64,000 nucleotides of DNA from Plasmodiophora brassicae (lineage: Eukaryota), in assembly GCA_036867785.1 (NCBI GenBank), contig CP145414.1, forward strand, positions 248,001 through 312,000. Reading direction: 5' to 3'. Positions 1 through 64,000 of this stretch are shown piece after piece. The notes beneath the pieces are model-generated. The model was not told where the DNA came from. It ran no database searches and saw only the letters and a program-made list of their open reading frames with translations. Position numbers and translations under genes: made by a program. Every line of letters starts with the position of its first letter. Position 1 is the stretch's first letter.

Positions 1-1395
<1,395 letters not shown>

Positions 1396-1484
1396 GACAG
1401 CCATTTGCCGCCGTCCATCCCCCGCTGCCGCCTACCAGATTGTATCCATCATAAATAAGTTGTTGCAGGCCGACGCCCTCTCGA

Positions 1485-2847
1485 TCATAGTTCAGGACGG
1501 TCGGTACTCCCTGCGTACTGGGAAATTCGTTGACGAAGCAGGCTGCCCAGGACGTCCTTCGCGTAGTACTGAACGACATCGAGGCGCGCTTGCCGGCCTT
1601 TCGCCTTCCGACCATGGACGTCATCGTGCACGAGTCGCATGAGCGTTCGCAAATGGTGGACGCTCGGGCGTGCCCAGCGATGCCCTTGAAACGCGCCGCC
1701 GTCGATGGTATCCATGCCGTCGTAACGCAGTGGGTACCCGTTCGCTTCCGTCATGAACGCGGTCGGTCCCGACCCTTTTGCAGACGCTTGTCAATGGCGT
1801 CCATCTGTAACCATACCCACGTACAGTTGGTTGCAATGATGGGAATACCGCAGGCCATGGCTTCGACGTGCGGGCGACCCCATCCCTCGCCTCGGCTTGG
1901 CAGGACGAACACATCAGCGGCACGATACAGCGATGGCATCTGCTCATCCGGTAGCCCTTCAGGCAGAACGACCAGCGTTTCGGGCGGCGACAGTCCATGT
2001 TTCTCTCGAAGAACGCGGCCAATCTCTCCAGCATAGTCGTTCGTTGTCGAATGGTACCCGTGCGTCAGAATCATTAGACAGACGGAATCACCATCGCCAG
2101 CGAATTCCTTCGCGAACGCCTCCACTGCAATGTAGGTATTAGAGCAGCAGACGTGAGATAGCGACTAAACGCTCTGACCGTACCGAGAATGTCCCACGCT
2201 TTCCGAGGTTCCCATTTGAAGATGGACAGGAAGACGGAAGATGCCGAGGCACATGGGCCAGGTCGTGTCATTCGCGGGCCGTCCGGTCGGAACCAATCAG
2301 TGTCGACAGGTTCGGGCACGACCTCGACAATGGTCTTGCTAACGAGGGGCGCCATGATGCCCTTCATATGGTCGGTTGGCACCCAAATGCGATCCATGCG
2401 GTCGAGGCGTGGCGGCCACCCATCCGGCAGGCGATCCGTCTCAAACATGGTTCGGCCGATGGTGACGGCTGCCCCTGATCGTGGCGGGCACTCCGATGTG
2501 TGATATAAAGCCGGAGCCCAGGCGCCGGGCTCGCTGTGGCAGACGACGATCGCCGACGACGTCGACGTCAGAGAATAGAAACGATTCTCCATGGCCTTCA
2601 GCCTGGATCGCGTCGATGCATCGAGGCCGGCCACGAAACCCCGATCGACGCTGTCGCCATGATGCCGGATCGCGACGTCCAGCCCGGCGTCCTGCATGGC
2701 CAGCACGAAGTCAATCGCCTCGCTGCAGTACCCCCCGCCGCTCCAGAACGGCGCCATCCAGATGACCGTCGGCGGCGCCGCCGCACCGACCGCCCACGCC
2801 GCCAGCAGCACCACCGCGACGACGACCCGCACCCGCACGGGCATCAT
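1485..2847 (-). CDS. GT-B (family 4-like) glycosyltransferase with N-terminal signal peptide/anchor; multi-exon
   Basis: RTMFETDRLP, FKWEPRKAWD and ADVFVLPSRGEGWGRPHVEAMACGIP (EX7E) motifs; hydrophobic N-terminus; C-terminus ...DRPEL. Confidence 0.88.
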
Positions 2848-3080
2848 CCCCCGGCCCCCATCAATTGCAAAATGACGCCGGGCGCTGCATCGTCGACGGG
2901 GTCGGCATGCAGCGAGGCACAGTGTGGCACGCGGGGGGCGTTACATCCGACGTCGGGCGGCAACGTCGACATTATATTCTTTTATGCTCCGATGTGTAAC
3001 GCCGATCCGACCCACCCACTGTCCCCACCTGTCCCTGTCTCTGCAGTTGTTGCGTAGACGACACGCAGTGCAGGCCACAC

Positions 3081-3785
3081 TCACTGGCTGGAGACGTGGA
3101 CAGCGCGCGTGCTGCCGGCACAGGCGGCGCATCCGAGCAGGTATTCGTCCTTGCCGTTCCTGGCGCGGGACGGGTGCTTCCCGTAGAAGACGCACGTGCT
3201 GTCCTCGGGGCACGGTTGCGCTCGGGCGTTGAACCCGAACGTGTGGCAACGGGTGCAGAAGTGGGTGGTGCCGCCGCAGAAGTACGCCGCAATGCCCGTG
3301 CAGCAGTACCGGCACTTGTACTCGAGGTAGTCCAGGCCGTGTTGCTTGCACTTCACGCGGCCTGAACCGGCACACGACGAACACACGACATCAGCGGCGT
3401 TGACCTGCACTTGTGCATCGGCCGGTTCACAGTCGATGATCCCGCCGAAAAAGGCCTTGCGACAACGATGGCACCGGTAGAACGCCAGCTTGTCGGGTGT
3501 CGCATCAATGTCGATAGCCTTCTTTAGACGGTTCACCTGCTCCTGCAACTCCAGGGCCACGTTAACGCGCGTCGAAGGCGAATCTGACCGCCCGATCGCC
3601 ATGCGGCATGTCGGACAGGTCAGGAATGCAAACGTCATCCGGGATCCACTGTCCAGATGTTGTAGACCGGTCTCAAACTGCGCGTCCAGGCATTCGCGAT
3701 GGAAGCGGTGCCCGCATTTCAGCGCAGAGCCGCCTCGTTTCCGGACGCCGTCCAGGCAAATTGCACACGTCTCAGACGTCTTCAT
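3081..3785 (-). CDS. Stand-alone RING + tandem-cysteine (MYCBP2/Highwire/RPM-1 C-terminal RCR-type) E3 ubiquitin ligase, 234 aa, intronless
   Basis: RING CAIC..CGHRFHREC..RMTFAFLTCPTC followed by YRCHRCRKAFFGG..C, CKQHGLDYLEYKCRYCC, YFCGGTTHFCTRCH and EYLLGCAAC, colinear with the MYCBP2 C-terminus. Confidence 0.9.
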   Translation of the reverse strand: MKTSETCAICLDGVRKRGGSALKCGHRFHRECLDAQFETGLQHLDSGSRMTFAFLTCPTCRMAIGRSDSPSTRVNVALELQEQVNRLKKAIDIDATPDKLAFYRCHRCRKAFFGGIIDCEPADAQVQVNAADVVCSSCAGSGRVKCKQHGLDYLEYKCRYCCTGIAAYFCGGTTHFCTRCHTFGFNARAQPCPEDSTCVFYGKHPSRARNGKDEYLLGCAACAGSTRAVHVSSQ

Positions 3786-5147
3786 TCAACACCGGTCGGC
3801 GGTACGGTCGGACCGGACATGGACCGTGGTACGTGACAGAAAAGGGCCGGAACGCCGAACGCCCGGTGCGCCGGCGCCCGCTTTAACAGGGGCGCTATTT
3901 GTGGACCCTCGTCCGTCGTCAATGCCGTCAACATGACAACATCCAGCGTCCTCGGTGCCCTGTCAAGGGGTCATGGCACCTCATGAAGTACGTCGCTGTA
4001 GAACAAAACCTAAAGGAGGTATGCTCCAGACAAAAACGCAGACCTTCCGGTTTTGCTGTGAGTGCGAGGTTCGCATCAGTAGTGCACAAAAGCAACCCTC
4101 GTGACACCTGCATCACGTCGCGCATTTCCCAACGTCAGACGAGGAGGCCGTGATGGATGACAACTGGAGAGACGCAATTGAGGCGGATCAGCAGAAGGCG
4201 ATGAGAGAGCGCGACGTGTTCCCGCAAACTCCGAGGGATCTCTAGGACATCGATTTGGACACCTTCGCACCCGTGGCAAAGCTGGCGACTCTGCGTCTGC
4301 TGATCGCGCTGTCTTGATGTCCCTCTGCCACGCAGTTCTTAGGAGACGGACCGACGCGGTCGTAAGAGCAGTACGTATACTATCGTCCCATCATTTTCAG
4401 CGGGATCAGCAGAGGCAGGGTCGCCAGCTTCGATTCGCCACGGGTGCGCTGCTTCCGGTTCAATGATCACCAGCAAACGTTCTTCTTCTGTGCGGTACTG
4501 GCACGAAACGGCCGGAGGCAAACGTCATGCTGGCGAAACAATTGCAGACAGTACGCGAAGCGCCTGGAAGGGGAAGGCCCCCGAAACACGAAGCACACCG
4601 GAGCAACGCCGTACGGCAGGCGGGCGGACCGCGTACGGCGTCCTGGAAGTTTCCTGCGAGTCGAATGCCGTACGGCATCCGTGCGGAGTGGTTCGTGCGG
4701 CGTTCAGTCTGGCTATTGTCCTGCCATGTCCAAGAAGGGCGTCGCAGGGCGTTGATCTTGGAGATGGGTGAACGTGAGGCAGAGGTCCCTGTGAGGGTCA
4801 AATTCTGTTTTAATGAGTCGTAGCACGCTGCTGGGATCGACATCTGTCTGTCTCGAGGGGTCTGCATCACGGTCCCCATCTCCAACGACAAGCCGGGATT
4901 GTCCGATGATGCAAGTCTGGATTCTCTAGTGCTTTGGACCCACACAGATTTATCCGGCCCTCTGCGGCTGGTGCGAACCCAATCTGTGCCATCACGATGT
5001 GAGACACCGCGCGCTCGTCGCTGTCTGAGGACATCCGCCTTGTTGCCCATTCGCACGTAGGGCCGCCATATCTAATACACATGCGCCTGTCTGCGTTCTG
5101 CCTGCTGGCTCTGTGACCGTGTGGGTTCGTGACTGCCACTGCCACGA

Positions 5148-6218
5148 ATGGGGTGTTCAGCATCACGCCATGATGTTGTCGATCGGCGCACGTTCTGCAT
5201 CGCGGTCGTTGGCCTGGATAACGCCGGCAAGAGCACCGTCGTCAACAACATCACCGGCAATTACCAGGGCCTGATCACGCCCACCATCGGGTTCGCTAGC
5301 TTCAAGGCGGACACGCCCGACGCCGAACTAACGCTGTACGATCTCGGGGGCGGCTCCAACATTCGGCAGTACTGGAGCAAGTACTACCACGAGGTCCGCC
5401 CATTGCCACGAGCGGGCATCGAATCCCGCACTGACCGCCTCGAGACTAGCTTCATGGCCTGATCTTCGTCGTCGACTCATCCACGATCGCCGCGCGCTCT
5501 GCCGACGTCGAAGCGGCACTGACGTCGACAGCGAATGACAAGATGGTGGCCGGCAAGCCCATTCTAGTGTAACGGAGGAGGGCGTCCTATGACAGAACTG
5601 ACCCCGCCGTGGCTCATCGTGCGTGCTTCGGTACAACAGGTTAGCCAATAAGCAGGACCTACCGGACGCCTGGAGCCCGGGCGAGATCGTCAAGGCGATC
5701 GGCCTCGATAGACTGCAGAACATAACCTATCACGTCGAGCAGTGCATGTGTGCACGCCGCCGGCCTGTGCATCATGGTCGACCTGCTGACCGATGGATCG
5801 CACAGCGCCTATGTGAAGCCGAACCCGGACGACACCAGCGGCCCGGGTGTGCCTGTGCCCGACGCCAGCATCCCGCGAGGCGTCCAGTGGCTAATCGGCG
5901 CCATTCAGAAAGACCTGGACGCCCTGGAACGAAGAACGCAGGCGGACACGGCCGCCTGGAGAGAGCAGGAAGCGCAGCGCAAGGTCGCGTGGACGGGATT
6001 CGGACGTCGTCTGCTGCCAGTCTGACAGAACCGCAGGAAGAACAAAGGCGGCGCGTGTCGCAGATTCGGGCAGCGAGAGAAGCATCGGAGAAGGCGGCGG
6101 CGGCATCTGAAACCCTGTCCCCGGGCGACAAGGTTCGTGGATCGATGCGTGTACCGACCTGTTGATTCACCACCCAACGCTCCTCCGATCGCAGGCTACT
6201 GTCGCACCTCAAACCTAA
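5148..6218 (+). CDS. ARL13: ARL13-like ciliary small GTPase; multi-exon (first intron 5394-5449)
   Basis: MGC N-terminus, GLDNAGKS, PTIGF, DLGGG (Gly at the usual catalytic Gln, as in ARL13), LANKQD; C-terminal charged coiled coil. Confidence 0.85.
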
Positions 6219-6334
6219 CCGATTTTACATACAACAGCAATGGGTAGTCAGTCTCTGGCACATCACGATACCGGTCGCGGCCGCCTGGTGACGACACCTT
6301 ACCGCGAGGCTCTTGTTGCTCAGGACCCCGCTAC

Positions 6335-7215
6335 CTAGGCGATCCAGTTGGGGCCATTCTCGCCCAGCTTGTCCGCGACGTTCACGATCTGAACGTCATA
6401 TCCGATCGACAGCAGCAGCGCTCGTATGACGTGGACGTCCGGGTCGTCGTCGGGCAGGACGACCCTGGGCGTGCGGTCCTCTTCGCAGAGGAAACCGGGC
6501 AGGCCGCGAAGGTCCCACGGGTCGCGCTTGTGCAGCCGACAGATCTCCGACGGGATGTGCCGCTCCTCGACGCCCGCCTCCACCATCAGCTCCACGAACC
6601 GGTTGATATTCTGGTCGCTGTGGCGTTTGGCGACGATGGCCTTGAACTTGTCCTGTCGGGTTGGCCGCCCGACGTGTCCCGTCTTCGGATGGTACGTGCT
6701 CATCTCGTCAATTTCCTCTGCAGCACGCTCTGAGATACGTACAACCGGGGCCAGCGCGTCTGGCCCAGCACATCGAGTACCTGACGTAAGGAAGATCTTC
6801 TCCATGTCCTCTACGATCATGTGTCATCGGCACGACGTATGCCGGGGCGCACGCAGCGACAATCGACGTTACCGATGTATCGGGCGGCGCTCAGCACCTC
6901 GGCGCGCTTGGCGAGCACAACCAGCAGCGTATCGCCGCGCTTCGCCTCATGGAGTGGACGGCTGGGATTCTGCTTCCTGATCTTCTCGAGGTCGTCGAAC
7001 CTGTTGTCCCACCGCTCGACCGCATCCCGCTTCATGCGATACGCTGTGCGCTTCAGGTCCCTCGCCGTCTATACGGGACACACACACACACAGACGCGGC
7101 ACGCGAATCAGCAGCAGGAAGGTGCGGCCACGACACCCCGCCCCACCGGCGCTTTCGTACTTTGCCATCGCGGCCCCGCGCCTGCGTTCCACAGGCGGCG
7201 GCGCACCCGGATCAT
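6335..7215 (-). CDS. Hypothetical protein, possibly mitochondrial; about 3 exons
   Basis: Coding-like ORFs 6335-6820 and 6817-7035 plus Arg-rich N-terminus MIRVRRRLWNAG..WQST; no recognised domain. Confidence 0.55.
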
Positions 7216-7475
7216 GCCACGCTCCGACTGAGCAGGACACGCGGCGCGCGCGGATCTCCGCTGGCAGGTGGGCGGACGACAGAGGAGTGAGGCCACGACT
7301 GGACAGCAGGGGACAACGGAAGGAGATCGCACCTGGCAGCAGTGGAAGGCGCGGTTGTCGTCTGCCCGGTCTATTTTATAGCATGGAATATATACCGCTA
7401 CTATCGAATGTAGACGTGCAGGTTGCACTCGAGATGGTATAGGCTGGGGGCGTCGTCGGCGATGTCGCGCAGGGG

Positions 7476-10400
7476 TCATGCGTACCCGAACCCGACGTGG
7501 TCGATATGGGACAGGACGATCTGCATCTTGTTGCGAACCAGGTCGGCGTCGGCGTAGTCGGGCATGTCGAGCGTGTGGAAACACGTGTGCCCGACCGGGA
7601 GCCGATCGCCGCCGCTCATCTTGCGGATCGTGATCTTCCTTTGTAGGCCGCCCATCGGCAGGCACGACAACGACGTGCACAGGCGGAGGAACCGCCGAAG
7701 GTCTTCCTCGCTGCACGTGTTCAGGAACGCCACCAACATGTCCGGCGTCGGGCTGTCTTGCCAGGCGTCCTCGAAGACGACCTCCCGAAGGACCATGGCG
7801 CTATCGATGCTGGGGACCCCGCATATGAGTATTCGCAGGTCGGCGGGGGCCAGCCGGGCGCACTGGTCCCGAAGCCCTTGCAGCGTGAAGAAACCGGTTC
7901 GCAGCGCCTCCAGCTGCGGTCGTCGCCGCTCGATCAGGAACTGCCTGATCTTGTCGCGGACGTACGCGCGACGATTGCAGGGCAGCGGCATGTCCGTCTG
8001 CACGTCCATCGATGTCACCGACGACGACATGGACGCCGTCATCATGTTCCGGAACGAGTTTGCCATCGTCCGGTCGTAGTCGTACAGGTCGGACAGGTCC
8101 GGGTCGATGTCGAGGAAGAACTTGATCATGGCCGACGAGAACTGTAACGGGACAACGCGGCCGTCGATCAGCGTCTTGCACATGGCCTTGCCGATGGCGG
8201 CGTAGAACGACAGGCTAAAGTTCTGCGGGTTCGGCAGGTACGACGGCCCGGACGTTGGGCAGTCCTCCTCCGGGGCGCACTCGAACAGGTTCTCCCCGGG
8301 CGCGACAATCTTCAGGAAGAACTCTGTGAACAGGTCCGCCGTCAACCCGCCTGGAGACACAGCGCCCATCAGCACAGCGTTGGCACAGTGGAGCCGCTCG
8401 CGTGCGTGACCTTGATCAATGCCCTGCGAGGACTGCTGGCTGTACTTTGTGCGGAAGTTCATCAGCAGGTCGGCGCTGACGGCCGTCTCCAGCGACGTGA
8501 TCACGCCGTACAGGATGCTGTCGCGCTCGACGTGAATGAGGAAATCCTGTGACCGCCGTGGCTGGGAGGCCAGGAACGCCTGCAGCTGATGCACCCTCCC
8601 GTCGCTTGTCAGGCGGACCAGCTGCCGCCAGGCGATCATCTCCTTGACAATGTCGCCGGAGCAGAACGGGAGGTCCAGCGATTCGCTGGCGGAGCACTGC
8701 CCGGATACCAGGGCGCCCAGCAGCTCCCTGACGGTTTCGGGCGTGTCGACCGGCAACGGGGGCACCACTTTCGTGCCGACAATCAAGTCGTCGCCGGTGA
8801 CCCATTTGTAGAGCAGCTGAGCAACCGCGATCGTGTCCGATGTGCACCCGTCGGCGTCGACGCTCATTTGCAGAGACGAGTACAGGCGCGCGCGCGAGAA
8901 ATCGATCAGCACCGGCGAGAAGTCGAACGACACGAGAAGGATGTTTCGCGGGTGCAGGTTCCCGTGGCACATGCCCCGGGCGTGCAACGCCGACAGCGCT
9001 CGTAGGATGAGTATGACCAGGTGGCGAACCTAACGAGGCCGGACAATAGTCAGGAATCGCATGTCGAGGCGTGCGCCAGCGCGCCTCTGGTGTCCCGGGC
9101 GTACCTCGTGCCCTTCTGGGCGACTGGCCAGCCAGTCCTCGGCGTTGCCTTTCTCGTAGATCGGCGACTCGATGTACGCGAACCCCGTGCCCGGGTCGAG
9201 GAAGACGGTGCTGACAGGTGCGACAAAGATACAGGTCTCCTGCAGGGCGCCGCGAACGGCGACGTCTGCCGACAGCGCCTGGAACTGGGCCGCATCGCTC
9301 AGGTCGAACTGCTTCAGGACGCATGGCTCATGCCCATGCAGAAGGCAGCGTGTCACCCGCGGCGACAGCGGGCTCGTCTCCAGCGTGTACTCCTCCAGGG
9401 AGCACAACGAGACCAGCCCGGTGCGCCGAACCGGGTCCGGGAGCGCCGCCCACGGATCGACGACCTCGGCCGAATCCGCCATCGCCGCCGCCGCCATGCT
9501 CTCCACGCTGGCCGCCTCCTGCCGCGCCTTGTCCAACCGGGCGGTCGCCTCCGCCTGCGCGACGGGCGCCACGCCATGCACCCGCATCAGCTCCAGCTCG
9601 CACGACATCCGCGCCAGCTGCGCCCGCAGGTCCACCATCCGGCCCGACAGCGACGCGCGCTGCACCGCCTTGGCCTGACACCCAGACAACCCGTCATTCT
9701 CTGGATCCGAGTCAAGGGTCAACAAAAATAAAAATAAAGTCACGCGGTGCGCGGCGCGTTACGTCGCGCAAAACACAAATAGACCGCCGGGGCACTGCGG
9801 CAGTGGCGCATCCACGGGGAAATGATGCGCCCGTCGGCGTGCGTTTACCTCGGCGAGCGTGAACGACGGCCGCGGCCGCGTCGTCACCGCCACGCAGTAG
9901 TCGTACAGCGCCATGCAGTCGGCGTGCAGGCGCTCGGCGACGTCCCCGGCCATGTGCGTCAGCTCGGCGGCCAGCTGGGCGGCCGCCCCCGCAAGGGTCG
10001 CGCGCGCCTCCCGCTCGGCCAGCGTCGACGCCGACACGCGGTCGGCGACGGCGCGCGCGTCATCGATTCTGGGCGTGATCGCCATGTCCGTATCGTCGGG
10101 CGTCGTCGTGTCCGACTCGTTCTGCGCTTTGTGCTCCGTGGCCATGCCGTCGTCGTCCGCCTTGTCGTCATCAGGGACGGCGGCGAGCTCCTGCATGACC
10201 GCCTCGCACTGGTCGCGACGCTTGCTGCACCCGTCGAGCCACGTCCTGGCCAGGTCGACGCACTCGCTGACACTCTTGTCGACCCTCGCCGCCGGCGACG
10301 CGTCGTCGTCGCCAATCGAGGTCGACCTCGACAGCAGCATCGAGGCCGCCGCCTGCGACGACGCCTGCAGTGCGTTCTTATCGGCGATGGTTCGCGATGC

Positions 10401-10940
10401 CAGATCAATGGCAGGCGAGGCCAGCGCCATCGCGCGCGTCGCCGTCGCCGCGTACCGCTCGGCGGCGACCGCCAGCTGGGCGGACGTCAATCGGTCGCAC
10501 AGGCGATGGATCTGCAGGATCATGCTGCGCTGGTGGAGCAGGACGGCGTACCGGGCCTCCCTGACAAGGACGACCTGGCTGTCCAGCTGCTTCTTCATCG
10601 ACGTGATCGCCTGCGACGCCTGCAGGATGGGCGGGACGACGTCGACGATCGCCTGCGCCAGGGCCTGCGACCCGGTCCAGAACGACATCTCCCGGCGCAG
10701 GTCAGCCATCAGGCGCTGCCTGTCGATCGGGGGCGGCGGAGGTTCGGGTCGGGGCCCGTCGCACGCCTCGCATTTGTCGGGGCCGGTGACGTTCAGGAAC
10801 GTGCACTGGGCGCATTCCCACGGTTCCGGCGGTCGCGTGGCCTGGGCCGCCCCTCGTGGCGTCGCCGGGTTATTGCAGACCGGGCAGACCGTCGTGCTGT
10901 CGTCCGGGAAGATGAACGTGCACCGCGAGCAGGCGACCAT
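7476..10940 (-). CDS. HECT E3 ligase fused to two RanBP2/NZF zinc fingers, a coiled coil and a kinase-like domain; introns 9675-9848, 9030-9104 and 8351-8410
   Basis: CSRCTF..CPVC and WECAQCTFLN..CEAC; VLKQF, CHGNLHPRNILL, LIDFS; HECT GIDQGGLT..LPNP..LPVGHTCFHTLDMPDY..GFGYA; splice junctions keep the frame. Confidence 0.88.
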
Positions 10941-11159
10941 GACGGCCGGGGGCGATCCCGCCGTCGCGCCCAATCGGCCTCGGTCCCAGTGTGTGTGCGG
11001 CCTGATAGCAAGTCACCCCTGTGACGGATGGGCAACCCTGTCTGTGTGTGCCCCCGCCCTGCCACCACCACCACCACCGCCCACGATCGCTCCAGCACGT
11101 TCTCGAACACGGCGGCGCCTGCGCGTCTGCGCCTGTCGACGATCTATCGCGTCGTGCGG

Positions 11160-12911
11160 TCACACCGGGACGATTCGTGTAATGTTGCCCAGCTGCGCGT
11201 GCAGGTCGTCCAGGTCCAACGGCTGCGTCCCGGGCACCTGTGTGTGGGGGGAGCGGCTCCGATCAGTGGACCACCCCGCCGACGCCATGCGACAGTACCT
11301 TTCGGTTCGCGATCCGGGTGCCGAACTGGATGGCACGTTTCTGCAGGCGCGCCACGTGGTGCAGGCCGAGCTCGGCGGCCGCCTGGCGCAGGATCCGCTT
11401 GTCGCCGCCGGCCGCGTCCAGACGCGCAACCTGTTTCAGGTCCAGAGCCCGGACGAACCCGTGCACGTCGCGGTCGAGGTACGGGTACAGGGTGTCGCGG
11501 CCGTGGTCGGCGCACAGGCGATCATCGCGACCCAGATTCCTGCGATGTAATCGTCGGAAGTCGGCGTCAATCTCACGAGCCGCCTCCGGCCACCCGCCGC
11601 GACGGAACGCGGTTCGGTGCCGGCCGTACCCGCCGAACAGCTCGTCGGCACCTAACCCTGACAGGAGCACGCGGCTCGCCGATGTGTACGGGCGCCACAG
11701 GTCGTCCGACCCGTACAGGTCGACAGCGTTGCCGAATTGGCCATCGCCGCCATCGCCAACGTAACGACAGTGCGCCGACTGGATCAGCGTTGTGTGGCCG
11801 CTGTCGTGGAGCACCCGCCCACGTCCTCGTGAGGAGAACCAGAGCACAGCGCCGAGGTTCATGTCCATAACGGTGCGGTGCGGGTGCAGGAGCGCCGCCA
11901 GACGCTGCGCTTCGTTGCGAACGTCCTCCAACGTCACATCGATCGCGACCAGGCGGTACTCACGCCCGGGACAGCATCGACGAAGCTCGACCAGGGCGTT
12001 CAGCGCCGTCTGCCGATCGGGGACGGCGAGCGGCGACGACCCGAACGCGAAGTTCAACAGATCAATGGGACAACCGGTGGGGAGGCACCTGTCGGCGAGC
12101 GCCGCTGTGTACACGAAACGCATTCAGCCCGGGAACGAGAGGCGCGCGTGCAGAAGCGCTTACCGAGCACTGTGCAGTCCAGGCCGCCCGAGAACAGGAT
12201 GCCGATCGGGGCGCCGTCGACCTGGCGGTCCAGAAGCGTCGTGCGACGCCGCACGGATCGCAGCAGACGCTCGAGGAGCTCCATGTGCGGCGGTTGCTTC
12301 AGCGAGGGCATCGGCATGACGGGCAACACCGGATCCGCGCCCAGCTGCGCTTCACCTCGCACATGCGGCCAGGGTTCCAGCGTCACGCCCTTCGCGTCGT
12401 CGTTGCCGTCGTCGTCGACGGACCGCCAGAAGACGCCCGTGCAAGGCAATTCCCGCCACTGCGACGACGCGCCATCGGCCACGGACGCAATCGCGAACGG
12501 CTGCTGTCGGGTCAGCAGGCTTCGCCGGCCGAGCATGTCCCTGCACAGGAACAGGCGCCTGGACGCGTGCGCGTAGTACACGATCGCGAACGGGCCGCGC
12601 ACTCGCGACAACGACCGTGCGATCTCGGCCGGGTCGCCGCGGCACTCCCGCAGCACATCCCTGAGGAAGGTCGTGTCGCTCTCGCCGCTCGGCACGGCGT
12701 CGTCGTCGAACAGTTCGCCGTTGAACGCGAGCAGGTCGCCATTGTCGCAGACGGCGGGCTGCGTCGTGGGAACCCGGCCGCGCACATGCAGGACCGACGC
12801 CGCCAGCCGCAGCGGCGACGCCGGGATGGCCGCCACGCCGCAGTGGTCCGGCCCGCGCCGCTCCAGCCACTGCAACGGCACGTCGCCGTCGCCGCACCAG
12901 ATGCCGCACAT
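11160..12911 (-). CDS. ASNSD1: Asparagine synthetase domain-containing protein 1; multi-exon
   Basis: MCGI N-terminal nucleophile, RRGPD, FNGE, RDMLGRRSLL, LFSGGLDC, GLGADELFGGY, RNLGRDDR, KRAIQFG. Confidence 0.92.
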
Positions 12912-13046
12912 GCCCCACGGACGCGTCTGCAGTCCACCAGTGGCGCAATTCTCGCCGAGGCGGGCCCGTGTAACGCGCGCCCCACGGGGGAGCAACTGCG
13001 TCGATGCAGCTGCAGCTGCAGCAGAGTCGCGCATCGCCGGGGCTCC

Positions 13047-14663
13047 ATGACGCAACGGCCGACCCAGGTGCTCGCCCGGCGTCACGCACACGTCGTTGGC
13101 CCGCGGCGGCCGCTCAGCGAATTCTTTCGCCGGCCCAGCGTGTCCGTCGCTGTCCGCATCCTGATGTGCGACACGGTCGACCCGGATACGCGCTGGTCGG
13201 TGTTTACCGTCGTGGCGGGTTCGCGATTGGGGCCCCGCGCCCCGTTCTTTCAGCGCGCCCTGCAGTTCTGCCACCGGTGCATGCCTGCGAAGGCGCCTGA
13301 CGTTCTCCACGCCGCCGTGCGCCATGGGATCGCCGTACACGAGAACGACACGCTGTTCTGTACGTTCCTGGGCGCGTGCAGGGCGACGACCCCGCCTCCG
13401 CTGCAACCTGCGTTCGACGCGTATCGTCGCTGCGGGCCGCGTACCCATAACGTCATCTCCAGCCTCGTCAGTATCTGCCGACTCGCGAACCGGCCTGAGA
13501 GGGCGCTGGCCCTCGTCGCCGACGCCGTCGACAACGACGTCGACATCAGCCAGCATTTGCTGTCCCTGTTCGCCGTGTGCTGTGCGACCTCGCAGACGCC
13601 CCACGCAGCCGACACCGCCGAACGCATCCTGGACCTGGTTCGATCCAGCCGCATCGCCCCACATCCAAACTACCCGACCTACGCCAACCTTGTCAAGGCG
13701 CTGCTGTGCCAGGCCCGGTTCGACGCCGCCGTCGGCGCTCTCGACCTGCTGGATTCGGTCGGTTTGCCACCATGCCAGCATCTGTACGGCCTGGTCGTGG
13801 GCGCCCTTGTCCACGCCGAACACATGGACAAGGCGATGTCCGTGTTTCGTCGCGTCGCTGAACGACGTGTGCGCTTGCTCGCCCACGTGTTCACCAGCCT
13901 GGTGGCCGCCTGTGGACGCTACCAGTACCGGGGACATACCCGCGCGTTGTACCGCTATGCAACGGACCATGGGTACCTCGACGACGTCTTCATCGTCGAT
14001 GCGTTCATTGCCGCGTTCCGTCGTTGCGGCTGCATTGTCGATGCTCGCCAGCTGTTCTGCTCGCTGACGCTCCCGCAAACGTCGACTCGTAAGGCGATGG
14101 TCGCCGCGTACAACCACCACGACCTGTATCGCGACGCGATTGCGACGTTCAATGATTGTAGACGCGTCGGGCACCTGCTGCCGGGCAACGTCTACAGTTG
14201 CATTGTGGAAGTGTTCGCCTCCCGCGATCGGGTTCGTGACGCGCTAGCCGTCTTTCGCGAAATGGCGGAACACGACGTCGAATGCAGCGCGCCCGCCTTT
14301 ACCTGTCTTGTCCTAACGTGCGGTCGCAATTCGCACCAGTTCGCTCTGCAGGCCCTGCACCGCTTCGCGCTGTCTCGCGACTCGGATACGCTGCTGTCCG
14401 GCGCCAGCGTTGCATTCGTCGCAGCCTACATCCGATGCGGCCGCCCACAGGATGCATTGCGTGTGCTCTCGTCAATGTCGTCGGCGGACCTCATCGTCAA
14501 GGCGGTCGCCCTGGTCGAGCAACTGAAGACCGCCGGCCAACTGCCAGCGGATATGGCTGATCGGCTGATCTCCTCGGCGGGCCGCCGCCGCTGCGGGACG
14601 CTCCCTGTTTCACCGTCGTTGTCGCGGGATGGCCTCGCTGAACGCTCGCCGACGGTCGAATAA
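13047..14663 (+). CDS. Pentatricopeptide-repeat (PPR) protein, intronless
   Basis: Repeated ~35-aa helical units (TYANLVKALL..., VFTSLVAACG, AFIAAFRRCG..DARQLF, AFVAAYIRCGRPQDALRVL). Confidence 0.85.
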   Translation: MTQRPTQVLARRHAHVVGPRRPLSEFFRRPSVSVAVRILMCDTVDPDTRWSVFTVVAGSRLGPRAPFFQRALQFCHRCMPAKAPDVLHAAVRHGIAVHENDTLFCTFLGACRATTPPPLQPAFDAYRRCGPRTHNVISSLVSICRLANRPERALALVADAVDNDVDISQHLLSLFAVCCATSQTPHAADTAERILDLVRSSRIAPHPNYPTYANLVKALLCQARFDAAVGALDLLDSVGLPPCQHLYGLVVGALVHAEHMDKAMSVFRRVAERRVRLLAHVFTSLVAACGRYQYRGHTRALYRYATDHGYLDDVFIVDAFIAAFRRCGCIVDARQLFCSLTLPQTSTRKAMVAAYNHHDLYRDAIATFNDCRRVGHLLPGNVYSCIVEVFASRDRVRDALAVFREMAEHDVECSAPAFTCLVLTCGRNSHQFALQALHRFALSRDSDTLLSGASVAFVAAYIRCGRPQDALRVLSSMSSADLIVKAVALVEQLKTAGQLPADMADRLISSAGRRRCGTLPVSPSLSRDGLAERSPTVE

Positions 14664-14715
14664 GGACAACGTTTGCCGCTCGTCGCTCGGTCCGTTGTAT
14701 TCATCGCCGCCAATG

Positions 14716-15117
14716 TCACTTACGAGGGCGCAGCCGGGTGGACACCAGCGTGGCCGCATGGGCGGGGCGTACGTGGACCTTCGCGCTCGCTTTCGCGGTA
14801 CGACGTTGGGCAGCGGCTCGCATGACGGCGAGCGGGCGCATGTCGGGGCTGCCCTGCTCAACGACGTCTTCGTCGCGGTGCGTCCGCGCTGGGATGGGTC
14901 GGCGCGCGACCCGAGCGCCGCCAGCCTTGACGGCGGGTTTCTTGCCGATTGCGCTGGGGCGCTTCGGCCCTTTGACCTTGGCCGCCACCTTGGCCTTGAA
15001 CTCCTTGGCGGCGGTCGACTCCTGGCGGGGGGCGAACGCGTCCTGCAGGGCCTGGTTGGCCAGCGTTTTCGGCTGGAACGGAGCGGCGTTGGCGTTCAGT
15101 CGGGTCGGGCGTACCAT
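14716..15117 (-). CDS. Small basic protein with an N-terminal PAM2 (PABP-interacting) motif
   Basis: TRLNANAAPFQP fits the PAM2 consensus LNxxAxxFxP; remainder is K/R/A-rich. Confidence 0.65.
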   Translation of the reverse strand: MVRPTRLNANAAPFQPKTLANQALQDAFAPRQESTAAKEFKAKVAAKVKGPKRPSAIGKKPAVKAGGARVARRPIPARTHRDEDVVEQGSPDMRPLAVMRAAAQRRTAKASAKVHVRPAHAATLVSTRLRPRK

Positions 15118-15997
15118 GTTGCAACGAGGAGGACTGTGTCCACGAAATGAGCCTGCCGCGTGCACGCTGATGGGCACGCGCACCCCGGCGCGATGACTCA
15201 CACGTTCTCGCCCGCGGTACACGTCGCGCTCAACTATGTCGGCCGCCATCTATTGTATTGTGGAAATGGAGATCGATGATGTCTTCGGTGTCCCCTCTAA
15301 ATATTGAGGCGTCAGATATTTCAGCGTTCGATTTATTGGACGGGTTCGCGCGTACAAACTCTGGCATCAGGATAGCACCGGACGTGCGACCGGGACGAGT
15401 GCGCACGGGAATCACCCTGATGTCGACGTCCTCTTGGACGACGTCGGCGAGAGTCCGCTACAGCGCAGCGAGTACGCGCTCGTACTCAGCAAGCGGGGAC
15501 GCGCGGCCAGCGCGTTAAAAAGTGATGCAGCCATCGCAACGACACGAGGGCATTACCTCGCTTGATCTAACGGTGAGCCGTCCGGTCTACAAAACATCTC
15601 ACCGAAGGAGCTCAAGCCCCCACGCTCGACGCGGCAGGCGCCATGAGGCATAGGTACATAGGTCATGCGGCGGTCGGGAGTGCATCGCCCAGGCCCACTG
15701 CAGTGCGACGATTGGTAAACGGGGGAGCCGCGCTGGAAAGCGGCTCTCGTTCGTCTACCAGGTCGCGCCTCATCAACGTCGCAACGCGATGCGGATTCCG
15801 GCTTTCTGCTCAGGCCGCTGGCCGATGCGTGATCCAGAGTAAAACATGTGTGGAATCTATCTCTAAACGGTACGCTTTGATATGGGCCCGCGTAACTGCC
15901 GAGTTGAAATGTGATCATAGCGTTGACACATTGGCCCAGGCGAAAGTCCGCGGGGGGTGACCCGGATGGCTGGCACCAGTCGCAAATCGCGCCCGCA

Positions 15998-16035
15998 CAG
16001 TCCGCAGTCCGCAGTCCGCAGTCCGCAGTCCGCAG
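15998..16035 (+). repeat. 7-bp tandem repeat (CAGTCCG) x5
   Basis: cagtccgcagtccgcagtccg... about 100 bp upstream of the ankyrin gene ATG. Confidence 0.85.
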
Positions 16036-16133
16036 CCCATAGCGGGGCTGTCGTCGGCCGGCACCCGGCGTTTCTCATTATTGGAATTTGCAGCGGCATC
16101 GCAATCCATTACGCGGCAAGGACCCGACTGACG

Positions 16134-17399
16134 ATGACCGTCGAATTACGATACCCACGTGCAGTGCTGTCGTGGATTCCCCTGATCGTTGCCGTCACCT
16201 ATGCGATTCCCAATGAGGTGGACCTCTGCCTCAAGGACAGCCCTCATGTGTGTCGCAAGGTCAACACCGAGCGCGCCATCGCCCACTCCAAGTTGCTGCT
16301 GAACCTGGTCAACAATGAAGCGATATACCTGGACATCGGTCTCCTCGAGTTGAACAAGCTTGCGGACTTCATCGAGACTGTTGATCCGGAACAGGTACGT
16401 CACTCCCATCGTCCGTCGATGATCACTGATTACCACCAACTGGCGCAGCAGGACGAAATCAAATACTGGGTTAGCGAAAACATCCCAGACATTTCTGTCG
16501 GCATCCCTATGCTGGCAGCAGCCCAGTTGCTTCAGATGGAATCCCTAGCGCAGCGCATCATTGCCATGGATTTCACGTGGCAGGACATCGCCTGGGTCCA
16601 CGACTGCACGTTTCTCCCCCAGACGCACAATCAAGCATGCCGGACCATTGTGAAGACGAGACCAGCGTACAAACGTCTTGTTGGTGACGCAAAGACCGAG
16701 CAGCAGCATGTGATTGTGAGACAGGTTGCGGAAGCCTTTGTCAACGAGGAAGCGAAGATCGACTTGGTCAACAACGGGCACTTCAAGTGCGGCAATAACG
16801 TGCTGGCCTGGGCTGTTGGCATGGGTGATCATGCTGATGCGGTAGTCGAGATGCTACTGCATGTTCCCGGCATCGTCGCCGATCTGCCCAAGAACCACAA
16901 ACCAGGCCGGCCAACGCCGCTCCAGCAAGCGGTATTGAACGGTAAAGCGGTTGTGGTCGAGATGCTACTGGGCGTCCCCGGCATTGAGGTCAACGCCGGC
17001 GCAGGAACTCAGCTTGGCACAGCTCTGCACTTGTGCGTGGACAGAAAAGGCTATTGTGTGCGACCAGGACCTGACAACTGCCGCATGGCGCAGGTGCTGA
17101 TCGAAAGTGGAGCGGACGTTAAAGCGCTTGATGAGCTGGGCAGGACGCCACTACACTTGGTGCCGCGATACCCATATGAGCCCGATCGCATTAACATAGC
17201 AACCTTGCTACTGGAGAAAGGTGCGCTCGTGAATGCCCAAGACTGTAAAGGGGAGACGCCGCTGCACCACGCCGCGGTCAGAGGACGACAGGATTGCTTT
17301 GACCTGCTGGTGGAGAGTGGCAAGGTCGACTCCAGTCTGACGGACAACGAAGGGATGACCGCACATGAACAGCTGCAGGCCCGGTCGTTCTGGGCGTGA
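16134..17399 (+). CDS. Secreted ankyrin-repeat protein with N-terminal SKP1/BTB-like domain (effector candidate); intron ~16395-16448
   Basis: Signal peptide (VLSWIPLIVAVTYA), HSKLLLNLV..MLAAAQLLQMESL (SKP1/BTB-like), ankyrin repeats TPLQQA, GTALHL, GRTPLHL, GETPLHHA, GMTA. Confidence 0.85.
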   Translation: MTVELRYPRAVLSWIPLIVAVTYAIPNEVDLCLKDSPHVCRKVNTERAIAHSKLLLNLVNNEAIYLDIGLLELNKLADFIETVDPEQVRHSHRPSMITDYHQLAQQDEIKYWVSENIPDISVGIPMLAAAQLLQMESLAQRIIAMDFTWQDIAWVHDCTFLPQTHNQACRTIVKTRPAYKRLVGDAKTEQQHVIVRQVAEAFVNEEAKIDLVNNGHFKCGNNVLAWAVGMGDHADAVVEMLLHVPGIVADLPKNHKPGRPTPLQQAVLNGKAVVVEMLLGVPGIEVNAGAGTQLGTALHLCVDRKGYCVRPGPDNCRMAQVLIESGADVKALDELGRTPLHLVPRYPYEPDRINIATLLLEKGALVNAQDCKGETPLHHAAVRGRQDCFDLLVESGKVDSSLTDNEGMTAHEQLQARSFWA

Positions 17400-17726
17400 A
17401 CATGCGTCTCCTTGCGAAGCTGCAGCATGCGTTGCCGTCGCCTCCTTACACCGCCCGACAGTTGTTCCTCATAAAGCTCGACAGTTGTGCTTCATGAACG
17501 CTGCCGTAGCAGGTGCATGTCTATTGTAGTCAAGTGCAGTACTGCAATCTAGCTTAAACATGTATGAACGTATTCTCGTACGAAAAGTCGACCTTCCCGC
17601 ATCCTCCCGGTACTGGTTTTCCCGTCGGAGCTGCACGCGCGCCGCAGTGGGCGCGCGTGCAGCTCCGACTGGGGGCGGGGGTCAATGGTCACTCCGCGGC
17701 GTCGCGTTGCCCACAGTGCCGCGGGG

Positions 17727-18623
17727 ATGGAGCGGTACGACTGCGCCGGGGCGACGCCGACCTGCGTGGCGGTCGTCGGCGACGGCATCTGGGTCGGGTT
17801 CGCGGACGGCCGCGTGCGCGTCGTGCCGGGCGGCGACGACATCGACGCGGTCGGCGCGAGCGTGTCCTGCATGGCGACCTGGGCCGACCGGGTCGCCGTC
17901 GGCGATGCGTCCGGCCATGTCGCCATGTTTCGGGACGCGCAGCTCGTCGACCGCCGGCGCCTATCGTCGACGTCGATCACAGCGATGGCGTTCTCGGTGA
18001 TGCCGCTTGGCAACTGGGAGGTCGCTGCCGCGTCTGGCAACGTCCTGACGCTGTTCGCCGGCGCTGTGCGCCCTCGCCTGCAGATCCGGTTCGACCGGAC
18101 CATATCTGGCGTCGCATGCGCCGACCATCGCCTCTACGTCACCGTTGTCGACTCCCCCGTCATCACCGTCGTCGCCAACGGCGAGAAGGTTGGCGAGATC
18201 GTCGCTGGGTCGCCGATCACGGCGCTGTGCGGCGGGCCGGTCGCCCCTGGGATGAACCTCGCGGTTGCCTGCCGAGACGGTTCCCTGTATGCAGTGAAGG
18301 GCGACGGCGAACAGGCCAAGGTTGGGGAAGTAGACCTACCGGTGACAGCCGTTAGCGCCGCCTGTGGACGTGCTGTCGCGTGCATCGGCCATTTCAACGG
18401 CGTCAAGGTCGCCGTTGACGGCAAGGTGACGCCCGCGATGTCGTGTGGGCGCGCGTGCGTCTCATTGGTGGGGTAGGTGGTCGACCCGGAGCCGGGCGCC
18501 GACGAATGGGCGCACTGCCTTCATGCGGCAGGCCCGGCGATCGCCTGGGCCACGTACGACGACGAGATCTGTCTCCGGCGGGTTGCACTCCCCGACATGG
18601 ATATCGGGATGGCCGTCAGCTAA
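17727..18623 (+). CDS. WD40-like beta-propeller protein; intron 18426-18476
   Basis: Blade motifs VGFADGRVRV, VAVGDASGHVAMF, SPITALC, AVACRDGSLY. Confidence 0.7.
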
Positions 18624-19110
18624 ACGTCACAGATCATAGACGCGGTACGGGTGCGCGTCCACGATGTGAACAGTCCATCAGCGCTTGACTGCGACGAGGC
18701 GATGGCCGCCGATCGCGGGACTCGGCAACGCGCCACGTGGCCGTTCAGCCGAACCACGCGACCCTGTAACGTCCCTGCAGGGATATATGCCTGTCCCGAG
18801 GCAACTGGCAGAGATGGAGCGACATCCCGATGCCGCCGGCTCAACCTCCACACGACCAAATCCATTGCACTGGACGGGAGCAGCGACGTCGTTCGACTGG
18901 GCACACACACGCACACAGGCGCGGTTGGTGCGGGTCTCAGGACGCCGTTCCGTCGAGATCGATCAGGTTTAGACGAACGGATGACAGTTTGAGGAGGGAC
19001 CCTAAACGTCGGTTTCTGTCAAGCACTTGGTTTCAAAAGTTGCCGTCATGAAAGGAAACGGTACTCAAAACATACGTGCGGTGCCAAGGCGATACAGGAC
19101 GGCCGTCCTT

Positions 19111-19556
19111 TGTTGTTCCCTCAGCTCACCGCTCTCCAGCAGCGCCACGAGAACGTCGAGACGCCAGCCTCGCTTCTCCGTCCGTCGCTGTTGATGATGA
19201 CGCCAGTTTCCCGGTCGATGTTGATGACGGCAGTCTCCCCGACCTACGTGCCGACGTCTAACTGTGTGCGTAGTAGTGATCGCGATTTCGGTGATCGGCG
19301 GTGCGATCGCCGTCTACCAATGTCATCAGCGGCGGCACGTCCACGATGATGACGTTCTCGTGGCGCTGCTGGAGAGCGGTGAGCTGAGGGAACAACATCG
19401 TGGACGTGCCGCCGCTGATGACATTGGTAGACGGCGATCGCACCGCCGATCACCGAAATCGCGATCACTACTACGCACACAGTTAGACGTCGGCACGTCC
19501 ACAATGGTGAGGTTCTCGTGGCGCTGCTGGAGAGCGATGAGCTTGAAGAACAGCAA
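19111..19556. repeat. Nested inverted-repeat complex: perfect 103-bp arms 19246-19348 / 19396-19498; loop duplicated inverted at 19111-19157; diverged copy after 19498
   Basis: Direct reverse-complement comparison of the sequence. Confidence 0.92.
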
Positions 19557-20487
19557 CGGGCTGCCGTCTTTGATCGGCTTATGACGTTAGTGCTACCTCC
19601 GATCATCGCATACACACTGCCTCGGTCGCCCATCGTCAGAAGAACCGGGTTCGTGTGAAGTGGCGCCACAAGGTGGAATTCAAATCCATTGCGTTAGGGG
19701 GCGGCGCGACTTAGGGTGCCACCCACTCCACAATGTCGCAGCGACGTCATTACCCGTCAGTTCCGAAATGAGGCTTTATAGTGTGCACAAAAGCGTTGAC
19801 CCAAGGAATTAGAACGCCGGAAACCTTGGAGACTACAAGGTTAATTGCAACGGACCTTACACGTCCTGACCTGATGTAGATGCAAACAGTTCTGTCGCCC
19901 CTCGACGAACTTATTGCAACTGAGGCAACATTGATCGATGGTGAGAACGCGTTCGAGCACTTGGAGGCGTTGATTGTGCCTTCGGTCGCGTTGGGATGCT
20001 GGCCGGTCCCGCAGCACGTCTGTTGCGCTTGCTCCCCACTGGCGGATCCTGTGCGGGGTGGCCTTCTCTTCGACCGGGAAACGGCCGATCGTATTAACGG
20101 TCTCCCGCGCTGCTCCAATGACCAAATGTCATCCCTGGCCCCCTGACCTGTTGTACCCGTGATTGGATCTCATTGTCAGCCCCCGGGTTCATGGGTCACC
20201 TCAGGGTTGGTCCCTTCGTCTACTCTCATTGACGACGGGCAGATCGACATGAGGGTGAATGCAGATGCCTGCCTGGAGGAATCGGCACGGCCGTGTGTAC
20301 GTACAGTGTCGCCACAGTATCCTGCTTGACAGATGTAAGTACTGCGTTGACTCATTCGTTCCTGTCCTGCGATACGCCGGTGTGCGTCACGCCAGGAGTC
20401 ACCGCGTCCCGAAATCTTCACTGGCCGCCACCGAATCCCATCAGCCATATTTCTATTATTGTCGCGTTCGAACCCCACGACCACTAT

Positions 20488-20531
20488 CCTCTCTCTCTCT
20501 TTCTCTCTTTGTTTCTCGCGCGCGCGCGCTC
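20488..20531. repeat. (CT)n-rich tract followed by a (CG)n run upstream of the CAP gene
   Basis: cctctctctctctttctctcttt..ctcgcgcgcgcgcgct. Confidence 0.7.
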
Positions 20532-20568
20532 GATCCCCGTCCCCCTGCAATCTAACCCACCGGCGAGC

Positions 20569-21568
20569 ATGCGGTTTGCCATCGTCATTGTGTCCTCCTG
20601 TTTGATGGCGCTGGCGGCCGGGCAACCTCTCGACCAGACCACGATGCTGTCGCTTCACACAGCGGCGCGTAGCGCTCTAGGGCTGAGTCCAGCGACGTGG
20701 TCCGCAGCCCTCGAAGCGTCCGCCACAGCGGCAATCAACGTGTGCCCAACCGGGCACACTACCGGAGCAGGCACGATCGAGAACCTGGCCTGGGGATGGC
20801 CAACGTACACGACGACGCAGGCGTTCGACGACTGGCTTGATGAGAAGGCCCACTACACCCTGGCCACACAAACATGCGCCCCGGGCCAGGTCTGCGACCA
20901 CTACGCCAACATTGTAAGCGCGGCGCTGTCTCAACCGGGTTGACGGATCTAACCGCCCGCCTGCTCAGATCAACAACGACCAGGTCGGGTGCGCCATGCG
21001 CGTCTGCAACAACATCTTCAAGCAGGCCGTCGTCGCATCATACGCCTGCCACTACGCGTCCTCATCACCGTCGACGACGCCGGCGCCACAGACTATCGCG
21101 CCGCGCGCCGCACCGGTCGACACCACCACCCCAGTGACACCTCCTGCACCCGCCCCAGCCACTCCCGCGACCGCGGACGCAGCTGCTGCGCGCACTCCCC
21201 TGTCATCGACTGCAGCTCCGGCCACTGGAGCTGCACGTCGTCCGGCGACTGGTGAAGCTGCACCTGGTCCGGCGACTGGAGAAGCTGCGCCGGAGACGGA
21301 TCCGTCGCCAGCGGCGACCGTCTCCGGCGGCGGGCCGTTCCGCGGCGTGGCGCGCAGGGCGGGCGCCGCAAGGGAGTTGCCGTTGACGGCCGCGACGGTC
21401 GTCGTTGGGTTCCGCGATTGCCCGCAGCGGACAAAGCCGGTGCAGGCGCCGGCGCAGGTGGCGGCGGCGAATGTCACGACGGCGAAGCCGACCTATAGGC
21501 GGGCGCCGGCTGCGCGCGTCGTCGGCGCAATGCAGGCGAGGCGCATCACAACGATCACTGCTAACTAA
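20569..21568 (+). CDS. Secreted CAP/SCP/PR-1-like protein with Thr/Pro/Ala-rich tail; intron 20914-20968
   Basis: Signal peptide MRFAIVIVSSCLMALAAG; LHTAAR, TWSAALE, IENLAW, WLDEK, CDHYANI, QVGCA, YACHY. Confidence 0.88.
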
Positions 21569-21674
21569 ATTCATGGACCTCGTAACGACGCGGCGTACGT
21601 AGCGGAGCGGCCCACATGTGGAACGTAAACCGCAGACTGGCGTCGGCGGTTCGTACTAGTACAAGCCGGCGACG

Positions 21675-23036
21675 ATGAGGACGTGGGCGATCGGTGTGTT
21701 CCTGGGCGCGTGCGCGTCCGTCCTGGGCAACCTGGGCATCACGACGCAGAAGCTGGCGCACCAGCGCGCGCGCGACGTCACGACGACGTCGCGGCCGTAC
21801 TACACACGCCCGGACTGGATCGCCGGGCTGCTGCTGACCGTCGTCGCCAGCGTCGCCGACTTCATCGCACTGGGCCTGGCCGCCCAGTCGGTCATCGCCC
21901 CGCTCGGGTCGCTGACGCTCGTCGCCAACGCCGTCTTCGCGCCGCTCCTCCTCGGCGAGCGCTTCACGCGACGGGACGCGCTCTCGACCGCCTTCATCGT
22001 GGCCGGCACCGTCCTCACCGTCAGCTTCGCGTCGCACGACGACGTCGGTTGCCAGAGCGCGTTCCGGTTGCGCGCGCAGGGCGCGCCTCTGACGGTGCCC
22101 GCACAGTCGAACCTGACCATGCACGAGCTGAACGACCTGTTCCTCAAGCCGAGGACGATCGCGCTGTTCGTGTCACTGGTGGGGCTCGCCCTCGCGCTTC
22201 GCAGCGCCGTCGGCGTGGTCGAACGCGTGCGCGCCCACCAGCCCGACGAGTACGCCGCGCGACGCCTCGTCCGATCGCACGCCTTCTTCTACGCCGCCCT
22301 GGCCGGCGTCGTCGGCTCCCAGAACGGTATCAGGCGACAACGCGCTCGGCAACGTACGTCGTGGGCTGACGATTCGGCGTCTAGTCATGTTCGCGAAGTC
22401 GATCTCGGGCCTGGTCCGGCACTGGTACGCGGCATGACGCCTCCACGTGGTGGGCCTATGGGCCGGTACCGATGAAACGCGTTCGCACAGGGTCAGCGAT
22501 GATGCAGCGACGTGCCCGTTGCTGCAATGGGAGACGCACGTTCTCGCCGCCTGCCTGGCCACCACGATCGTTCTGCAAGTGTAAGCGTGCACACGCGCGG
22601 GTGACACTGCTGCCTCCCCCCGAGCGCCTGGCTGACCGCGTGCGCGCGCTCGCGCTTCCAGCCGCTGGATCAACCGCGCCCTGCAACTGTTCGACGCCGT
22701 GTTCGTCGTGCCCGTGTTCCAGTGCTTCTGGATCATCCTGTCGGTGGCGTCCGGCCTCATCTGCTTCGGTATGATACCGCCGGGCGCCGCCTCATCACTG
22801 CTGGCTCACAACGCGCCATGTGCCAAGGGGAATTCCGAACGTTCGCCGCCAGCCAGTTCATCATGTTCGCGCTGGGCGTGATCGTCACGGTCGTCGGCGT
22901 CATGATGGTGACGCAGCACGAGTTCGACGCCGAGGAGCTGAACACGCCGTTCCTGCCCGCGCGCATCGAGCAATCACCGAGGCGGTCAGCGAGCGGCGAC
23001 GCGGAGCAGGGCGCCGCCGCCGTCCCTGATACATAA
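21675..23036 (+). CDS. NIPA-family (DMT) Mg2+ transporter; multi-exon
   Basis: NLGITTQK, WIAGLLL, QSVIAPLGSLTLVAN, NRALQLFDAVFVVPVFQ, SGLICF; multiple TM helices. Confidence 0.88.
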
Positions 23037-23052
23037 ACGCTGCCTGTATTCG

Positions 23053-23517
23053 TCAGCGACGGCGATGCCGATGCAGGCGGAGCCAGTCCTGGGCGTTCTC
23101 GGTGATGTAGGCGATCGCCGGCAGCAGGTCCCGCCAGTCGTCGCTGGCGAGGAGCGCGTTGACGGCCGTGATCTCGTGCGCCGACAGGCACGGGTGCGTC
23201 TCGAAGTACAGGCGGATACCGTTGTGGCGGTCGCCGGACGCCACCTTCGTGACGGTGCAGAACGCGGCCGCAACGGCCAGCACCTGGTCGCAGTCCAGCG
23301 CTCGCAGGATCGCTGCTGTCGTCGCGTCCGGAATCGGCCCCACGCCCTGGCCGTCCCACACCTCAGCGAGCACGACGCCCAGGTTGTCCTCGCCTTCGTA
23401 CAACGACGCGACTGCGACGGCAGGTGGTGCAACACCCGGTGCAGAGCGGCGCGCGCCATCCTCAACCGCCTCCAGCATGACGCCCTGGGCGTCGGGACGC
23501 AGCCAGCCACAAACCAT
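23053..23517 (-). CDS. Hypothetical protein (~155 aa)
   Basis: Coding-like ORF filling the gap between two genes; no recognised domain; start uncertain. Confidence 0.5.
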   Translation of the reverse strand: MVCGWLRPDAQGVMLEAVEDGARRSAPGVAPPAVAVASLYEGEDNLGVVLAEVWDGQGVGPIPDATTAAILRALDCDQVLAVAAAFCTVTKVASGDRHNGIRLYFETHPCLSAHEITAVNALLASDDWRDLLPAIAYITENAQDWLRLHRHRRR

Positions 23518-23630
23518 TATGCGCAGGGCGACAGACTGTGAAGAAGCCGGGTCGACCAGCAGAAGGCGACACCACGTCACAGGAGGACCCCGCCCCCTCG
23601 TCTCAGTTCAACGGCCTGGTACGTTGTTCT

Positions 23631-24934
23631 TTATTGGCGTTTGGGAACAGGGATGCTCATGAAGTCCCGGGCGCAGACGACCTTGCCGCTGGGGAAGGCG
23701 CCGGCGGCCAGCGCGCGAATCTCGTCCATGACGGCGAGGCTGTCGGGCGCGTCGTCGCCTTTGTACCGCGAGCTGAAATGGTTCAGGACGAGGGCGCCGG
23801 CGGAGATCGACGTGGCGAACGCGCCCGCCATCTGCGGCGTGGAGTGCCCATGGGAAACGCATTGCTCCTCGACGACTGCCGCGGTCGTGACGCCCGAGTC
23901 GGACTGCAGGAACGCGTTCGTGGCCTCGTGGATCAGCAGGTCGGCGCCCATGGCCAGCGGGGCGATCGCACTCGATTCGCAGGTGTCCCCGAGAATGGCT
24001 GTGAACGAAGCGAATCAGAACGCGTCCGGGGCGGCGGTGGCGTTTGAACGGACCAAGTCGTCTGCCGGGTCGCTTCGGATGGAGGAAGTCCTCGGGTCGC
24101 AGGACCGTCCCATCGGGCAGGTCAATGGACTGGCCCGACTTCAGCGACGGGAGCAGGGCCATGGGTGTCCGGACGCCATACGCCTGGCAGAGCCCCGGGG
24201 CGTGCGCCTTCAGGATCGGTTCAATCTTCTCGATCATGACCCGCCCGGGCGTGTCGTCTTCGGTCAGGACGAACCCGACCGATTCGATTCGGTGCTGAAG
24301 GGGCGCCGCCGTCACCGATACCCCATCGGAATGGCAGACCCGCCAGACGCCCGACTCCATCACGATATCCTGCCCTGGTGCTTCGTCGGCATGACGGACC
24401 GACGTGCAATCGCTGCCATCGACGACACCAGCGGCGTGCAACTCGTGGACAGCGAACTGGTACCCCAAACGCGCCTGCGTGATGTTCAGCACCGAACGAA
24501 TAAACGCCCGAAGACCTGGCACGTCGTCAGATGCAAGGGCGCACACCGGCAACGAACCGACATAAAGTAGGGTCTAACCAGGTGGGCCGTACAGGTGGAG
24601 AACGGGGCGATCCGGCGGCGCACCGCTGCCCATGGTGCACATGAGGCCGGGCAGTCCGAGGACATGGTCGCCGTGCAGGTGCGTGCAGAAGATCCTCTGG
24701 ATCCGGGACAGGCGCAGCGCGCCGCACCGCATGATCTGGTGCTGCGTGCCCTCGCCGCAGTCGAACAGCCAGGCGACGCCGTCGATCGTCACCGCCAGCG
24801 ACGAATGGTTGCGCGTCAACGACTGTGCATGCGCTCGTCAGATCCGGGGCCGCACCGACCCCGTTTGCATCGGACACACACACCGGCATGGCGCTGGACG
24901 TCCCCAGGAACGTCACCGAGATCTCGTTCGCCAT
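23631..24934 (-). CDS. ELAC1: Short-form tRNase Z (ELAC1-like); multi-exon
   Basis: [52 protein letters not shown]. Confidence 0.92.
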
Positions 24935-24980
24935 GACACGCGGACGACGATGAGTCGATGACTGACTCGACTTCTGCCAT

Positions 24981-25144
24981 TGCTGTTGTTTTTAGAACTC
25001 CGGATCGCGCCGCGGCCGGGGGCACTGTGCACTGTGTGCAGCTCGGCAGTCTCTGACTGACGCCCGATTCGTCTCTGGATGCTGTTTTTAGAACTCGAGG
25101 GGGTCGCGCCGCGGCCGGGCCGACACACTGTGCAGCTCGGCAGT
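24981..25144. repeat. Imperfect ~65-bp direct repeat (two copies) upstream of tRNase Z
   Basis: gtttttagaactc..tcgcgccgcggccggg..tgtgcagctcggcagt at 24981-25050 and 25081-25144. Confidence 0.8.
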
Positions 25145-25490
25145 GCGGCTGGCGACGCGTTCCACGCGGGCCCCGGCCCGTGGGGTCCCTCCGAGTTGTC
25201 AGTCGGGGCCCGCCGGCGTGACTCCACAGGGGCCCCGTGGCCGGCGTGATACAGACGTCGTTTGAGTCAACGGCACGTCGGATTCGGGGCGGCGTCGGAG
25301 CGGACGACTCCAATGCTGCCCCGGTTCAGTTGAGTCACCCGCCGTGCACTCGTTCGGTGTCTGGGTACGTCCACCCCACAGACTCGCACTGCCCGTCAGA
25401 GTGATATTTCGTGTACATTGTCGACCGACCTGATCCAGCAACGAACCCTGCTCGATGCAACATCGCCCAGACACTGCCCTGAACTATATC

Positions 25491-25865
25491 ATGTATCGGT
25501 TCCCGATCGTGGATCGCCACGCGAGCTGCCCGCCGCCCTGCCCCTGCGCCGAATGTCGCGCCACGTCCGGATTTGCTGCTGTCACCACCACCACGTCGTC
25601 GAGTTGCATTCGATCGACGACAGCCCTGCGCGGTACATGCGACGGCCTGCTAACACCTGCGATCGTCCTGCCTGGGAGCGCCGGCGGCGCCTCGGACGAC
25701 AAGGGTCAGTCGGGCCTGTTCCGGTGTGGCATCTGCGCCCGGGTCTTCAACAGAAAGTTCAACCTGAAACGCCACGCGGCCATTCATATGCGACGGGGCC
25801 ATCATTCGGACCCGATGCCGGCGGCGGCGTCCCACAGCAACTATGTCTATGTATTGCACTCATGA
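25491..25865 (+). CDS. Small single C2H2 zinc-finger protein
   Basis: FRCGICARVFNRKFNLKRHAAIH; alternative start at 25455. Confidence 0.7.
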   Translation: MYRFPIVDRHASCPPPCPCAECRATSGFAAVTTTTSSSCIRSTTALRGTCDGLLTPAIVLPGSAGGASDDKGQSGLFRCGICARVFNRKFNLKRHAAIHMRRGHHSDPMPAAASHSNYVYVLHS

Positions 25866-25932
25866 GCGACGACAACTTAAGGGCCATACTATAACGATAC
25901 AGGATGCCGTCGTGTGACCCGCTTTGCTATAT

Positions 25933-28258
25933 TCATGACCGTTTCGCCTTGGAAGACCGCCCCGACTTTCCGGATGGTTTCAGCGACGGCTCTAGCGACG
26001 GCGCCGCCGCCGAGGATCCTTCCAGGTCGTCCTTGCGCATGCCCTTCAGGCGATGCACGAGGCTGTGCATGCGCTGCCGGTCATCGTCGCGAAGCGAATC
26101 CAGCTTCCACAGCCGGTGCTTCGCCGGGTTGCTGCTGCGAAACCGAGCCGTTACCGAGGGGGAGTGCACGGGCGGTCGGGAAGCGACATGCGCTCACCTG
26201 AACAGCGACGACTTGGACGACGGCGCGTTCGACATGGACGAGCGGCGGCCGCGTTTGCTGGCGCGACCGCCCCTACCGAACGAGATTGTCGTTTTCTTCA
26301 TCACCGATGGGGGCAGGCGGGCGGGGGCGTCCTCTGTTGCACAGCGCCGTTTAGCGGCCGACGTAGCAATGCCCACCGAGGACCGAATCGTTACTCGTCC
26401 TGCTGTCCGGAGCGGCGTCGGAATCGGAATCAGATCCGAGCACCTCCAGCGATTCGTCGTCGTCGTCGCTGCTGTTATCGGACAGGGCCGCCGCATCGAT
26501 CCGGTCCTGGTCGCGTTCGATCTCGAACGGCACGGCCGCCTGCGCCGCACGCGCCTCCGGCTGTCGCAGAACGACGACGCATCAGGAAATCGTTCGCCCG
26601 CGCGCGGCGTCTCACATACGTGTGCGTTCCGGCCCGTTGCTTGCGTCGGCGGCACGCTGACCGACATGTCCTGGAGGCGGTGCTGGTGCCCGGCCCGGCT
26701 GGCGATCCTGCGCGGGCACGGACATTAGGGGCCGCCGTTATATAGTTTGCAGGACCGACACACACACCTGGACGGCGCCAGCGAGCTGGTCGGCAGGCCC
26801 AGTCGGGACAGACGTGGCACTTCGCCGTCGGCCAGGAAAGGGCACATGATCGTCGCCCGGCGGTCGAGCAGAATCTCGAGCTTATGCCGATCCTCGTTGC
26901 TCTGGAGAGTGCGGTGTTCGTCAGACCGCGATGGCCGGCCATCCAGACGCGGGATCGATCACCGAATCGACGATGTGGTTAGCGGCGCGGCAGCCGCGCG
27001 GGCGTTCCAGCGTGTCGAACCGCAGGACCTGGGCCTTGCAGCAGAGGTACCGGCCGTGGGTGGCCCCGTCGAGGAACACGGGGTCGCAGGGATGGAACGA
27101 GCAGTGGCCCAGGTCGCTGATGCGGAACCGAGTGGCACATTTCGTGCAGTACAGGTCGGTGACGACGCCCCAGAGCATCCAGAACAGGTCGCACCACGAT
27201 GTACCATCGGCACGAAGGCTGGTCAGGCAGGCTGACAGCGACCAGGGCGTTTGCGGGTCAGTCGAGTGTCGCGCCACGATACGACCATGGAAGTCGATGA
27301 ACAGGTTCGCCTTCGCGCAGACCTGCTCGTCGAACTGGCGCCGAGTGAACAGTATGCCGCAGCACTGGCACAGCGAGATCTCGTTGCCCGGCTCGGACAG
27401 CATTTGCTCCAGCTTGTGTTTGTACAGCTGGCCGGCGATCTTGTCCTTCGGGTCGTCCAGCCGATGCAGGTCCTGGATCGTGATCTGTGACGCCACCTTG
27501 GCGACGATCGGCGTGGAGACGCACGACAGGTCGATGGGGACACGGACGATCTCCTGCAGGTGCTTCGTGAAGTACGTGACGCTCTCGTCGACGAGGGCAT
27601 CCATCTTCAGGAACTCGCTGGAGATCAGGATCGAGACGATCGTCTTGGGCCCTAGCTCCGGTAGCGGCTCCTGCTTCTTGACGTACCGCATCAGCCAGTC
27701 GAAGATGTGCACGTCGCAGTGCACCGAGATGTCGATGTCGTCCGACGCCGTCGAATCGTTCAGGTAGTGCCGGAAGTACGACATGCCCGACAGCAGCGTC
27801 CGTTTCGGGCAGGTGAAGTCCCTGGAGATCTGACGTCCTTCATCGCGTACGTGGATCGTGATCTCCAGGTCGTCATCGTCGCGTTTCGCGGGCGGCGGTG
27901 TCGGTTTGGGGGCCGGGTCGACTGCTACAGGGTCCGGGCCAGCGATCCGGCCGGGAGCGCTGGCAGACGCGGCCGCAGGTGGGTGGACCTGCGGTGCATC
28001 CAGCAGGAACGCCCGGTATTCGACCCCGGCACGGCCTTGAAGGACGTCCCATCGCTCGCGACAGTCAGCGCCAGTGACGTTCTCGAACGATTCTGCGATG
28101 CGGTCCCACTTCCGAGTCGTCATGCCGCCTACGGCCCACCCAGTCTGTGAGGCGGAACGTTCTGCACATGCACGAACAGACGCGTTACTCTTTGATTTGA
28201 CCGCGGCCAACAGGACCTCGTCCATTTCGAACGAGAAGAACACGGGGGCCGGCGCCAT
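25933..28258 (-). CDS. SANBR: SANT and BTB domain protein (KIAA1841/SANBR, DUF3342); multi-exon, extending below the 26921 ORF end
   Basis: KWDRIAE..CRERW SANT; ITIHVRDE..RDFTC..MSYF, DISVHCDVHIFDWLM, SILISSEFLKM; spliced exons continue to LRDDDRQRM near 26070. Confidence 0.85.
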
Positions 28259-28543
28259 CGTAGACGACGGGGCGGCCGTGTCCAGGCTAGACTGGCGGAC
28301 TGAGACGGGCGTGCACCCTGCTGCGGCCACCGTACGTCTGTTCCGTCCACAGGACAAACAGGCACAGCAGGGCCGAAATTCAGTGCGTTTTACTGACAAG
28401 CTGCTCGCCAACGTTTACGCGAACGTTAATCCGGGGGAGGGTCTGCAGAGCATCGTGCCTTCCCTGAGTCGATCGATGCCCACTGTATTAGTGATGGGGT
28501 GTCTGTACCCCTCCACGAAGTCCGTGGCGGACACCGTCGTGCC

Positions 28544-29368
28544 ATGCCGGCCGTCGACGCTGTCGACGACGAACACCGTGACGTGGAACGCCGGGACGAT
28601 CACCGTCGACGTAGGGATCGCAGTGTGAGCCCCGACAGGCGGCGGCGTCGACGGAGCCGTAGTCGCGATCGACGACGACATGAGCGCAGTGTGACGCCCG
28701 ATCGGCGTAGGAGTCGCAGTCGTGACCGGCGACGCCATCGGGATCGCCGTTCGCCACCGGATCGTTCCAGGCGGCGCGATCGCAGTTCAACACCAGATCG
28801 GCACAAGCGCAGTACGAGTCCGTCGCTGCGGCGACGGGAAGAACGCAGCAGAAGTCCCAGTGGCAAGGATCAGGAGGAAACGGTGTCGGGTGCCCCTGCG
28901 AAGACGGACGCACCCGTGAAGCGTCCCGTTCTGAAATTCAAGTTGAAAACGCCTGCGCCACCCGATAGTGGACCCGGAGAGCCGCCCGCGAAGAAAACAT
29001 CGACATTGGAAGAGCAGGCGAGAATGATCCTAGCCAAGAAGGGTGGTGCCCGGCCAGCATCATCCGCAGGAACGGGACCGAAGCCGGCCGGACAGATGAT
29101 CGAAGGTAACCGCAGCGTTCGCCCCGCCTGGCACGGACAGGTGCTGACGTTTGCAGTGATACTAAACGATCGTCTGGGGACGAAGACGCGAGTGAAGTGC
29201 TGCCCCGAGGATACGGTCGGGCAGCTGAAGCAGCTCGTCGCGATGCAGATCGGGCGGCGCCCCGAGAAGATCCGCCTCCAGAAATGGTACACGGTCTTCA
29301 AGGACCACATCACGCTCGACCAGTACGAGATCCACGACGGCATGAGCATTGAACTGTACTATAACTAA
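28544..29368 (+). CDS. UBL5: UBL5/Hub1 ubiquitin-like protein with a long N-terminal RS-rich extension; 51-bp intron 29106-29156
   Basis: [49 protein letters not shown]; upstream in-frame [16 protein letters not shown] repeats. Confidence 0.88.
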
Positions 29369-29487
29369 ACGGCGGTTCTGGCTCACGTTGTGACGGCCCG
29401 CGTGAAGTGGCCCCGCGTGAAGTGGCCTAAGCACGTAGGACGTAGTCGCGGACACGCTATAACGTGGCATGCGAGTCGCGCGGGAAT

Positions 29488-30416
29488 TAGTAATGTCAAC
29501 GGGTCGACCCGGGTCGGGCGGGTCAGGGACCTGCCGAATCGGGTCTGACCCGGGTCGAGTCCTGAGGCCAACGGGTCGGACCCGGGTCAGACCCGGGTCA
29601 GACCCGGGTCGACCCGGGTCGGAATGAATGTCAGGCCACTGGCCGGGAAACACCTCCATAAGACATGACTGTCGACGAATTAATAGAATACGTCGTCTGA
29701 AGGACTGCAATTCGCATATGGCACTCGCTGCTGGCCCGCTGGGTCGCTCAGGCGCGTGCGGCGTAACCGAGGTTGAAGCCCATGAAGTCACGTGCCCTCA
29801 TCGCGACCCGTGGAAACAGTTGCTAACTAACCTAACCACGTGCGAACGTCACGGGCGCTCTTCTCCCCTGACATTTCCGGTGGGAGAACCACCGCTGCAG
29901 TTCGTTCTCGAAGGACTCGCTGGAAGCTTCACTTCTCTAGGTGGTCTGGGTGCTTTTCGTTCGACTTTAGCAAAGTTCGCAGGCTGTTTATCGCTGTCGT
30001 CGCATCCAACGAAGAAGATTCGGGATTTGAAGTGGCGCCGTCTGCAACTGAGTGACTTGCAATCTTGGCATTCTTGCGAGCACTCTAGTGCCAAGTAAAC
30101 TCGACGACGGGTGTACGTTGACACAACATGAAGGTGCTCGATCCAGAGGATCGCCTTGTCTCCGGAGCCCAATCTGCGGCCAGGGACGGCGGCCGGCCGT
30201 CAGCAAGTCCCGGCACCCCGAGGGCCGAGAGTCGAGTCTGTCGAGATCAGTGTCTGCCACCCCCAAGTCCGCTATGCCAACTGCAGGTCCATGACCCGGG
30301 TCATGGGCGGGCGCGGCGGGTCTGACCCGGGTCGACTGGGAACCCCCACGGGTGAGTCGGGTCGGGTCGGGTCGACCCGGGTCGACTCGGGTCGGGTCGA
30401 CCCGCTGCCATCTCTA
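29488..30416. mobile_element. Non-autonomous hAT-superfamily DNA transposon (MITE-like), 929 bp
   Basis: 8-bp TSD GCGGGAAT at 29480-29487 and 30417-30424; imperfect TIRs TAGtaATGtCAaCGGGTCGACCCG / TAGagATGgCAgCGGGTCGACCCG (20/24 match); dense subterminal GACCCG/CGGGTC repeats; no transposase ORF. Confidence 0.9.
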
Positions 30417-30492
30417 GCGGGAATCGCCAGGGGCCGTGACGGACTGCGCCACGGCCCCTGAGGTACCCAATAAAGGGACGGCGCCAGACGGT

Positions 30493-31955
30493 ATGGGGGT
30501 CTACGTCAATGCCCGGACGGCCCGCTGCCTCCGGTCGTACAAGTACAGCGGCGAGGTGCGCACCTGCCTGCCATTGGCGCCAGCAGAACGGGGAAGCGAA
30601 TTGCTGAGCTGCGCAACAGGATCGGTCGTACCTGTTCAAGCTGGTGCTGAACCCGACGGCGGCGGCGCTTGTGGAGTTCGTCCCGCGATGTGTGGCTCCG
30701 AACCTGATCGTAGGAGCGGATGGCAGTGGACGGGTTTCACCCTGGCAAATGATGGTTGCTGCAGACTGTAACCGGCCTGGCTCTGATTGCAGCAGCGGCG
30801 ACGCTGACGACGGTGCTCAGCCCCGACCTGACGGCAACGCTGCCAGCGTCCGCTCACTTCATCTGTGCGGTCTCGATTCTCATGTACCAGACGCTGGACA
30901 ACATGGACGGGAAGCAGGCAAGGCGAACGGGGAATTCCACAGCGTACGGCCTACTGATGGACCATGGCGTGGATGCTATGGCTGTAACTGTCGTTTCCAT
31001 TATGGTGTGTGTGTGTGTTCAACGCGACTGTGCGACGGCTTGTCTGACGACCGGTTGGCCTTGCAGATGGGGAGTATCCTGCAATTGGGAGGTACATGGC
31101 GGCTGTTCGCCATCTGGGCGATTGCGATGACGCCCTTTACAATGGCGACCTGGGAGGAGTACTACACGGGGTCGTTGGTCCTTGCAGAACTGAATGGCCC
31201 CAGCGATGGCCAGTTCATTCTCGCCGTATGCTGTCTTCTGCCAGCCGTCTTTGGTACACCGGCGTGAAGGCGTTTCAGTCAGTGATGGTTCCTTATACGG
31301 CCAACAGGAGCTGGCTTCTGGTCAGAGGTCGTCACGCTTCCTTTCGTGAACGTGAGAACGCAGCGGAACGTTCTGGTCGTGCTGCTGGGTATAACAGCAA
31401 TGATCCCGACGGTGATCCTGAACGTCGCTAACGTTCTACGCTCGTAATGCGTCTGCTTGCCCGACATCCTGTGCCCTAATCGTGATTTCGAACAGATCCA
31501 AGACTAGGGAAACAACCTCGGCGCGACTATCCACCCTGTTTCCCTTCATTGTCCTCCTGACGAACGCATCGATCTGGATGTTAATGTCTCCTGCAAGAAT
31601 CGTCGAACTGCATCCGCGAATGTTTCTGTTGGCGAACGGGTTCACGTTCGGCAACCTGGCCTGTCAGTGCCTTACGCGTCATCATCCGCGCTCACACATG
31701 GACCTAAACTGTCTTATCATTGCAGGCAAGTTGATGTTCGCCCATATCGGCGGGTTTCCCTATGCAACCTGGCGAGCCGCTCTGGTTCCTGTCTCTATTG
31801 CTGCGCTGAATGCAGCGGTGGGCGCTCCCGTTGACGAATCTCTCGTCGCCGTCCTTTGTCTAACGACAGCCTTTCTTGCATGGCTTCATTTTGTGGTTAT
31901 TGCGACCAAAGAGATCACGGATGCCCTGGGCATTCGGGTGTTCTTTGTCAAGTAA
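30493..31955 (+). CDS. Choline/ethanolamine phosphotransferase (CDP-alcohol phosphotransferase); multi-exon
   Basis: YKYSG-DRS, YQTLDNMDGKQARRTG..LMDHGVDA signature, WEEYYTGSL. Confidence 0.93.
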
Positions 31956-32083
31956 CAGGTGCGTCATTGTCCCATTTACACAAAACCAATCTCGTGTGCC
32001 GTTCATCGTCCTGTCTGCCCGTGAACCCACCTACCGTGCAGAGTCGACCTCGATCGTACTTTATCATGTTCAAGTTGGCATAC

Positions 32084-34249
<2,166 letters not shown>

Positions 34250-34428
34250 GACGACGACGCCCCCCGAAACGAAAATGACGTTCGCCTTTTGCACTTTCGC
34301 ACGGGGGACGGCGTCGCTCCGTCGAAGCTGCAATTCAACGCGGGCGTGGGGTCGTTCGTTCGTAGTAAGAGGACGTATTCGCTAATAATGGTTTAATGAC
34401 GTTGTCATTCGTGGTTGTTTTTGGTGTT

Positions 34429-37400
34429 TCAGAGATGCGACCGGTACGTCGCCGAGCGCGTCGGGCTGCCGGGTCGGCGTCGGATCGGCGCGCGCTGCTC
34501 CGGCGTCTGGCGCGGCGCGTCGTCCGTCGCGTCGGCGCTGGCGCCGTTCGCCGCCCGCGTGTACGGGTTGCGTTTCGCGCCGTGCCGGTCCGACGGGGCC
34601 GGGGCCGGGCGCCCGCGTCGCGGGTGCCCGTCTGCTGCGAGCGGGGCGTCCTCGTCCCGTGCATCGCTCTGCCATGGCTGACGAACGCCTTCGCAGTCGT
34701 CGTCGCCGACGCCGGGGAATCCGACCAGGTCGCCGCTGACGCCGACAACGTCGGCTGGAGGAACGCGCTCAGGAACAATGCCGACGCCTTCGATCGCGCC
34801 GGTGCTGTTGGCGGGCGCCGTCGCGTTGTTCGCGTCGTTGTCGGGTGTGGCGACAGCAATGAACTCCTCGACGACGGCGAACAGCGGCCCGTCGATGTTG
34901 CTGGTGGCGGTCGTGACGCCCTGGACGGCGATCGCCTCCGTGCCATCGCTGAACACGACGGCGACGGCCTCGGTCGTCTCGATCAGGTCGATGATGAGCG
35001 TGCGCTTCGGGAACAGGAGGTACACGCCGCCGCCGACCGCCTTCCCGCTGCTCGAGTTGACGAAGACGGCTGGCTGGAACGGGACAGGGGCCGACACCGA
35101 CCTGCAGTACGCTGGGACCGACGTGCTCGCCGTGCTGTTGCTGTTGTTGCTGCTGCTGCTGCTGTTGTTGTTCAGCATGAGCTGGGCGACCTGGGTGGGC
35201 GTGGCGATCGCCGACAGCGGCACACCCGTCCTGGATTCGTTCATGGCATTGTCCACGAACGCGAACAGGGCCGGAACAGGTACGCCTAGGACGGTCTTGT
35301 TCTGCATCCTGCCGAGGCCCACCGGCGAAGCCGTCGCTGGGACCGCGTTGCTGCTGCTGTTGGTCGGGGTTGCCGGTGCCGACGACGGAACCGGCGTCAC
35401 GTTGTTGGTCGTCAGGGGCGCCGGCGCTGTGCTAGTCGGCGAAGGCACCGGGGCCGGGACGACGAGCGCCGGCGTGTTGCCGGGTGCACCAACGGCGGGC
35501 ACTGGAGCAGCGCTGGCGACGACGTTGACGGGCGCCACGCTGGGCCACGTGCTGCCGGCAGGGCTGGCAGGCAGGTTGGTCGGTGATCCGGTCGGCACCA
35601 TCGACAAAGGAACCGCCGTTGGGAACGTGGTCGGGGCAACCGTTGGCGCCAGCGTTTCAGGGATGAACCCGTTGTTGTTGTTGTTGGCGTTGCCGTTGGT
35701 GTTGGTGTTACCGTTAGCGTTGTTGTTGGCGTTGCCGTTAGCGTTGTTGTTGGCGTTGGCGTTGCCATTGGCGTTGGTGTTGCCGTTGGAATTGCTGTTG
35801 GTGTTGGCGTTACCGTTGGCGTTGTTGTTGGTGTTGCCGTTCGAGTTGGCGTTACTGTTGGTGTTGCCGTTGGTGTTGGCGTTACCGTTGGTGTTGCCGT
35901 TGGTGTTGGTGTTGCCATTGGTGTTGGTGTTGCCATTGGTGTTGCCGTTGGCGTTGCTGTTGGTGTTGCCGTTGCTGTTGGCGTTACCGTTGGTGTTGGC
36001 GTTACTGTTGGTGTTGCCGTTGGTGTTGGTGTTGCCATTGGTGTTGCCATTGGCGTTGGTGTTGCCATTGGCGTTGGTGTTGCCGTTGGCGTTGCTGTTG
36101 GTGTTGGCGTTACCGTTGGTGTTGCCGTTGGCGTTGCTGTTGGTGTTGGCGTTACCGTTGGTGTTGCCGTTGCTGTTGGCGTTACCGTTGCTGTTGGTGT
36201 TGCCGTTGACACTGCTGTTGGCATTCCCGTTGGTGTTACCGTTGGCGTTGCTGTTGGTATTGCCGTTGGCGTTGCTGTTGGTGTTGCCGTTGGTGTTACC
36301 ATTGGCGTTGATGTTACCGTTGGTGGTGCTGTTGCCGTTGTTGTTTCCGGCGGTGTTACCGGTGGTGTTGCCGTTGCTGTTGCCGTTCCCATTGGCGTTA
36401 CCGATGGCGATGGTAATCCCGTTGCCGTTCCAGGTACTGTTGCCGTTGAAGTTGCTCTTGGCGTTGCCGTTGAAGTTGCTGGCGATGGTGTTGCCGTTGC
36501 TGGCAACGTTGCCCATGTTGCCGTTGACGTTGCCGGTATCACCGTTGGCGGGCTTGGTGCCAAGGTTGCCGGCGTTCGTGCCGACGCCTTGGTTCATCGT
36601 GACCGGAATGACGACAGGAGCCGGCGACGTGGCACTACGGCCACCCTGAGCTGGCACCGGCGATGGGGCCGCAATGAACGGAGCCGGCGTGGCGACGTCG
36701 TTCTGGCAACCAGGGCACGCGGCGTTGCCGGTCGCCGGCAGGACCTCGACGACAGGTGCCTGGGACAGGACGCTCTCCATCGTCGACGTGCTCTGCGCCA
36801 TGGGCGTCGACTGCACGCCAGGACTGGGAAGCGCACCCAGGCCGGCGCCCTCCAGCAGGCTGGACACGATGCCTAGGTCCTCGCTGGTCAGGTCGCCCGT
36901 GTCGACGTCCGACGCCAGCGTCCCGTTCACCGTCTTCGCCTGCGCCACGATCGCCCCGTTCGTCGCGCCGACCTCGATCGTCGTGTTCCCGTTGATCTTG
37001 GCGTCGTTGTCGGCGACGACGCCGTTGACCAGGCCCTGGACCTCGGTGTCGATCGACGCGACGCCGCTCACCGTCTTCGCCTTGGCGTCCGTGTTCGCGT
37101 CCGTCACGTTGACCTGCGAGAAGGACACGTTCCGCGCCGACCCGTCCGACATGGGCACCTCGACGTTCACCTGCTTCTCCTCGATGACGCGGTCGACCGC
37201 GTGTGTCGTGTTGGCGCCGGCGCCGGTGGCCGCCGCCGTGTCCACCGACAGCACCGACGAGATGCTGTCGATCGCGGCAGCATCATCCGGGCGCACCTCC
37301 ATGCCGCCGTACGATCGCGTCGTCGTCGGCGTCGTGCTGTTCACCGACTCGAGCGTCGACACGTCGCGCCGGCTCGTCACCGACGTGACGTTGATGTCGG

Positions 37401-37602
37401 TCCCCGGGAGCGTCATCGTGGCGACCACCGGCGGCAGGTTGGTGACCTCGGTCTCCTTCGTGATGGCGACTGCGGGCGCAGGCGTCGACGTCTCGATAAC
37501 GACCTGGGCCGGCGCGTACGCCGACGGCGACGACGGCGCGTACCCGGTGCCGCGGGCGGTCCCGACCAGCATCAGGGCGGCCAGCACGGCCATCATCGTC
37601 AT
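34429..37602 (-). CDS. Large secreted low-complexity protein (~1050 aa) with a central (Asn-X)n repeat, intronless
   Basis: Signal peptide [18 protein letters not shown]; long NGNTNSNAN tract; Pro/Thr/Ala-rich flanks; C-terminal putative globular region. Confidence 0.85.
35668..36560 (-). repeat. Coding hexamer-based repeat (AAC NNN)n encoding alternating Asn
   Basis: gttgccgttg/gtgttg/gcgttg periodicity on the + strand. Confidence 0.92.
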
Positions 37603-38921
37603 CGTGGGCGACGTCGTTACTAAGTTATTAGCGAATAGGGATCGGGGTGGTCGTTCGGTGGGGGTTGTCAGATAAATAGAATTGTGCACAGGCGGGCGAC
37701 CGACTGGCGCGAGCGACTGCCCCAGTATCCGACCACGTCTGTCGCGTGTTGCGTCACCACCGTCGCGTCATGGGGGGGTGGCCCCGTGTGACTCATATCC
37801 AGGATGGCCACTGCGACGCACGTTGCAACTGGCCAACGCACACCTGCCCCACGAATCCGATGACTCATCGGGCGCCATCGCTGAACTTGCCCGCCCTGGG
37901 CATACCATACCGAAAGGTCCCAACAGCGGCATGCGCGCCCGCGGCGACTGGTGTCTCGCGCGTTCGACCCGCCACAGTTCCGCTACGTACACTGACGCGT
38001 GCCCTTTGTGCATAGTGCACCGGCAGTAAATCTACAATGGATGATTGCGGTGCGACGTTCGGGCTCGTTCATCGACTGGGCCCTGGTGCGACAGCACGGT
38101 GTACTCCTGGTCGTCGACCGCAAACCGGATCCGAGATCTGTCCACGCCGTTCAATGCAGCGTGGAAACGTTGGAGAGAAGATAACGATACCGGCGTTGCA
38201 GTGAGATCTTCAGCTAGTGTGCCGTCAGGTCCGGCATCGAACGGCGACCCGGCCAGGTGGGGGCCCTGGGGCGGAGAGTACCTACATGCCGTGCGGCATG
38301 CGGAGTGCGACCAATGTGGTGCGCGACTGCGCGACTGCAGCACTCCGTCCGTCGTTGCCGTCGTCATCCGTCTGCGTGCAGCGCGGTGCGCAACGGCCTG
38401 GCGGATGGATGAGGGGCGCCGGCGGCCGAGGCACACGTCCGGATCGGGCGTGACGCTCCCCGCCGCACCCGCCTGGCGATGATTAGATTCAAGAAGGGCA
38501 GAGAGCGTCGCGCTGCTGCAGCCCCTGCGGGCGCTGCCGCTCGATGACGTCACACGTACACTTGACATGAGCCAGGCCCGTCGTCGTATCGCATCGGATG
38601 GCTTGCAATGATCCTTTGCCATTCGTCACGCTATGCGTGTTGCATGACAACAGAGCGTGGGCTGTCGCCCGCACGGATCCACCCGGCGTCTCGGAAATGG
38701 CGATCGGTGAGCGCCAAGTGCGCCCCGATGGTGCCCCGCGTGTCTCCTATTCTCAATAATAAACTCGACGCTGACATAATTCCTCACGTCGTGCACGTGC
38801 GATATCGGGGAACGCCTGCAAGCAACGACGGCGTCGAGCAGGACGTCCTGGGAGGGCAATCGACACCGACGTTGGCGTGCGGCGTTAACGGAGTCCGCGT
38901 CATCGCCTGACAGCCTCGGGG

Positions 38922-40346
38922 ATGGGGACCTGCGCGCGCCTCGGCCGTCGCCTGTTCGCATCCGGCGCCGTCGGGAACGTCCCCGATTCCGTCAGCGACC
39001 TGCTGGGGCGGAACCTGCACTGCCAGGCGGGCCACCCGCTGCACATCGTGAAGAACCTCGTGGCGCGGTCGTTCCCGGGGTTCACCCTGTTCGACAACGT
39101 TAGGCGGGCGCCCTGGTGGGATCCATCAAATGGTCAATGCTGACCGTCCCCCGTGTGTCCCAGCTGTCGCCCGTGGTCACCGTGAGGCAGTGCTTCGATG
39201 AGCTCCTGATCCCCGACGATCACGTATCGCGCCGCCCAACGGACACCTTCTTCGTCGACGGCGAACACGTCCTGCGGACCCATGTCCGGTCGAGTCGGTC
39301 GGCTGGAACGTTCGCGGCAAACGTGCTGAACCGCTTGCTCGACAGACGTCTGCGCATCAGACCGACCTGATGCGCGAGGGGCACACCAGGTTCCTGGTGT
39401 GCGGCGACTGCTACCGTCGGGACGAAATTGATCGATCGCACTACCCGGCGTTCCATCAGGTAGGGGGCGGGCACACGTCTCGCTCGGTCTGACACGACAT
39501 GCCACCTACATGATGCTGCTGCTGTGCCCCCAGATCGAGGGCGTTGCGCTGTTCGATAATCGCCCCAGCGACGACGAGGTCGTCACCGATCTGAAGGCGT
39601 CGCTCGACAAGATGGTGCAGGACGTGCTGGGGCGCGGTGGGCAGAAGGTCGATACGCGATGGGTGGATGCGTATTTCCCGTTCACAGAGCCGTCGTTTGA
39701 ACTCGAGGTACGTGCTGCCGAACGCTGACGCAACGGTCCGGTCGGTGCCGACCCGCCGCTCTCAGGTCTACTACAACGACACATGGATGGAGTTGCTCGG
39801 GTGCGGCGCTATCCACAAAGACATCATTGGGACCAAGTGCGGCCTGCCCGAGGCGACCTCAGGCTGGGCATTCGGTGGGTCGGCACTCGGGCCTCGTGCC
39901 CGTGCGCGCGCGCTACTCGAAACTGACGTCGGCGTTCAGGGATCGGGCTGGAACGCCTGGCCATGGCCATGTTCGACATCCCCGACATCCGGTTGTTCTG
40001 GAGCCGCGACCCGCGTTTCACCCAGCAGTTCCGGGAGGGCGACCTGACGACCAAGTTCAGGCCGTACTCCAAGTACCCGCCGTGCCTGAAGGATATCAGC
40101 TTCTGGACCCAGGCCGGCTTCCACGACAACGACTTCTACGAGGCCGTCCGCGAGGTCGCCGGCGACCTCGTCGAGGCCGTCGAACCTATCGACGACTTCC
40201 GGTGCCCGAAGACGCAACGCCACAGCAAGTGCTACCGGATCACGTACCGCTCCATGGACCGCAACCTGGTCAACAGCGACGTCGACCAGATCCAGAGCCG
40301 CCTTCGCGACAACGTCCAGTCGCGCCTCAATGTCGAGTTACGCTAA
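38922..40346 (+). CDS. FARS2: Mitochondrial phenylalanyl-tRNA synthetase; multi-exon
   Basis: HPLHI, VLRTH|TSAHQ, YRRDEID..HYPAFHQ, YFPFTEPSFELE, GLERLAM, C-terminal FDX-ACB domain YRSMDRNL. Confidence 0.95.
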
Positions 40347-40567
40347 ACGAACGGGCGCGTCCTGTGCAGGCGGCGCACGCTACAGCCGGTAGACGGGATC
40401 GGTTGTATTGCCGCGCGCGTCCACATGACAACGTGCAACGGCACGATGGTAGCAGCGAACGGGCGCGGGGCCCGCTGGCGCCCACTCGTTGGCAAGGTCG
40501 TTGGCAAAGTCGTCGTCCCGAGCCCAATACGGGGCCCCGGGGAGCAGCAGATCGTTCGCCCCATGGA

Positions 40568-41299
40568 TCACAGTGGCCTGATCGTGGGTCGCCCACGACG
40601 CTTCCGATTGCGGCGATGGTTCGGGTTCGCGTTGGCGTTCGCAGGCGGGAGCGGCCCTTGCTGGGCAGGCGCTGGTTTGGCCGCGGCAGACGACGCGGGC
40701 TTGAGGAGGATACGAACAGGTTCAGTCGTGGGTTGCGGTGCTGCTTCAGTGGGTCCTCCTGCTGCTGCTGCTGCTGTGGCCGCTGCCGCCCCTTTCTTCT
40801 TCTTCTTCTTCTTGGCCTTGGGTTTACGTGAGGCGCGCGTCTTCTCGCCCGTTGCCGCTGGCGTTCGCGCCATGCGATCCGCGAGGAACCGTACGATTGG
40901 GGGGACGACTGGTGCGGGTGCTTGCGAAGGTTCCGAAGCAGCGGCGGGTTTCGCGGGCGGACGAATCGAGCCGTCTTCCGCCAGCGTGGCCAGGAACGCT
41001 TGGTACTGCGGGTCGGCCTCAATCGTGCCGCACAATGGGTCACGGCGGGACGCGCGTGGCAGTTTCTGGAGCGAGGCGCGCTCGACGCAGGCGGCGCCGG
41101 TGCTGGCGACCAAGCGCTGGCAGATGCCGACCAGGTCGTCCGGACCCGGCACGGGCGACAGCGCGACGTACGCGACACGCTGTTTCGAATTGACATGCGT
41201 GTACGTCGACGCCAGCGACAAGGACGTCAGGCATCGCTTGACATCGCAGTCGTCCGGCAGGCCCCGAACCACCAGCTTCAGGAATCCCGCCGTCGTCAT
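40568..41299 (-). CDS. UPF3: Nonsense-mediated decay factor UPF3 (Smg4)
   Basis: KLVVRGLP, RVAYV, VERASLQK, DPLCGTIEADPQYQAFL; basic low-complexity tail. Confidence 0.78.
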   Translation of the reverse strand: MTTAGFLKLVVRGLPDDCDVKRCLTSLSLASTYTHVNSKQRVAYVALSPVPGPDDLVGICQRLVASTGAACVERASLQKLPRASRRDPLCGTIEADPQYQAFLATLAEDGSIRPPAKPAAASEPSQAPAPVVPPIVRFLADRMARTPAATGEKTRASRKPKAKKKKKKKGAAAATAAAAAGGPTEAAPQPTTEPVRILLKPASSAAAKPAPAQQGPLPPANANANPNHRRNRKRRGRPTIRPL

Positions 41300-41567
41300 G
41301 GCCAGCGGCAATGACCGCCACGTTCGGACTTTCCCCGCAAAACGCGCAAAACACAAATCGTGGGGCCGACGGGGACGATGTTTTGGAGCGCACGCGCGCC
41401 GCCTGCAGTCGTCACTCGGGACGTGTTACGAGCCGCGCGCGCGCGCCTCATGAACCAGACGACGTGCGAGCAACCGCGTTAGTTTACTGAATATAATACA
41501 TCAACGGGTCCAGGGTCCTAACGGTACATGACCGGCAATTACGATTCTTAACGTTGCTGCTTGCTAT

Positions 41568-43699
41568 CTACAGGTCGAGGTCGGACGTGGCACCGGCCAG
41601 CGATTGTTGGCAGGTGGGGCAGGAGATCTGGCCCGCGTCGGCGATGCCGCCGCAGACCGGGCAGATGACCTGGGACACGAGCCGCTGGCACTCCCGGCGC
41701 CAGGACTCGGCTTCCGCCTCCCGTCTGGAGCTGAGCTCGACCAGGTGCGCCTTGTCCATCTCCAGCTGCTCCACCTTCATCTGCAGCATCCTCAGGTTGA
41801 GCTCCTCGGAGCCTGAACTGCTCCCCATGCCCAGCGCCGGCGAACTCGACCGGGACCGGCTCGCCGACGGCGCCCACGACGACAGGCCCGCCGCCGAATC
41901 GTTCCATATACGGAAGCTGTTGTCGAACGCCGAATCGGCCGGCGTCGGCTGCCAGATCTGGTTCCGGTCGATCAGGGCCGGCAGCGGCGGCGGCAGAATG
42001 AACCGCGGGCGTTCCAGGCCGCCGCCTGGAGCCGCCGCCGCCGGGCCATGATCACGCGGCGACGCACCCAGGACCGGGTCGTTCGTGGTCGACAGCAGGC
42101 GCGCCCGAGCAGCAGCCGACGCCGCTACGGCAGCGGCCATCGTCGTCGACGCTGCCGACGGCCGCTGAGCGGACGTCGTCGTTCCCGCTGCGATGTCGCG
42201 CTCGTAGGCGGCCAGGGCGCGACCCTGCCGCTGCATGTCGGCGAGACCGTGCGCGTGCGTACAGAGCGGTCCCCAGGTGCACCTGAACCGGCGCGTCGTT
42301 AAGCATGGGCAAAGGTACAGCACAAAAGGGCGCGCGACACGGGCCCGTACCTGGACGGGTCCGTCTCGCTGTAGTTGTTGCACGGCGACGTCTTGTAGAT
42401 GTTCGGGTGGTACATCTGCTCCAGCAGCGTGTGCGAGTACCGGCAGGCGTCGCCGTCCGGGCAGCGCGACGGGTCCCGCCAGTTCTTCGTGGCGCCGCCC
42501 GACTTCACGTACGGGCACGGCTGCTCGGAATAGAAGAAGAACTTGGGGCATCGCCGCCGCTCCTTCAGGTTGTGGTACCGTTCGCACGTTCGCGGGCAGC
42601 TCTTCTGTGGGCACCGATCCGTCTTGTAGCACAGCATGTAGTACGCCGGGTTGTCGCGAGTGATGCCCAGTTCGACGTCGGTCGCGATCGTCACCGGGAA
42701 CGACGACGGCGACCCGGACGCCCCGCCCGGGTGCGACTTGAGGAACGAGCGCTCGGCGGCCGTATGGCAGGGCGCCGGGAAGCGGAGCTCGCCGGGGCCG
42801 TGCGCCTTGGCGCAGTGCTGGCCGAACCCGGTGCAGATGCCGTTCTGCAGGGCGTGCGGGCAGAGCTGCGTCTTGTAGACCAGCGGGTGGTAGATCATCT
42901 CCTCGGTGCTGTGCGCGTACCGGCAGGCGTCGCCCTGCGGGCACCGTCGCTTCCCGTGCGACGTCTGCACGTACCGGCACCGGGTCGGCGCGTAGTTGTA
43001 CTCGTCGGCGGACACGAGGACGGGCTTGCGGCGCGTGTGCTTCGAATGGCTGTGGAAGCACGTGTACGAGTCGTTCGGGCAGGCCTTCTGCGCGTGCGCC
43101 TGACACATGTACACGCGGAACTCCTGCATGTACTGCTCGTGCTGGGCCTGCTCGACGAACGGAGCCGGCGCTGGCGGCGGGGTGCTCGTGGTCGCGAACG
43201 ACGACGACGACGGCACCAGGGATGGGAACGAGCGCAGGTCGTTCGTACCCGGTGGTGGCATGGGCCTTGCAGCCTGCACTGGCGGCATTAGGAATGTTAA
43301 CGGGGCCGCCCGCAGTTTCTCTTCGGGAATCGGGTCGTCGGATCGAGCCGGCGACGACGTGCTGACGATGGGCGGCTCCTGTGGGTCCGGGTCTGGCAGA
43401 TCGCCTGCGGCCGGCTCCTGGCAGACGGAGCAGATGCGCGCGTTATCGACGGTGACATAGGTGCACCTGGCGCACATCCATTCTTCGTCGCCGGACGCGT
43501 TCGCCGTGTCGTTGTCGTCGCGGTCGTCGCTAACGCAGTCGACGGGTTCGCCGAGCGGCTTCGACGCGGACGCTTGCTGCTGCTGCTGCTGCTGCCTGGC
43601 GGCTCTGGCTCTGCCCTTGCGCGACCTGGATCCTCTACCGAGGGCGTCGCCGCGAGCCGCCTCGCAGGCGAGCACGCCGAACGAATTACGGACGTCCAT
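41568..43699 (-). CDS. Unkempt-like tandem CCCH zinc-finger RNA-binding protein with N-terminal RanBP2/NZF finger; one intron near 42285-42352
   Basis: YMQEFRV..C, CPQGDACRYAH..EMIYHP..YKT, YMLCYKT, CPDGDACRYSHTLLEQMYHPNIYKT (six CCCH); coiled coil; terminal CPVC..CPTC. Confidence 0.88.
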
Positions 43700-44975
43700 A
43701 GCGGACCTGTGGGCGGCGTCGTCGGTCAGAACGAGGAGCGTTTGGCGCTAGAGTGCGATCGGCCTGGGGCCGCACGACACACTAACCGAGTCTGGGCGCG
43801 GGTGCTGCTGGGCACAAGGACCGCTCTCCTATGACGAGCTGTACGGGAGGAGGCAGTCGCACGCCTGGGTGATGCAGAAACCGGCGACAGAGGCGCCCGC
43901 CCGGTCCAGCTGCCGAGGACGCGCTGCTAGTCGTCCCTAGATTATGCCGATGGCTAGTCTGGGCGCAGACGCTCCCCAGACAACTGCGACTGTCGCCACG
44001 CCGACCGCCACTTCCCGGTCATGCAAAACTGCGGGCAAAAGGCCGGCAGCCCCGTACGTCACGCGCCGCAAAGGGCTATTTCGGGCCGACAGCTGCAGTT
44101 TGAGGGCGAACGCGTCGGATACGACGACCATAGCGCGGCTGACGAGGGCACCGACGAGCGAGCGTCGGGCCGAAAAAAAGCGAAATACAGCTGTGGATGT
44201 CGGCGCCTGGACCGTTACAGGCCCCGCCTCCTGAATTATCTGATCAGGCCCGGATTGGTTCGCGTGACAGGGGTCCGAACGAACCGACGAGGGGCGCGTA
44301 CGATACCGTCGGTCGCCATTGTGATTGCGTCGTGTTCCGTCGCGGAGCGCGTTCAAAGGCGGCCAATGATGGTCCGCCACGCTGGACGTAGGGCGTGGAT
44401 CCTGCTATACGGGGGATGCCTGACCGACGGACCCGTCATCCCTCGTCGGTCGTTCGGCCACGCGGCCGACGCTGGACGGCTGGGTTGCCATGTTGCGGTT
44501 TGGCACGGTGCCGTGCGGACATGGCGGCATCTCCGAATCGGCGCCGTCGCCGTCGTGGAGGATCGGCGCGCCGAATTAGGCGGGGCACTGAAAATGGACG
44601 CATTGGTGGCAGCAGCGCCGGCTGACGATAAACGGCCCGCCAAACGCGTAGTGTCGGATCGGGGTCGGGCGTTGCCCGGTTCGTACGGTAAAACTTGCTG
44701 GATGCCAACTGGCTCAGGTCAACGTCCGTTTCCGTGCGCCCCAGTAATCGCCTCAATGCATACGTGCCGACGTCGTTTGGACAGCGGTTGTAATCTATTA
44801 TATACCTCCGTCCAGCAAGGGCCTGACATGCCGAGACAATGCATTGACTGCGTGTCGACGGGCTGCCATTCGGCCTGCCTGACCGCAGCTGCAAGTACCG
44901 GTAGTGGGGTGCTTGCTCAGCAGTGAACTGCGCAGATCCAGCCGGAAATACCACGGCGCTCTGATCCCCACCGGG

Positions 44976-46525
44976 ATGGACAGGCGGTTCGACGCGCGCC
45001 AGGTCGGCCAGGTGGCCCTGGAGCGCACCGGCCGCCGTGAGTACCGATGGGTCGCCCTGGCGGCGTGCGACGGGTCGGCGGCGCGGGCCGCCTGCAGCTG
45101 CGCTGGCCACCGGCCCGACCCGTGGCAGGTCACGTTCGTCGCCGCGCACCGATTCTCCGAAGCTACCGACGCGCTCATGTCGCGCCTGGCGCGTATCGAT
45201 CGCCTGTCGTCCGGCGACGTCCGCCAAGCGTTCCTGTTCAGCGTCGCGCGCGACTTTGTCCATGCGCTGCCCGAAGGACCCCTGGATCTCGACCTGCCGG
45301 CCGGCGCTGCCATCGTCGGGGCAATGTGTCATCGTCTGGCGTGCGATCGGCGTTCCGCGCCCGACGACGGCGTCGACGCGTTCGTACGCATCTACAGGGA
45401 GCGCGTCGCCCGGCTCGATCGCGACGTCGACGTCGTCGCCAAGATGTTCGCATCGCTCGTCGGCCCGAAACGCATCATCGACTACCTCGACCGCCACCGT
45501 TTCGAGTAACGCGCAGCGCCTGGACGACGTTCCGAGGTGCCGGCCTGAACCACTGTGCCCAGGTTCGACCCTGCCTCGCTGTTCATCCAGGATCGTATCG
45601 TCCATCGGACGGTCCGCAACGGGACGCGCTTCCAGCCGCCCCTGTCGCACGTGGACGAGTTCGTCAAGCACTGGGGTCGCTGGATCGCCGACGTGAACGC
45701 CGAGCCGCATCCCGCGCTGATCGCCGCCACGGGCGACGTGTTCGCGCGCCGAGCCGCCACTGTAGCATTCGATGTCCTCGGCGGCGATGCGCCGCCCGAA
45801 CCCGGCTACCGGACCGTGTTCTACGACGGCGCCGTGCCGATCACGTTCCGCACGTCGCACGGCCTGTTCTCAAACTGTGGCATGACGACCTGGCCGGCAG
45901 GTACGTCCACAGTTCGTTGCTCGTGTGCCCGCATCCATTCACGTGCCGCCAGGGTTCGTTCTTGCGGAATACTGCCTGGAGCACCCTGTGGAGGGCGTCC
46001 GGTGCCTGGAGCTTGGGGCCGGGTCGTCTGGCCTTGTCGCCGTTGTCTGCGCGCGTCAGTCGCCCGCTTCGTTCGTCGCCACCGACTTTGACGGCGACGT
46101 TCTGCGGTGCCTGGCGTCGAACCTGGCCGATAACGACGTCGCCGATCGGGTTGCCGTCCGCCCGCTGGACTGGTTCAACTGCACCGACGACGTCCTCGTG
46201 GAGTGCGACCCAGAGCTGATCCTGATGGCGGACACGGTACGGTTCGTCGGTGCGTTCGCTGCCGCCGTCCCTGACATGCCATCAGATTTACTCGCCGGAC
46301 CTGATCGTCCCGCAGGTGGCCGTTCTGGATCGCGCGTTCCGCCTGGGTGCGCGTCGTGCCGTCATGGCGAACTGCCTGCGGGAACCGTCGACCTACGACC
46401 TGCTGATTCGCACGCTGCGCTCCCACTCGTTCCACATCGCTGCCGTTGCGACGAACGACGTGCCGGAGCGGTTCTTCGGCGTTGCACGAGACGACGACAT
46501 CCGCCTGCTGGTCCTGACTCGATAA
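44976..46525 (+). CDS. EEF2KMT/FAM86-like protein lysine methyltransferase (Methyltransf_16) with N-terminal extension; multi-exon
   Basis: CGMTTWPAG, CLELGAGSSGL, ATDFDGDVL, LDW, LMADT|IY; start uncertain. Confidence 0.8.
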
Positions 46526-46675
46526 ATATTAACGTCGGCTGCTGTCGCATGGCGTCTGGCAAGACCCGTGGAATATCTCCCTCAGAGGGAGATATTCGGA
46601 GGTGCCGCGCGTGCACCCCATCGGGCATCGATGCGACGTGTGCCTAAGCAATTTGACAGCGACACGCGATCCCTA

Positions 46676-47092
46676 ATGGTAGCCGTTATGCAGCGAGACG
46701 ACGACGTTCGCGTGAAGTTGCTGGATGCCGCCGACGACAACGCCGAGGAGGGCAACCGACAGGTCGGCGGCGATGACGAGGCGAAGCCGGCGGTGTTCGG
46801 CTGGGTGGACTGCCTGGTCTGCATAGCGACCCAGTGGCACATCCCGCTGGTCATGATCTGTCTCGCGGCGAGCGTTCACGAGGCGTCGCCGGCGCTCCGC
46901 ATGGCCTACATGCTGTCGTACTGGTTCTGGACCGCGTTCCTCGGTGTCAGCCTCGTCTACCTGGTCGGCAGCATGATCGCCGGACGCGACATCGACCAGA
47001 CGCTGACGTCGTTCACGTTCGTGCTCATGGCGGCGTCCTGCACCTGGGACTGTGCCGTCATCGCCGTCTGCGGTGCCCAACGCCTCGCCTGA
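46676..47092 (+). CDS. Small membrane protein (~3 TM helices)
   Basis: Acidic N-terminus followed by three hydrophobic segments. Confidence 0.6.
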   Translation: MVAVMQRDDDVRVKLLDAADDNAEEGNRQVGGDDEAKPAVFGWVDCLVCIATQWHIPLVMICLAASVHEASPALRMAYMLSYWFWTAFLGVSLVYLVGSMIAGRDIDQTLTSFTFVLMAASCTWDCAVIAVCGAQRLA

Positions 47093-47148
47093 TCCTGTGC
47101 CTGGCCCAGTTCGCGTCCCGTTCATACACCGATCGCGCTTTATCGTTG

Positions 47149-49098
47149 TTATTGAAACGTGCCCTGGTGGTATCGTTTCAGGAGCTGTTCCCGCTGCAGG
47201 CGAAGCGCGGCGACGTCGTCGACTTGGCGACGCTGCCGGTGCCCGCTCAGGTCCAGACGCGACCCGTTCTGCCCGACGTCGTTCTCGTCGAACCGGTGCC
47301 GCTGCAGGACCTTGCCGACGAGCTCGTGCGCCGCCTTGGGTCGGTACTCGACAAGGCGGGTGACGGGGACTGGCGGCCCGTCGTCCCGCCAGGTCGGCGG
47401 CCTCGTCGCGCCAGCCGGCACGTGGTTGCAATAGTAGTAATGGTGGTGCGTCTCGACTGGCCTAGCAGGAGCTGGTGCCCCACGCGGGTCCCATCGGCCA
47501 GGCGGGGAACCGTCCCGCTCCATCGCGTACACTGTTGCCGCTGGCGAGCTCGCGCTCACGTCATGGTGCTCGGCAGGAAACGCGGAGCCGAATCCGTTGC
47601 TGAGGCGCGCCATGGCCGATTCCAGGTCGGCGTGGATGCGCTGCCACCGATCGTCGGCGCCGACGTCACGCTCGTCGCTGTCAGCGTTGTTGACGGGGCG
47701 GCATCGCTCGTCGGACAGCAGCAGCAGCATGGACGAGTCGACGTGCGTGCCCACGTCGGATGTCCACACGGGAGGCGTTACGGTGCACGCGTTCGTCATG
47801 GCGGCCGGCGTTGTCATTGTCGCCGCGGACGTCGTCCCCGATCTGAGGTCGTCCCCGGTCGACGTCGATGTGGACGCCAGTCGGCGAGCGGGGACTGTGT
47901 CGGTCATTGTCGACGACGACGACGACGTTGTCGGCGGCACCTCTGGACCGGTTGTCATGGTTGACGTGTCTGCCATCCGGACGGCCGCTGCCTCGTCCGT
48001 CATCGTGGCCGCGGTGCACGTCCGGACGTCGTCAGTCGCTGTCCAGTAGGACCGCGTCCTCGGTGGGTCCGTTAGCGTTGAACAGTCCACCGTCGTCGCT
48101 GGACGTGGGTCAGTCATCGTCGCGACGGACGCCACGATGAACGGGACTGGCGACGAAGCACGATCACAGAGTTCATGTGGGACGTCCACGGTCGTGTCCG
48201 GGGAAGGCCTTCTCGGCGATGACGCCGTATCGCGTACATCGGGCGCAACGTCGGGGACCATGTGGAACGACGATCTCGCTGTTGGGCAGCTGTCGTCGTC
48301 GCTGCACGAGGCAGGAGCGGACACGAGCTCCCGCTCTGTGCCTTCGTTGCTGGGCTCCCCGGTTTCGGAACTGACAGTGTCCTCGCCGTCTCGTGACCGT
48401 CTCCCATTGCAACCGACGTTGCTGGGGGCGCACTCATCGGCGACCTCGCCGCAGTGGACCGCATTGCCCCAAACACAATCAATGCCGATGTGATCGTCAG
48501 CGCCCCCGTCTTCAATCCCGTTCAGTTCGCTTTCGCCTGATTCCGCCTCGTCTACGCTGTCAGGCCCTCTCCGCTCAATCGTGTCTTCACCTTCGCCGTT
48601 GACGTGGAGCCCATTCTGAACGACCGCCTCAGTGTACGGCCCCGCAGCGTCATCTCTGTCATCCCGATCGTGCACAGCGTCGTCATTCAGGTCGTGCATA
48701 GCATGGTCGTCCGCGTCGTGCTCGTCGGCTAGTTCGTGCGCACTGTGGTCATCTTCGTAGGGCATCGACGGATCCGCGTCGACATCGTCGTCCACGACGT
48801 CAGAAACATGGCCGACGTCGCCATAACTGCGACGCTGATCACGGTCACTACTGATCGAGTCTTGGTCGTAGTGATCGGAGATTTCACCGTCCGCGGAACG
48901 ACCGCTGTTGTCGTCGAGATCGTCGGTGCACACGTCAGTGCGCTCGCCTTCCGGGCCGTTCTCGACGGCAACGACCGTGAATTGTTCCGCGTTAACGTCC
49001 GTCTCTTCATCAGCAGCGAACCGCTCGACGATCACGACATCGTCGTCGTTCTGCCTCGCCGACGTCTTATCCAGGAAGTGCACCGTTGCTAAACTCAT
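47149..49098 (-). CDS. Acidic intrinsically disordered protein with repeated T-M-T motifs, intronless
   Basis: Long ORF; D/E-rich N-half; repeats ATMTD/STMTT/STMTD/STLTD. Confidence 0.72.
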   Translation of the reverse strand: MSLATVHFLDKTSARQNDDDVVIVERFAADEETDVNAEQFTVVAVENGPEGERTDVCTDDLDDNSGRSADGEISDHYDQDSISSDRDQRRSYGDVGHVSDVVDDDVDADPSMPYEDDHSAHELADEHDADDHAMHDLNDDAVHDRDDRDDAAGPYTEAVVQNGLHVNGEGEDTIERRGPDSVDEAESGESELNGIEDGGADDHIGIDCVWGNAVHCGEVADECAPSNVGCNGRRSRDGEDTVSSETGEPSNEGTERELVSAPASCSDDDSCPTARSSFHMVPDVAPDVRDTASSPRRPSPDTTVDVPHELCDRASSPVPFIVASVATMTDPRPATTVDCSTLTDPPRTRSYWTATDDVRTCTAATMTDEAAAVRMADTSTMTTGPEVPPTTSSSSSTMTDTVPARRLASTSTSTGDDLRSGTTSAATMTTPAAMTNACTVTPPVWTSDVGTHVDSSMLLLLSDERCRPVNNADSDERDVGADDRWQRIHADLESAMARLSNGFGSAFPAEHHDVSASSPAATVYAMERDGSPPGRWDPRGAPAPARPVETHHHYYYCNHVPAGATRPPTWRDDGPPVPVTRLVEYRPKAAHELVGKVLQRHRFDENDVGQNGSRLDLSGHRQRRQVDDVAALRLQREQLLKRYHQGTFQ

Positions 49099-49683
49099 CG
49101 TACGTCGAAGGTCGGCACGGAACGCTCTGCACCAGCACAAGCAGGCGCCCGTCAAACGCAAACCCCATCCACGCGCAGGGCCCATAATCACACCGTATAC
49201 GCTCCAGGACGTCGTCAACAGGGCGCTCACCCGCAGGTTGCGATGCGTCTTCGGCATGGGCCAGGGGCTCGCCGACAGCCGCAGGCTCGTCGCCGCCGTC
49301 CAGCTGCCGGCGTCGAACCTCGGCGGCACTGCCCGTGACCATCAGGCCGGTGCCGCCCGCCGACCTCTTCACCAGCGGCCGACGTCGCCCGGGCGCCGAC
49401 GACCTGCGCCCCCGGAACATCATTGCGAAGCGACGGCCGATGCGGCTGTAGCTCTGCCGCGCTCTGTGACGGCCCCCGTTTGGGGCATTCGTACCAATGT
49501 ACTGCCCAGCCCCGCGTTTTCGAACATTCACCTGCGATGTTTTTGGCGCGTGTTTGTAAATACATAAATAGGACAGTACAGGCACCCGCTGCACCGGCCA
49601 TTCGGCCCGATCCGCGAGCGGGTCCTTCGGAATTCGTCCGATTTTGGTGCGGACGTCCGTTTGGGGGTTGTCGGCCTTTCGGG

Positions 49684-50781
49684 ATGGAACGGGTTCTGGC
49701 GGTCGGTGTGGCCAAGGAGCACGCCGCGCTGGACGTCCTCGAGATCGAGCGGCGCCCGGTCGGCCCGCACGACGTGTACGTCCGGGTCCTGTACTGCGGG
49801 GTCTGCCACAGTGACCTGCACCACGGGCGATCGGAGTGGGGGCGGCCCAAGTTCCCGGCCGTGCCCGGGCACGAAATCATTGGCCAGGTCGTGCGCGTCG
49901 GCGGCGACGTCAGCAAGTTCAGGGTCGACGACACGGTCGGCGTCGGGGTCTTCGTGGATTCGTGCCGTCACTGCAGCGAGTGCAAGGACGGCCAGGTTCA
50001 GTACTGCTCGGGGAAGCGCGCCGGCGACCTGCCCGGTCGCTGTGACACGTACGGGTCGCCGACCCCCGATCCGCCTGGGCACACCCTGGGCGGATACAGC
50101 CAGGCCATTGTCGTCGACGAGAACTATGTCCTGTCGATCCCGCCCGGCCTGGACCTGAAACGAGCGGCGCCGTTGCTCTGCGCTGGCATCACGACCTACA
50201 GCGCCATGCGTCACTATGGCGTCCGGAAGGGGGATCGCATCGGCGTCTTGGGCCTCGGCGGCCTAGGCCACATGGCTGTCAAGTTCGGCAAGGCCATGGG
50301 CGCACACGTCACCGTCCTGACGCGTTCGTCCCGGAAACGGGATCTGGCCATGAAGATGGGCGCCGACGACGTCATCATCACCGAGGAAGAAGGCGACCGT
50401 TTCAAGGCCGCCCAGCGTTCCATGGATCGCATCGTGGATACGGTGTCGGCTCGGCACGACATCGACGCCTACGTCAACCTGCTGCGTGTGAACGGCACGC
50501 TCATCATGGTCGGCGCCTCGCCGGACCCGCTCACCTTCCGTACGTTCCCGCTGATCATGCGCCGTACCAGCATCGGGGGCAGCCTGGTCGGCGGCATCGC
50601 CGAAACGCAGGAGATGCTCCAGTTCTGTGCCGACCACGACATCAGCTGCGACGTCGAAGTGGTCCCCATCGCCGATGTCAACAAGGCCTGGGACCGCATG
50701 GTCAAGGGCGACGTCCAGTTCCGGTTCGTCATCGACGTCGCCGGATCCCTCGCCAAAGGCACGACGATCAACAAGGCGTAA
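49684..50781 (+). CDS. NADP-dependent Zn alcohol dehydrogenase (cinnamyl-ADH/YahK-like), intronless
   Basis: CGVCHSD, PGHEI, DSCRHCSEC..QYC, APLLCAGITTY, GLGGLGH, FRFVID. Confidence 0.95.
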   Translation: MERVLAVGVAKEHAALDVLEIERRPVGPHDVYVRVLYCGVCHSDLHHGRSEWGRPKFPAVPGHEIIGQVVRVGGDVSKFRVDDTVGVGVFVDSCRHCSECKDGQVQYCSGKRAGDLPGRCDTYGSPTPDPPGHTLGGYSQAIVVDENYVLSIPPGLDLKRAAPLLCAGITTYSAMRHYGVRKGDRIGVLGLGGLGHMAVKFGKAMGAHVTVLTRSSRKRDLAMKMGADDVIITEEEGDRFKAAQRSMDRIVDTVSARHDIDAYVNLLRVNGTLIMVGASPDPLTFRTFPLIMRRTSIGGSLVGGIAETQEMLQFCADHDISCDVEVVPIADVNKAWDRMVKGDVQFRFVIDVAGSLAKGTTINKA

Positions 50782-50852
50782 CTGGGCGTCCATAAACCCG
50801 CGGTGCCGCGTTTCGTTCGCGAGTTAAAACGACCCGCCGGCCATGGTTTAAC

Positions 50853-51923
50853 TCAGGCCGACTGCTTGGCAGGAGACGACGCCCTGTTCCAGATGCGTAC
50901 CTCGCATGAATGCCTGCGCTGGTCGACCTTGACGCTGTCCAGTGCCGGCGACGCCTTGAACTGAAGGCGCGCGTACCGATCGAAACGGATGGTGTCGGCG
51001 GGGACCCGGACGGCCATGGCCAGCGCGATCCGGGAGCCCTGCCTGACATCGCCGAGCCTCCACCATGCAATGTCGCCTTCGATGACACCGTGTCCGCTGG
51101 CAACGACGGCGCCCTGGCGGAGCGGGACGCTGACGGTCACATCCTGCACGTCGGCCTCAAACCTGGCCGCCACGCGGACGTCGATTGCCGCCTGGTTCGT
51201 CGCTGACGCTCCCATGAGGAACGTGCACGATGATACGTACTCCCTCGGGGCTGGAACGACGTATTTGCAGATGGTCATACGGCCGGAGAAGGACATGTCA
51301 TTACCCTCGACGACGACCCGTTCGTGTACGCTGACCACCCTGACGACACCTCGACCCTCATCATCAACGCCGGGGATCGGCAGGACGCTTCGGCCGCGTT
51401 CGCAGCGGATCTCCCCAACGTGGACGATGTCGCTGGCTGTCCCTTCGTGGTCGACGAACGCCTGCGACGTCTCTTCAAGAACAAGATGGGGATCCGTCAT
51501 CCCCGGATCGGAGTCGATCGCCAGCTGGTCCTGCAACAACGTCCCGAAGGGCATCGCTCGCGCCAGAGCCAGGGACACATTCACGGTGGCGTCCAGCCAG
51601 CCGTCTTCGGGGGCCAGGCGCGCCTCGATGAAATCCCGGATCCGACCCGCTTGCTCAACCAGCAGCGCGACCTGCCGACCGCCAAGCACAACGACGACGA
51701 ACGTGGCTGACGCGCTCGCGACGAACACGTCGTCGTCCGCCGACCCGCGAACAGCAAGCACGCCGGACCTGGTCAGGTCCTGGCCAGCAATCGCCTTCAG
51801 GACGCTCTCATCGCTGCCGATCTGTGTCGTAAACCGCCGGTCGACCGTCGGGAACCGACGCGAGAGCAGCAGGCGACGTGGCGCGTTGCCCGACACGACC
51901 CAGAGCGCCCTGACCGATGCCAT
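50853..51923 (-). CDS. AP5M1: AP-5 complex mu subunit (divergent, shortened)
   Basis: N-terminal VRALWVV..SRRFPTVDRR and AMPFGT motifs typical of mu5; beta-rich C-terminal mu-homology region. Confidence 0.72.
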   Translation of the reverse strand: MASVRALWVVSGNAPRRLLLSRRFPTVDRRFTTQIGSDESVLKAIAGQDLTRSGVLAVRGSADDDVFVASASATFVVVVLGGRQVALLVEQAGRIRDFIEARLAPEDGWLDATVNVSLALARAMPFGTLLQDQLAIDSDPGMTDPHLVLEETSQAFVDHEGTASDIVHVGEIRCERGRSVLPIPGVDDEGRGVVRVVSVHERVVVEGNDMSFSGRMTICKYVVPAPREYVSSCTFLMGASATNQAAIDVRVAARFEADVQDVTVSVPLRQGAVVASGHGVIEGDIAWWRLGDVRQGSRIALAMAVRVPADTIRFDRYARLQFKASPALDSVKVDQRRHSCEVRIWNRASSPAKQSA

Positions 51924-52198
51924 CCCCTGTGCTTACGATACGTCACGCGCGTCCGTAATGGGGACCTCTCCTGTAGCATTCGGCCCGCGGCGCCGCTTTT
52001 GTTTAGTAGTCGCTGCTGAGCGGCTTCCGATGTCCAGCAACGACCATAGCCGAACTCGGGTGTTGACGACGACTGCGTCGCCGCTGCTGTTCAGGACGGC
52101 GGTCGCCTGGCGCCGCTGCGGTAGCCCCGATCAACGGCAGCAGGAGCTGGCCGCGATGCGGGCGGAAGCCGCCCTGTGGCACCCAAGTCAGCCTTGCC

Positions 52199-52225
52199 GG
52201 GGGGGGGGGGGGGGGGGGGGGGGGG
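52199..52225 (+). repeat. G27 homopolymer in the divergent AP5M1/RAD51C intergenic region
   Basis: Direct observation. Confidence 0.95.
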
Positions 52226-52619
52226 ACCAAACGTACGCCTTTACGCGGGGCGTCACTGTCGGCGGACGCCAGCATGACGTGGATGGGCGTCTGCGGGCGG
52301 CGCTGCAGGATCGCGGACAGCGACCGCGGCAGGCGGGCCCGGCCCTGGAACTCGGCCGTCCCTGGCGCATACGTCCCAGCGGCTCCCATTGTCCCCCACC
52401 CCGAGATTTTTCCCATCGCCCCCCGCTCCCGCAAATATCCCCCGACTTTCGTAACACGGCGCCACAGTCACAACCGGTACGTAGTCCAACGGGGCCCGGC
52501 AGCAGTCATCTGGGCAGCAGCAGCAGCAGCAAGATGTGCGCCACTGAGCGCCACTGGCGCAACGTGCGTACGGGGCGACGCGGACGCGGGGGGCTGCTTC
52601 GACGACTCACAGGGCGAAG

Positions 52620-53997
52620 ATGGCGCTAGGGTTGCCTGTCGACTACCTGCAGTGCCATGGGGTGTCCGTCGAGGAGGTGGCGGCGCTGCGCGCGTCCGGC
52701 CTCGCGTCCGTCGACGACGTGTGCGGCGTGCGGCCCGCTGACCTCGGCGACCGTCTGCAGATCGGGCGGGATCGCGCGGTCGACATGCGTTGCCCCGTGA
52801 TGGTGTGAGGACGATGCTGACCCGCGTGTGCAGATGTTCATCATGAAGGCGGCCAGGAATGAGGTGCCCAGAGGCGACGCGATGGGGTCGTCGGTGTCCA
52901 GTGTGGCGATGCCCAGCGATTTCAGGGGCGTGTCTGCGCTGGACCTTCTTCGGCAGCGCAGTAACGTCGAGTGCATCATTAGCCTGTGCCCTGACCTGGA
53001 TACGATCATGGGGTGCCGGTATCCGCCTCTGCTCGCCTGCCTGCCTGCGTCCCTGACCGTTGGTCAACAGGGGCGGATGCCAGATCGGGCAGATCACGGA
53101 GCTGTGCGGCCTGCCAGGCGTCGGCAAGACCCAGCTATGGTAGTCGGGCGTCCCCGGTCGGTCCCGTCGGCCCCGTGTTTGACAATTGCGATGCAAAGCA
53201 TGGAGCTGGCATGCACCGTTCAGATACCCAAGGACCTGCACGGCGTCGAAGGTGAAGCCGTTTACATAGGCAAGCTCGCGCGTCTCCCGCTGTCTCGTGG
53301 GCAATGACGCCCGTATTGGTGACACAGATGCTGAAGGCGGCATGATGCCGCTTCGGCTACACCAGGCAGTGACTTTGCATTCTTCCACCGGTTCCGTCGT
53401 CGTAACGCGATTCTGTTCAGATGGCGGAATCGCTGGTCGCCCGGTTGCGGGGGCAGAGCCCGTCGGCGACGTCCCTGTCGGCTGAATCGCTCCTGCGACG
53501 GGTCCACGTCTACCGGGTCCACAGCGCCAGCGAGCAACTCGCTGTCGTTCGCGCCCTTCCTGCCTTTCTCGACGAGCACCCGCAGGTTCGGCTGCTCGGT
53601 GAGGCCCGTCGCGTTGTTGCAGGCCTGCACACGCGTCCCTAACCGTCGAACCGCAGTGCTGGATTCAGTCGCGTTCCACATGCGACATCAGATCCCCGAC
53701 ATGATGCTGCGCACGCGCCTCCTGGCAACCCTGGGCCAACAATTGGCCTGCCTCGCACAGTCTCGCAACGTCGCCGTTGTCATCACGAACCAGATGACCA
53801 CGGCGTCAGACCGGACCCTGGTCCCGGCGCTGGGCCCCAGCTGGGCGCACGTCGCCAACACGCGCCTCATCCTGAAGCGCGTCTCGGGCGCCGGCCGCCG
53901 CGCCACCATCGTCAAGTCGCCCAGCCAGAAGCACGACTCCGCGGAATTCACCGTCACCGCGTCCGGCATCGCCCCCGTCGCCCCCGACCTGTACTGA
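52620..53997 (+). CDS. RAD51C: RAD51 paralog C; multi-exon
   Basis: ITELCGLPGVGKTQL, TVQIP..GVEGEAVYI|DAEG, LDSVAFHMR..RTRLL, TNQMTT, PALGPSWAH, KSPS. Confidence 0.9.
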
Positions 53998-54085
53998 TGA
54001 TCCTCTGATAAATATATATGGGGCGGTGCCCTAGTATCGCGCACGTTTCGCGAAACTGCGTCGGCGCCGCCGTCAGTCGCGCACG

Positions 54086-55272
54086 ATGCGCCCCGAAGAC
54101 GACGACCAGGACAGCGGCGTCGTGATCGCGCGTGTCGGTGTCCCCGCCTGGGGCCTGCCGACGTGGCACCTGCAGTCGCTGGAATTGCTTCTCCTCCTGC
54201 GGATCGCCAAACGCAGGCACGCCGTCGAATACGAACCGTACGGGTATACGTCGAGGTATCGCGTCTGCCTTTGCTGCCCCGGCCTCGCTGATTTACGTGT
54301 TAGCACCGGGTCGCTACCCGCCTGCGAAATTGCCGATGGGACAATGCTTGCGTCGTCGGAGGCTGTGGAACGGTTCGCTGAGGAGGTCGACGCCGATCTG
54401 GGCGATCTGGCGCGCGTTTATCGCGTCCTGTGCCAGACGCAGCTGGCACCCGTCGTCGACCTGGCCTTGTTCCAGGTATGCCTCGGGGCGAAGCAATCGG
54501 ACGATACCTGCGGGCCTAACGTCCACAGAACGAGGACAACTTCAATCGTGTGACAGTCGGATTGTATCGCGCTACGCCGTTCCCCGTCAGCGCCATCCTG
54601 CCTCGCGTTTCTCGTCGCGAGTCGCTGCGCCGGCGATCGTGTCGCTCGGGTAGCAGCGACCAGGCAATACTGGCCGATTGCAAGAGCGCGCTCCGGTCCT
54701 GCGAATATATGCTGGACAAGGTCGGGGAGGTTGCCGTTTCCTCGTCGTTCGTTTCTGACCGCTGGCGTAGACCGGCGGGCCGTTCGTCCTTGGCGCACGC
54801 CCGACGTCGTGCGATGCGTCCCTGCTGTCGTTCCTGCTGCTGGCGCAGCGACTCCCCGTTTCGGACCCCGATTTCACCGAGCTGATCACACCGGCGCTCG
54901 CCCGCTACATTGACGATTCCATGTACCTAGTCGAGGGTATGATCGACGCCCTGCCAGGTCGGGTTGGGCGCAGACGCGCTCTCTGCACACGGTTCTCGGC
55001 GGCTCACATTGGTCCTTGCAGGCACAGATGCGGATCCGGACGCGGACGCCACGCGTGGCATCAACGAGCAGTATTCATTGTACATGCAGCAATGGCGAAG
55101 AAAGTCCAAGGCGAAAGTACCGGACGACGACGTTCGTCCAGCCCCGGACGCGCCCATCCGGACCCCAGACGACCTCGTTCGCGAACGCCACAACCGCATT
55201 GCTATCGGGATCGGTGTCGGCGCTGTCGTCGCGTTCCTGCTGTTCGGGAATGTCATTAAGTACAGCGAATAG
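54086..55272 (+). CDS. Metaxin-like (Sam37/MTX1) mitochondrial outer-membrane protein with C-terminal TM anchor; multi-exon
   Basis: AWGLPT, TGSLP, FVLGARPTSCDA (GST-C-like), IAIGIGVGAVVAFLLF. Confidence 0.75.
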
Positions 55273-55305
55273 CGAAATCGTCTACGGTCTGTGCATTTAA
55301 TCCGG

Positions 55306-57005
55306 TTAACATGGCACTGTTCGCCCGGTGGCCGGGTCGACGTGGGGGACGCAGCACGACCAGTAGGGCGTCGGCAGGCATCCGAGCGCACGGCACCAGC
55401 CGCAGATGCGGTTCGGGTCGACGTCCCACGCGAACACCCATATGAGCATGATGAACCAGAGGACGGCGAGCGTGGCCGACACGATCCGCAACGGCGCCGA
55501 GTACCATGGCATGGACCGCGATCGCCGAGCGTGATGCGGGTCGACAAGGACGCAGGACCCGACCAGCAGGCCGCAGACGAACCCGCCGACGTGGGCGAAG
55601 TTGTCCACCAGCGGCAGGAGGCCCGCGGCCAGGCCCAGGGCCGTGTTCAGGACCAGACTCACCAGGTACCAGAACGAGCTGCCTTCCATCAGCCTGTAGT
55701 TATGTGCAAGGTCCCCTGGGCAACGACAACGACGACATCAGTGGGGCACAGCAACGTGGGCGCAGCGGCGACTAACCGTAGAGGGCGCCCAGCAACCCGA
55801 ACAGGGCGCCGGATGCCCCGACCGAGATCTGCATCGGCAGGAACAGGGCGCTGAGGATGTCGCCGCTGATGCCCGCGAGCACGTAGACGATGGCGACGCG
55901 CCCGAACCCGAACCCCTGCTCGAGGGAGCCGCCGAGCCGCCACAGCATCGACATGTTGACGGCCAGGTGGAGGACCCCGCTGCGAGCACGTCAGGGGCAG
56001 GGCGAGCGATTCGGGCGCAGACGCGAGCCCATACGAGTGGAGGCACATTGCGGTGACGAGGCGCCACCATTCGCCGGCGCGAATCCTGCCCGTGTCCTTG
56101 GCGCCCATCCCGTCGAGGACGGACGACGACGGGCCGAGCAGCGGGTTCGTGCTGAACGACTCGAACTGCCACCCGTTCAGGTACATGGAGTAGACGCAGA
56201 GCGCCACGTCGGTCACGATCATCAGCGAGACGAACAGGCGCGGCTTGACGCCGACGGGCGACGACCGAGCGACGACCTGCCTCCGCTCCTGAAGCCGATG
56301 GTCACCACCGGGCGACACGGGCGACCCGTTGCGATGGCGCGCCTCGCCGCCCTTCATCGAGCGTGGCTCGGCCGGCCCCGCCTTGACGGATGCCCCGTTC
56401 GATCCGGTGCCGCTCGAGTGTCGGGACTCGGGCGCTGGGCTCGCAACGACCAGCTGGCTGTCCGCCGAGCGAGCCATGTGCTGTTCCAGCGCGGCCTGCT
56501 TGGCAGACGGCAGCGCCCTGTCCTTCCGGGCGAGGTCCTGCGGGTCCTTTCGCGGCCGGCCACCGCTGGGTTCGTCGTCGTCTTGCACGCCGCTCGGCAA
56601 CTGGAACGTCGCCGTCGGGTGCACTTGCTGGTCGGCGTCCATCACGTATCGGGACGGGGCTCGGGCGTGCGTTCGTATCGAACGCCGGCCGCCGCCATGG
56701 TCGGCAGCGGCCTGCTTCGAGGGCGCGCGCACGTGCCCCCGACCAGGCTGCGGTTGCCCATCGGGCGACGACGAACTCGCGACAGCTACCGGCAGCAGGA
56801 ACGCGTCTGAAGGGAGCGGCTGACTCGGGCCAGTGTTACCCGCTGCTCTGGATGGTTGACGAACGTGTGCCTGCGGCTGAAGCCCTGTTGGCATTGCGAC
56901 AGCGCTCGTCGGCGGTTCGCTCGGCACAGCATCGGGCCTGGGCGCCGATTCCGGGTTCCCGCTCACATGCAATACGGGATTGGGCACGCCGTCGGCCCCC
57001 GACAT
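55306..57005 (-). CDS. Rhomboid intramembrane serine protease with long disordered N-terminus; multi-exon
   Basis: NPLLGPS, EWWRLVT..LH, HLAVNM, SVGASG, DNFAHVGG (catalytic Ser and His present); Cys-rich C-tail. Confidence 0.92.
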
Positions 57006-57213
57006 CGCGCTAGACCCAGATATGCTGTGGGATCCTCCAGGGCGATACCGTCGAGCGCACGGTACGCTGACGGGATCAACGGGTGGACCGCTGCTGTGGA
57101 ATCTCTTGACAAACGTCAGACACAGCACGGTGCGGTTGCCAGATCGGACGGCGTAAACACTCCCCCAACTGTACCAAGACAATGTGCCCAGCATCGGCTG
57201 GCCTTGTTGCGCG

Positions 57214-58296
57214 TTAACCCGCTGGACGACGGAGCCATCTGCCAACCTCATCGGAGACGACCATGGCGAGCGCTGCGCGACGCCGGCTGAGCAGCACGTC
57301 CAACGCGGCACGACACGAGCGCGTACCTGTTCCAAGGCTAACGCGCCATAGGCGTGACGATAAGCCGCGGAACAAATCCCTCGGCGAGGCGATCGTGTTC
57401 GGGACGACGTATTCGGCGGCCTGCGCTCTGCTCTTCAGCACGTCGAACGGGCTCCCCAGGACGGACGCGACCGCTCCCGTCAGGCACCCGAACAGCACAA
57501 GCTCGGGCCCCGTTAGCTCCTGAAGCAGCGCGCGCGAGCGACACGTCAGAACCACGTACCCGAACAGGACCATGAACCGGGGGGGTACACCTCTGGATAG
57601 AAGCGACGAAGCAGACCGACACTCGTGAATGTCACTGCGCCATACGTACTACATGGGTCGTGTGGAGCGTCAGCCGAACCGGTCGCTGCCAGCGCGACCT
57701 AACCGGGGTACCTCTGCCGAAGCGTCGTATACAGATGCCCTCGCCACAAACGGGACCATTCGCGCTCAGGACCCCTCGTCGCCGTCGCGTAGATATCGTT
57801 CCTGTTCGGGGGCCGCCGCGTCAGCAGGGCATGGGCCCTCGTCTGTCCCGTTACCATTACGCAGATAGACCAGGGCCGCCGACTTGCATCGGGATCTTGA
57901 ACGCATCCAGCGGCGTGATGACGATGGCTTCGGCGGCGCCAGCCAGCGCCCCTTGCAGGGCAAGCCGGGCGGTATCGTCCACCGGGACGGCCGACGACGT
58001 CGTCGCGACGAGGTACCGGGGCACCTGCACGGCGGTCACCGCTGCCAGGTGCGGCAGCACCCCTCGGAAACAGCGCCGCCTCACCGGCGCCGATCGCAGC
58101 AACCGCCATGGGCCTCGCGGCACGACGTAATCGGGTCGCACCTGCGGGGGGCACGCGGTCAGCAACCCGAGCGCGCCGACCCCTCTAGCGGGCGAGCGCA
58201 CACGACCTGCATGCGCGTCGTGCAGAAATCCAACGGGTACAGTACGGCGGACTCGACGAGCGCCGTGCCCGTCGCCACGGCCAGCAGCGACGCCAT
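57214..58296 (-). CDS. Mitochondrial carrier (SLC25 family); multi-exon
   Basis: Three PxD/ExxK/R signatures: YPLDFCTTRMQ, TPLDAFKIPMQ, SPFDVLKSRAQ. Confidence 0.85.
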
Positions 58297-58479
58297 CAGC
58301 GACGGCAGCGGCGCGCCGAAGGGCACAAAATGTGCGGCTGCTGCTGCTGCCGCTGCTGCTGCTGCAGACTCGCCCCGGTCTTGTCACTCGCCCTGTCTCG
58401 ATCAGTGCACCACCTGATGAATGTATTTTAATGAAACGATCTGGGCGGGCGGACCGAAGACCGGATGTGTTGACGACGC

Positions 58480-58980
58480 TCAAAGTGGGTGGTACCAGAT
58501 TATGTATCGGTACTGAGGGTCATCCAACATCCGGCGGGGCACACACCATCTGGGATGTGCGACGGTCTGCGGGTAATTAAAACGAGGTTGGCGATGTCGC
58601 ACAGGTCGCCATGTATTGACATCGTCTTGCCCGTGGCCGAGCAGGGTGAGGATGACTGCGTCTGCGGAGCGGCAGAATAGTCTGAGGAGGCGGTCGGAGA
58701 TTCCAGGCGCAGGGCGCGGGCGCTGCGGGCGCACGTACTGCAGGACGCGGTGGCAGAGTGGGCACCGGTGGTGCGGGTCGCCTGTCGAAGACAGATGGGC
58801 GAACCAGGCCTGCAGGCAATGACTATGGAACGCATGCTTGCACGTCGTCGTCACCGTCGGGCAGGCGTGTAAATCCTCTCTGCAGATGGCACATACGTTT
58901 CGGTCGTCGTCTGAACAACCATACGCAACCGTGGCGGTGAGCACAAACGCCATCGCGGCGACGACCACACCGTTGCTCAT
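58480..58980 (-). CDS. Small secreted RING-H2 protein (E3 ligase effector candidate)
   Basis: Signal peptide VVVAAMAFVLTATVAYG, then CAICREDL..CKHAFHSHCLQAW..CPLC. Confidence 0.82.
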   Translation of the reverse strand: MSNGVVVAAMAFVLTATVAYGCSDDDRNVCAICREDLHACPTVTTTCKHAFHSHCLQAWFAHLSSTGDPHHRCPLCHRVLQYVRPQRPRPAPGISDRLLRLFCRSADAVILTLLGHGQDDVNTWRPVRHRQPRFNYPQTVAHPRWCVPRRMLDDPQYRYIIWYHPL

Positions 58981-59537
58981 AGAAGTTGCCTGTGCCGAAC
59001 GGGCAGACCTCTGCTGGACGTCGCGCGCGCAAATCCATTAGGCGGCTGGACCATAATTCTGGTACCGCAGCCGCAGAAGGCACTGCGCATCGACCGGTTC
59101 TGCAGCTTCGCAGGCGGCCTGCAGCTCCAGTGCGCTCCACGAACTCCGCGACCGCAGACCATTCACGGCGGCTCCCTGATGAACAGACACATTTGACAAT
59201 GCGCACGATGCCCCCTCCCTGCGAAAGCGGCACTGCTTACGTAGGACCGCAACGTTTGCTGAACGTCGTTCGTCCCTCCTTCGTTCGCGCTTACAGCTGC
59301 CGTTATATGCCGATTTGTACCTCCAAGTTGACAGGCGGTTGCGTCGCGTTGCTGATCGCCGGCCTGCGTGGATGGTGACCCGATGGCGATATTCAACGTA
59401 GCGCGGCGCTGCTCAGAAGTATTACATACGGGCATCGGTGCAGGAACGGGACGGCGGCGGAATCCGTTTGGCCGAAATAGGCAGTGTGTGGGTGGTGCGA
59501 CCTGTGCGCGACCCTCGAGCCCCATCACACGCTAGCG

Positions 59538-60999
59538 ATGACGTCGTCGTTCTCCATCGTGAAGCAGAAGGTTCGCCGAACGCCGACGCCGAACGCGTGC
59601 CGGGTTACCGGGCAGTCTGACGTCGGGGCTGTCCTAGGCGCTGGAGAAGCTTGGCCAGGTCGCCATCACGAACGATGCTGTATACTCCAACCTGCGTACG
59701 AACATCACCCTGCTCTGCGATACCGTCAACGGCCTTCGCGATCGCGTCAACTGCATGATGACGCATTACCAAGGTACACACGCGCGGGCACGTCGATCTG
59801 CTCCTGCCCTGATCCCGGTCTGGAAGAGATGGCGTCGAACTCCTGCGAGATCGCCAGGAACATTCATGGCCTGTACGATGGCTCCGGGCAGTACCTGGAG
59901 GGCGCCTCGGCGGCCAACGCGGCAAACAGGAAGACGTTACGGGACGACCTGCTCCCTAACATCAAGGTTCTCATCCAGGACCAGGTCATCAACGATATCG
60001 AGGCGTGGGCTGCCGAACTCGATGCAGTAATCTCGCCATATCGCGCCGTTGGGGCACTGATTGGCTGACGTCGGTTTAGTTGCAACTGAAGATGGCTGCC
60101 CGGGAGGAGGCGCGCGTCTGCATGGATCATTTCAAGGCCAAGTTGGTGTCGATTCGAGCATCGCGCGAGAAGTACACGGCGCGAGGTAGGGCGTTCCCGA
60201 GGAAAGACGCCGAACGCCTGGAGCGCAACGAGCGCAAGCTGGAGAAGGCGAGAGCCGAATTCCAGGTCGGGCTGCTCCTATTGCCTTGTCGCTGGTGCGC
60301 CGGCTTACGGTTCCCCAGACGACCAACGAACAGTGCTGCCAGCTCATGCAGGCGGCCTGGAACAAGCGCTTCACGAATATCAACGAGGTCTTCGTTAAAC
60401 TCGTACAGGTAACGAACGCCTTGGGTTGACTTGTCGACAATCTTGCTGAGTACATACGTACCTAGAGCGAGGACAAGCTTGCCGCTCTGGTGCAGGCGTC
60501 GGCCAGAGCCTGTCTCGAGCCTGTCGAGAAGGCGCGCCCGCTGGCGATCGAGTCGAAATCTGCAACTACTGCCGCGCCCACCTTGACGATCGAGTATGAC
60601 GACGCGACGGCGAAGACGTCCGGCGAGACGAAGCGATCGGAGAACAACAACGGCAACGTGTTCGACCTGTTTGGCACATCGGCGTCGCAGGCGATCGTAC
60701 TGGAACCCGAGTCGCCAAGCGGATCCCGGAAGAGTTCCAACGGGTTCTTATGGGACCAGACCGCGACGACGACGCACCCGACACTGAGTTCGTCGGCGCC
60801 AACCCGCGACCCATTCACGTCGCTGCCCGTTGGAGGTCGACGACCAGAACGTCCAGCGCAACCGGACCGTAACGACGACCCATTCGGCTCCTACGAACCG
60901 GTGCAGAGCAGGCGACCCGACCCGCCAGCCAAGTTGCCTTCTGGCCTAAAGCAGGCCACGAACGCACGCCCTGACCTGTTCGCCGACTGGGAGACATGA
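59538..60999 (+). CDS. BAR-domain (amphiphysin-like) protein; multi-exon
   Basis: KQKALEKLG N-terminal helix, long helical region (DHFKAKL..RNERKLEKAR), C-terminal DPF/DLF motifs. Confidence 0.72.
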
Positions 61000-61509
61000 T
61001 CCTGCCAAACGCTCTGCCCGTTCCCGTTTCGTCGATTCTTCTAAATTGCCACTTAATATAAACCTCGGGGGCACAGGACGTCATGGTGAGAAGCGATATT
61101 GCTGCCAAGATGACGACGTGTCGTCTAGCTACTCGGTACATAGCGCGCAGTATGTACGCTTCACCGCATCGTCAGCCTTGCCCCTGTGTGATCGGTGCAA
61201 GTGGCAAGTAGTGCTGACTCAGGGCTGCTCAGGCGACCGCGACAGTAATCCTTAATCCTTTTACAGTGTCGACAACATCAAGCGGGCTAGTCGTAGGTGC
61301 CGCCATACATTCGGATTACGGTTGATGGGTCAGGCAGGGTCCCGTATGTACACGCGTACATGGATCGGCAGGCGTGATGTCCCCGTCGATAGGTAGCTCT
61401 CTGTTTGCCAGTACGTGGTATTAGGGCGGCGGACATATAATGCGTTGCGGAGTCCGCGACGGACATGTGACGGCTCTCAGCAGAAGCTCGGCGAGGGTAT
61501 ACAGGCGCG

Positions 61510-61947
61510 ATGTCGTCCAACCAGGAAGTGATCTGGTCGATCGTGAAGAACACGTCCAGCTTCATCCGCAAGAGCCATGGCATCACGCTGACGGCCGAGC
61601 CGTTCAACGTGCGCAACCTGAACGCGAAGAAGTACTCGGGCCTGGCCAACAAGAAGGCGATCGACCTGAAGCTGTCCAAGGACGGCACGATCCTGTTCAG
61701 CAAGAAGCGCCGCCACCTGGTCCGCAAGCCGTCCAAGATGGCCACGACCGGGTCGCTGACGAAACACGTCACGAACCACAATGTTCGTGGCGCGTACGCC
61801 ATCCGGAAGGACACCGAGGGCTCCTTCTACCGCCCCGACCTCTCCGAGGACGCCATTGCTCGCTACCGCAAACTCCACCAGGCCAAGAAGCGCATTGCCC
61901 CTCGCAAGGCGGCCGCGAAGCCGTCTCAGGAGGTCGTCAAGGCGTAA
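61510..61947 (+). CDS. RPL28: 60S ribosomal protein L28 (eL28)
   Basis: VIWSIVKNTSSF..EPFNVRNLNAKKYSGLANKKA, FYRPDL. Confidence 0.93.
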   Translation: MSSNQEVIWSIVKNTSSFIRKSHGITLTAEPFNVRNLNAKKYSGLANKKAIDLKLSKDGTILFSKKRRHLVRKPSKMATTGSLTKHVTNHNVRGAYAIRKDTEGSFYRPDLSEDAIARYRKLHQAKKRIAPRKAAAKPSQEVVKA

Positions 61948-62105
61948 CTGCGCGCCTTCTCCCCTATCCGCATAAATTACACACGACGCCTTCCATGTAC
62001 GAACGCGTCAGGCCAGCGTTGTGCACGCTGATGCATGGTAAGTCTGTGCCGAGTGTACCAGTAGTCGTGGCAGTGTCAGTCCCTCCCCACTCTCGTACTA
62101 CAGTC

Positions 62106-63810
62106 ATGTCGACGACGCCGGCGCCATCCAGCGACTCGGCGCTGGAGAAGCATCTGGTGGCGCGCGTTCATCGCGTCCTGCAGCAGCTGGGCGACCGGAC
62201 GACCTTCACCGACTTCGCCGACCTGACCAGGCACGTCTCCGCCTTCCTCCTCGCCACGTTCCAGATCGTCACGCGGCGAACCCTACCCAACGTCAACAGG
62301 TGATCACGTTGGCGTCGGCATTGCCCGCCCGGTGCTCCGCTGACAACAAGTCAGGGCGCCGTCCAAACCCGAGCACCATCGCCACAATGCTCAACTCTTC
62401 CTGGACGCCCTGCGCCAGCACATGGGCATCACACTGCCCGGGGTCGACGCCGACCTCATCTGTCAAGGCGACCGGGACGCCGTCCTTCAGTGCATCGAGG
62501 TGATCGAGTTCCTGCAGCGCAAGCGCCTGCGCGCCGGTACCAGCGCCGTCCTGGGCGCCAGCGCCAACGCGTCCGACGTCGGCGGCGAGGTCGCCGACGT
62601 CGAATCACTGCAGTCGTGGAACGACGTGCTGGCCGGCCTGCAACTGCCCAGCGTCGACACGTTCCAGGAGCTGCGCGAGAACGCCAGCAGCGTGTTCACG
62701 TTGGCCACCGAGGCCATCGTCAAGAAGCGCCTGCCCAACATCGTCCGGCGCCCGCTGCTCAAACAGCACTACATTGACAACGCGCGCGTCTCCCTGGAGG
62801 CCTTGTCCAGGCATCTGGGTATGGCCGGCGCTCTCCTGATCGCCCCGGAACAGATCGCCAATGGCGACCCGATCGCCCTACGTCACTGTGCGACCTTGCT
62901 CGACCAGGTCGGCCAGCGGCCCATCCCGGGGGGCAACCGTGCTGACGGTCGTTGCGATCAGGCTCGCAACGTGCGATCGTCGCCCCGCGCGACAACGTCG
63001 CAAGACGAAGGAGCGAACGGTGCTCCCTCTGCACACCTGTCGAAGGGCGCTCCAGCGCGAAAGCAGGAGCCGATCCCATCGTCGGCGCCGGACTCGCCTG
63101 GTCGTAAGCGTCGCGAGGTGCTGTACAACGGTGGGTGGCCGCGTAAACGCTCGCGCCACACGTGTGTGTGATCCCATGTGGCCGCCGCAGATCTGCTGAT
63201 GCGACAGGTTCGGGCGATCGGGCGGAAGCAGGAGATCGAGCTGGACCGGTGGCGCCTGCACCTGCTGAAGGTCAGCGCCGTCGAGCTCCGCCGCGACCAG
63301 GCCTGGCGGCACAAGGTGCAGACCGACATCTGCCGCAACACGACCATCATGAAGAAGGTCAGGAGCGATATCCAGCAGTACCAGAGTGCGTTCGGGTGCC
63401 TCCGCTCGTCGTCGCCAGCGCGTTGCTGACCGCCGTTCCCAGTTCGGAAGGTGTTCAAGGAAGCGCTGAAGCTGGAACGGGACTACATGCGGCAGCAGCA
63501 TGCAGCGTTCAAGGCCAGGCGCCAGGAGCTGGAGCGGCAGTGGTTGAACAAGAAGATGTCGATCGAGGGGTTCTTCCGCGACAAGTACGAGATGCTGTCG
63601 GCCGGCATCGAGAGCGACCGGGCGCGCCGCCAGTTCCAGGAGATGGACCTGCGGCGCGCGCTGCGCCGGCTCGAGAAGGAGCTGAAGGACGAACGGCAGA
63701 AAGGCCTCGAGGGCCTGCGCCTGAAGCTCGCGCAGGAGGACCGCCAGGTCGTCCTGGGCGTCACACCGGACAAGATCCTCGATCGCCTGCTCAAGATGCG
63801 CGTGCACTGA
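62106..63810 (+). CDS. CEP95-like centrosomal/basal-body protein: two CH-like (DUF5745-type) units plus C-terminal coiled coil; multi-exon
   Basis: Duplicated unit (LPNV..NAQLFLDAL..ICQGDRDA / LPNI..NARVSLEAL..IANGDPIAL); coiled coil FFRDKYEML. Confidence 0.65.
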
Positions 63811-64000
63811 AACGACGACGGCGCGTTGTTGCAATTGAGGTGAATTCAGTTTATAGACCAACGCGCGAATTGCGACCAATTGACAGGGAAATGGGGGGGA
63901 GCTCTTCTAAATAGACAGGGCCAGCGACGGGAGTCAATGCTGAAGTATCCTGGCGGTGATGCCAGACGCGAGTAGTTCAGCAGACACGGGCATGACCATG

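What the first reader, a model, noticed from the sequence alone, without database searches (positions are those of the whole stretch)
7476..10940. NZF-NZF-coiled-coil-pseudokinase-HECT fusion
Seen: GT-AG introns join two RanBP2/NZF fingers (both with the TF dipeptide typical of ubiquitin-binding NZFs), a long helical region, a kinase fold and a complete HECT domain with catalytic HTCF into one ~1050-aa protein. The kinase has HGNLHPRN in place of HRDLKPxN (catalytic Asp to Asn), DFS instead of DFG, no Gly-rich loop and a short activation segment, so it is likely a pseudokinase. I do not recognise kinase-HECT as a characterised architecture. Inference: a ubiquitin-chain-reading ligase gated by a nucleotide-sensing pseudokinase.
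Basis: partly seen in the sequence, partly recalled or inferred. Interest (0 to 1): 0.75.

Follow-up and report, generated by a model that had tools for sequence, protein, structure and literature searches.

The report
Zinc-finger, dead-kinase HECT ubiquitin ligase
This is a real, expressed gene of a plasmodiophorid-like protist for a ubiquitin ligase that carries ubiquitin-type zinc fingers and a catalytically dead kinase domain; kinase-ligase fusions are already known in protists and one has been studied in Leishmania, so this is an unstudied variant, not a new kind of enzyme.

Summary
The minus-strand gene has three GT-AG introns, not two. Contigs from three studies lack all three introns. 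The product is 1051 aa and colinear with a 1059-aa Spongospora subterranea protein (57% identity).

Domains:
- Two N-terminal zinc fingers. The second is a canonical NZF, closest to the TAB3, NPL4 and TAB2 NZFs.
- About 375 helical residues.
- A kinase fold (Z 23, tested on the ortholog) with Asp-to-Asn in the catalytic loop, DFS for DFG, and a 19-residue activation segment without APE.
- A complete HECT domain (144.7 bits).

The claim that kinase-HECT is uncharacterised is wrong. A 2013 survey noted it. Leishmania TKUL/HECT12 is described as a HECT ligase with an allosteric regulatory kinase. This scan met kinase-HECT genes before, in Naegleria.

The kinase-linker-HECT cassette matches the TPR-kinase-HECT group (hhalign 100%, E 2e-115). 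Three environmental relatives share the zinc finger-kinase-HECT layout.

Verdict: a new zinc-finger, pseudokinase variant of a known family. Function is untested.

The parts
7476..10940 (-). Whole gene from ATG to stop: 4 exons, 3 introns, 1051-aa product
   Evidence: Spliced translation has no internal stop. Single contigs in runs X3 and X5 cover 7300-11100 with all three introns removed. The product is colinear with Spongospora P0001.
9849..10940 (-). Exon 1 (residues 1-364): two zinc fingers and most of the helical region
   Evidence: First in-frame ATG after an upstream stop at 11013-11015. The N-terminus matches P0001.
9675..9848 (-). Intron 1, 174 nt, GTAAAC..CAG, phase 0
   Evidence: Skipped in contigs of X3 and X5. 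The junction is colinear with P0001.
9105..9674 (-). Exon 2 (residues 365-554): end of the helical region and the kinase N-lobe
9030..9104 (-). Intron 2, 75 nt, GTACGC..TAG, phase 0, splits the kinase-like domain
   Evidence: Skipped in contigs of X1, X3, X5 and X10.
8411..9029 (-). Exon 3 (residues 555-761, first base of codon 761): kinase C-lobe, linker and start of HECT
8351..8410 (-).
   Evidence: Skipped in X3, X5 and X10. The matching 20 residues are absent from P0001 and P0002. Removing it restores the HECT motif GIDQGGLT.
7476..8350 (-). Exon 4 (residues 761-1051 plus the stop codon at 7476-7478): rest of HECT
10875..10931 (-). Zinc finger 1 (C4-C22), CxxC-x11-CxxC with TF; degenerate RanBP2-type finger without the Trp and Asn
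   Evidence: The finger aligned at this position in P0009 and P0010 is canonical (W-x-C-x2-C-T-L-x-N). It has no Pfam RanBP match of its own.
10761..10820 (-). Zinc finger 2 (W41-C60), canonical NZF signature W-x-C-x2-C-T-F-x-N-x6-C-x2-C
   Evidence: Pfam Zn_ribbon_RanBP 18.1 bits, under the cut-off of 27. Best single-domain PDB matches are the TAB3 NZF (6.5e-5), NPL4 NZF (6e-4) and TAB2 NZF (1e-3).
9447..10748 (-). Helical region (residues 65-440; contains intron 1), poorly conserved
   Evidence: Long helices in the model of the ortholog, pLDDT mostly 55-66. 31% identity to P0001. No Pfam family.
8622..9446 (-). Kinase-like (pseudokinase) domain, residues about 441-690; contains intron 2
   Evidence: Fold match of ortholog residues 466-690 to CHK2, Aurora A, PhK, CaMKII and CDK2: Z 22.8-23.1, rmsd 2.3-3.0 A over 208-228 residues. 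Pkinase scores only 18.3 bits, under the cut-off of 31.7. 67% identity to P0001.
9312..9314 (-). Lys485, the beta3 (VAIK) lysine, retained
   Evidence: Alignment column holds K in 51 of 56 readable rows.
8943..8966 (-). Catalytic loop HGNLHPRN (residues 576-583): Asn578 replaces the catalytic Asp, His580 replaces the Lys, Asn583 is kept
   Evidence: 39 of 56 readable family rows keep Asp and 10 have Asn.
8895..8903 (-). DFS (residues 597-599) in place of DFG; the Asp is kept
7479..8549 (-). HECT domain (residues about 715-1051; contains intron 3)
   Evidence: Pfam HECT 6.5e-42, 144.7 bits against a cut-off of 23.9. Ortholog model against the HUWE1 HECT domain: Z 34.9, rmsd 3.3 A over 346 residues.
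7581..7583 (-). Catalytic cysteine Cys1017 in LPVGHTCFHTLDMPDY
   Evidence: Sequence. The family consensus is LPVxHTC.

Best explanation
The gene encodes a 1051-aa HECT E3 ubiquitin ligase of the protist kinase-HECT family, the family that includes Leishmania TKUL/HECT12. It sits in a distinct clade whose members carry two N-terminal RanBP2/NZF-type zinc fingers instead of TPR repeats.

Shown:
- One spliced reading frame.
- A complete HECT domain with its catalytic Cys1017.
- A true kinase fold (tested on the ortholog).
- Homology of the whole kinase-linker-HECT cassette to the cassette of relatives with intact kinase motifs.
- Loss of the catalytic Asp (Asn578), the HRDLK Lys (His580), the DFG Gly and the APE-bearing part of the activation segment.
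- Strong conservation of this degenerate domain between two plasmodiophorid-like species.

Inferred:
- The kinase domain no longer phosphorylates. It is kept as a structural or allosteric partner of the HECT domain.
- It may still bind nucleotide through Lys485, Asn583 and Asp597.
- The autophosphorylation switch reported for TKUL has probably been replaced by a fixed or ligand-set conformation.
- NZF finger 2 probably binds ubiquitin. That would direct the ligase to already ubiquitinated proteins or help chain extension.
- The poorly conserved helical region is a spacer or an oligomerisation or substrate-docking element.
For: Gene model:
- Three GT-AG introns are skipped in contigs from studies P2, P3 and P4, and single contigs span all exons.
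- The Spongospora protein is colinear end to end at 57% identity.

HECT:
- Pfam 144.7 bits.
- Fold Z 34.9 to the HUWE1 HECT domain.
- The HTC motif and a C-terminal GFGYA tail are present.

Kinase fold:
- Z about 23, rmsd 2.3-3.0 A over 208-228 residues.
- pLDDT is mostly above 90 in that region.

Family membership:
- BLASTP is colinear with P0002 over window residues 482-1069 of the two-intron model.
- hhalign of the zinc-finger clade against the TPR clade gives 100% probability and E 2e-115 over 627 columns, from just before the kinase to the C-terminus.
- 9gmp_A is the only kinase chain among the 60 PDB rows shown (of 65 matches) for P0001 at E <= 0.01 (E 1.8e-5).
- 9gmp_A is also the top PDB match for P0009 (3.2e-26) and P0002 (9.4e-59).

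Clade:
- P0007, P0009 and P0010 have RanBP finger(s), Pkinase and HECT.
- They group with the window protein and P0001 at SH-aLRT 97 in a quick tree.

Dead kinase:
- The motif table shows the lost catalytic residues.
- The activation segment is 19 residues against a family median of 42.

Selection on the dead domain:
- Identity to P0001 is 67% in the kinase-like domain and 31% in the helical region.

NZF:
- Finger 2 is closest to the TAB3, NPL4 and TAB2 NZFs.

TKUL background:
- Passages in PMC13196369 and in preprint 10.64898/2026.05.08.723729.
Against: - No biochemical data exist for this protein or its clade.
- Pfam Pkinase and Zn_ribbon_RanBP both score under their curated cut-offs on the window protein (18.3 against 31.7, and 18.1 against 27).
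- The fold test used the Spongospora ortholog, because the window's kinase domain is split by an intron and a joined sequence could not be submitted.
- Lys485, Asn583 and Asp597 are retained, so some nucleotide-dependent or atypical catalytic activity cannot be excluded.
- The TF dipeptide is not conserved across the clade. Relatives have TL or TY.
- The position before the last Cys is Ala, where NPL4 has Met and TAB2/3 have Gln. Ubiquitin binding is therefore not assured.
- That 9gmp is the TKUL kinase domain rests on earlier AI notes and on the chain's molecule name. I could not read the primary paper.
- The runs that gave spliced contigs are only guessed to be RNA.
- The tree is the quick version, rooted at the midpoint.
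Confidence: 0.6

Rival explanations
1. The kinase domain is still an active, atypical kinase or ATPase, and it gates the ligase by autophosphorylation as reported for TKUL.
For: - The beta3 Lys485, Asn583 and the DFG Asp597 are kept, and an acidic residue (Asp501) sits at the alphaC Glu position.
- The domain is 67% identical between two species.
- The family as a whole lacks a classical Gly-rich loop, yet most members keep the catalytic Asp (39 of 56 readable rows).
Against: - The catalytic Asp is Asn in the window protein, P0001 and P0008.
- The HRDLK Lys is His.
- The activation segment is cut to 18-19 residues, with no APE or P+1 loop. It is the shortest of 56 readable rows against a median of 42.
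- The Arg of the alphaH-alphaI region that is conserved in relatives is absent.
Confidence: 0.12
2. The fingers are not ubiquitin readers. Like other RanBP2-type fingers they bind RNA, Ran or another protein, or they serve only as a structural cap. Substrate choice would then lie in the helical region.
For: - The Pfam score is under the cut-off.
- Finger 1 lacks the Trp and the Asn.
- TF varies to TL or TY in clade relatives.
- RanBP2 and Nup153 fingers are also among the PDB matches.
Against: - The best single-domain matches of finger 2 are the TAB3, NPL4 and TAB2 NZFs (E 6.5e-5 to 1e-3), with identical C-T-F-L/M-N cores.
- From recall, those three NZFs bind ubiquitin.
- The fingers are 62% identical to those of P0001.
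Confidence: 0.3
3. The fusion is an annotation or assembly artefact: two or more neighbouring genes wrongly joined.
For: - The only record of the window's own gene in the protein collection is a 498-aa ORF starting at Met574, with intron 3 read through (P0006).
- The contigs that hold the gene are 8.4-8.8 kb and run into neighbouring genes.
Against: - Three in-phase GT-AG junctions are used in contigs of three studies.
- There is no stop in the spliced frame.
- The 1059-aa Spongospora protein has the same order throughout.
- P0007, P0009 and P0010 have the same order.
Confidence: 0.03

Closest known systems
Leishmania mexicana TKUL / HECT12 (LmxM.34.4000). Known to me only through passages in review PMC13196369 and preprint 10.64898/2026.05.08.723729, which cite Fokkens et al., Mol Cell 2025. 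The kinase-domain structure is said by earlier notes to be PDB 9gmp.
   Same: - The cassette is the same: kinase domain, conserved linker, HECT domain.
- P0002 matches 9gmp_A at 9.4e-59. Its TPR clade aligns to the window's clade at hhalign 100% and E 2e-115 over 627 columns.
- 9gmp_A is the only kinase chain among the PDB rows shown for the Spongospora ortholog at E <= 0.01.
   Different: - TKUL is described as an active kinase whose autophosphorylation is needed for ligase activity.
- Here the catalytic Asp, the HRDLK Lys, the DFG Gly and the APE-bearing activation segment are lost.
- The N-terminal module here is two zinc fingers plus a helical region. The 9gmp-like relatives carry TPR repeats.
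- The two groups form separate clades in the quick tree.
'GL-Bikonta' HECT proteins with kinase domains in Naegleria gruberi and Ectocarpus siliculosus (Grau-Bove et al. 2013, PMC3673628)
   Same: [quoted passage not shown] An ankyrin-Pkinase-HECT representative (P0033) is among the relatives found here and also has HGN in its catalytic loop.
   Different: The survey passages I read do not report a zinc finger-kinase-HECT combination or a dead kinase. zf-RanBP is mentioned there only for other HECT families (KIAA0614, HECTHe4). I did not test whether the window protein falls in their GL-Bikonta class.
Environmental relatives P0007, P0009 and P0010 (Logan and JGI metagenome proteins, unnamed or called 'serine/threonine protein kinase')
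   Same: - The order is the same: one or two RanBP2-type fingers, a long spacer, Pkinase and HECT.
- They share a clade with the window protein (SH-aLRT 97).
- Their catalytic loops are also degenerate: HGNLKLVN, HRNINPEN and HGDLCAKA.
   Different: - Their kinase domains still pass the Pfam cut-off (55.6-107.1 bits).
- They keep longer activation segments of 34-55 residues.
- Identity to P0001 is 33-39%.
NZF domains of TAB2/TAB3 and NPL4
   Same: Finger 2 shares the W-x-C-x2-C-T-F-[LM]-N-x6-C-E-x-C-x-x-P-R pattern.
   Different: - The context is a HECT ligase, not a kinase adaptor or a p97 cofactor.
- The residue before the last Cys is Ala here.
- Chain preference is unknown.

Membership tests
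HECT E3 ubiquitin ligases (PF00632) | Profile match above the curated cut-off | tested here: met
   144.7 bits against 23.9, E 6.5e-42, profile positions 6-300 of 306.
HECT E3 ubiquitin ligases (PF00632) | Catalytic cysteine in the C-lobe and a hydrophobic residue at position -4 of the tail | tested here: met
   Cys1017 lies in LPVGHTCFHTLDMPDY, and the C-terminus GFGYA has Phe at -4. The significance of the -4 Phe is recalled knowledge.
HECT E3 ubiquitin ligases (PF00632) | Bilobal HECT fold | tested here: met
   On the Spongospora ortholog model: HUWE1 HECT Z 34.9, rmsd 3.3 A over 346 residues; UBR5 and Rsp5 Z 32-33. The HECT region is 83% identical to the window protein.
HECT E3 ubiquitin ligases (PF00632) | Ubiquitin thioester formation and transfer | not testable with these tools
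   Needs biochemistry.
Protist kinase-HECT family (TKUL/HECT12-like) | Colinear, homologous kinase-linker-HECT cassette | tested here: met
   hhalign 100%, E 2e-115, 627 columns. BLASTP is colinear with P0002. 27 of the 36 relatives I chose have Pkinase above the cut-off plus HECT.
Protist kinase-HECT family (TKUL/HECT12-like) | Kinase domain nearest to the solved 9gmp chain | tested here: met
   9gmp_A is the only kinase chain among the 60 rows shown (65 matches) at E <= 0.01 for P0001 (1.8e-5). It is the top PDB match for clade member P0009 (3.2e-26). That 9gmp is TKUL comes from earlier notes, not from a source I read.
Protist kinase-HECT family (TKUL/HECT12-like) | Catalytically competent kinase (autophosphorylation switch) | tested here: not met
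   At residue level only: Asn578 replaces the catalytic Asp, His580 replaces the Lys, DFS replaces DFG, and there is no APE. Activity itself was not assayed.
Protist kinase-HECT family (TKUL/HECT12-like) | N-terminal TPR repeats, as in the 9gmp-like clade | tested here: not met
   No TPR family at E <= 1 in the window exons or at E <= 0.1 in P0001. P0002, P0012, P0018, P0019, P0020 and P0032 have TPR repeats.
Eukaryotic protein kinase superfamily (PF00069) / pseudokinase | Profile match above the curated cut-off | tested here: not met
   18.3 bits (window exon piece) and 18.9 bits (P0001) against 31.7. The window domain is split by intron 2, so only part of it was scored.
Eukaryotic protein kinase superfamily (PF00069) / pseudokinase | Two-lobe kinase fold | tested here: met
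   Ortholog model residues 466-690 against CHK2: Z 23.1, rmsd 2.3 A over 208 residues. Aurora A, PhK, CaMKII and CDK2 score Z 22.8-23.0.
Eukaryotic protein kinase superfamily (PF00069) / pseudokinase | Loss of one or more of the VAIK Lys, HRD Asp and DFG Asp (the usual pseudokinase criterion, recalled) | tested here: met
   The HRD Asp is lost (Asn578). The VAIK Lys485 and the DFG Asp597 are kept.
Eukaryotic protein kinase superfamily (PF00069) / pseudokinase | Nucleotide binding | not testable with these tools
   Needs a thermal-shift or mant-ATP assay.
RanBP2-type / NZF zinc finger (PF00641) | Signature W-x-C-x2-C-x3-N-x6-C-x2-C | tested here: met
   Finger 2 (W41-C60) meets it exactly. Finger 1 does not: it has no Trp, no Asn and an 11-residue spacer.
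RanBP2-type / NZF zinc finger (PF00641) | Profile match above the curated cut-off | tested here: not met
   18.1 bits (window) and 23.2 bits (P0001) against 27. Clade relatives P0009 (28.4) and P0010 (48.7, two fingers) pass.
RanBP2-type / NZF zinc finger (PF00641) | TF dipeptide of ubiquitin-binding NZFs (recalled criterion) | tested here: met
   T8-F9 and T47-F48. The third, hydrophobic position is Ala59. Relatives vary to TL or TY.
RanBP2-type / NZF zinc finger (PF00641) | Ubiquitin binding | not testable with these tools
It needs a binding assay.

The most novel reading that the evidence does not exclude
Plasmodiophorid-like protists carry a natural 'dead-switch' version of the TKUL-type kinase-regulated HECT ligase. 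The kinase module has lost catalysis and its activation loop but stays under strong constraint. It would act as a nucleotide- or ligand-set allosteric clamp on the HECT domain. Ubiquitin-binding NZF fingers would replace TPR repeats as the targeting module, making the enzyme a reader and extender of existing ubiquitin marks. If so, the allosteric coupling between kinase fold and HECT would be older and more general than kinase activity itself.
Probability: 0.3. Interest if true: 0.55.

Novelty: new variant of a known kind. Interest (0 to 1): 0.4.

Why it matters
Kinase-regulated HECT ligases have only recently been described mechanistically, and as far as I could see only in Leishmania. A conserved relative whose kinase is dead at residue level offers a natural experiment. 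It can show whether the kinase fold controls the HECT domain through conformation or nucleotide binding alone.

The zinc-finger clade also links that switch to a probable ubiquitin reader. The nearest named relative comes from a plant-pathogenic plasmodiophorid, Spongospora subterranea. A ligase with a drug-like pocket could therefore interest plant pathology, by analogy with the kinase-inhibitor sensitivity reported for TKUL.

The gain is incremental. The architecture itself is not new.

Tried and rejected
- **No RNA holder listed**. All 24 runs listed are Logan contigs, and their RNA status is at best a guess. I used the joints as evidence of splicing. I cannot show that the runs are RNA, and whether the joined forms also stand in DNA runs was not given (table 5b).
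- **Partial splicing in run X1.** Its contig skips only the 75-nt intron and keeps the other two. I read this as a partly spliced or mixed assembly, not as evidence against the introns.
- **Kinase-region word search.** The search with P0001 residues 440-700 found only P0001 itself (1 of 3158 candidates), so it says nothing about distribution.
- **No whole genome held** for the window. Paralogues, including a possible active kinase-HECT copy in the same genome, could not be sought.
- **Primary paper not held.** The TKUL paper (PubMed id 40997810) could not be read. A search for '9GMP' found 3 papers; the 2 listed are not about this protein.
- **Literature searches.** Plasmodiophora/Spongospora + HECT + ubiquitin ligase gave 20 papers with 10 listed. 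HECT + NZF + kinase domain + ubiquitin ligase + protist gave 19 papers with 10 listed. By title and abstract none describes a zinc finger-kinase-HECT protein. I did not open them.
- **'HECT / pseudokinase / kinase-HECT' search.** It returned only unrelated papers among the 15 listed, and no listed paper holds the term 'kinase-HECT'.
- **No earlier scan notes** on this genome.
- **Tree.** The careful search did not finish in the time allowed. The quick tree was used. I left P0022 out of it, along with all proteins holding fewer than 520 residues from the kinase start.
- **Organism.** I did not establish it. 'Plasmodiophorid-like' rests on the one named close relative.
- **Complex prediction.** None was sent, for ubiquitin binding or for self-association.
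- **Gly-rich loop.** I rejected its absence as evidence for a pseudokinase, because the relatives share it.


Full report
**1. What is in the sequence**

The flagged interval holds one gene on the minus strand. It starts at the first in-frame ATG (10940), which follows an upstream stop at 11013-11015. It ends at a stop codon at 7476-7478.

- 9675-9848, 174 nt
- 9030-9104, 75 nt

Aligning the two-intron product with its best database match showed 20 extra residues in the window protein. That match is a 1059-aa protein from Spongospora subterranea (P0001). The extra residues sit inside the HECT motif 'GIDQG-GLT'. The same 20 residues are missing from a more distant relative, P0002. The DNA there is a 60-nt, in-frame, stop-free GT..AG segment at 8351-8410.

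**2. Transcript evidence**

I laid contigs of four public runs from four studies on 7300-11100.
- The 60-nt segment is skipped in 3 of 4 runs (X3, X5, X10).
- The 75-nt segment is skipped in 4 of 4 runs.
- The 174-nt segment is skipped in 2 of 4 runs (X3, X5).
- In X3 and X5 a single contig covers the whole interval with all three segments removed.
- X1 keeps the 60-nt and 174-nt segments.
- X10 has no cover across the 174-nt segment.

Caveats: the runs are only guessed to be RNA, and contigs across genes do not prove one transcript. Even so, three precise in-phase excisions rebuild an uninterrupted frame that is colinear with the ortholog. That is hard to explain otherwise.

The spliced product is 1051 aa. 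It is 57% identical to P0001 over its full length. The only trace of this gene in the protein collections is P0006. That is a 498-aa prokaryote-style ORF call from Met574 with the 60-nt intron read through.

**3. Domains**

*HECT.* Pfam HECT scores 144.7 bits against a cut-off of 23.9. The catalytic Cys1017 lies in LPVGHTCFHTLDMPDY, and the protein ends in GFGYA.

*Zinc fingers.*
- Finger 2 (W41-C60) meets the RanBP2/NZF signature exactly. Its best single-domain matches among solved structures are the NZFs of TAB3 (6.5e-5), NPL4 (6e-4) and TAB2 (1e-3).
- Its Pfam score of 18.1 bits is nevertheless under the cut-off of 27.
- Finger 1 (C4-C22) has four cysteines and a TF dipeptide. It lacks the Trp and the Asn, and it has an 11-residue spacer.
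- In relatives P0009 and P0010 the finger aligned at this position is canonical.

*Helical region.* Residues 65-440 match no family. In the model of the ortholog they form long helices of modest confidence, with pLDDT mostly 55-66. 'Coiled coil' is therefore not shown.

*Kinase-like domain.* The window's kinase-like domain is split by intron 2, and a joined sequence could not be submitted. I therefore folded P0001 with a 50-row alignment (A1). The model had mean pLDDT 78.5, mostly above 90 in the kinase-like and HECT parts.
- Residues 466-690 superpose on CHK2, Aurora A, phosphorylase kinase, CaMKII and CDK2 at Z 22.8-23.1, with rmsd 2.3-3.0 A over 208-228 residues.
- Residues 702-1059 superpose on the HUWE1 HECT domain at Z 34.9.

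So the kinase fold is real, although Pfam Pkinase scores only 18-19 bits against a cut-off of 31.7.

**4. Is the kinase dead?**

I aligned 61 relatives plus the window protein. 56 rows were readable at the catalytic loop. The window protein compares as follows.

Kept:
- The beta3 lysine (K485). The column holds K in 51 of 56 rows.
- The loop Asn583.
- The DFG Asp597. The column holds D in 44 of 56 rows.

Changed:
- Asp instead of Glu at the alphaC position.
- Asn578 instead of the catalytic Asp. The column holds D in 39 rows, N in 10 and other residues in 7.
- His580 instead of the Lys.
- Ser instead of the DFG Gly.

Shortened:
- Only 19 residues lie between DFG and the alphaF Asp, with no APE motif.
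- The family median is 42. P0001 has 18, and P0008 has 19 but is a fragment that ends there. These three are the shortest.

The missing Gly-rich loop is shared by the aligned relatives, including ones with intact HRD and DFG motifs. It carries no weight.

Conservation between the window protein and P0001 by region:

| Region | Identity to P0001 |
|---|---|
| Fingers | 62% |
| Helical region | 31% |
| Kinase-like domain | 67% |
| HECT | 83% |

The degenerate domain is therefore under constraint. I conclude it is a pseudokinase by the usual residue criterion. It may retain nucleotide binding, which remains untested.

**5. Relatives and what is known**

A full scan of 1.84 billion representatives with P0001 gave 3235 proteins at E <= 1e-3, of which 150 were listed.
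- 61 of the 153 proteins held at that point contain a kinase domain homologous to that of P0002. That count includes P0001 and P0002 themselves.
- I chose 36 of them for a Pfam scan, mostly because they had that match, so the sample is biased.
- Of the 36, 27 have Pkinase above the cut-off together with HECT. Two have a sub-threshold Pkinase with HECT. Four have HECT only. Three are fragments.
- N-terminal modules vary: TPR, RCC1, ankyrin, beta-helix and RanBP2-type fingers.
- P0007, P0009 and P0010 have finger(s), Pkinase and HECT, the window's own order.
- In a quick tree of 55 kinase-to-C-terminus sequences these three group with the window protein and P0001 (SH-aLRT 97). The TPR proteins form another group (SH-aLRT 100). 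The tree is midpoint-rooted, and the careful search did not finish.
- Profile comparison of the two groups gives 100% probability and E 2e-115 over 627 columns. The match runs from just before the kinase to the C-terminus. The kinase-linker-HECT cassette is homologous as a unit.
- Named relatives come from a glaucophyte (Gloeochaete) and an amoebozoan (Echinamoeba). Most others are environmental.

Literature:
- Grau-Bove et al. [quoted passage not shown]
- A 2026 preprint states that both activities matter in amastigotes and that autophosphorylation is required for ligase activity (passage read).
- Burge et al. 2020 report fitness defects of a hect12 null mutant (passages read).
- The primary paper is not held.

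PDB chain 9gmp_A is named 'Map kinase kinase-like protein'.
- It is the only kinase chain among the 60 rows shown (of 65 matches) for P0001 at E <= 0.01 (1.8e-5).
- It is the top match of P0009 (3.2e-26).
- It is the top match of P0002 (9.4e-59).
- That it is the TKUL kinase domain comes from the earlier notes, not from a source I read.

**6. Reading**

The gene encodes a member of the known protist kinase-HECT family. It belongs to a zinc-finger clade that I did not find described, by title and abstract, among the papers listed.

In the plasmodiophorid-like lineage the kinase has gone furthest towards a pseudokinase. The most likely mechanism is that the HECT domain is the only catalytic centre. 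The conserved kinase fold and linker would act as an allosteric or structural partner of the HECT domain without phosphotransfer. NZF finger 2 would bind ubiquitin. All three points are inferences.

**7. Surroundings**

The upstream neighbour on the same strand (11263-12123) has an asparagine-synthase domain. A PPR-repeat ORF lies on the plus strand within 11871-14663. Nothing links either to the ligase.

**8. Verdict**

The novelty claim is overturned. What remains is an unstudied zinc-finger, dead-kinase variant of a family whose first mechanistic study appeared in 2025.

Noticed in passing
window 8351-8410: The 60-nt intron is in frame and has no stop. If retained it would insert 20 residues into the HECT 'GIDQGGLT' motif. 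Run X1's contig keeps it, along with the 174-nt intron, while lacking the 75-nt intron. The database ORF P0006 also reads through it.
   Followed up: partly
window 11263-12123 (-): Neighbouring ORF with an asparagine-synthase domain (Pfam 4e-13). The open frame is probably one exon of a larger gene.
   Followed up: no
window 11871-14663 (+): A 930-codon stop-to-stop frame whose C-terminal part carries PPR repeats (PPR 2.4e-12, PPR_long 2.8e-10). It overlaps the asparagine-synthase-like ORF on the other strand, so its true start is probably further downstream.
   Followed up: no
window 7300-11100: The contigs that hold the spliced gene are 8.4-8.8 kb and run beyond both ends of the interval. 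This suggests very short intergenic spacers or overlapping transcripts in this genome.
   Followed up: no
window 9476-9495, 10041-10061, 10291-10334: Short pieces (18-28 nt) of other contigs match these GC-rich stretches, with loose ends at 9495, 10061, 10291 and 10317. They are probably chance or low-complexity matches in the Ala/Asp-rich helical region.
   Followed up: no
relatives P0033, P0067, P0097, P0061, P0032, P0114/P0126: Loss of the catalytic Asp (to Asn, Ser or Ala) recurs in several separate branches of the kinase-HECT family. One is an ankyrin-kinase-HECT protein. Many members with intact HRD have DFD instead of DFG.
   Followed up: partly
window 7080-7094: A short (CA)n run lies in the region downstream of the gene.
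   Followed up: no
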